From Ylistrum balloti (lineage: Eukaryota): a stretch of 64,000 bases of DNA. Numbering within the stretch: the stretch's first letter is position 1; each line of letters opens with the position of its first letter. Below the pieces are notes generated by a model that did no database searches, was not told the origin of the DNA, and saw only the letters and a list, made by a program, of their open reading frames with translations. Positions 1-64,000 of this stretch are shown here, one piece after another. The position numbers and the translations under genes were made by a program. Where the stretch lies: contig NW_026781955.1 of the NCBI RefSeq assembly GCF_031769215.1, positions 1,860,001-1,924,000 on the forward strand, read 5' to 3'.

Positions 1-1911
1 CTTTCTCCTGATGTAAGTGTAACATAACTGTAGTCTTATTATATTATCTATCACAAAGAGGCGGATTGCTTCGGAAATCGTGATGTTGTCTTCTTCTCAT
101 TGTCGTAATACAATTTACATATATTATATATGACATGAAATTCGTGACCTTGTCAATTACCATAATATCACTTAGTCTATTTTCTAAAGCCACGCAGTAT
201 ACATTTATTATCATTAATTATGTTAATTAAGAATAATCAAATGTTGACGATCTTGACCTCTGAACACTAATATCTTTCTAAAATTAGAAGCTTGTATCTA
301 TGCAGAGAATTCAGCACATGTAATCATAATACAGCAAGAAATTTTTAAGTTTTAAACCCAAAACACTACAAAACATATAACAAAACGTTGTATTATACAA
401 GTTACAATTGGAATTTTCGCAGAATATTTAAGATTAAGATATATTGTCCTAATTGATATCTGATTGTTGTACTGTATGGTGTTTTACTGCTACTCTTTGC
501 ACTTCAAGAACGTTTTTATCTGGATTTTTGTCCTATTCATATTTTTTTTATCGTGTTGACGAAATTAATCACGATTTTGCATATCCACCTCTTGTTCTTT
601 TCTTGCTTTTGTCTAATAAAATGGTAAGCTTCTTTGATTTTTTCCACACTTCCGGAATGATTTCAAACACGCTTGAGTAAAGAAAATAATCATCCCCGCG
701 AAGCAGTTTTTGATGCCTAAATGATTCAGAGATAGCAGGAAGCAGCTATTATTGTAGCTAAGTGTACTCCACTGTGTTTTAATGTTAATAAATAACCATC
801 ACATGTGTTGAAAGTTGTTGGATTTCAGTAACTAGTAAAGCATATCAAAATTAAAAGAAAAAGAAATACTGTAAAGGTATATATTTTAGCGATAATTTTA
901 TTTCATGGCGTTTAGCGCTAATTTTCGTGTACTTCATTAAAATATCGAAATTAAATACGTACAATTTCTACATGTCATTGAAAAACCAGCATTGAAGTTA
1001 TTTGTTCGAAACTGATAATGGATTAAAATTTGATTTCGCTAAATTAAGTAATTTTACAGAATACAAGATCATTTGACAGTCATATCTTTATTTGTACTCT
1101 GTTTAACATGATTATTATCATACAACTCGACATGTATTCATTGATATTATAGCATATGTACTACGGCATGCAAAGACGACTTTGGAAATGGTTTTGAGAG
1201 AAGTCCTGGTCCGAATACTCCGTTATAATGATATTGTATATGAAACTTAACACGTCGATTCTGATCCCATGATGTGGGTGTATATGCATTTTGGAATTAC
1301 CTTCGTAAATTATCAGATTTGAGCTACATGACGGGTTCCGTCGAACCTTAACATCAGCGTTTATTCTCCTAACTTTTTTTTATTTTGATCACAGTTTTTC
1401 CTATATTCAGAAATTTTGTTGACATGTCATTACCCTCTATATTTTACACAAGATTATTGAAATAAACATACTCTATCATTTTTGAACATATTTTTATTAC
1501 ATGACAAAGCTTTTCTTTACAATATATATGATACGCACCAACGATACATATATCTAAGTAAGAGTATATCTAAGTAATTAAATAGATATATATATAAGAG
1601 ATGCAAAAAATACTGATTTCTCAGGCCTAATAGACGTGTATCTACCTGCTATCTTGACTTCTAAAATGCAATTTATGTTATAAAATAAAGCTTATACTTT
1701 TGCCTTTCTTACAGATATATGTTTGTAATTTTGGTAACATATTATCTGGAATGGCCGTGGAGGTGGGGGTATAGCTGCGATGACAGTAAATAAAAAAAAA
1801 AAAGTGAAGAATTAAACAAACATATATGAGTACTTGAGTATTTGCAAGTCCATCCAGTAGTTGTGAGGTTGGAATCATCTTTAATAAGTTTCAAGTTCTC
1901 TCAAAATATTT

Positions 1912-4900
1912 TCAATTTCCAGATATCCACCTAAGGAATGGCCTTTTGTTACAAAGACACCTTGTGGATCTGGTCCTGGATATGGCCTGTGTACTTTGAC
2001 AATTTGCTTCTTCCATGGCTATTTCTACATCACACGAATGTAACTGGGCTAGCGTCTCTATGAGTTTCATTTCAAGCAATTTCGCCTCTATGTGCTTTCT
2101 AATGTTTTCGTTCCGAAAGCATGCATGTTTCCTAATGGCCTTTACCACATTTATACATTCTTGGTGACATTTCACTGGATGACAGTTTTCTCTCAGCTGA
2201 AGGAAAAATAAGTCATTAAACTTGATATTGTTTCACAAGATACATTGTATTTGACAACCCAAGATAAATTCCAAAATCGCTCTAAACTGATTATATAAAC
2301 AAAATAAAAACAACATTTTGATAATTTGAAACAAATCTAGAATTACAAATTTAAATTTTAGTTATGCACATGAGGATCTATATCTTTGAAAAGCTTAAAA
2401 ACTTACGATCTTGAGATATAAAATACTTACATATTTGGCTACAATGGCAATATCTGGACCGGTAGTGAAGGAAACACTACAACCATCTATCACGGCATTA
2501 GGATCATTTAGTTGACAACCTGGTAAACCGCCAGAGCTCGTGCATCCCTTAGAAATAGCATTTTCAGCTGGATAAAACTGTAAGAAAGCAAAACACATTT
2601 CGTCCGTTGCCCGAAATCCAAAGGAGGTCGTCTTATTCCTGGATTCTGTGTTATATCTGCAAGTCGTATGAAGTGAGTCACCTGGTCGTATTTGTACATT
2701 GCCGTTCATTCTGAATCATAGAAAATGAGAAATTGTGACGAATATCTTAATTTTCTCTTGAGTTGGAAGTTATATGACATATATCTATTAAGAGTTTTTG
2801 TTTATTTGTATGCATATGTACATTTGTGAATAAGTTTTGTAGGGTGATTGTGTGTGTTTATGCATACTTATATAAGTAATAATTTGCTTTGATAATTGCT
2901 ATATGTGTAATGTCGATGATATTATCAGCGTTCTTGACGGCCCGTCAACACATAAAATGTCATTAGGGCCATCAACAGGTGAAATACACAGCGATCTTAA
3001 ACGAAATAACATCAAACGATCTAAGAATCGTAAATGGTTATACTATCAGAAAAGATGAAAATAGTAAGTCATATCCTATAATATAGATAGAAGGAAAGTC
3101 TGATGGTGTACATTTTTGATTTTACATGTAGCAAATTAAAACCCCGGTATATACGTCATAATGCACATGTCAATGGTAAAATAGAACACACAAAAATAAA
3201 TCCTTTTACAACGGTTTAACAATGAAAATTCACTGACAAATCCTGATGCATGTGGATTTCGGCTGGGACCGAAACTTATGTCGAACAAGTGCTCCTACAA
3301 TACTTAACTTCCATATTTTATTCACCCTGAATTAACTAGAATGACGAAACAGTATTATGAAGCAATGGATTCATTATTTGACTCTTTTGTATCGAAATCT
3401 ATATTTGTATTGCCATGGGCTGTTTACTTGTGGGTCTTTTGTACAATTCTTGAAGTATAACGGGACATGTCCATGTAAAGGCTATTTCTTATAGGTTTTT
3501 ACTCACATCTTGAATGTAAGATTGTCAGAAATAAGAAAAGTACTAAATCTATTGTTTCATAGAGTAAGTGTACCCAGATTATGATATTTATTTTGATCAA
3601 TTCAGACCTTCCTCAGTCGCCTCATTGCTTTCAGAATTTCAATCCTTATTCCTAGAAGGACGAAACAGATGTATGATGCAGTTTGATTCCTTATTTGGAC
3701 ATTTGTATGAGAAAGGTACCAGTTTTCCACTGTGTGCCTTTCATACAAATTTTAAAAATCCTGATATTCGATCGAATGCTTGTCCCATAACAGTACCCTA
3801 AATCATTGTTTAATGAGTATCCTTAACACATTGTTTTCTGTATGCAAACATGTCGGAAATGGTTAATCGGAAATACGAACTAAAAACAGAATCCCGAAAA
3901 TAAGTACTAAATAATAATGATTAAAAGCAACTACAAACTAGTTTACTTTTCCGAAGTGCTCAATACATATCATTTATATTCTCCATATTAGGGAAAACAA
4001 CAGTTCTTATACAGTTTCACAGAAAATTCTAGAAACATACAAACTCACCTATGAAAAACGGTATTTTGAAAGGAGAAATTAGGATTATTCCATAGAGTTC
4101 TTTCTGGCCCTCTACCTTGTCTTTTTAGCGTGACTTTGATCTCTCTACCTAAAAAATTGAAATGTCAGAGAAAACGAGAATAACGACTGTTGACACGGTT
4201 TGGTTCGTTTAATTATTATAATAGTATATGTTAACTCCTCTAACAAAGCTCAGGAAAGAGAAATACTTGAGACTTAACATCATGTTTACGTGATGGGTTT
4301 TCAATATTCCTACTCATTTAACCCGTATTCTTTCACTTATATATGCTTAAAGCATGACCATAACAATAAACTATTATTGTGACATGTCAATGAGATATAA
4401 AACATTATGTTATTATATATAGATAAAAACGATCATTAGACCGGGAAAGCTTATGCAAATTTCTGTTAAATATCACTATGTTTTTGATGATTTATTTCTA
4501 CACCGATAGAATTATATTTTCAGTTATATCTATTTTCCCTGTTAATACAACTTGTTTTTTCCCCTTATTTTATATTACAATACCTGCGTAATGCATGTGG
4601 TCGAAGCTTTGATATACGCTAATTGGCCCCGTCAGCTGGTTTCGTGTACATGAAGATGCACAAGTTCCTTCCACAGCGAAGGACTTTTCTTTCGGTGGAA
4701 TTGATAAATAGATATCACCAATTCTAAAAGTAGATAGGTTATACTGTCGCAGATTTGGAGTTAGAAACAAAGCCATTCCAGATGTATCTGTGAGACCGGT
4801 TCTCCTTAGTGGATTAATCCAGTGAACCTGAATATTGAAAGAAAGAAGATTGAACAAAAAACACACAAGTGAATAGCACATTTGCATAATTAAGAGTAAG

Positions 4901-7900
4901 ATTTAAGAGCCAAACAGTGAATGAAACTGCATCATCCAACTGTTTCGTCCTTATGGGACGCGTCTGTGATGCTAAGGGTCTGTCAAATATATTATTATTA
5001 TTTATCTCGTTATCTATTAGCTATTGGTTGATATTTACACCCTGTAAGCCTTAATCTTACAACATGCTAATAGAAGATGTTTAAAAAACTTCTTGGAACC
5101 ATCCTAAATGGTGTCAAGTGTTAGCACGGTCTATGTTTATTTCAAATTTGACTATAATGATTTTTAATGACTTAACTTGTTGTTTACAACTATTAAGAAT
5201 TGCCTGATCGTACCTGTAAAGAAAGATACCGCCCTCTGTTTGCACCAACACTGAAACCAAGGTGATCAGGATGGCAAAACCCTGATATGCCTGGCTGCCA
5301 TCCAGTAATTATATCCTGACATTTGGGATCTGGCAACATTTCACACGGGTATGGTGAGCCAACAGGATTCTGCAGCTCAGTTGCGGTCACTTCAATACGA
5401 CATATACAGAGATATATAAATGTAGATAAATATGGACTAAGAGTTCTGTGTTGTCATTTAAACAATTTCATTTCACTAGAAATAGGTACCAACTACCAAC
5501 ATTTTATTAACATACATGGTACTTGGTAAAACAGTTTAATATGCTGTAATTGTCTGACAAGATGAACTTTGACCGAAAGGGTGCTTCACGAACTAATAAA
5601 ACTCAGAATGCGCTGCAGAAAATAGTCCTTAATTATTTTTCTACTAATATTGTTTTTTTTATTTCTATACTTCTTTACTTTGACTCATTTTTTCTAGTTG
5701 TAATTGTAATTAGTTAAATATATATCTAGGTATTTATGATATATACAGTTTTACTAATCAGTATTTCAGTAAAGCCCATATCATTACGCCGTAATTGATC
5801 ACGTAAAAAACCAAACACACATGTGTACAGAAAAGGTCCATTTAACTTTGGAATAGCATTGTCATTGTAATAGAAATAAATAACACAAACTCATGGCTGT
5901 TATACATGGTATTTCTTTCACTCTCGTTAGTTGAATCATAAAGCTAATGTTTTTTGTAGCTTTTAAAATATAACGAATGTGGGTGGAAGAAATCCAATAT
6001 ACAAAAAACCCTCGATTTGTATCCTCTATATATGTTTTAATGCATTTCATAAATACGAACCTTATATATACATTCCATCACAGTTAGTTACATAACATGG
6101 ACATTTGTCGATTTACTAGATTTGTCGAACATTGTGGGATTGTGGATGCTAAGGAGTGTTCAGATTTGTTGTAGGTTTTATATATCCTGATTAAAAGAAT
6201 AAGAAAGTCAAATCCGTTACCATTGGTTTTATAAATGCAGCATTCGAAATGATCTAGTTATCATTTTACCGTGCTTGGAAAATGTCGATTTTTGCCATTA
6301 TCTAATCATAGTTAAAGACATTGTCTAGTTATACATGTTTAAATCCTCGGCAAAACCGACGTAACATGCTTCGGTAAGAGATTTATAACATTTATATTAT
6401 AAAATTATTGGAAACTTTGAGTATGTGATATAAGAAATCGACTGAATGATAGAAAATCTTACTTGTTTCACACGCAAAAAGAATCATATGATGTACTATG
6501 TTCTGGTTGTCAAGAATGGCTGTGTCTGCTATCACATGGTAGTCACGGTCTGCTGGAACCTCAAGGTTGACGCACATGAACGTGGCTTCTGTTGCTGGGA
6601 TGGGTATTCTTGGCATCCGAAATTGTAATTGCCGTACACCTATAGCATTATATTACATNNNNNNNNNNNNNNNNNNNNNNNNNNNNNNNNNNNNNNNNNN
6701 NNNNNNNNNNNNNNNNNNNNNNNNNNNNNNNNNNNNNNNNNNNNNNNNNNNNNNNNNNNNNNNNNNNNNNNNNNNNNNNNNNNNNNNNNNNNNNNNNNNN
6801 NNNNNGCCTTACGATGGAATAAAGATATATGTGAAGTAAAAGAACATCGTTTATTTACTTTTTCAAAGTCAAGCTTCCCCTACATTGTTAAATTCAACAT
6901 CTGAAAACGAAAAGTTAATTACGGTAAATTTTTCCCGGTCATCAGCATATATTCCCTTTCGAATAATTTCGCAATTATGTTAATACATGATTATCAACCA
7001 TGAAGTACATGACCCACTTGTCTAAATGATTAACCTGGTGTTTGAGAATTGTAATGTAAATAAAATGCTCCGTACTTGTTCCGTATGAAAAATTTACAGG
7101 TCAACAAGAACTATGGAAGTTATGAGTGATGATGTGACTCTCGTAAAACGTTCCTTACAACATGACATCACGAATGGGGTGATTGATATCTCTGGAAAGA
7201 ATGTGTAAAATGCAAACATGACAGTACCTGGTGCCCTTTAGTCTAAAACTCACCTGAAACGCTAATAGCTGGACATCGCATGCCAGTAGAATCACAGTTC
7301 AACCAGTTACCATTTCTCGCCATACAATTTGCTGAGTTCCAAGGTTCACAAACTCCTGTTGTGCAATTTTGGTGAAAAGGTTTTATAGTGTTAACAATAT
7401 TAATGAATCAGTTTTAATTCTATATTAAAAATTTATCACCTACGGGTTCAGAATCAATATACTGTTAATCGATTTATTTCCCTTGTAGATAAGGACTCTC
7501 GTCTGTCTTAATAATACAAAAAGGTATTGATATAATTTTTTTTACGTTTACTGTAACACCTGAAGCCCTTTTCGTAATATAGCTTCAGTGGGATTTCTAG
7601 AAATGCAAACATGTATCATTTTATATATCTATACAGGATGAACATAAAATACCCTTTGGTAAAACAATGGTTTAATAACTATGAATTCAGAGGTATTTTG
7701 TCCCGAAAAAAGTACAAGGATAATAAGACCATGTGTTCCGGAAGAGTACGTGTCTTCCTTATCATCAACGCAATGACAAAAGTTTTATTTTCCTGCTTTC
7801 TGTCAAATACGGGGATTTGTTAACCTAAATATCCTTTGGCCAGAGGCCGAAGGCAGAAGTATCACATCGGTATCATAAATCCTCTTGTTCACTTGACAAC

Positions 7901-8520
7901 TGGTCAGTAATTGTAATATAACAGTAGATAAATACCAGGATGTCCTGTTGGAGGGCCAGCTGGTGTCGCCCGTATTCTCCATTCACATCTAGGATCACCT
8001 AGCTCGACACCATTGCTTTGACCGTCGCCATCAGAATCATCAAGGCACAACGCCCGAGTCCACGTCTTTGTAGAAAAAATGTAGAGATAAAGATATATAA
8101 TTTGATTCATTTGAGAAGTTTAGCATCTTAAAATTTAAACAAAAGGAGACTAAATACTTTAAATATTGTTTTTGCAACTGTCAATTCCATTTCCCCAAAT
8201 ACCTATGATGCATTACTACTGAAATGCTGGTTAACCATGTTTGATATTCTGCCATTGTTCTTAGCGTTGTCGATAAAATTTTCCGTCTGTAATCATATAG
8301 TCATGTGCAGTTGACTTACCATGCCATTTGCTGCAAATGCAATTCCGAATGGATTTCTTGCTCCTCCTCCTCCCCTGGCCCTATGCCCAACACCAGGCCA
8401 TGGCAAATTAGAGTCACATGGATCAACAATATTGTTGCCATTTGGGATCCGTGTTTGGAATGTTTCAAACGCAGACGAAGCTTCCAAAATGGATAGGATA
8501 AGAACCAAATGGACTTTCAT
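1912..8520 (-). CDS. Secreted temptin-domain + copper type II ascorbate-dependent monooxygenase (DBH/tyramine beta-hydroxylase/MOXD1-like), paralogue A, 564 aa, 9 coding exons: 8320-8520, 7936-8065, 7254-7355, 6463-6639, 5214-5389, 4584-4827, 4049-4148, 2431-2710, 1912-2196
   Basis: All introns are GT-AG with consistent phases; CDS 1695 nt, open. Signal-like N-terminus MKVHLVLILSILEASSA. Temptin motifs IPNG..DPC..GVGH..GGG.RNPFG and LC.DDSDGDG.SNGVELGDP.CEW. Monooxygenase motifs VHHM, GWQPG, QVHW.NP, HMHYAG, DEMC. Exons 3 and 7 are absent from the ORF track and were read from the sequence (GVCEPWNSANC; GREIKVTLKRQG). An assembly gap lies in intron 3. Confidence 0.9.
6659..6805. other. Assembly gap (147 N) in intron 3 of paralogue A
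   Basis: Run of N. Confidence 1.
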
Positions 8521-11159
8521 TGTGGCTACATGCAAACGAACATAGTTCCAGGTAAAATAATCGCTTATATGAAAAAAAAAATCACATGACTTTTAAATGT
8601 AGAAAGACTGTTATTAAAACCCACATTTAGATGTGTGACGTTTCTTATTGTTTCGGCAATTGATCAGCCCAAGCCTCAATAGTTCAAAATTACAACGATA
8701 CAATTAATACGAAAAGACTTCAGTCAAAAGTTAGTAATTGTAAATTAATATAGATAATTAAAGTTACATACCTGTGTACCAATTACATGTAAAGATCAGT
8801 CTACTCCAAGATGTCAAACAAACAGTAGGTCATGTGATATGTAACATCACTACATAATTATTCCGAAGTAAAATATGGAATGCCGTTTGTGCGATAGTAT
8901 TGTACGATGAGACACTAGTATCAGCGTGATTAACCTCAAGCCAAAGCACTCTATTTGAAAGGTTACACTACTTAATTAAATCGACCGCTCAGATGTATAT
9001 GTCGTCGATGAAACAGAAGACACTCACCTTTCCTTGACACCTGGTCCTACTCTCCTTATTCTTTTTTTTTTCAGGAGTATCCGCGCAAAAGTGTTTTCAA
9101 ACTATATTTTGTCCTACCTTAGATAATGTTGAAATGTTGGCACCTTTCTTCGTTGTGGTTGGTTACCTTGCTAAAACGTGATATTGATACACGTGTGGGA
9201 TGATATGTATTGTATTCGTAGCGTAATGAATGTAATTCAGCATCAGAATATTCGTTTAACACTAGTACAACAGTAATGGAAGGAGAAGTGGTGATCATAA
9301 CAAAGGATAACGTTTCATTACACAGGAAGATGATATTACCTCCACAACATTGGCAGCGTATTATTGGTTGTGTTAACAGCGGCTAAAATCATATATATTT
9401 ATTGTTAGACTCACACGTATTATTTAGAATATTTATGATGCCACAATAAAGCAACATTGACAAAGTTATGTCTACACGAAATGCAAAAGTTTTGAGTACA
9501 TTTGTCTTGGGATGATTACGAACTCTTTCCTCGTATCAGCCATTCGAAATGCGACAATAAGATCACTGACTGACTGTTTTAGTCAGAAGTGTCCAGAATA
9601 TGAAGTTCTGTTTATATCGTTTACTTACTTTCAAACAGGTGTCCTCTCCATTATTGTGTCAAATTAAAATAAGATGTGTGTTGGACACCCTAAAGGTATA
9701 TGAATCCGTTTGGTCCCACCGGTCTGCCGTATATCATTTATCAATCCGCAAGATGTGAACTACAGTGTGAATAATTGCTATATTTATGTTAATGGATGTA
9801 GCTTGTGTACGAATATAGATACGAAGTCATAAAGAGCTATCTGTTTCATATAAAGTTTCTCCCATAAAGGAAGTCATTATTAAGGTTATGTTAAGCTGAC
9901 GTTATTGCCTAGTTGTTATATAGACAATTCATTTTATGCAGTGCAAAATTGTATGCACAGGCTGTATTCACATACGCAGCATGAAAAACAGCGTAATTTG
10001 TCTTCTTTAACATTGATGGATCCTATTATCAAAGGTAGACCGCAAATATTTCAGTTCGCAGAAATATGTGACCTTTGTGTAGAAAATTGCAAAATGTTCA
10101 CACTTATCACTTGAATCTTTTAAAAATGACCTGTATGATTATTGTATTTTATTTTTGTTACGACGTTTCTTTTTGTACTTAACTGATATCAGTATTATAT
10201 CACACACACGTATATATATAGTATATCACTAAATTATGCATAAATGAATAAAATGAAAAACTATTGAATTAAAACATTACACGTTATAATTGTAACGGGA
10301 AATTCTACACGCGTAAATGTACTGAGGTGATTTGGTTGTTTTGAAATCAAACTTGATTCTTTTAAATTTCGTGATATTTTTTATATGTTTTATTTCAGTA
10401 GTACTGTATTAAGTTCTTTGAAGATAATTTTGTAAATTAAAACTGGTTGTACAGAAGTCCTTAAATGTAATGGAAAACAATTAATCTAATAGCGACGGTA
10501 TTTGGTATGAACGACCCCACGTTTGATTATTTTTCAACAACGACTTAAAAACACTAGCCATTTTTTTAAAGTCGTTGGGGAAAAATAAAGAGAGAGAAAA
10601 AAAGGAAAGAAAGTCTAAAGTCAAAATAGATAAACCTAGGCCAAATTAGAATAAAATAAAAGCTTACAAGGAGTCTCCTGAAAAGGTAAAAGGTGAATAT
10701 GTCCAGGTGTTCCAGACGAAGAAGCGTTTTCTGGGTTTTCGACGACACCGGCATGTCAATTTTGGTCAATCCAAGTAAATAATAACATGTTTCCAAATGC
10801 CGACAATGTAAACAACAACGGAACCAATAGAAAAACTAATAATTTTCAAATACGCCCAGCTTCATATCGCACAAAGAAACCGTAAAAAAATTCCCAAGAA
10901 TTTCCATGAAGTTGCATTTGTCGAAATCCTGCTTTGCTTTTGTTATTTTGCAGAAAAGCAAGCTGTTAGTTCTTCTGTCGTAGGAAAAGATCGCGGTGAG
11001 CGTCTAATTTACAAGTGTCTATTTTGTTCTTAATTTCAAATTCTGGTGGATACGATTGACCTGGAAAAGGAATCTATTGTTATATAAAGTCAAAACAATC
11101 TGAAAGTGAAATTGAAGATTTCTTTAAGGTCTTCGTGATCTGTTATGCTTTAAATATCG

Positions 11160-11620
11160 ACAGACTGTTTATTCCACTTATTGAGTAAACAGAATCACAA
11201 TAAGACTGTTACTGTGATTTGCTAGTACTATACGTGAGTTAGACAAAAGTTTGGTTGAACAGCTAAACGAGCCAGCAATAAAACGCTGAAAATATTGATT
11301 CCTGTGAAGTTTTAACATCCAGTGTAAATGGGGGAGGTCTGTATCCTTCATACTAAACATGGTTAGCTAGTATTTTTAGTTGTGGTGTCTGGCGTTATCA
11401 AGCAAGCTCAATTCTTTTGTATACAGCAAATGTCATAATGTCTGCAGACTAGGATAAAGTTATCAGATATCTTACCTGCAGGCACAATAACGTACTTTTC
11501 CAACAAATCTAGATTTGGGGATTTAACATTAGCAATTTGCAACATGGTTAAGCTACATGACACTAACAAATTGTGGGTAGCGTCATAGAGCGTGCGATCT
11601 GTCATACCCTACGCATTGAC
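11160..11620 (-). mobile_element. Decayed Penelope-like retroelement reverse-transcriptase fragment (may extend to about 12700)
   Basis: Broken ORFs LEKYVIVPAGKISDNFILVC (cf. KYVIVPADKA.NN..FVC) and DLPHLHWMLKLHRNQYFQRFIAGSFSCSTKLLS (cf. LP.LYW.PKLHK.P...R.IAGS..CSTK.LS); stops and frameshifts. Confidence 0.7.
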
Positions 11621-14600
11621 AGAGAAAGCATCCCCTGAGCACTGATAGAGAAGTCTTGAATAGGTAAAACAGGAAACAGATATGTAAATAATGGGAGATT
11701 AAGATATCAATACTATATATGGTGTTATCAATTATCAGTACAAGTACACTTCGGATAAGTGATCTTTCATCTGTCGCCATAGTGGTGTGGGATTTCCGTA
11801 TTTGAATAAATGAATACATTGCGATGAAGATGTATAGTGATTTATTTGTAAATAAATTAATATAGGAATTACAAAAGTGCAGAGCTGTTAATAATGACGA
11901 CTTGATGACACCGTTCTGTGGGTGTTGTTGCAAGTTGGATAGGCAGATGAGGAAATCTTTGCAGGGCGATTCGGTGCCATATACATTATGTACATGTCGA
12001 GTGTGATACGAACACAGTATATTCTTTCTTCATTCGTGTTTCTGCGTTTCATAAGAAGACACAAGGAAACCTGTGATGTGTGTTATCAATCATTTATGTA
12101 AATAGTGGTGGTTGAATATACAAAATATTGAATAAACAAGCGAAAGTATGTCTGTGTGTACTTTGAACATTTTCATGTAACTACAAAGGTGACTTCATTA
12201 ACACATATTTTAATTGTTTGTGACTGCTGCTACAAACACTACCTGGAAAAGAAACAGAAAATTCTGCATCAATGACCTTCTTATATTGAGATTTTTCAAA
12301 ACACCTAGTCATCGCCTATCTTATACATTTGCAGTTTGTTACAGAATTGGTTTCTACCTCCTGAAAACTTGTCAGCCTTACCTACTTCCGTGACACTTTC
12401 TTGTTTCCGGAACATGGCTTCAGATAATTGAAAATCGAAGCCTCGTAATTGGTAATTCTTTAAGACTTTGAAATATGCCACACCTGGTTCTCCTGTACTT
12501 TTTCATGAATACGTTGACATGTTGTTAATTTCTTGTTTTTTCTCATTAATGTTGGTTTAAAACACTACTGAAAGATCTTGATAAATATCTTAAGACATCT
12601 TGGAATTACAAAAATACTTCAGCATATAAAATTGGTGCATACTATTTAAGATAGGAAACGACGGCTTCAGATCAAACTCAGGAAGGAGCGATTGGTCCGA
12701 CAAAGGTTCTTGTCACATCGACACTATTATACGAATTAATTTCATAGACATTGGTGAATGTTCTATTTGTATCGTTGTTTTTGTTCATTATAATATCAGC
12801 AAAACACCTAAATCCTGTATAACAAAAACTGTGACGGTATTGACGTTTGACGTCGTAATAGAGTTAACAAACGTTCGTCTTATGAAATGAAAATCAGAGC
12901 TTGGTTTAGTTTTTTTTGTTGTAAAACAAACAACAAGAAAATACCAACATGTCAATGTGATCATAATCCAAATTAAAATTCAATAAAATTAGGACTTAAT
13001 ACGAAAAACGTAAGATCTACAAGGAGACCTCTGCGTCTTCAGCTTCATCGTTAACGTCTTGTAATAGACATGACCAATTAGGAAGGTCTTTCTATGTGTA
13101 CGAGAGGAAAATATCTGCTCAGAAAAGTGTCTTCGGTGGGGCTTTGTTATGTTTGTGAAAGTCTCACAAACTGTAGAATACTGCGAAATACACACAGAAG
13201 GATATCCCACCAACTCACATTATACTAAATCAGGACAAACCAGATGTTTCACCAACATAGTGCTTACTGGCTTGCGGAGTGTCTACCATTTTGAAAGAAT
13301 ATGGTATGTTTTTCTAAGGGGACAGAAACCAAAGTTTTCAAACGACGATATACAACTACAGGCAAAAAAATAAACCAATGGAGATATCGAGACGTAAACA
13401 GTTATTTCGAAAGCAGAGAAGTGATTATATTCTAAATAGGCACATCTTACAGTCATACAAAGAGTGCAGGAAGTGAATGTTTACGCCATGCCTGGCTCTC
13501 ATATGCAAGTTGTGTAATTAAGAGCGCTGCGTTTATGACGAAATAATACTCATGTCTTATATGCTTCATAAATTGCAAATCGTAAGTATATCCGGATTAT
13601 AAATAACGGAACCTCCCACCTTAAGTACAGGCATAAAGCGAAATTATTGCGTTCATTGTACCATTAAACGGAAAGCATTACTATACCACCAACGAATGAC
13701 CAATCCAAGGACTTATTTTGAAAATATGAAAATATCCTTTGCATCATACCTCGCATCATATCTGACATCATACCTCGCATCATACCTCGAACGATTCTGT
13801 ATAGCATTTCAAATACCGTTCATTCATAGTATAACTTACGTAATGTGCATAATATGTTTGCTGCATCATATCCAGTGTTTGTTGTTCAAATATTAGACTA
13901 ACGTAAATACCTACATAGCAGAAGAAACTATTTTAAAATATAAGCATCGATATGTACCCATGTTGGTTTTCTTGAATCAAAATTACATAATATTTTTAAT
14001 ATCGTCATACACAATTCGAAAGTTTGTAATTGAATTTTGCTTATTTTTGTAAACATTTCACCAGTCTTATCATCATTAGCTATTAGGAATTTGACAGCAC
14101 GTTTTGAACGTGTATGTGTATGTTGAAAAACGTAATTGTGTGATATATTTTTATGTATTTCTATGTAACTATTATTCAAATGTTAAAATGAAATTATACT
14201 GGTGTATTAAGGCACACAATGACGTTTCGATCTAGCAGTATATTGATACTTTAGTACACGTCTACGTTAATTATCGATTATTATTGTTATTTATGGATTA
14301 ACATTCATTTCTTAAAAGACAACGAGGGCCAGCTATAGATGTTTATAAAAAGAATTTGATAATATGTACCTAAAACATACGTCTATGTTAAATGAAAAAA
14401 CACCTTAATTAGCATACCTTCCAGTGGGGTTTTAATACAAATTGATGTAACAGGAACAATGAATCATCTGGTCGTATTGTTTAGGTTACAAAGAGTATAA
14501 CACAAAAAAGTAATTTATCATACGATTAATCAACAACGAAAGATCATATTCTAAGTCATGACTTCACACAAACAACAAAATTCATTTCTGCATAAAGCAA

Positions 14601-15008
14601 TATATCATCTGAAGACTGTAGTTTCACAGCTGTATGTTGTTCGTCAAATGGAGTACCTATTCTTGTTAAAAAGTCAATCGAGGCGATAAAGGTATGCAGT
14701 AAAGAAACAATATTTCACTACAGATCTGGCAAGGTATAGTATTCTGAATACACTAAAGTTTATGCATATGGATATTGTTAGTATCAACATACCGCCCAGT
14801 ATATTTTACAGGTTAATTAGTGATACAGGAGAGACACGTGTCATTGTTTAGTGTACCTGACTTATGACAAATGCGTATAAATGAATATTTAAATGGTATG
14901 ACACTTGTTCAGTTTGCATAACAACATTACAGCTTACCTTATATCCCATTCTTTCCTAATGTATTTAGAATATTCTTATTTATAGGCTGGGATCATTTAC
15001 CGAGTATA

Positions 15009-18000
15009 ATGCATCACAGAACATCAAGGTAAGATATCTCTACTTAGAACTTATATAAGCGGACAGATTTTTTTTCTGTGCTATATTTTATACTCTTTTG
15101 TAGCTTGCTTTGCTTTGGAATAGCTGTTTTAGCCAAGATTCTGTCCTTTGAATCTTATTAGTTCCGTTTACAAATTGAGTGAATATTCATATAAATGCAT
15201 GTAGTTATACATTGTGATATTTTTACAGATATCTCTTTCTACATTTGGTTTGCCTGTATGATGTCACGATTGGATTTAGCATATTTAAAGAGAGAATACC
15301 GAACGGCGATAAAGTAGTTGACCCATGCGATAGCAATGAAATATGGACCGGATTGGGTCACCAAAACAAAGATGGTGGAGGACTTACAAACCCATTCGGT
15401 CAGGCTTTCAAGAACAATAACTTTGTAAGTAAGATGGCTACTACACAGTAACACAAAGGGGCATGTCAGTAAAATCCTTGTTCGAGAAATGAATCTAGAT
15501 GAAGAAAAAATAATGATTTGGTTCTATTGTGTCTATTTCGAAGGTTGTTTTGAAATGTGCTCTTCTCTTGTAAGTTTTTGTACGATCATAACAATCCTCT
15601 CAGCAACGAAACGCTTGCAAATTTCGTCTGTTATATTTCATCAAAAGGTTGTTTCTAGTATTGGAGGTAAATCATAAATAAGAGTATTTAGCTGTGTAAA
15701 GAAAACTGGAAAAGACATTGATCAAGAGATTACGTAAATCAGGTTTGTTGGTTCTAAAGGTATGGAACAAGACTTTTTGCATGGAAGATTCGGACGGGGA
15801 TGGAGCAACTAATGGAAGAGAGCTTGGAGATCCACTCTGTTTATGGAAATTTGGAACCAGTCCGATATTCCAACCCCTCGGCCATCCAGGTAAATTATTA
15901 ACTAGTAAGGCTCAATAGAGGTTATTGAGGTCAAGCTGTAAAACTGACAAACAGTAAGACAGCAAACATTATCATGATTTAGTCTACACATGACCCACTA
16001 GGAAACAGATGACGTAACCGTATTATTTGAAAGTGTACGTAATTGCAGAATTACTATTGGCAATCATAATGGTTTCCATTGTTATATTTTGACATGGATA
16101 TTGAGCAGAAATAATTTACGATAATCAACATTGATTTGAAAATGATTTTTTTTTGTCATGGAATCAGCTTCTAGATATCTGGAGAGAAAATATGAATAAT
16201 TTTAGACAAATACACGAAGACGTCAAATTATACTGCGTGGGATTTATATCTAAGATGATTTTCCGAAGTTGATAAAAATGAATAAATAACCCTGTGTATT
16301 CAACATTATTTTCCTATGTAAGATGTCATTCTCGATACTCCAGGGGTAACAATCACTTTCGATCTCTCAAACATTTCATGGCAAAATTGGAGGCTTCGTG
16401 TGCGACACCTTGTGGATAAAACGAAAATGCTACTTTGATCTCCTGATGTACATTAAACGAATCTCGACGCGCTTAACGGTATATTGTACTAGCTTTCAAA
16501 TTAGATATCGCTTCTTTGTCATCATCTCAGGAGCATACCAGTCTGTGGTTGGTCATTTTCTGTTCTCCTGAAACTCGCTCAAAGCCAAACAAATTACATC
16601 GCGTGTGCATTCGATTTTGCAAAGAAATGTACCAGGGGTGCAAGGATCGAAAGTGATCGTGACCTCTGGAGTATTGTGGATGGTAAGAATATAACAACAC
16701 ACAGTGTTTATAGCGGGATCATTAAAATTCGGGGCAGACTCAATTCAAGGACGTATAATATCAGGAAAATACACATAAGGTGTCATTAATAAGAATATAC
16801 CATATAGACGAGTTCAAATCTTAACTTTGATGTAGTATTGTCCAACTAGAAAGAGCACATGTTCCGTAATTGATACTTTGTCCAAACATACATAATGTCA
16901 ACTATTAACAGTAGTTGGTGTTTTTCTCATATGATGTAACACAACGCTTTAAACCACTTGTAAAACTGCAAAACATGGAGAAAAATCGGACTAGTGCTGG
17001 TTTCAACTTCGCCTTCTTTATGATTTATTAAATATCAAATCCTGCATCCAAGGCTTCATAAGCTTAGGATTTGATCTTAACCGCCATTACGTGGTCAGTA
17101 TACTGTAACGAAGCGCAACAGAGAACGAGAGCATCAGGTACTGAAGATTGTTCGTTCATTCTTGTTCTCAGGCGTTTGTGAACCATGGAGCTCTCCCTTT
17201 TGTCGGCGGAAAAATGCAAATTGGCTCAACTGTGTCAACCTTCCTGTAGAATGTGAACATATTAGAATGCGAGGTAAGTAGACGGATGTACAGCCATATG
17301 AAGCAAATTCCGTTTAATTTCAAATTGACATTTCCCATTCCAATTTATTGAATCTTCCACCAATGTCTACATTTTACGAGGCTTTTTGAATAACGTGTCA
17401 ATCTATTTTCACAGAAAGCAAAGTTTCAACACCTGTCACTTTCGAGCATTATTGCGACGAAAATGGTGTTGCCTTGATACCTAATGTAACTTTAAATTAA
17501 CTCATTGCGGTGGTCATTACGTGTTGTCGATTTGATAGGACGTCTTAATACGATATAATCTTGATAAGTATGACAAAGTGTAGCGATCAATTCGCATGGC
17601 AACAGGACAAAAGTACATGGCATTTTGTTCTGTCCAGGTGTCCGAAACATGCAGCTTAGATTGCCACCGACAAATGTACCTGCACAAGAGACCACGTATG
17701 TGTGTGTGAACCTGGAGTTTCCGTCAGATAGGGATTATCACGTGATCGCAGACACAGCTTTCGTAAACAACAGCAATGTTCTGCACCATATGATGTTGCA
17801 GGGTTGCTCTCCTGGAGGTACTGTGTTGTACTGTGTTATGAAAATGATGTCAGTATGAGAAATATTCTTGTTTAAAAAGATCGATTTCAGTGCAAAGATT
17901 GTATCTACCTAGACACCCAAAGTTTACCTCAATCTCTGAATATAGCCTGAATACTCTTCATTCTTAATCAAAACGGATCCGTCAAACAACCCCATTTATC

Positions 18001-21000
18001 TAAAAAGTGAAGATGTACTCGGATCAGCTGTTGTTTGATCGCTACGATCATTAACATAATCAAACTTTGCATACAAAATTAATTTGATATCTAGGTGTGC
18101 ACTTGACTTTATTTCTTGGGTCTAGCTTCAAAATGGAATTTTTTTTATCTCTGATTTGTTGAACCTTTAGCTTAGCAGGAGGAAGGAACCATGACAGCGT
18201 CGTTCATTTCTAAACAAAACAAAAAGAGATACATTTTCGTACAAAATGGCCGCCAAGCGCAGGCCTCTGATTGGACGAAATTTACACACCCTCCTATTTC
18301 CATGAAATTTGTTATATAGATGTAACTTTGACGATACAAACTACTTAAGGAGGACCAGGTGGTATTCGGTGTCGGCTGTTGAGAGGATCCGGTTTTGATC
18401 GATGTATATGTGCTGTGTGACTCGACGTATACAATTGTTACGCCTGTTTCTGATCAGACAAATTAGCTGACCTAGAGAGACGATTAGTTTCAATATGTGG
18501 GTTTTTATCAAATTTGCTATGTAGTCCCTCGAACACTACCATTAATCGCTTTAACATAATGATCACTGAGCGAGGTACTAATGTGGATTAATGTTGATAT
18601 TGACCGATTCCGATAAATTTCTTTATGTTGCGGAGGCGTTTGGGGCACTTATGTAACGGCCCCGTTACAATCAGAACTTGTTTCCTATTATCCTGATATT
18701 TTGCAACTGAAAGGTAAAATCTGCTTTACGTTTTGTTTGTCATGGTAAAGTGCAATATCTTTTTGTTTCTATAGTAACTGCCGCTGCATTAGCACATCCT
18801 CTTGGTCAAGTTTATCCCTGCAGTATGTTGGCGGAACCTGAACTGTGTCCAGATTTAATCACTGGGTGGACCCCGGCCATCAGTGGAAACTGTCACCCTC
18901 TCGAAGCGGGATACAAAATCGGGCGGACAGGTTCTCGGTATGCTGTTCTACAGGTAATTCATTACTTACAACCATATGGATATAACCATTGTTTCTCTAA
19001 ATCATAAAGAATAAACATTCGGTGAAGCAAACATGCAAACGATACACATGAAAGCCAAATCAAGAATGATTGATCTCTGGATCTTTTCCATTAAAACACA
19101 ATATTTGATGGAAGAATATCCTCAAACCATGCTATATAACACCTCACAAAGACAGTTTCCCAGCAAACTATATGATAAACATAACAATTTCGATTTCCTT
19201 GTGAATTTTCCATTTCTACATAGTGAAATTCTGTTTCCAAAGAGCTAAATTACACCTCAAACGGTGAGCTTTCCATTAAGATATATGATAAAAGTAATGA
19301 TTTCGAGCTCCTTGCTGTGAATTTTCCATTTCTATGCAGTAAACGTTTTGCTTCCACTGTCTACGGTGTTAAGAGAAATTTATCGACAACTGACAAATAA
19401 ACAAAGGAGAAAGATGTAATGCCGTATCATGATTTCATAAGGAAATGAGTACAATTTTGTATACCTGCCGTTCATTGTTATTTATATTAATTACTTTGAT
19501 TGGCCAAATGGCGAGTGTTGCCGATGAAGCTGAAGATGCTTTACCTTCCGGGATAAATATAAACTTCACATATCTGACAACAGTTAAGAATCGTTTACCT
19601 ATCACACTTGTTGGCCCAGATTGAAGCGCACAAAGGAACACATTCTGGGAGTATCCAGGAAAGCCCACGTGGTCGGGCAGGTCACCCCTAACCTCTTCAC
19701 GTCCGTTCAAGAACCGGACTCCGTACGTCTTGGTGAAAGGCGAATACATTACCGCCCAACCACCCTCTGGATTACCCGGTTTTAATCCTCTCGACCTTTT
19801 CAATGGTTGCTGTGAAATCTTTCTTTTGATAAACTTTTGCCCCTGTTTCATCGTCATTTAATTAGGATTCTGTCAACAAGCCGGTATTTTCTATTTAATA
19901 ATGCATTACTTCATCATTTAGTTGAATGCTTCTCGCGATAAGTAGACCATGTTTATATATTTTATGATGACAGGTGATGTGGAACAATCCTACCATGTCA
20001 GCTGGTGAAATGGATAGTTCCGGGATGATTCTGTTCTACACATCAAGACTGAGACCTTACAACATTGGAACTCTTCAAGTGGGAACTAAAAGTATTCTTA
20101 TTCCTCCAGGGGAAAAGGGGTTTGACATAGAATCAAAGTGCGATTCAAGTTGTACCAGACAGCAACTCTCAAGACCCATCTTTATCCTAAATGGGTACAA
20201 CCATATGCATTATGCAGGTATGAAATTTATTTGCGTATCTTTCAACAAAAACAAGTATTTATTTGATTGAAATTAATGTTTGCGGGTAGTGATCTAAATC
20301 GGATCACAAATTAATATGGGAGTTTTAACTTTCGTTTCTCTAATCTTTAATATAAATACTTAACTCTTTTGGTTGATACAAAACTAAAGTGAAAGATTTA
20401 TTTTAAATTCTTTGATCTCGCAGTTTTTTGTTTTTGTTTTTGTTTTTGTTTTTTTTGTATTTTTCTTACTTATCTTGAAGGTTTAATGTGTTTCTGACAA
20501 AATATTTAATGTAGATCCCATATCACATTAAGTATGTATTTCCGATCTGTCATGTTGTCTCTAATAAGTTTCTGTTTATATTTTGGCTGCAAAATTACAT
20601 TACAGTTCTATTTCTTTTTTCTTTCCTTTTTTCCTGAAAGTGCAAATATTCGTTCGCGGTTTTACCAAACGCATGATGCTAAAGCCATATTCCCTTTGGT
20701 TTTCGTTACATTTTCAAGATCCCTTTTTATGATCGATCTATTCTGTTCTTGAAAATTTTGAAGAGTAGAAATATTTTTTACAGTATATTCATACTATTTA
20801 TGAACAAATAGGAGTTTGGGTCATTACTCCCCTTGAGAGTTTAGATTCTCAAGAATAAGTCATTAAACTATCGACCACAGAAAATCAATGAAGGCATGGA
20901 GATTTTCACGGAGACATACAATTTTTTACTGCGCTAACATATATTCTATTCATCATAAATCAATAGATTCCGTGCATTAACAGAAAAGGTCGTGTAAATA

Positions 21001-23714
21001 AACGGGTTGATTTGAAGTTTAGATGTCACAGTACACTCTATATCTTGTCATGCACGTGATCAAGTTATAAACTGGTCAAAGTCATCGTGCTCGTATATAT
21101 ACATGTTACTTATCATAACTGATCCGAAAGGTTCGGGATAAATGTACGGTATTGTTATACCTACGGTATATATTTACTTATGTAATCTAGCGTATTGTGA
21201 TGTCATTTTATATAATTATATGACGCATTCACAGATGGAAATTTAATGTAACAGTGTAGACCATAGGGATAAAGCGAGAACGATTTCGAGTTTCACGTAA
21301 AAATGTTTGTTTTCTAAAACATTTGCTTAAAAAACGAAACCGTGAATAAAAGAATCTTCAATTCATTTCCTTGCGATTTATGTAACTCTTATCTTATTTA
21401 TTTATTTTGAGGATTTTTTAAATGAAAAAAAAAATTATTGGAAATTCTAAATTTCGTTTCATAAAACCATCCATTAAATGTTCTGTTCTGTAATATCCTA
21501 CATATACTTAGAAGTTGCAGCATTCACAAGTATTCCCATTGTGTTTTTTTTTTTTTCGTATAATTTTTGACAGGTGCTGAGATGAGGATAGCCATGAGAA
21601 AGTTTAGGGAAGTTCAAGATCATACAATCACACAAGATATCGTTTACGACTACGACAATCCTGTCATACATACGTAGGTATAATCATCACAAATTCAAAT
21701 GCGTTATAAAAAGGGTCATATCATTATCAGTTATGTTTTTTTTTCTTCTGAAATAGTAAAACTTAAAAATTAGGATATCATTTATTTACAGAATTTCAAA
21801 TAACATATCATAATCTTATATCATTTTAATATGCAGTCCTTTCACTCCACCTACTTTAAATGTTCGCCTGTACTCAATATATGATCATAGTACATGTATT
21901 GAGTTTAACATAACAAGAGACCCTGTATAACAGATTGATTAATGGTTTTGTAAAATAAAACCATTGTAGAAATATTAGAAGTATAAAATATAGAAACCAG
22001 TTCACACGAATCAGAGAGTCAAACATTTTTAGTCACCACATCGCTACTCCAAATGACATTTGCGTCTATATTGAATTAATCAGAGGCCAAATTTGATCAA
22101 AATAATTTCTAAGACATTTGAATATACATACAAAGGGGACATTATAGTGTTACAGTGTAAAGGACACTGTCACAGCATATAACTATAAATTAGATTTTTC
22201 TTTTCCTTGCCAGAAGGTTTACAATTTAGGCGTTCCTGATTTGAAAACCTGTCTATTCTTTATTTAAAAATATTGATTTGATAGCCGTTGGTACCGTGGA
22301 CATATGTAAGCTACATTCTTTACCATAACTGTATGCAATTATTGACAAAATGATATGTCAATTGACATCTCAATACTATAGCGTTAATATGGATTCTGGG
22401 TATATAAAAAATACTCGCCTTTGAACTTTTCCTGATATTGAAAGCAAGAATTAGGATACATGTAATATTTTCTCTGTCTGTCCCATATTCATTTAAGGTT
22501 ACTATCACCAGTGGAAATTAAGCCTAGAGATGAAATCTTCACTTCCTGTTCCTATAATACAATGGTCCGGAACACCACGACGTCCTTTGGTCAGACACCG
22601 TCGGATGAAATGTGTCTGGGATTGCTTAGCTACTACCCTGCAGAGAATATGTCTCCCCGGCACTGTTTGTCAGAGATGGGGTTACCCCAGTGTGTTCTCA
22701 ATGATCAAACTGCATTTATTGATAGGTGCCCGGTGGTCTCTTTCCCGTCCAGTCATGAGGCCACTAGCTTTATGCAGTTGGTAAGTCCAGAATACATAAC
22801 TATCATTTAATTAAAGGGTCACTTAATTTAGTGTTGTGAGAGTATATACAAAGTAACGTTGCTTCAAATGGGAAAAGTCGGTTAAGAATGATAATAAATA
22901 ATTCAAAAAACTTAATATGACTGTCTACTTGGTGGTAATAAAATAGACATTTCGCGCTTCAGCTTCTAGATGAGTCAGATCACACGCAAAAACTAAGAAA
23001 ATGCAACATCTATAAAGTATATATTCGCCATGAATTTCCATTTTGTTCGCAGTTATTAAAACGCAATATAATACACAGCACTTAACTTATATTTATACAC
23101 TGGCTGATAAAATCAATACTTACAAAAATATCTGTCTTCCGAAAGATAGAAGCTGCTCTAATGAAAATGTATTTATCACATAAGTATCATATCTTCAGTG
23201 TATGACCTTGAGTAAATTTGGTAGTCTGAAAGTTTCGATTGCTTCAATAGTGACGTCATAACTTCATGACATCATATACACTGTGACGTCACCTCATAAA
23301 GAAATGAACGTACATGACGATTGCCACTGATGAGTTTTGTAGTGTTTATTATATACAATTTTTCAAATAAATTTCGTCCCCATTTTTATTTCCCATGTTT
23401 TGCGTTTTTTACATCAACAAATATATTTTGCTGACGTAATATAATTCTGTTTACAGTTGGATGATAATTGCTTTCCTTTCCGATGCAATAGAGAGTGCAT
23501 AGACGTCGTAAAGAGAATCAGGAAACATCCGTGTTTTATTGGGAAAGTGAAGGAATATACAATTACCCAAATAGAAAAAATCCACGGACTGGAATCTATA
23601 GCACGATTAAAGTCCTGTGACGTGGAGATCGCTAGACAAGAGGGACTCTGTAAAAAACCTGTGGGCACGTCATCGTGTTTCTGTAGCGATTTCCCGATGA
23701 GACGTGTTATATAG
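15009..23714 (+). CDS. Secreted temptin-domain + copper type II monooxygenase, paralogue B, 563 aa, 10 coding exons: 15009-15028, 15229-15424, 15760-15889, 17172-17273, 17638-17817, 18775-18953, 19974-20217, 21574-21673, 22498-22780, 23457-23714
   Basis: GT-AG introns; CDS 1692 nt, open. Internal exon sizes mirror paralogue A (130/130, 102/102, 180/177, 179/176, 244/244, 100/100, 283/280). Motifs IPNG..DPC..GLGH..GGG..NPFG, CMEDSDGDGATNGRELGDP.C.W, GVCEPW, LHHM, GWTP, HMHYAG, YDYDNP, DEMC. The first 20-nt coding exon is the least certain part. Confidence 0.88.
16327..16682. mobile_element. MITE-like non-autonomous DNA transposon, copy 1 (intron of paralogue B)
   Basis: Imperfect TIRs of about 38 bp: left cattctcgatactccaggggtaacaatcactttcgatc, right gatcgaaagtgatcgtgacctctggagtattgtggatg. 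No ORF; a homologous copy lies at 24611-25051. No clear TSD. Confidence 0.75.
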
Positions 23715-24610
23715 TCTGCATGCATAATTAACACACCTGCAATAATGACAAACGAAACGCGCATCAATAATCACTATTTGTGGGGATAGGATCTGATATC
23801 TGATAGAGGCACTGACAACTGTAGGAAACATGACTCTTTATTAAGGTTTAACTTCGAAGGAATGGGCGGCAACTGTATACCAGACCCAATGAATTATTAC
23901 GTTACCAATAGTTTTCAGCGTTACACATCATGTATCGTGTAACTATACATAAAGTTTGTTGTAGCAGAGTTGGAATTCTATTGGTTTTGATGTTGAATAT
24001 TGTTTTTTAAAAAAAATTTCTATCTGGTACAGTGTAATTTGGGGTGAACTTTGTCAATGTTTGCATGTTTTGATAAGCAAACTATCGTGTTCGTGTCCTT
24101 TTAATTGTAAATTTGTAACAGTGAAGTCTGAGGTGATTGATTTATCAAATAAAGCGGACGATATCAATTAATGACGATAGTGAACTGATAACAATATCGA
24201 TATCTCCAAAACTATCTATTATATTGAAAATATACTTGTTTTTCGCTAAATTCATTAATCAATTATGCTACAAGACAATGAACACTTACATTACAGTTCA
24301 ACATCAATTTATACTGAGCCAAATTTCGTAAACGGTTGATGTCTCTAAAAACTTAAAAACCAAAAAATACTATTTGCAGTTTACCTCTCCATAGAATAAA
24401 AACATCTAGGATATTCTTATGTTAGCCTTGGTGCAACCCTAATTGTAATAAATTGCTTATTGTAATATTTATTACATTAAGGTCAAATTTATTTCAATAA
24501 ATCTAGAAATTAATATTTTCAGCTTTTGTTGTACAATGATAGCAAAATATATCATATACATTAATGTTTTCACAGAAAAAAATAGAAATTTATTTTCCAG
24601 GAAAATAAGC

Positions 24611-25051
24611 CAGCCCCGACATGCCATGTGTTACGATCACTTTCGCTCTCCGCCCCTCTGGAACATTTCCATGACAAAATTCCAGGTCCATGTGCGACAC
24701 TTTTTGGAAAAGATGAAAAGACTAGTTTGATCCTTTGACGTACATCAAACGAATCTTGGGGTAGCATAACGGTATATTGTACTGGATTCGAAGTTGGATG
24801 TCGCTCATTTGTAATCTCCAAAGGGAGAGTATCAGTCTGTAATTGGTCGGATTTTTTTTCTTCCACTCTAGACCAACCAAATTACTTCACCTGTGCTTTA
24901 ATGATCCTAGTCAGTGATTGGTAAGTTTTTTCCTCCTACACACCCGCTCTAGACCAATCAAATTACTTCACTTGTATCTTCAACTTTGCCAGGAAATGTT
25001 CAAAGGGTGCAAAGAGCAAAAGTGAGCCTAACCAAAGGAGTATCGAGAATG
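24611..25051. mobile_element. MITE-like element, copy 2, with an internal ~80-bp duplication
   Basis: Colinear with copy 1 (cgatcactttcg, gtgcgacac, acatcaaacgaatct, aacggtatattgtact, cagtctgt..ttggtc). Right end ggagtatcgagaatg is the reverse complement of the copy-1 left end. The segment ctctagacca.ccaaattacttcac occurs twice. Confidence 0.7.
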
Positions 25052-25498
25052 TTGTAAGCGTAGCCTCTGTAGTATGGAGGATGTAGTGAGCGTAACCCCT
25101 GGGTATAGAGGATGTAGAGAACGTAGCCCCTGGAGTATTGAGGATGTAGTGAGCGTAACCCCTGGGTATAGAGGATGTAGTGAGCGTTACCCCTGGGTAT
25201 AGAGGATGTAGTGAGCGTAACCCCTAGATTATGGAGGATGCAGTGAGCGTAACCCCTTGAGTATGGAGGATGTAGGGAGCGTAACCCCTAGATTATGGAG
25301 GATGTAGGGAGCATAACCCCTAGATTATGGAGGATGTAGGGAGCGTAACCCCTAGATTATGGGGGATGTAGGGAGCGTAACCCCTAGAGTAGGGAAGATG
25401 TAGGGAGTGTAACCCATAGATTATAGAGGATGTAGGGAGCGTAACCCCTTGAGTATGGAGGATGTAGTGAGCGTGACCCCAGGAGTATGCAGGATGTA
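25052..25498. repeat. Minisatellite, 31-32 bp unit, about 14 copies (gtagtgagcgtaacccctggagtattgaggat)
   Basis: Period read directly (atgtag at 25081, 25112, 25144). Confidence 0.9.
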
Positions 25499-26049
25499 GA
25501 TACATTTCATAACCTTAATGAAAATATTACTATTGAGCTGACGTCATGATACGTCATTTGTCATCCAAATGACATTCATATTGACAATAAATACAATTCG
25601 ATCACCGTTCGATAGTTAAGTGATGTTTTGGTATCCAATCCATCTACACCCTCAGTTCAGAATATCATTTATGCATCATTGAAATTTATCGACTGTTGGT
25701 TTTAGATTGATGTCCTTCGTAAGTTTAACACAGTAAATGACCATTTGATGTCAGCCATCAAATGTAGTTACCATATGCGGTACACATCCTTTATAATCAT
25801 GGCACATCGGTAATAAATCAAAAGGAATTAAAACACGGGATAATTGTTTCTGATATTACACCGGCTGTGGATATCGCCTTTCATTGCAAATCTAGAATTA
25901 GATAGAATAGAGGTAATTTATGAACTGAGATGCATCGCATTACATAGTATCTTCCTAGTAGGAGCCAGTGATGTTTAGGACGTAAATTGTTACCTTGACA
26001 GTGTATTACTGCTGTGTTACCTCCTGTTAACAACCAGAGTCTTTTTAGG

Positions 26050-26209
26050 NNNNNNNNNNNNNNNNNNNNNNNNNNNNNNNNNNNNNNNNNNNNNNNNNNN
26101 NNNNNNNNNNNNNNNNNNNNNNNNNNNNNNNNNNNNNNNNNNNNNNNNNNNNNNNNNNNNNNNNNNNNNNNNNNNNNNNNNNNNNNNNNNNNNNNNNNNN
26201 NNNNNNNNN
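26050..26209. other. Assembly gap (160 N)
   Basis: Run of N. Confidence 1.
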
Positions 26210-26933
26210 CCCCATGTAGGTCTCGTTTTTTGGCTACTTGAGAAAAGCAATAAATCAACCTTATATTATATGGCATTTGAATCAAGACAGAGACATACAC
26301 AAGAATATTATATTAACACTCTGCACTTTGGATCTGGAAAAAAAAAACAACCAACCAACCAAACAAACAAACATATCAAAATCTATGAGGCAGGTCATTC
26401 AAACTTTTCAAGCTTTTAAATTATACACAGTATGTATCGATAAGTATAAATGTCAAATTTCAAGACCTTATTAATATCAGAGACATATATAACACATATA
26501 TACGTCTTTAGTAATATGCAAGTTAAACTGAGTGTCCATATATGGTCTGTAGCTCTGAGACGGCCTCCCCCTTCATAAATATCGGACTTGAGCAAGACGT
26601 CAACGTTGCTTTAATTTACAGATAACTAACATGTTGTGTAATTAAGTATGGCCTCGACAAAGTCAGAGAGACTATCTTAGTATAGCCCACACAATAGTGC
26701 AGAACCTTCTACACTGACGCAACATTTCTGAAACAGACTATAGATGGCTTCTCGATAGACAGCTTGCTGAACAATAACGGCTATAAATAGCACAGTCTTG
26801 TTTCCTAGTGTGTGCAAGTAGAGCTAGTTGTTAGTGTATGTGTGTGTAAAACTTAGTCGTATCAATAGTACGTGGCCATATTGTCAATATCATATGTTAT
26901 GCTACATGTGGTAAACAGTCGAGGTACAACTGA

Positions 26934-39340: not shown

Positions 39341-40410
39341 AGATATCTGTGAGTCTATCCTAAAGGTATGGAACAGATGGTAGATAAATAGATATCTGTA
39401 AGTCTATCCTAAAGGTATGGAACAGATGGTAGATAAATAGATATCTGTAAGTCTATCCTAAAGGTATGGAACAGATGGTAGATAAATAGATATATGTAAG
39501 TCTATCCTAAAGGTATGGTAGATAAATAGATATCTGTAAGCCTATCCTAAAGGTATGGTAGATAAATAGATATCTGTAAGTCTATCCTAAAGGTATGGTA
39601 GATAAATAGATATCTGTAAGTCTATCCTAAAGGTATGGTAGATAAATAGATATCTGTAAGTCTATCCTAAACAGGTATGGATATCAGATGGTAGATAAAG
39701 GTATGGATAGATGGTAGATAATAGATATCTGTAAGTCTATCCTAAAAGGTATGGTAGATAAATAGATATCTGTAAGTCTATCCTAAAGGTATGGTAGATA
39801 AATAGATATCTGTAAGTCTATCCTAAAGGTATGGTAGATAAACAGATATCTGTAAGTCTATCCCACAGGTATGGAACAGATGGTAGATAAATAGATATCT
39901 GTCAGTCTATCCTAAAGGTATGGTAGATAAATAGATATCTGTAAGTCTATCCTAAAGGTATGGATCAGATGGTAGATAAAGAGATATCTGTAAGTCTATC
40001 CTAAAGGTATGGAACAGATGGTAGATAAATAGATATCTGTAAGTCTATCCTAAAGGTATGGTAGATAAATAGATATCTGTAAGCCTATCCTAAAGGTATG
40101 GTAGATAAATAGATATCTGTAAGTCTATCCTAAAGGTATGGTAGATAAATAGATATCTGTAAGCCTATCCTAAAGGTATGGATCAGATGGTAGATAACTA
40201 GATATCTGTAAGTCTATCCTAAAAGTATGGTAGATAAATAGATATCTGTAAGTCTTTCCTAAAGGTATGGTAGATAAATAGATATCTGTAAGTCTATCCT
40301 GAAGGTATGGTAGATAAACAGATATCTGTAAGTCTATCCTAAAAGTATGGTAGATAAATAGATATCTGTAAGTCTATCCTAAAGGTATGGAACAGATGGT
40401 AGATAAATAG
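39341..40410. repeat. Minisatellite with 49-bp and 40-bp unit variants (agatatctgtaagtctatcctaaaggtatgg[aacagatgg]tagataaat), about 24 copies
   Basis: Period 49 at the start (39341, 39390); 40 where the 9-bp segment is absent. Confidence 0.95.
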
Positions 40411-41024
40411 GATCTTAAATGAATTTCCAATTCATTTTGAAATGTCATGGAGCAAGTCTCTGAAGTATTTATTTTCACAAGCAAAAATTCTAATTTTGAG
40501 ACTAGTTTAATAAAATATGGATGACAAATCTAATAGAGGCTGTCATTTTGTTGCACAAAACATCATTTCCCTTATCATGACATCACAATATATGAATATA
40601 AGTACAGTTTATTCAATTTGTGCACTTGTAGGAGAAAGAGTAAGGCCAGATTATATATGATCAAGGCAACTTGTTTAGAACTATCTAGATGTAGCCATGT
40701 AAAAGCCCACGGTTAACATATCATACAGAGGGCCTTGGGAGTAGATGAAACGGCTGATTTCAGGTTTCAAAATGTTTTCTTATTGAATTGCATTTGATGG
40801 CAAAAATCTCAATGAAAAAAAAATAAAACAAAAACAAAAGGAGAAAAAAACCCAAAAAAACCCAAGTCTAATCCCAATTTAACTGAAATCACCAATACAG
40901 AATATACCCAGTGACCATAGCTTAGAAATATATGTTAACTTTACTTATTTTTCCACAGTTGCAAAACAAATTATCAGCTTGAATTAATCATTCTTGTTGG
41001 CCTGTATGGATGTGTGCATTGGGT

Positions 41025-41160
41025 CTTATTGTAGGAGGAAACCAGGGTACCCCGGGAAAACCCATGTGACCCCATACCTTTTCACATCTGTTCCAGAAGA
41101 CAAACTCCGGATGGCTAGGTGAAAGGTGGGTGCATAACTACTGTGCCACCCTACCATAGC
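41025..41160 (-). mobile_element. SINE fragment with a V-domain-like core; related pieces at about 42765-42840 and 56395-56465
   Basis: ggaggaaaccagggtaccccgggaaaaccc resembles the reverse complement of the V-SINE core GGGTTTCCTCCGGGTGCTCCGGTTTCCTCC; aaaaaccactgacctg is shared by the other two pieces. Confidence 0.5.
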
Positions 41161-41419
41161 CTAACTCCAATGAAATTTTGATCTTCAGTAATCCTATATA
41201 ATCTTGCTCAAACGTAGCAAGTGTAATGGTATCCTAACTCCAGTATAACCTATGTAACTAGAGGATTAACCAACCTTAACTTCCATAACCATATAACCAA
41301 CCACAATCTAACTTCATTGTCATAAGCCAATCCAAAGACTTCGACAAATGTTTTGTAAGTAAAAAAGTATGGACCTCTTATTAACAAAAAACTCATGCTT
41401 TTGACTTGCTTATACTCCA

Positions 41420-42520
41420 TTACCAACAAGAGGCCGAAGGGCCTTAATGGTCACCTAAGTCACAATGCTTCTTGTAGCACATCATAGAAATTATTTTTTA
41501 ACTATATTGTACACATAATGCAAATATAAATTGTGTATATATTAACTGCTGTCCCATGCTAAAGCTTCTAATCAAGTTTGAATTAAAAGACATTATACTC
41601 AATATTTGAATTTTCCCATATTTACAGTATTTGTTAATGAGATTTGCACATAAGGGGTGTCTGTCAGCATATCAGTTATCTCCCGTGGACCTGATGGGAT
41701 ATAACCGAGAGCTATGATCCCCATTGTGATGAAGAGTATAATGCTGAAAAGCTATGGCCAACAACCTTTGGTAAACATGACTTATCTTCCATCCAGGAAC
41801 AGTACAACATCTTTGAAATTTCAGTGAATTTGACGCTTTTGGCTCCCGCCCATCAGTCCCTGGTAATCAGTCAAGGTCAATATGTGCATGTCATCAAACT
41901 GTCAACTTATACTAATTCTAATATAAACATTTTTTAAACAACTAACCAAGCCTGAACATTTTCTGAAATTATGCTCAAGAACGTAATTTTCCTATGCAAA
42001 ATGTCGTAAATTTTACCCCTCCCAAAAGGGGTAATATCAAACCCTGTGGTCATGGAATTTACAATTTTTATAAAGCACCATAAGAAACTTCCATCCATGA
42101 AGAGTATTTAGTTCTACAATATCTAGGTATTGAGATGAAGATTTTTGAAATTTCTGTCTAATTTGACAAACAGCCACTAGGGGTCATCCGAGGTCAATAT
42201 TTGCATCAATTCAATAAAAATAATCAAATAACACAGAAAATGTAAATTTACTATATCAACTATAGTAAATTTTACCCCCTCCCCTTGGGTCATGAAATTT
42301 ACAATATTGGTAAACCATGTGAAGGCCTTTTCATCCATGAAGATTGCTTAACTCTACTTGGGATTTGAGATTTTTGAAGTCCTGAAGTGTCTTTAGCCAT
42401 GGAGAAAAATCATTGAAATCGGTTCAGGAGTTTTCCTGAAGTCAAAAATGTTAAAAGCTTATGATGCATGATGCACAACACCGGACAAAAGGGGATCACA
42501 ATAGGTCACCCTGAGACAAA
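41420..42520. mobile_element. Putative non-autonomous Helitron/Helentron-like (HINE-type) interspersed repeat; a similar 3' end lies at about 38860-39080
   Basis: Begins aacaagaggcc...ggtcacct.ag and ends gaagtcaaaaatgttaaaag...ataggtcaccctgag; the other copy ends gaagtcgaaaatgt...tcaggtgacctaaaaa. This end pattern resembles abundant bivalve repeats as I recall them; not verified. Confidence 0.4.
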
Positions 42521-43729
42521 TTATACATTGCAAGCCTTTCCTGCATGTAAAAAGCCTCCCATTTATTTATCATAGGATGGTTAACTTGTACAATAAATGT
42601 GTGCACTGATTGACCTCATGATTGTTAACGTGTACTATGACCATGCCCACAAAATTACATTATGACAGTTAACCTGCACCGTAACTCTGCCAACTGACTT
42701 AAATCATTATTGTGGGTTTAGTTTAGTATTCTTATTGCTTTCCATCCTATTCACAGCCACGGTCATTTTAGGACATGCCCGGCAGGCTGAATCTCTGGAG
42801 AAAAACCACTGACCTGTGGCCAGTATCTGGCAACTGCTCAATTATTATTGTTGTTATCACTATTGTAGGTCCCGAACCCTGACCCATCACCATTACTATT
42901 GATACACATACACTGAAAAGCAGCAAGACGAAAATATATAAGTTGAATTTTGCAAAAAAGGTTTTGGTAAAAACATTATCTACTTCTCTTATTGATCATT
43001 ATACAGGGAAAAACATTTATTGAAAAGAGGTTACTTCCCTTCATCAATATTTCAAATGACTGCAAGAAATTCAATCAAAATATTTTCTCAATGAAACAAA
43101 TGAAGATTCTGAATGCTATTGGAGATTTTGCAAATTATACAAATGTATTTCATCAGAATCACATTTGATCCAATTACTGTCAATGAATAAGTGTTTAGTC
43201 AGAAACACATGATTTTGGTCATGTATATAATAAACTTTATTTACTTTCATACTTTACTTCAGTCATTGTACACTGCACATGCTCACTAACTTTCAGTGTA
43301 ATTATATGTTACACAAACAAGTCATGTTACACAAACCAAATTCTGCAGTTTCAGGGCTGATTTTTACCCCCTTTCAAATCACTTCATAGATTAATAATGC
43401 TGAATATGACACTGCAGACAGACAGACAGATAGATTGACAGATAGATGGACAAACAGACAGGTGCATAAATTTGGACCCAATGAAAATAAAACAGCCAAT
43501 TTTAGAAATACATATTATTGTGAATCGTCTAATATTTATGAAAGAAGTGTAATACAAGTAAAAGTACTGTGTTCTCTGTAACCTACATACATCCAGTTTC
43601 CATACTGTTCTGTCATTACCTCCTACAGTATGAATTACATGTTGTATTAAGTCCTTCATTCCTAAGTTGGTTTTATGTGACGGCTTCTAACTAAGTACAA
43701 AATTTAAAATAATTCCTTAGGCTGGTTCA

Positions 43730-43990
43730 AAGTGAAGACGTCATCTAGGGAAGATAAAAATTCCAGCATTGCCTTGTTTGGGTTGTTTGTTAAGTTATAA
43801 CAACATACCCCCTTAATTTAAGTGAAGATTTCATCTAGGGGAGATAAAAAGTTCAACATTGCCCCCTTGTCTGGGTTGTTTGTTAAGATATGACAACATA
43901 CTTCCTTAATCTAAGTGAAGACTTCATTTAGGGGAGATAAAAAGTCCAACACTGCTTTGTTTGGGTTTCTTATTAAGTTGTTACGACATA
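43730..43990. repeat. Three tandem copies of about 90 bp immediately 3' of the MRPS30 stop codon
   Basis: agtgaaga..tcat.taggg.agataaaa at 43731, 43821 and 43914. Confidence 0.85.
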
Positions 43991-46900
43991 TCAATCCATG
44001 CTTTCATTCTCTATTTCTGTTTCTGAAGATGAGATTTCATCATCATCATCTACAAGTTCATCCCTAGGTACAAAGTCCTCTATCGTTTGTGTTGGTTCAA
44101 TATGAGAGATAGTTGGCTTTAAGTTGTAGCCTCGATCTGGTGTGCCCAATAATAGGAACTTAAGAAGAGTTTGAAGTACATTGTCATTGAATCCTACGAT
44201 ATTGCCATCCTTCACTCCCTCAAACATATCCATCTCTGTATGCCAAAACAGATTGCAGATAGGATTGCTTTCGTCGGTCTTCCAGAGGTGCAGTGTGTTC
44301 AGTTGGTAGGCACCAAACAAAAACTTCCTGCCATCTGTGACAATGGTCTGTGATGTTAAAGGATATGTCATATCATGGTAAGTACTGAACCCTGAAACCA
44401 GCGAGAGAAAATGTCATTACCACAAACTTACAGAAATATATAGCATTTTTTAACTGAATGTGCTTTTAAACTGGAGCTTTAGTGTTCTGTTTTTTATTTC
44501 AAGTGTACACAGTAAGCTTTTCAATTCATATCAATGCTGTCAGGCTAATCTTAAAATATTCTCTATTTTAGAGGTGACTTTTTGGGATAAACAAACTATC
44601 ATGATAGTATTTTGGTAGTAAAATTACTATTGTAATATTATTACAATAGTCAAGTGACTATTGTAATAATATCATGAAAGGCTTTTTTTAAACCTCTAAA
44701 ATATGTCAAAAATATGTTTTCTGACTCAGAAATAGCCTTAGTCACTATCTATTTAAATGTATCAGAATGCTTAATTTAGCAAATGCTAAAACTGAAAAAA
44801 ATATTTACAGTTTTCATACAATGAACTAGGTTACACAGCGGTATTTGTTACACTTTATCATATTTTCATATTATTCATTCTATACATACGCGGTAATCTT
44901 GCTATTCTTCGATATTAGATGTGAAACTCAAGAACAGCTTGACTCAAAGCTATTATTTTCATATCATTTACATTAAATTTAGTATAATCCCTCTGTATTT
45001 CAAACTTGTTTTATGTTTTAAAAGGTGATTAATTAATTCAACAATCATATGTTTAATTTGTTTGACAATAAGTTTGACACCATATGTCTGTAGAATAAGT
45101 TTAGTAAAGGTAGGATAATAGAACTACATGTATTTATCAAATGAAGGTGCTGGTAATTTCACAAAAGTAGTTTAATAATTTACAAGACCTCAGAGTGAAG
45201 ACCTAAGATTCTAGAAGCAACGTTCACAATAATACAAAACAATTGGATTCAATCATTCATCATAAATTTTCCTCAGTTGGGGTATAATTCAGGTTGGTGG
45301 GTCAATGCCAAACAAATGATATCTTAACAAATGAAGATCATTTTACCATTCCTTTGAGTGGAGGAAAAAAATATTGTGTACCTGACAGTCTTTACTTCAA
45401 TAAAAGTAGAAATAATTTTGTTTCATACTTCAAGACGATATGTTTTGTAGCTGAATAATTTATGGAGTTCAAAATTTTCTCTTTATCAACCGAGATAAAG
45501 TCTATAATGGTGTCTTATCTTGGTAGCAATAAGTAGTCTTACCTGTTATTTTACCTTAACTATATAGTGGAATATTGTCTTAGCTAGATACAGACAGCAT
45601 CTTACATTTGTATTGTCATGTTGTCTTATATCAGAAATGACAGAAGTGACTTACAAAAAATAAAAAATTGGAAATGATATGGTGTCTTATCTTTGGTATT
45701 CGCATGTTGTCTTATCTTAGAAATGATGTGGTGTCTTGCATTAGAAATAATATGGTGTCTTATCTTGGTATTCACATATTGTCTTATCTTAGAAATGATG
45801 TGGTGTCTTGCATTAGAAATAATATGGTGTCTTATCTTGGTATTCACATATTGTCTTATCTTAGAAATGATGTGGTGTCTTGTATTAGAAATGATATGGT
45901 GTCTTATCTTGGTAATGGCATGTTGTTTTATCTTAGAAATGACATGGTGATTTGCATTGGAAATAATATGGTGTCTTACCTGGCAGTTGACATGTTGTAT
46001 TATCTTTGAAGTGACACGGTGTCTTATCTTGTAAATATTAGTGTGTCTTACCAAGATAGTGATACAGCAGTGTCTTATTTTGGAAGCGAGTCTGTATATA
46101 GCATTATATGATTTCTTACCTTGGTAGTGAGCCTGTGCTACAGTTGAAAGGAAGGATGAACTGAGAGCAAATCCTTGCCAGAGTTCTGGGATGATTTCAG
46201 GACTGGAACGGTATGCTGCAGCTGCTCTGTCTAACTTGTAGGAGTTCACAGTCTCAATTGACAAATACCCAAACTCACATGGAGAGCCAATGTTTACACC
46301 TGTAAAAGAGTCTTCTTTCACTTAAATCTGTATTGTGTAAATGTACAAAAGAATAATCAAATGAATCGAGGGTGAAGTGGTGCTTTGAGATCCTGACAAT
46401 GTATATAGTGAACTGAATATAGGCAGAGTACATTAGCCAACACCCTTTCTAACTTTGCATAATAACAGATGACACAACACTTTATATCAATGATTCTCCC
46501 TTTTAAAACCAGGAAGCATTGTAATGATTCAGATTATATCTAATTCTGAAGTTGATGACCTTCATGACAATTCACAGCCAACAGTCAACCAATAGGGGCT
46601 TTATAACTTCCACCGCTTTCAACACAAAAGCAATGGTAAATAAAAATATTGAATAAATGAGTAACAACCATGTTGGTTTTGTTTTATTTATATAAAGAAA
46701 TGTAAATGAATATAGCAGTTACGAAGTCATATTTTACTCCCAAGGCTTGAGAAGTAACAGTGTTTTACTCATTGGTTAAAAAATTACCCATTATTACAAT
46801 AACTAAATTGTAAATGATTGCAAAGAAATAGTTAGACTGAAGCTGTCATTGATCTATTAGTTACTCACTAATGCATGGAACTCACCAGAAAATTTCTGAC

Positions 46901-49900
46901 AGACATGACTGTTCTAGTTCCAATGCATAGTGCAATATCATTGTCTAATGAATTGGCTGAAGAATTCAAATGTGACCTTTGACCTTGACTGATGACCATC
47001 ATGATATGGTATGGTGTAGAATTTGATCTTATAACACATGTATATATCATAGGGTAAATACAAACAAATCTATCAAGAAATTCTTGATAGGACTGCAAAG
47101 ACATTACATTAGTTCACAATACCGTATGTATCATGGTATGCGGCTTACCATTCTGTATGTATCACAATACATGTGTATGTTCAAAAGTTCAACTTCATAA
47201 TCATGCCATATATTTCAATACTAAATATTATCAAAAAAATTCTTTTTGTATGATTTCTGATATTTATGGGGTATGAAATGCACAGTGGACCAACCACATC
47301 TTTGCTGAATAATTAGAAAATATCAGTCTATTTCTTTTTGTGGGTATGATAAACCTGATTTAATCCGAAAGTACTTTTTACGAATCATGATGCAGATACA
47401 CAAAACAAATTAATAGAATACACAAGAAAGCACTGTGATATGATACCAAACGTATGTATCATTGAAGCGCTAGTTCTCAAGATATAAATTGACATGGAAT
47501 TTGACATGACAGGATAGTTTAACATGGGTAACACTGTATCTTCCTATATCAAATTGCATGGACATTAAATCGTATAAAAGAGTATTGAAGGACTTACCCG
47601 GTAAAAAGTGTGGTGTGCATTTCTCTTTGCATTGCCCCATTACTACAGGGTGATAAGGGCACTTTGGGTAATCCTGTCCAACGCAAGTCTCTGAATCTCG
47701 ACCTACAAACTGCCAACACATAGAACTTTTAAACCTGACTTTATTCTACAACCACTGTACAAAAGGTGTACATGAAATAGACAAAGGGAAAACTTGGGTA
47801 TTATTTCAAAAATGAGGTGGGCCATCCTATATAAATGTATATCTATGCAGCTCTCTATTACCCGGTTTCGGTGTGTAATTTTCAAACATCTACGGTTATT
47901 AATATTTTCTACCACAGTACAATGTATTTTGCCCAAATAATTTCATATACATATAGAAAGATTTATGCAATTTTCTACTGATATGATCAGGAAAGTATTG
48001 TACATATATCAAATATGTTTATTTCATGTGAATGACATTTTTGAAATGCAGGATTTTTTCTGTTGCTATCATAGGAAAATGTGCTGGGTTTAGCTATTCA
48101 TCAACAGCTTTTGTGAAAGCTGTTTCCTATGAATTTATCTAATTTTGAACTTAGATTACACAAGGTAAATACTAGTATCTGACTCTTTGAATGATATTAT
48201 TATTGAAATATTGTAAATATAAATATCAACCATAGTCTGATAAGAACACATAAGATATATGTAATGTAATTAAGTTTCAGGAGGATTATTAATTGTGTAG
48301 GAATAAGCATTTACTGGGGACATATTAACCAAGTCATTGGTACAAATGAGATGGAATAATCTGACAAGTTGTATGACAACTTTAGGAAGAGGTATTTACA
48401 AAATGTAGGAAAGCTATTTATCATGACATACATGACATACAACATGTTTAAGTATAACTGTATTAAACAGGTCACATGATATGTACAGTATTTACCACAT
48501 CACATGATCTGCATGTGACTGAATATCAAAGCATTACTTACCTCTGGTAATGGCTGCATGGTCTTCAACTGAAAACTTGTCTTATATTCTCCCTGGAATT
48601 TCATCACTTTATTCTTACTTTTCTCTTTAAGTTTTTCAGCAACAAGCCCAGTTTCAGAATAACGATCCCAATATGCTTGTTGAAAAACGTCTTCCGAAAA
48701 CTCTGATGTTAATAAGTGAGAATGAATACTGGACAAGTATGGCAGAATCTTCACAATCAAACTTTTTACCAACAGCTTTGAAATTTTTTCCTTGCTCATT
48801 CCAATAGGGTTGGCTAGATCTGATCTTCGTTTAACTCTTTCACATTCATTCAATATAATATCTTTAACAACTGGAGTTATAACTTCTAGTTCATTTTTTA
48901 CATCAACATTGTCATATATACTAGGAAGTCCATCTATGGGAAGTGTCTTTGTCTTGTCAAACTGGTAGTTGAGCAGACGTGGCTCAAGACTTTTGCCGTC
49001 AAAGAACCATGCAAATCTTTGATCTCTTGATAACCACTTAGGGGCTCTCTGGATTTCTTTTATATGGTTGATACGCCCTTGTACTGATGGAATCGCCAAC
49101 AACTCTTGTTCCCGCTCGTACATCTGCCACACATACTCTCGTTCCATTCCTGTCCAGTCACCTAAAATGTAGAAGTACTTGTTTTATTTTTCAATGACAA
49201 AGAGCATGAACTTACATACATACATACAAACATACATACAAAAATACATACAAAAAGATTGCAATTGTTTTGCTGAGTGAGTATGCTGGGGCTTCATTGC
49301 ATAGAAACTCAGAATTCCGGAACATACATGTATACATCTGTCAAGTGGGAGAGCGAGAGAATGCTTCTACTAGGCAACCTGTTAAAATTTGGAAAACCTA
49401 GCTACTGTGGTAAGCGAAATAAAACTATAAATATTTCCTGTTTCCAATGACCCTAATATTTTCAGCCCACCCTAACTTTTTAAAGCAATTTAAAAAAGAA
49501 AAACCCAAGATCTCTCTCACAAATAAAAACCATATAAAACTTTTTTTTTTGGCCTACCAACCTTCCCAAAATTTTACAGTTGCAGGAAACTCATATATCT
49601 TTTGTTTGGCCTGATTAAGAAAAAATTGAAGCCTCATTGACCCCCCCACCCCCACCCCACACACACACACACAACTTCTGAAGTCATTGTGTTGTGTATT
49701 AAAATGCCATAACAAGTCAGGCTTTTTATTAATAACCCCCTCAAAAATGACATGTTTATTTACCATCACTGAGATAGGTAGCTAGGATATAAACTTTGTT
49801 TTTGGGGAAATTGAAAACGAAAAAGACAATGTCTAGTTTGTTTACAATTACATTTCAATAAATCAAATCATATACTATATATCTGATGGAAATGTATATA

Positions 49901-51404
49901 CAAAGAGTAAAATAAAGCATGCTTCATTTAATTTTGTTGTAGAATGCAAGGAATGTACACTATTACCATAAACATGGTACAACAACAGTCCCCTTTATGA
50001 GGGATACGGTAGTTACTGCTTTGAGTATTCAGTTATTCACACTTGTACTCTAATGCTGGGTCATTTTTATAAAGAAACACATAAAGCTCTTTTAAAAATT
50101 AGCAACTCAAAAGGGTGTTATTCTTTAAATATGACCCAAAAGACAAATAGCTGACAATGTATATTTTTGCACAACAAATATATTAAATTCTATCACTTAA
50201 CTTTGTGTTTTGATGACAACTTACATCAGAGACTTTATTTACCAATGACTATAGTGTAGAGCCAATGTTGCATTTAGTGCAAATGTCAATGATGAACTCT
50301 TTTTAGCTACACAAAACAGTTAAGTAATATAGAGACCTGTGATAAACAAAAAGTCAGACAATTGAATCATTCATACTTTGTGTAAAAATATCTAATGTTG
50401 CATTGGTTATTGGGCCTTGTCAAAGATATCCATTTTTTTTTGTTGCAAATGTTTAAAAGGACTTAACATATAGTTTGGAACATTTTCTTCACAATGTCAA
50501 TATTATAGAAGTTCTTATAACATGATCAGTAGAAGATTAAAGTGTGATGTTTCAATGACTATACAGTCATCTTAATCAGACAAATGACCAGTGTGGAGTG
50601 TACTAGCACTGATGTACATAGTGTATGAGATGGTACGGAACCATTGCCGGTGCAATGCCATGACCAGGGTAAATCCTCCAAATTGTTTCTGACAGGCCTT
50701 TGATATAAGGGATGACAACTTGTCCTTTTGTTTTTTTTTCTTTTCCTTGGTGTTTCAGAGGATTTACTGTGGTCATGGTACTGCAGCAGCCTTGAAACCT
50801 CACAAGACACTTCGAAATATCCTAGTCCACTCTGATAACAAAAAATCCAAAGAACATGTCGCAGAATGTTCATACAGTATCAGATGCAAGAAATGTTACG
50901 CATCATATATCTGGGAAACAGGCACAACCCGTGTTCATCAATATCCATGAAAAACTAGACAACAGCTAAATTGAAACCCAAGATCAGGAAAGCACATATT
51001 AAAGTATCACTAATATTCAGTAACAGCGTGGGCATTTGAATGTGGCGTTGAAAACAATCCACGCAAAAATCTAATGTGCACCTAATATCTATATTCTATT
51101 TTCTGCAGGGAATCGTAGACAGGGCTGTGTTTTTCATTTTGGGAGTTTTCATTTCATATACATGGAGTTGTAAACCTGTAAACAATCAGTGACAGTTGCA
51201 TTTGTGAACAAACTGAGCTACATGTATATTATATGCGTGTTAATCACCTGGAGGGTATTTTCCCTTAACCGGTGGATAGTGCACTTCATCATCTTGAATT
51301 TGTACTGCACTTGAAGAAAAACATCGTTCAGTGGACTTTCTATGGCGCAAAACTCTCAAATTATTTGAGAAACGGACCGGTGACCTCCACATGTTTGTCG
51401 CCAT
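43991..51404 (-). CDS. MRPS30: Mitochondrial ribosomal protein S30 (mL65/PDCD9 family), 489 aa, 5 exons: 51248-51404, 48542-49161, 47598-47709, 46120-46299, 43991-44391
   Basis: GT-AG introns with consistent phases; 1470-nt CDS. Arg/Ser-rich presequence MATNMWRSPVRFSNNLRVLRHRKSTERCFSS, then YPPVKGKYPPG, PLPEFV.RDSE, G.PCEFG.LS, AQAHYQGF, YPLTSQTIVTDG..F.F..YQLNT. Confidence 0.88.
45660..46080. repeat. 24-bp minisatellite with a 72-bp (3x24) higher-order unit, MRPS30 intron 4
   Basis: aaatgatgtg recurs at 45721 and 45793; tgtcttatctt core about every 24 bp. Confidence 0.85.
50630..50945. mobile_element. Decayed Penelope-like element fragment (linker into GIY-YIG endonuclease) in two oppositely oriented pieces, MRPS30 intron 1
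   Basis: Minus strand GQVVIPYIKGLSETIWRIYPGHGI (cf. VVIPYV.GLSE...RIF..H.I). Plus strand FQRIYCGHG....KPHKTLRNILVH....K.....YSIRCKKCYASYIWETG (cf. KP..TLR..LVH.KD...VY.I.C..C...YIGET). Confidence 0.72.
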
Positions 51405-52109
51405 TTCTATTGATCCTGGTCACCATAAGGCTTACATAGCGAATATTGATCATAGTCAGAACACGCTTGAATAGTATGCGGGTTCTCAATCTTAACACAG
51501 ACCCGGTCGTAGGTGAACGGATTCGATGTTCAACGACGACATTTTCATTAGATCAAATACATCAATTGTCATCGCAAATATTCGCCATTTCTTCAGTTCT
51601 GTGAAAATGCTTCACCTCTTTCGACCAGGTTCTACTGCAACACATACATTTACCAAAACCAGTAGTGTGAACAATTGAAATTATTAAAGTTGCAGTTTCT
51701 GCTCATTATAGTTCGGAAAAAAGAGAGAAAATAGGAGAACCTATTGACAATAGGATTATTTTTTAGAATCAATGCACATTAATGATATTAGACGATAAAT
51801 CATCACGGTCTCGGATCTGTAGTTAAGTCGGATTTTATATGCCTGTCACAGAGTATTTTCATTGATTGTTACCAACTGAATTAAGATGTGTATTGCAATA
51901 GTCAACAGCAAATGTAAGATCGAATTAGCGATAAAAGTAAATAATTTTAACCGGCCGGTTTCCACCGCATGAACTAATGCTGTTATTGTAATGCACAGAA
52001 ATATATATGAGAAATTAAATGTAACCAAGAAGTTGATTTTTTTTGTACTGAATGACCGTGAATGGCACTTGTTTTAGATTTTCAGAATAACACACTTGTC
52101 TGGATAGAA

Positions 52110-52330
52110 CAGCATTTGCTCCATCACCCTCCCCTTTACCAACGACCAATCTCTACCCATTGGATGGAACAATAACAGCACTCCATTCCTCCTTCCCCTT
52201 CACCAAAGACCAATCTCTAATCATTGGATGGAACAGCACCCTCCTTCTCCCCCTTTACCAATGACCAATCTCTACTCAGTGAATGGAACATCACCCCTCC
52301 ACCTTTACCAACAACCGATCTCTATCCATT
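52110..52330. repeat. Degenerate tandem repeat, about 55-65 bp x4 (ccctttaccaacgaccaatctctacccattggatggaaca...)
   Basis: gaccaatctcta core near 52144, 52209, 52263 and 52316. Confidence 0.75.
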
Positions 52331-55300
52331 GGTGGTAGTTTTCTTTTCATACGTCGTCTGTTTTAATTTGTAAATCCATCATGTAGTTCAACAACGGTGG
52401 GAAAACCAGTGGATATTTTGGGAATGGATATAGATTACAAAACCATTAGAGTTTCTGAGTTCAAGCTGAGGAAATTATGCCATCATGTCTTACTGAAAAA
52501 AAAAGTTAAGGGTGTCAGTTATTTGTTCCATTACACTTACAGACTTCAAGAATTTGATATGTATAAGAGAACGAGAAGAATCGACAGCCCAAATCAACGA
52601 AGAGAAACACCAACTGGTGATTATATTCCATTTCAAAGAAATTTTGATTGCATATTTAAACTACACAGACCAGGAATCGAACCCAGATCCCTCGGACTCT
52701 ACATGAACTCTACATGACCAGATACATGAGTATCAAATTCAAATTCAGATCTTATTATACTGTGAACAATATAAGACCGAATTTTATTGCTATTAATCTG
52801 GACGAAAGGTTCGGTGGAAAATTTAGCATGGAGCGTTGAGATGTATGGCAAAGAAACATATATTTCTGCACAATTGACAGCAACGATAACGACTAAGATA
52901 AAAGTAATGTAAGAAAAATAAAGCTAGACAATACCGCATATTATAGTCCATTGCTGAAGGTCACAGACCAGAGCGGTCTTGTTTTGATACATGACACGAC
53001 GCCAAAACGAAGTCAACCAATACCTTAAGAATGAAGTTCCAGTGATAAGTAGTGTAGATGTTAAAGCCAGGGACAGGGAAAACTATTTCCTTGAAATAGG
53101 TCAAACATCAAAAATGTAGGACAGAATGACCTACTTTTGATACTCTGAACACTGCCTCATTAAGGTGAACCCATACCTCAGCTACATGTATGAGATATCA
53201 ATGTCTAGTAATGTAGGAGAGAGCCACATCAAATTATTGCATTGACTGTACAATGTACATATGTAGGCCAAAGGTCATAATATCGGCCAGAATTACCTAA
53301 TTTTGAAATATGACACCACCACACCAAGGTGAACCCACACCCAAGTATGAAGTTCCAGTAACTATTAATGTGGGATATTTAGCAGGGAAAAACTTTATTT
53401 AGTAATTCAAATGTCCAAATGAAGGATGACAGACACAATCAAAAACTCAGGCCCCAGGTTGGAATTATTATTATTCATTCACCCAATTTTGGTTGAGATA
53501 GTGGGATCTCATCTCTTTGGGCAAGGATAATAAGTTGCAAACACCATACAAGCCTCCTGATTATTACCCCACTTTCTCATCTCACAGGGGATGAAGTATT
53601 CTCTTGGTCTCGCATCTGCTAAATATTTCTGATCTCAGATTATGTTCCATTCTATCTTAGATTTAGTACAATACCTATGAAGATAAAAGTCTTTAATCAT
53701 TATGAACGGTTGTAGGTGATAACTAGATTTTAATTTTTGGTACAAGTAGAATTTGTTACCATTATCTAAAGAATTCATCTTGTTAAAAAAAAATGTTTTT
53801 AATAAACATACTCTTTATTGCTGATTTAGTGTTGTGCATAGGTCAAGAAGTTTTCTTCCAAACCATGAACACTGAAACTGTAAGTAGCAGTACTTAAAAA
53901 TGTATACCAACTATATGTACCACTGTATCACTGTCACATGTACCAGGTTTTGTTTAACCAAAGTACGAGGGCTTCTACAGTGTATAAATACGCACTATCA
54001 GTGGAATAACGAGCTGGATATCAGCACAGTTGAAGCTGCTTTATCTGTCATCTTATCTTTCAACAAATTTTGCAATCATCTTTCCTATGAATCAATAAAT
54101 CAGGACAGACAAAACTTTAAAAAGGCATTTAATTAACTTTTTGTTTCACAGTTTCATTAAAAGTAATCAGACATCAAATTTCTGGAATATTTCAATTCAC
54201 ATCACACAAAATCTGCCAGTCATGGACAAATATTGCTCATTTTCATTAGATTCATTCTCATTTAAAAATCCCAAACTCCCAAACTATCTTATCAAACTAC
54301 TATTTTACTTGTATACATGGATATATTTCCTCGACAACATTCTCAAAAATGAAAGCGATAATCATGGACTTGGCTCTAACTAATTTTTGGCCAGCACACG
54401 TCACTGTTGTAATTAGGCTTCATATAAATATGCTTGAGTTGTCTGTCTCATATACCTACGAACAAAGAACTCAAGCATATACTAAATGTGCCTGTACATA
54501 TTTAAAGCCTTACAACAGTGATGTAGCCCTGTGTTCTAATCAATCCCCATGCAATTTGCATTATGTGTATGTGCTACATAAATTGGGCATAGAGCAAATG
54601 ATTATGCTCAACAATGTACAGTGTATGTACATAATAACAAGGTAATTGCCATAAGCATGAACTATATCTAAGTCTGTTTAAGTACCCTGGCAATGTATCA
54701 TAGGTAAAGAAACAAAACAGAACTCGTAAACAAATATACTTGTACACTGATTTAATCAAAATACTTTTAATTGTCTTAGAATTAGCATAGTTCAGAAAAA
54801 CATCATTTGACTACAAAATACTTTTGAAATGTTTGATATGACATAGAGGCAGTTCTTCCCTGCCCACATCTATAAATCACCTACATTTGTAATTTAACAT
54901 AAACACGGGATCAGCATAATTTTACTTATCTATAGTTAGAGCACTATATCAACATTTGGAACAGAGACGTATGTAACACAGATCTATACTTATTTATATC
55001 TCTGTTTGGAGAGAGAGAAAACAGAGGTTTTTTAATTTTTACATTATTAATTAAATCTACTCTGTATTCCCTGTTGGTGTTTTGTAGTGAAGTAGGAAGT
55101 GCAAAGCATAAAAATGACATGACATCTAACTAAAATGCGAACACAATTTCTTCTGGTGGATTTCAGACATTCAAATCTTGCTTTAATATATATAGTATCT
55201 AAGGATACAGTTTTCATTCAATGTATGGCACACAGACAAAATACTTTAAATTCTTTATTCGGATAATTGTTGGAACCTGACGTATACATGTTTTGGCAAG

Positions 55301-57503
55301 AATGTTATTAAAAATACTGACAGAGATCATGGTGAACATGAACAAACAAAAATAGCATTCTGTGTGGAAATAATAGAAAGGTTTTACCTTTTCCACTTCA
55401 ATAACTCTGAACTCAGGGATTTCATCATTATCATCTAAATAGGGTAAAAAGCTGAAAAAGCTGTTTCTATTTACTCTGTTAACTACGGATTTAAAAACGT
55501 ATCTTCCAATTTCAATTATCAATATTGCATTACAGAAATATTTGACAGCACGGTGTTTACTAAGCAATACAAATTTGTGATCATGCATCCATTTTTTACA
55601 AAATTGAATGAATAAATTTCATTGATTTGACCTAATTTAGTTAGCATATTTTCAACAAATATTCATCATACACTTACCAAGGATGTATAATACAATGTAT
55701 GTATAATGCTTGCCCTTGTTCCTTGCATTTATATTAAGTTAATTTATCACTAATATATACAGTCAACATATAATATTCAATTGCAGTATCAATAACCAAT
55801 AGTCAATAATCAATATCATTTACCATAATCAAATGATCATCATAAATATCATATTACATACATACATAATCAATCTATGTGTATGTTTACTCCTCATGTT
55901 TACATCAAATACATACAGTATCCATACAATAACAGTATACCAATCATCAGTGTTATCCTTATACATTAATGCCATGGAAAAAATGAATTACACACATCAA
56001 ACATTCATATCCCAAAATTTAAATCTGAACTCCATTTTCCCCGATATATGTGAAAAATTTGTATGACATCTACGGAATGTGAAAACACATGATTCGATCA
56101 TGTTTAGAGATGGATTGTTATTGATATACAAAAATAATAAACATTTATAAAATTACAAAAAAAGGGAAAAAAAAGAAAAGAACACAATGTGTAAAGATTG
56201 AGGATATCTATAAACAAAGTCTCCTTTTCCCAAGGTTACTGCGGTCAGGTATAGGTTCATGTATTTAATATCTTAACACCTATGGAGGACTCAAAAATAA
56301 ACAAATGTTTTGAATGATGGGTAGGTTACATAAAATTATTCTGCAAATATGGTTTGATTTATTGTTGTTTTACGTTCTATCAATAGCCAAGGTCATTTAA
56401 GGACGTGTCAGGTTTTGGTGGCAGAGGAAAGCTGGAGTTCCTGTTGAAAAACCACTGACCTGCAGTGCAGATAACATGTACAATATAATTATCTCTGTGG
56501 ATGGTCCCTGTTTGATAAACTTTGGAATCTTCATTCTTGGTATTTTAAATTTTACACAAATAATAACAAGACATAAAACTAAGATAAATTTTGAGACTAG
56601 ACTTTATGTTACCAATGCTTTAAACGGTAAAGATAATCACATATGTTTTCATTACGACACTTTCAAATTTTCCTACACTCAATGTGTCTTTACAGTAAGA
56701 AGTCAAAATGCAATTTGAACCAATTATGTTTATAAAGCATTTCATGATAGTGTAGGGTATGCCATGATCACCTGTCCACCAAGCTGCATTACATATTCCC
56801 ATATCCATCCAGTCTCAAGTCCACACCTAACACGCATTGTAATGAATCCACACATATCCTATAGGCATCCTTGGATTTTTTTTATTTATGCGATGGTTGA
56901 CTGGATTCAGTCCAAGATCAATTTAATGTACAAAAGAGCTTACTGGCTGTGATGCATATATGAAAGTCACTTTAATGTGGTCTGGTTTATTTTTATTTTC
57001 TTTCAATAAAAGCCCACAAAGAGAACTGTGGTCTATTGGCCAGTTCTATTGTTGTTCTTCTACAGTTGTGATGATTTGTTCTTGAAATGTTGATGTATGT
57101 AGTATTATAAAATCTATTAACTAACAAATAAAGAGATATGAGAAGATGGTAATTATACAGTCATGTTTCTCTAACCCGGGACAGGTGTATCCACACTTTC
57201 TCCAAAATCTGTGATAAACAAGTCTTGATTTTCCAAAGAGAAGACAGTTTAAGTATGCATTGTTTAAGAAAATGACATTACATATATAATAGGCAAACCT
57301 CATGTTTGGCACTTAAGAATCTTTAACCTCAGGTTGAGATCCTCCGTTTCTATGTTATCTCATTTACACTGATACAAATGTCCACTTCAATACAGCTGAG
57401 TCTACTTTATACATTGTAAGATATATCAATCACACTGCATATCCAGAAACAGCTCTCCTTATAGTAGGCCAACTTCTCTCCCATAAGACATCTATCTTTA
57501 GTG

Positions 57504-60500
57504 CTATGAGGGAAGGATGGAGAGAAGGCAGAACATATAAAGGGGAAGCACAAGATTGTCAATTTGACTAGTGAGGGCCTCAAGGAGTGAGGTCAAAATT
57601 ACAGCTTGGATACTCTGCCAAAGCACCACAACAACACCTATAAATGAAGAAAAAAAATATATATATTTAAACAAATTCAATAAAGGACACATTCAAAGAA
57701 AAGCTGTTTTGTTTTTCGTATAATTTTTTCTGCTTTTGAGGGAGGACATTTCAAGTTTTACGAAAATCTGAAGCAAGAAGAATGCATAGGGTTTTCCTAT
57801 AGTAGACATAAATCAGAATATAGTTTTCAAAAATGCAAAAAATTTTTTTGTTTCTTTTTTCGACAATGCATTAATGTTTTTTGCAAGTATAATGTTTTTT
57901 TTTTTCCATTTTTAAAAAGATAAAATAATTTGATTCTTGATTGAGGTGACAAAATAAAATAAACTTCAATGAGTATTTATATTTCATTATATATCACCAT
58001 TATGGCTCTTGGATATAGATTTAATGATTATTCAGCATGAAACAGATAAAAAAAAATTCTGTGAATGTTAAAATACTGTACCTAATTTGGAAAGACCGTA
58101 TAGAGCAGCTAGCTGTGAGATTACAGCAAACATGGTACCCTCAATGGTTTTCTTACTCCCTGTATAAAAGATGTAATAAACATTTAAATCCAATTTACCA
58201 GTAAAAATTAACATGGTAATTGGACAAATATATTTTACTATAAATATAAATACAATCATGTGTTTTAAGGGTAATGTTATTTTAGCACTTTTCATGCTGA
58301 AACTACAGTAATTATCCTCAAATTAGCCTCCTCCTTAGAGTAAAAGTTTAGTATTCCAGTTTAGGATGGGCTTATTTGTGAACCACTTTCAGCTTAATAT
58401 CTTGATATTGATGGGCAGATGCTTATTTGCAGGCAGGTGCTCAAAAATACTGTAATTGTACAAAATAATTTATATTTTCATTAATCAACAGCAAAGATAC
58501 GTTCAAATTATTTGAAAAATATTGTGTCTATTTACAAAAATTAATTCTAGTTCTGGCAATATCTAATGGGCATTTTTGAGTTATGCAAAGTTAGATACAA
58601 GATACAAAATTTAACTTAAAAGGGGAAATTCTGAACTTCGAGAATTGACTCCAGGAATATTACACTTTATATCAAATAAGCATGACAGAAAGGACTGGCT
58701 CCTCATCATTTCTTATTTCAATTATCTTTCAACTATCACAGTTTTTTTTACTTATATGTACATGTATATCCATTCTGACTGAATAAGGCAAACTTACAAT
58801 GTATATAATATGATTTTTCTACCAGTTATTGTCAAATGTTTCTCTCTTTGGTGATAGAATATTTCTATACAGTACGTTTTACATTTTACATGCACACATA
58901 TTCTGGATTGTCTTTTGATACAGACATGTATACAAATGTATTTTTCAAAATATTTGGAAAATCAACTTTAAGAAAAAAAAACTTTTAACTTAGCCAGAGC
59001 AATGAAACTTTTATTCTTTCATCATTACTACATTTTTCCCAACAAAAAGTTAACCAGTTAATTTTGGGACTCAAATAATCAAGTTCTGAACATATGGACT
59101 CACTATATCATAACATTATATCACTACACAAAGTGGCCTCAAAATTTTCACAATGAGACCCCTCGCGGGCTTACATCCAGGCCAACAAGAGTGATTAGTA
59201 TAAGTTCAAATAACTTGTTGTAAAATAAATAAAGTTTATGGTTTTATAGTTATATCTAACTAGAAAAATGCCCTGCAAAACTGACAGAAAACAAACCTAG
59301 CCACTGGTGTTTTCCAAAATAGGTGCCTCCTAATGATGCCATTGTATCCCCTACTCCAAGGGAGAGAACTCCTGCATACAATCTTAAGTCAGAACCTGTG
59401 AGTGAAGAATTTAGAATTATCATCTCACTTAACACAATAAAATGAACATCAAATCATATACAGGTGATCGCTGGGAAATAACTGTATAAATTTCAAGCCA
59501 CGGAAACAAGTTGGTTGCTAGGTGGACTTGTTATCGTTAGATACAGAAATAAACACAAATATGTCCTACTGGTCAGTGCACCGAAACAGTACACGCATGT
59601 AGATATAGGGGTCTCATCTGTATCTGATAGAAAAGTCCTATTTACAAAGATAATGATGTCTCCTTATATGGAATTTACAGAAGAGTATACCTAGAGAGGT
59701 AATGGATCAAACATTGCCATTGCAGGAATGGTATAGGGGTAAAACTGGGAGATTTTCACACATAATTTTGTTGTAAATCTTGTTGAAGTTTTCAGAAAGT
59801 AATACATCAAATAAAAAATTTCATTATCTTTATTCAGAATCATACAGTTCTCCCATGATATTAAAGTCTCAAGGAACCCCTGTGGATATGACATCTGTGC
59901 CAGTAACATTGCATATGACAAGAATTATATTTCCTACAATAACATATATCACTAATAGCCTACAGATGGCTGTTAGGCCTGATAACATCAGCAAACACAA
60001 CAATTGTGGTATTCAGAGAAAATTTATTTATCAATCATATATATATAAAGTACTTACTATTCAATTTGTCCATTGGAACTATCCACATTGGCAAAAACAT
60101 TCCAAGCAGTAGATACAATGGTGTCAGAATTATCTCCCCTTGATCTTGACTATCAACAAACAGTTTGTAGTTCTTTTTTAAAGTTGTTCCGAGAGGCCAT
60201 ATATGATTCATTCGCATCACCTGAAAAATGGATTTATTGTCATTTATTTGACTCATTCACATAAGTTATACATGTACATTGTACATTTGTATGGATTCAA
60301 ATAAACAGAATGCACATTTTCTGGTTATGTATAAATGTGTGAAATCAAGGAAAATTACCTGAAATTACCGTAAAATCATTAATTTTTGAGGGACTCAAAA
60401 TTCATGGATTTTCGAAACTATACATTTTTTATTCCACTTGATATTATGGATAAATCTTGATCACCTTATTCACTAAAGCTACAATAATCTATCATTTTGT

Positions 60501-63500
60501 GGTCATAAAACTTATCGGATTTAAAGCACCAAAGAAACCAATGAAAAAAAGAATTGATGATTTCACAAGAATAGACTGAAGGTTTTTTAAGCCAACCAGA
60601 AGAAGATTTTATTGTTACGTATCGATGACTACATGGTCACGTTAATAAGACAAATTATCAGCTGTGTGAAGCATACTAGCACAGATGTATGTAGTGGACA
60701 AGTTGGAAAGGAAAACAATTCAGCTGTATTATAATTCTATGTACACTTAGGTCAAAAACAGTGTGACAAGATGGTAAATAGATTACAGAAATGGAAAAAA
60801 AATCACAAGATGGTAACAGTGTACTTGTATTGGAGTTGATTTGGCTATAATTTGTTCTGAAGTAAGTAATGATTTTACAGTTTTTTTTCTCACCAGTACA
60901 GCTTTGTCTGATATATCTAAAATGTTTTTTACATTGTTTTTCAAAATATATTGAAACACCAACTCCAGTCACATTCACAACATCTTTATAGTTTTGAGAT
61001 TTAGTTTTTAAAGAAGTTTGTCTTGGAATGATGGAAAGAAATACACATTTAAGTAAGAATCATTCAAAAGACATCATCAAGATTTCTTAAAATTTATAGT
61101 CTTGAATAGCAAAACTTTTTTTCAAATTGTTTTATTGGTTTGAACTTTGAAAAGATCCTGTGATCAGTCTGAACGTTGTAATAAAATAACCTCAAAGAAT
61201 TGTACTTTATTCAAACAGAATTTGCAACTTTCTATATTTTGTCATTTACAAGCACAATAGATTTTAAGGTAACAAATCTATTTATAGGTGACCTCTAGCA
61301 CTCACCTCTAGAATGACCATGACCCCTAGAGCTATGACTGAGGATGTCCACAGGAAGACTGGGTCCATCACCAGCCCAGGTATATAGACTGATAACATCA
61401 CAAGATGGAATATTTTACGCTGATTTGACGATGCCTGTCCACTGTAGGTGTTCCTCAGATAAACAGTCAGAACACTGAACCCTATGAGGATGGTCCACAG
61501 AATCAGGAGCTTTTTCTATAAAATAATTTCCAATTGCTACATGTCAGCTGTACATGCAGATAAACATCTAAATAAATCATGCTGAAGTTGTAACTCGGTA
61601 AAATTTATTCAATTTTTTCTAAAATTTAGTAGATAATTTTGTATCTTATTTACATTTAAAATTACAAGTATGCATGTTTATTTTTGGGAAATTTATCTCA
61701 GTTGAACATCTGATCTGATTTTCATTCTATACATTTTACAGCGTACATACATTGAAAACATTACATGCCTTGTGAATCTAATGCATGCACTGAAACACCA
61801 CAATGTTCTCTGAGAGAATCTTTCACCATAAAAAAAAGCAAAATGATAAATATAAATAAAAGAATGTAAGAAGTCCAAAATTTCTTGACCAAACTTGCAA
61901 AGAAAGTCAGACATATGAAAACAATGACAATGAATACACACTTACCCTTGTTGGAGTTTTTAAAATGAACTCCAGGACATTGGTCAACATGCTTGACCCA
62001 AATGCCTGAAACAGGAGAGGCAGCACAACTGTCAAAGCTGTTGTACAAAACATCAGGTAAAATAAGGGTGTGGATCGTCCATTGGTTAACTGTCTGGCAA
62101 TCCAAAACTTGACTGTGCCAAATAACACTCCTTCAAAGGCCACCTGTACAAGCATATAACAAATTATTCCAATAATTCCAAATTTACATGTAACTTTCAA
62201 TATACTGTATGCACATGTATTCTTCAATCGTTGTATCCACATGTATTAGTCAACATCCTGTATTCACATGTATGCTTTAATATACTGTATTCACATGTAT
62301 CCTTCAATACATTATTTTCACATGTGTCTATGAATATGCAAATTTCTGGTAAGCTAATGCAAAGTCATTGTCCTATGGCAAACACATCCACTGTGCTTAA
62401 ATATAGATAGGTTTGCTGCCTCAATTATACATCAAATTCAATAAATGATTATGATCTATGTAAATAGCATTAAGTTTTGTTGTTTTTGTTTGTTTGGTTT
62501 TTTTTTTTGCTTTTTTTAAAAAAATTAATTCTTTTTCTTTTTTATATATTCTGTTTTCCTTATATTTTCCGAAATTGTAGTTCAGCCTCAAATATAGGAA
62601 AAGAAGTATACCTTACCACAGCTAGCTTCTGACCAGGAAGTAGATCATCCTGTATGTCAACCTCTCCCTATAACACACACAATTATGCTCTAAATTGATT
62701 GATATATATTTACAGTAAAATCTGAACATCTGAGGGTAATAAAACTATTGGTCTATCAAAATAGAATGCACACCTTTTTTATCAGAAATGAATGACAATA
62801 TACATATAAACTGCCACAGAACACAGATTAGAAAAACAAGGTGTCATTGCATATGTTATGTTTTCCGTTTTCCTTTTATTCTCAATTTCCTAATTAATAT
62901 TCCATATTTTGGTAAAAAGGTATATATATGCTTGCCATTCACCAGATGTAAGAACAAGTAGTTATGTAACAATAGCTATCTCCTCTTTTACAAATAGGTG
63001 GGCACGAGGCAAATGCTGGTAGTTATGTAACTCAAGTTATCTCCCCTTCAACATGTACATTTTTTCCCACATGACAGAAATGAAATCATTTTAATGGTGC
63101 CGTTTAATTCTAAGAATGACAAAGACAATATAGCCAAGACTTCAAAAATGAATGTTGTATTTGTAACAGACTATCTATCATTAATATCAGCATTAACCTG
63201 AGACCAACAGAGGAACCAGGAGGGGAAATGTATACAAATATTTGAAAACAATGCTAGATGTATATCATCACCCAAGGTTTGTACATTTTTTGAGTACATT
63301 TGAGACAGCAACTCTCTTTCATTAGTAAAGTCTGTATTTCCATCTTAACTACCCAATGTAAGATCCAATCAATACTCTCAGGGGCAAGTATGAAATAAGC
63401 AACACTCTAAATTCTATCATCACTTTGACTTCTTACCTTTACAACACCCAACGTAAGGGAGAGCATAACCAAAAGAACAAGTTGTAGTACCAGAGTTACC

Positions 63501-63600
63501 TCCCCTTCTGTGAATGACTTCGGAAACAACTCTGGAATCTTTGACAGGAGCATGAAGAACAAGATGCAGATTGCTCCAAATAAACACAGACTCAACACAT
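57504..63600 (-). CDS. DOLK: Dolichol kinase, 5'-partial; exons 63437-63600, 62617-62667, 61946-62143, 61306-61515, 60058-60220, 59297-59395, 58082-58159, 57504-57637
   Basis: In-phase GT-AG exons. Motifs FPKSFTEGE, RKIFHL...YIPG, DSQDQGEIILTPLYLLLG, YAGVLSLGVGDTMAS..G..FGK..W.GSKKTIEG, LLEALTSQIDNLVLP; polytopic hydrophobic pattern. No start codon found within the window. Confidence 0.9.
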
Positions 63601-64000
63601 CTGCACATGAAATATGAAGATATATTGTATCTTGCTTGAGTTTCCATGTTATATGCTATTTATGAAACAAGTATGATGTACATATCTTAGCCCTGGTGAG
63701 CTCTAAAGAAGGCAAGTATCATACGTTGCATGAATAGAGAGGTATGTTTTATGTGTTACAAAAGCTATCATATCACAATATGCATGACAAGATAAGGTTT
63801 TCAAAAATAATGATTCAGCCTTCAAAGAAATAATTCAATATTTTGATTGTAAATTATTCATTAAAATGACATTCAAAAGAAGCCAGAACAATAACCCGTC
63901 AATATTGTCACTTAGTTTTCAAACAAGGCATCAAAAATGTTAATAATCCACTTGCAGTTCAATTCTACTAAAGTGCAACAAAGCAAACTATTTGTAGCCC

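Follow-up and report, generated by a model that had tools for sequence, protein, structure and literature searches.

A methionine at the third CuH ligand position in a Temptin_C-monooxygenase paralogue of scallops

We found that one of two head-to-head paralogues in a 64,000-nucleotide stretch of the Ylistrum balloti genome (the window, in whose coordinates all positions are given) encodes a copper type II monooxygenase with methionine at the place of the third CuH histidine, equivalent to H333 of DBH and H172 of PHM. The family and its fold were already known, as was the effect of losing this ligand. New are a natural variant that, judging from the orthologues, is ancient and selectively maintained, and a natural series of His, Met and Ala at one position. 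The chances seem to us about even that the protein still holds two coppers, with its H site resting on the adjacent pair of histidines and the methionine being at most an optional third ligand.

Results

With a GC content of about 0.33 the window is rich in AT, and this together with its interrupted coding pieces marks it as eukaryotic. When its reading-frame stretches were compared with each other, we obtained eight collinear pairs of similar stretches that were 40-52% identical, one member of each pair lying on the minus strand (from about 8590 to 1915) and its counterpart on the plus strand (from about 15220 to 23710). These pairs are two head-to-head paralogues, A and B. The splice sites were placed with related full-length proteins as guides. 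The resulting model of A (1912-8520, minus strand) has nine exons and 564 amino acids, and 564 of 564 residues are identical to the NCBI entry 'uncharacterized protein LOC132543325 [Ylistrum balloti]', which validates the gene-model method. The model of B (15009-23714, plus strand) consists of ten exons coding for 563 amino acids, and its exon lengths (20, 196, 130, 102, 180, 179, 244, 100, 283 and 258 nt) equal those annotated for the orthologue in Mizuhopecten yessoensis. All introns of B are GT-AG and there are no internal stops or frameshifts, in line with the intact reading frame described in the initial annotation. The full-length models of A and B share 45.6% identity.

The N-terminus of B is hydrophobic and signal-like. 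Exon 1 (15009-15028) comprises the ATG and 17 further nucleotides at the start of the signal peptide, and the first exon of the Mizuhopecten orthologue is likewise 20 nt long. The end of the signal peptide and the first half of Temptin_C (PF24784) lie in exon 2 (15229-15424; 50.4 bits, cut-off 27) and the second half in exon 3 (15760-15889; 58.1 bits), upstream of the monooxygenase core. A Cys-rich linker is encoded by exon 4 (17172-17273). The N-terminal Cu2_monooxygen domain was matched in exon 5 (17638-17817; 37.8 bits, cut-off 30), to which exon 6 (18775-18953) adds 22.9 bits, and Cu2_monoox_C was matched in exons 7 (19974-20217; 27.5 bits, cut-off 23) and 9 (22498-22780; 45.7 bits). Exon 8 (21574-21673) lies between these two, and exon 10 (23457-23714) includes the stop codon. 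No DOMON domain was matched at E <= 1 in any exon of B or A. The orthologues have the same domain order, Temptin_C followed by the monooxygenase core, and their precomputed Pfam lists, that of the M. yessoensis protein P0154 included, hold PF24784, PF01082 and PF03712 only. The AF2 model of P0154, which is 71% identical to B and also bears the Met, has the two-domain beta-sandwich fold of PHM and DBH (mean pLDDT 88.5), and its best Foldseek matches were DBH (4ZEL, E 6e-30) and PHM (1PHM, target-normalised TM 0.76). B is a scallop-specific secreted paralogue composed of Temptin_C, a Cys-rich linker, a two-domain copper type II monooxygenase core and a helical tail.

Positions 19974-19991 of the window read GTG ATG TGG AAC AAT CCT (VMWNNP) and lie immediately 3' of an acceptor ending in gacag, which is polypyrimidine-poor. 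Exon 6 ends at 18953 with AVLQ, and the peptide joined across the two exons is LQVMWNNP, with the ATG of Met271 at 19977-19979. In A, the minus strand reads GTT CAC TGG ATT AAT CCA (VHWINP), and the CAC of His264 at 4822-4824 encodes an intact third CuH ligand. The copper ligands of A are complete (six of six) and B keeps five of the six. At CuH of B, the HH pair (17784-17789) is followed by Met at the third position, and at CuM both the H-x-H and the Met were found by alignment, in HMH (20202-20210) and in the Met of DEMC (22610-22612). The initial annotation had described both ligand sets in this way, and its reading was confirmed for the Met codon, for the six ligands of A and for the retained HH, HMH and EMC of B.

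The ATG aligns without gaps with DBH H333 and PHM residue 172. For DBH we take the copper ligands to be H262/H263, H333, H412/H414 and M487. In the alignment with human DBH (4ZEL), the VH of A exon 6 fell on chain positions 293-294, and the B alignment began one residue later, with its W on chain position 295. A chain-to-residue offset of 39 recovers H262/H263, H412/H414 and M487 from the alignments of the HH, HMH and DEMC of B. Since this offset fits the other motifs, the Met of B takes the H333 position. When P0154 was compared with the PHM H172A structure (6AMP), the Met fell on the mutant Ala and the preceding Gln (18951-18953 in B) on Q170. Here the offset of 44 was verified on H107/H108, on M314, which matches DBH M487, and on the disulfide cysteines C81, C114, C126 and C131, which we take to be the reference residue numbers of PHM. 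The alignments to 4ZEL and 6AMP thus agree on the equivalence that had been proposed. Among the best 150 library representatives, 127 aligned copies of the motif have His, nine have another residue and none has Met. We found no other His on the ligand strand of B. The His of ALAHPLG was considered as a B-specific compensating ligand and rejected: it is invariant in B but aligns to a His of human DBH and is shared with another paralogue.

The base call was supported by a second DNA run, whose contigs differ from the window by about 1% and therefore probably come from another individual. One of these contigs spans 18074-20272 with 18 differences from the window, two of them unlisted, and no listed difference falls in 19974-19991. 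In exon 7 it has one listed change, A>G at 20088 (Lys to Glu). The contigs are genomic, as introns are retained and splice joints are absent. Our search of sequencing runs with exon 7 of B, and with the matching exon of A as the control, returned one DNA run only for both queries, and no Ylistrum RNA is indexed, so the search is uninformative on expression. A Logan contig from Argopecten (SRR19746222, 2416 nt) carries the complete 557-aa frame of the Argopecten B gene, intron-free and with ATG at the site. Since introns interrupt this coding sequence in the Argopecten genome, the contig would most simply be a spliced B transcript.

An assembly error behind the ATG, or a decaying pseudogene with B no longer constrained, is extremely improbable. 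Such an explanation would fit the absence of Ylistrum B from the public protein collections that we searched, in which A is present, and the lack of an indexed Ylistrum RNA run. However, the second run agrees with the window at the codon and, apart from the listed change, across exon 7, and the same codon occurs in two other genera and in the intron-free Argopecten contig. The frame is unbroken, all splice sites are canonical and dN/dS is about 0.1. The explanation is refuted by this evidence, and the earlier argument that a single-base error could not account for the ATG was upheld by the second run and the two other genera.

Orthologues of B were found in three further genera, namely in M. 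yessoensis (P0154, 71% identity), Pecten maximus (P0155, 71%) and Argopecten irradians (P0236, and P0156, which is 99.5% identical to it). The head-to-head arrangement of A and B is conserved in all three. The A genes have CAC or CAT at the site throughout. In the B genes we found ATG in Ylistrum, Mizuhopecten and Argopecten, and GCG (Ala) in P. maximus, so the Met is shared with two of the three related genera and not with Pecten. The maximum-likelihood tree placed the A and B clades as sisters (100/99) within a scallop-specific expansion, with stems of about equal length (0.58 and 0.61), and within the B clade Pecten and Argopecten are sisters (100/99). By this phylogeny, the A/B duplication took place before the four scallop genera in the comparison diverged, and Met is the ancestral state of the living B genes. 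The simplest history would be the replacement of His by Met on the B stem, followed by that of Met by Ala in the line leading to Pecten. Since CAY and ATG have no base in common at any codon position, the stem lineage must have passed through two intermediate residues, neither of them a standard ligand of this site.

Next to the codon itself, we compared the constraint on the two genes. By the Nei-Gojobori method, dN/dS was 0.07-0.12 in the B clade and 0.09-0.11 in the A clade, and these ratios are rough because dS (1.4-2.2; not computable for three pairs) approaches saturation. Between Ylistrum and Pecten, dN was 0.185 for B and 0.194 for A, and over the same three genera 61.6% of the B columns and 58.7% of the A columns were invariant. 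All 27 cysteines that are invariant in A are also invariant in B. As far as the sequences tell, B is not decaying and is constrained equally to A, so the decay that the initial annotation had named as the alternative to retuning is excluded. All four B orthologues share the five other copper ligands, Q170 and the HHM motif. At the mean invariance of the B clade (0.55), all five ligands would be kept by chance with a probability of about 0.05, and we consider their retention suggestive, not strong, as evidence of constraint. The conservation of the Met in three of four species is ordinary, because 76% of the B columns are conserved at least as well. One replacement at this site over the B-crown tree of about 0.7 substitutions per site is likewise the rate of an average site.

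These results bear on the proposal of the initial annotation that B has a retuned His2Met H site. In its selected form, the Met thioether would be a true CuH ligand and both coppers would have His2Met sites, with a raised potential at the H site and the enzyme retuned for another electron donor or substrate. Several features favour it: the Met is ancestral to the living B genes and three genera retain it, it lies exactly at the ligand position on the strand shared with Q170, and a thioether is a good ligand of Cu(I). Moreover, the H site of PHM and TBM has been proposed to take M109 at low pH, although this Met-on form is inactive (PMC2988203). However, P. maximus has Ala with all remaining ligands intact, and neither the replacement rate of the site nor its conservation stands out from the background of the protein. 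The path from CAY to ATG also takes three base changes, and the residues in between are not standard ligands of this site. We find a selected His2Met site rather doubtful, and with the Pecten Ala, the 76% background conservation and paralogues that have Arg, Gln or Leu at the site, the retuned site was not supported as it had been stated.

In the wider family, His occupies the site in 94 of 103 full-length relatives, eight aligned sequences are without it and one has a gap. The other ligand positions are each missing in 2-4 of the 103, and the third CuH His is the one lost most often. Among these relatives Met is confined to the scallop B clade. This ligand alone was lost in the scallop B clade and in one Lymnaea protein (Pro). 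Several ligands were lost in, for example, Sinanodonta P0108, P0218, the scallop Arg group (P0221/P0092) and L021, and with several ligands gone at once these are clearly degenerate paralogues. At least 17 copies of the exon were counted in the genome of Ylistrum, and 12 of them have His at the site; B has Met, and the remaining copies have Arg, Gln and Leu (one each), with one ambiguous. The Argopecten orthologue of A reads HMN and DETC. Two of its CuM ligands are gone and yet it is constrained (dN/dS about 0.09 against Pecten A), which indicates that members of the A/B clade can serve without catalysis. The A/B clade is without the hydrophobic C-terminal tail that is present in other scallop paralogues.

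Alternatively, as the initial annotation had also suggested, B may be non-catalytic, with its fold and perhaps copper binding kept for a binding, structural or signalling role in the mantle or shell matrix and the ligand change marking the loss of its hydroxylase activity. We regard this as unlikely. The tolerated ligand loss in Argopecten A and the Arg, Gln and Leu paralogues of Ylistrum are consistent with it. So are the drop of PHM activity to under about 5% upon changes of the H172A type (PMC12164859) and the occurrence of a protein with the Cu2_monooxygen domain in a bivalve shell matrix and of DBH-like and temptin genes among those differentially expressed in mantle (PMC4660305, PMC11464482). 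Against it stand the invariance of the five other ligands, Q170 and HHM in the four B orthologues, and the paralogues that look dead, which have shed several ligands.

Discussion

The closest experimental analogue of B is the PHM mutant H172A. It binds two coppers and is fully coupled at its reduced activity, and its H-atom abstraction is about 12,000-fold slower (PMC12164859). In crystals of H172A grown without added copper, the H site was empty and the peptide was unbound (PMC6123673). EXAFS indicates that the reduced H site is two-coordinate, with one His weakly bound (PMC2988203). Since H172A binds two coppers, the reduced H site appears two-coordinate and Pecten has Ala, it is most economical to consider position 271 dispensable.

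We thus favour B as a two-copper protein. By analogy with PHM, both copper sites would still be filled, the HH pair, the H-x-H and the Met of CuM together holding two coppers, and at the H site a two-coordinate Cu(I) would rest mainly on the adjacent HH pair, as reported for H172A. Position 271 would now be dispensable and the thioether of its Met would make at most a weak or optional contact. Given the Ala in Pecten, the Met is probably not an essential copper ligand. The expected outcome would be a slower or differently tuned hydroxylase, not a dead protein. On the other hand, the empty H site in the H172A crystal and the 12,000-fold slowing suggest that an H site of two His may be near-inactive.

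The comparison with rat PHM and its H172A mutant (6AMP, 6AN3) rests on the common two-domain fold, on the equivalents of HH, Q170, HxH and Met314, and on residue 172 as the altered position. The scallop change, however, is natural and not engineered, it is to Met (Ala in Pecten), and the scallop protein, at about 22% identity, adds Temptin_C and a C-terminal helical domain. Human DBH (4ZEL) and insect tyramine beta-monooxygenase are the best match in sequence (E 4e-36) and in structure (E 6e-30), and their copper ligands can be numbered one to one with those of B. Unlike them, B is without DOMON, has Temptin_C ahead of the core and has H333 replaced. The Temptin_C-monooxygenase fusions of lophotrochozoans and protists share the domain order of B, which is nested in the scallop expansion of these proteins, but B has Met where 94 of the 103 full-length members keep His. 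Fusion members are labelled 'DBH-like monooxygenase protein 1', 'tyramine beta-hydroxylase-like' or 'Temptin' in the sources. The low-pH Met-on form of PHM and TBM resembles the putative ligation in B, as a thioether stands beside two His at the H site and a shift of the redox potential is expected (PMC2988203). In that form, however, a conformational change brings in the Met of the HHM motif, whereas the Met of B permanently replaces the third His. Our literature search found no paper on these proteins (by accession) or on H172M, H333M or H317M.

As for where B acts, its probable setting would be the mantle or shell matrix, where proteins with the Cu2_monooxygen domain occur. The shell matrix proteome of Pinctada includes a protein with this domain, which may or may not be a fusion of the kind described here. 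In bivalve mantle, differential expression has been reported for DBH-like and temptin genes, and in M. gigas and M. yessoensis the mantle genes with changed expression include some for Cu2_monooxygen and Cu2_monoox_C domains (PMC4660305, PMC11464482). Together, this suggests a secreted mantle role for B. The 'Temptin' up-regulated in Yesso scallop mantle (A0A210QTH5) was considered as an A/B protein and rejected, as its accession differs from those of the A/B locus proteins.

The molluscan expansion of Temptin-monooxygenase fusions mixes full-ligand and ligand-poor members. Because the two coexist, 'dopamine beta-hydroxylase-like', a name assigned automatically, should not be taken to state a function. 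If B did use a His2Met site, which we think somewhat unlikely, the B proteins of scallops would provide the first natural case within the PHM/DBH family of an electron-transfer copper bound in the same way as the catalytic one. Such an enzyme would be pseudo-symmetric in its two copper sites and have an H site of raised potential, and the Pecten Ala would serve as a natural control.

H172 of PHM lies about 11 Å from the other copper and is one of the ligands that are least understood in these enzymes. Its removal slows the chemistry at that other copper by roughly four orders of magnitude (PMC12164859). At this one position the scallops provide a series: A has His, B has Met in three genera, and Pecten B has Ala. 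All forms appear to be under purifying selection. The rest of the copper sites is constant across the series, Argopecten A (HMN, DETC) excepted. This series could reveal the role of the third ligand of the H site, and whether it can be replaced by a thioether.

Variation in exon 7 of paralogue B and in its scallop counterparts

Exon 7 of B, which carries the Met at the third CuH position, is polymorphic. Position 20088 is A in the window and G in the contigs of another DNA run, and the change is non-synonymous, replacing Lys with Glu. The start of the Argopecten irradians counterpart of this exon (VMWSNP) is present as three closely spaced copies on the minus strand of the genomic locus L005 (2942-3214). 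Two of the three are preceded by a ...ctag acceptor, and only one matches the contig sequence encoding the Argopecten B protein (P0156).

We did not find Ylistrum B (15009-23714) in the protein collections searched, while A was found there. B may be absent from public annotation or modelled differently in it.

The site-bearing exon occurs in at least 17 copies in the Ylistrum genome. Arg, Gln or Leu takes the place of the third CuH His in the paralogues L018 (C476:1003567-1003803), L020 (C165:506615-506848) and L021 (C278:302129-302359). In L021, the first CuM His is also replaced, by Leu.

Domain architecture and surroundings

The proteins of the A and B clades close with a conserved C-x-C...P-[MF]-x-R tail, encoded by the last exons (1912-2196 in A and 23457-23714 in B). 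Both clades lack the hydrophobic C-terminal stretch present in most other scallop paralogues compared, where it is possibly a membrane or GPI anchor.

Within the Temptin_C-monooxygenase family, P0186, P0187, P0190, P0192, P0194-P0196 and P0198 additionally contain a domain of cytochrome b561 (PF03188), the protein from which DBH and PHM receive electrons. At least one of these, P0187, comes from a protist transcriptome (MMETSP), and the others are metagenome or Logan proteins.

The window also contains tandem-repeat arrays at 24570-25545, 30886-31896, 36035-38290 and 39248-40431, recognized as runs of short reading frames that resemble each other.

Loss of CuM ligands in the Argopecten A orthologue

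The A. irradians orthologue of A (P0151, L005:10001-30820) has lost two CuM ligands, with HMH changed into HMN and DEMC into DETC. When it was compared with Pecten A, we obtained a dN/dS of about 0.09. Since two CuM ligands are missing and dN/dS is this low, P0151 is likely a pseudoenzyme under constraint.
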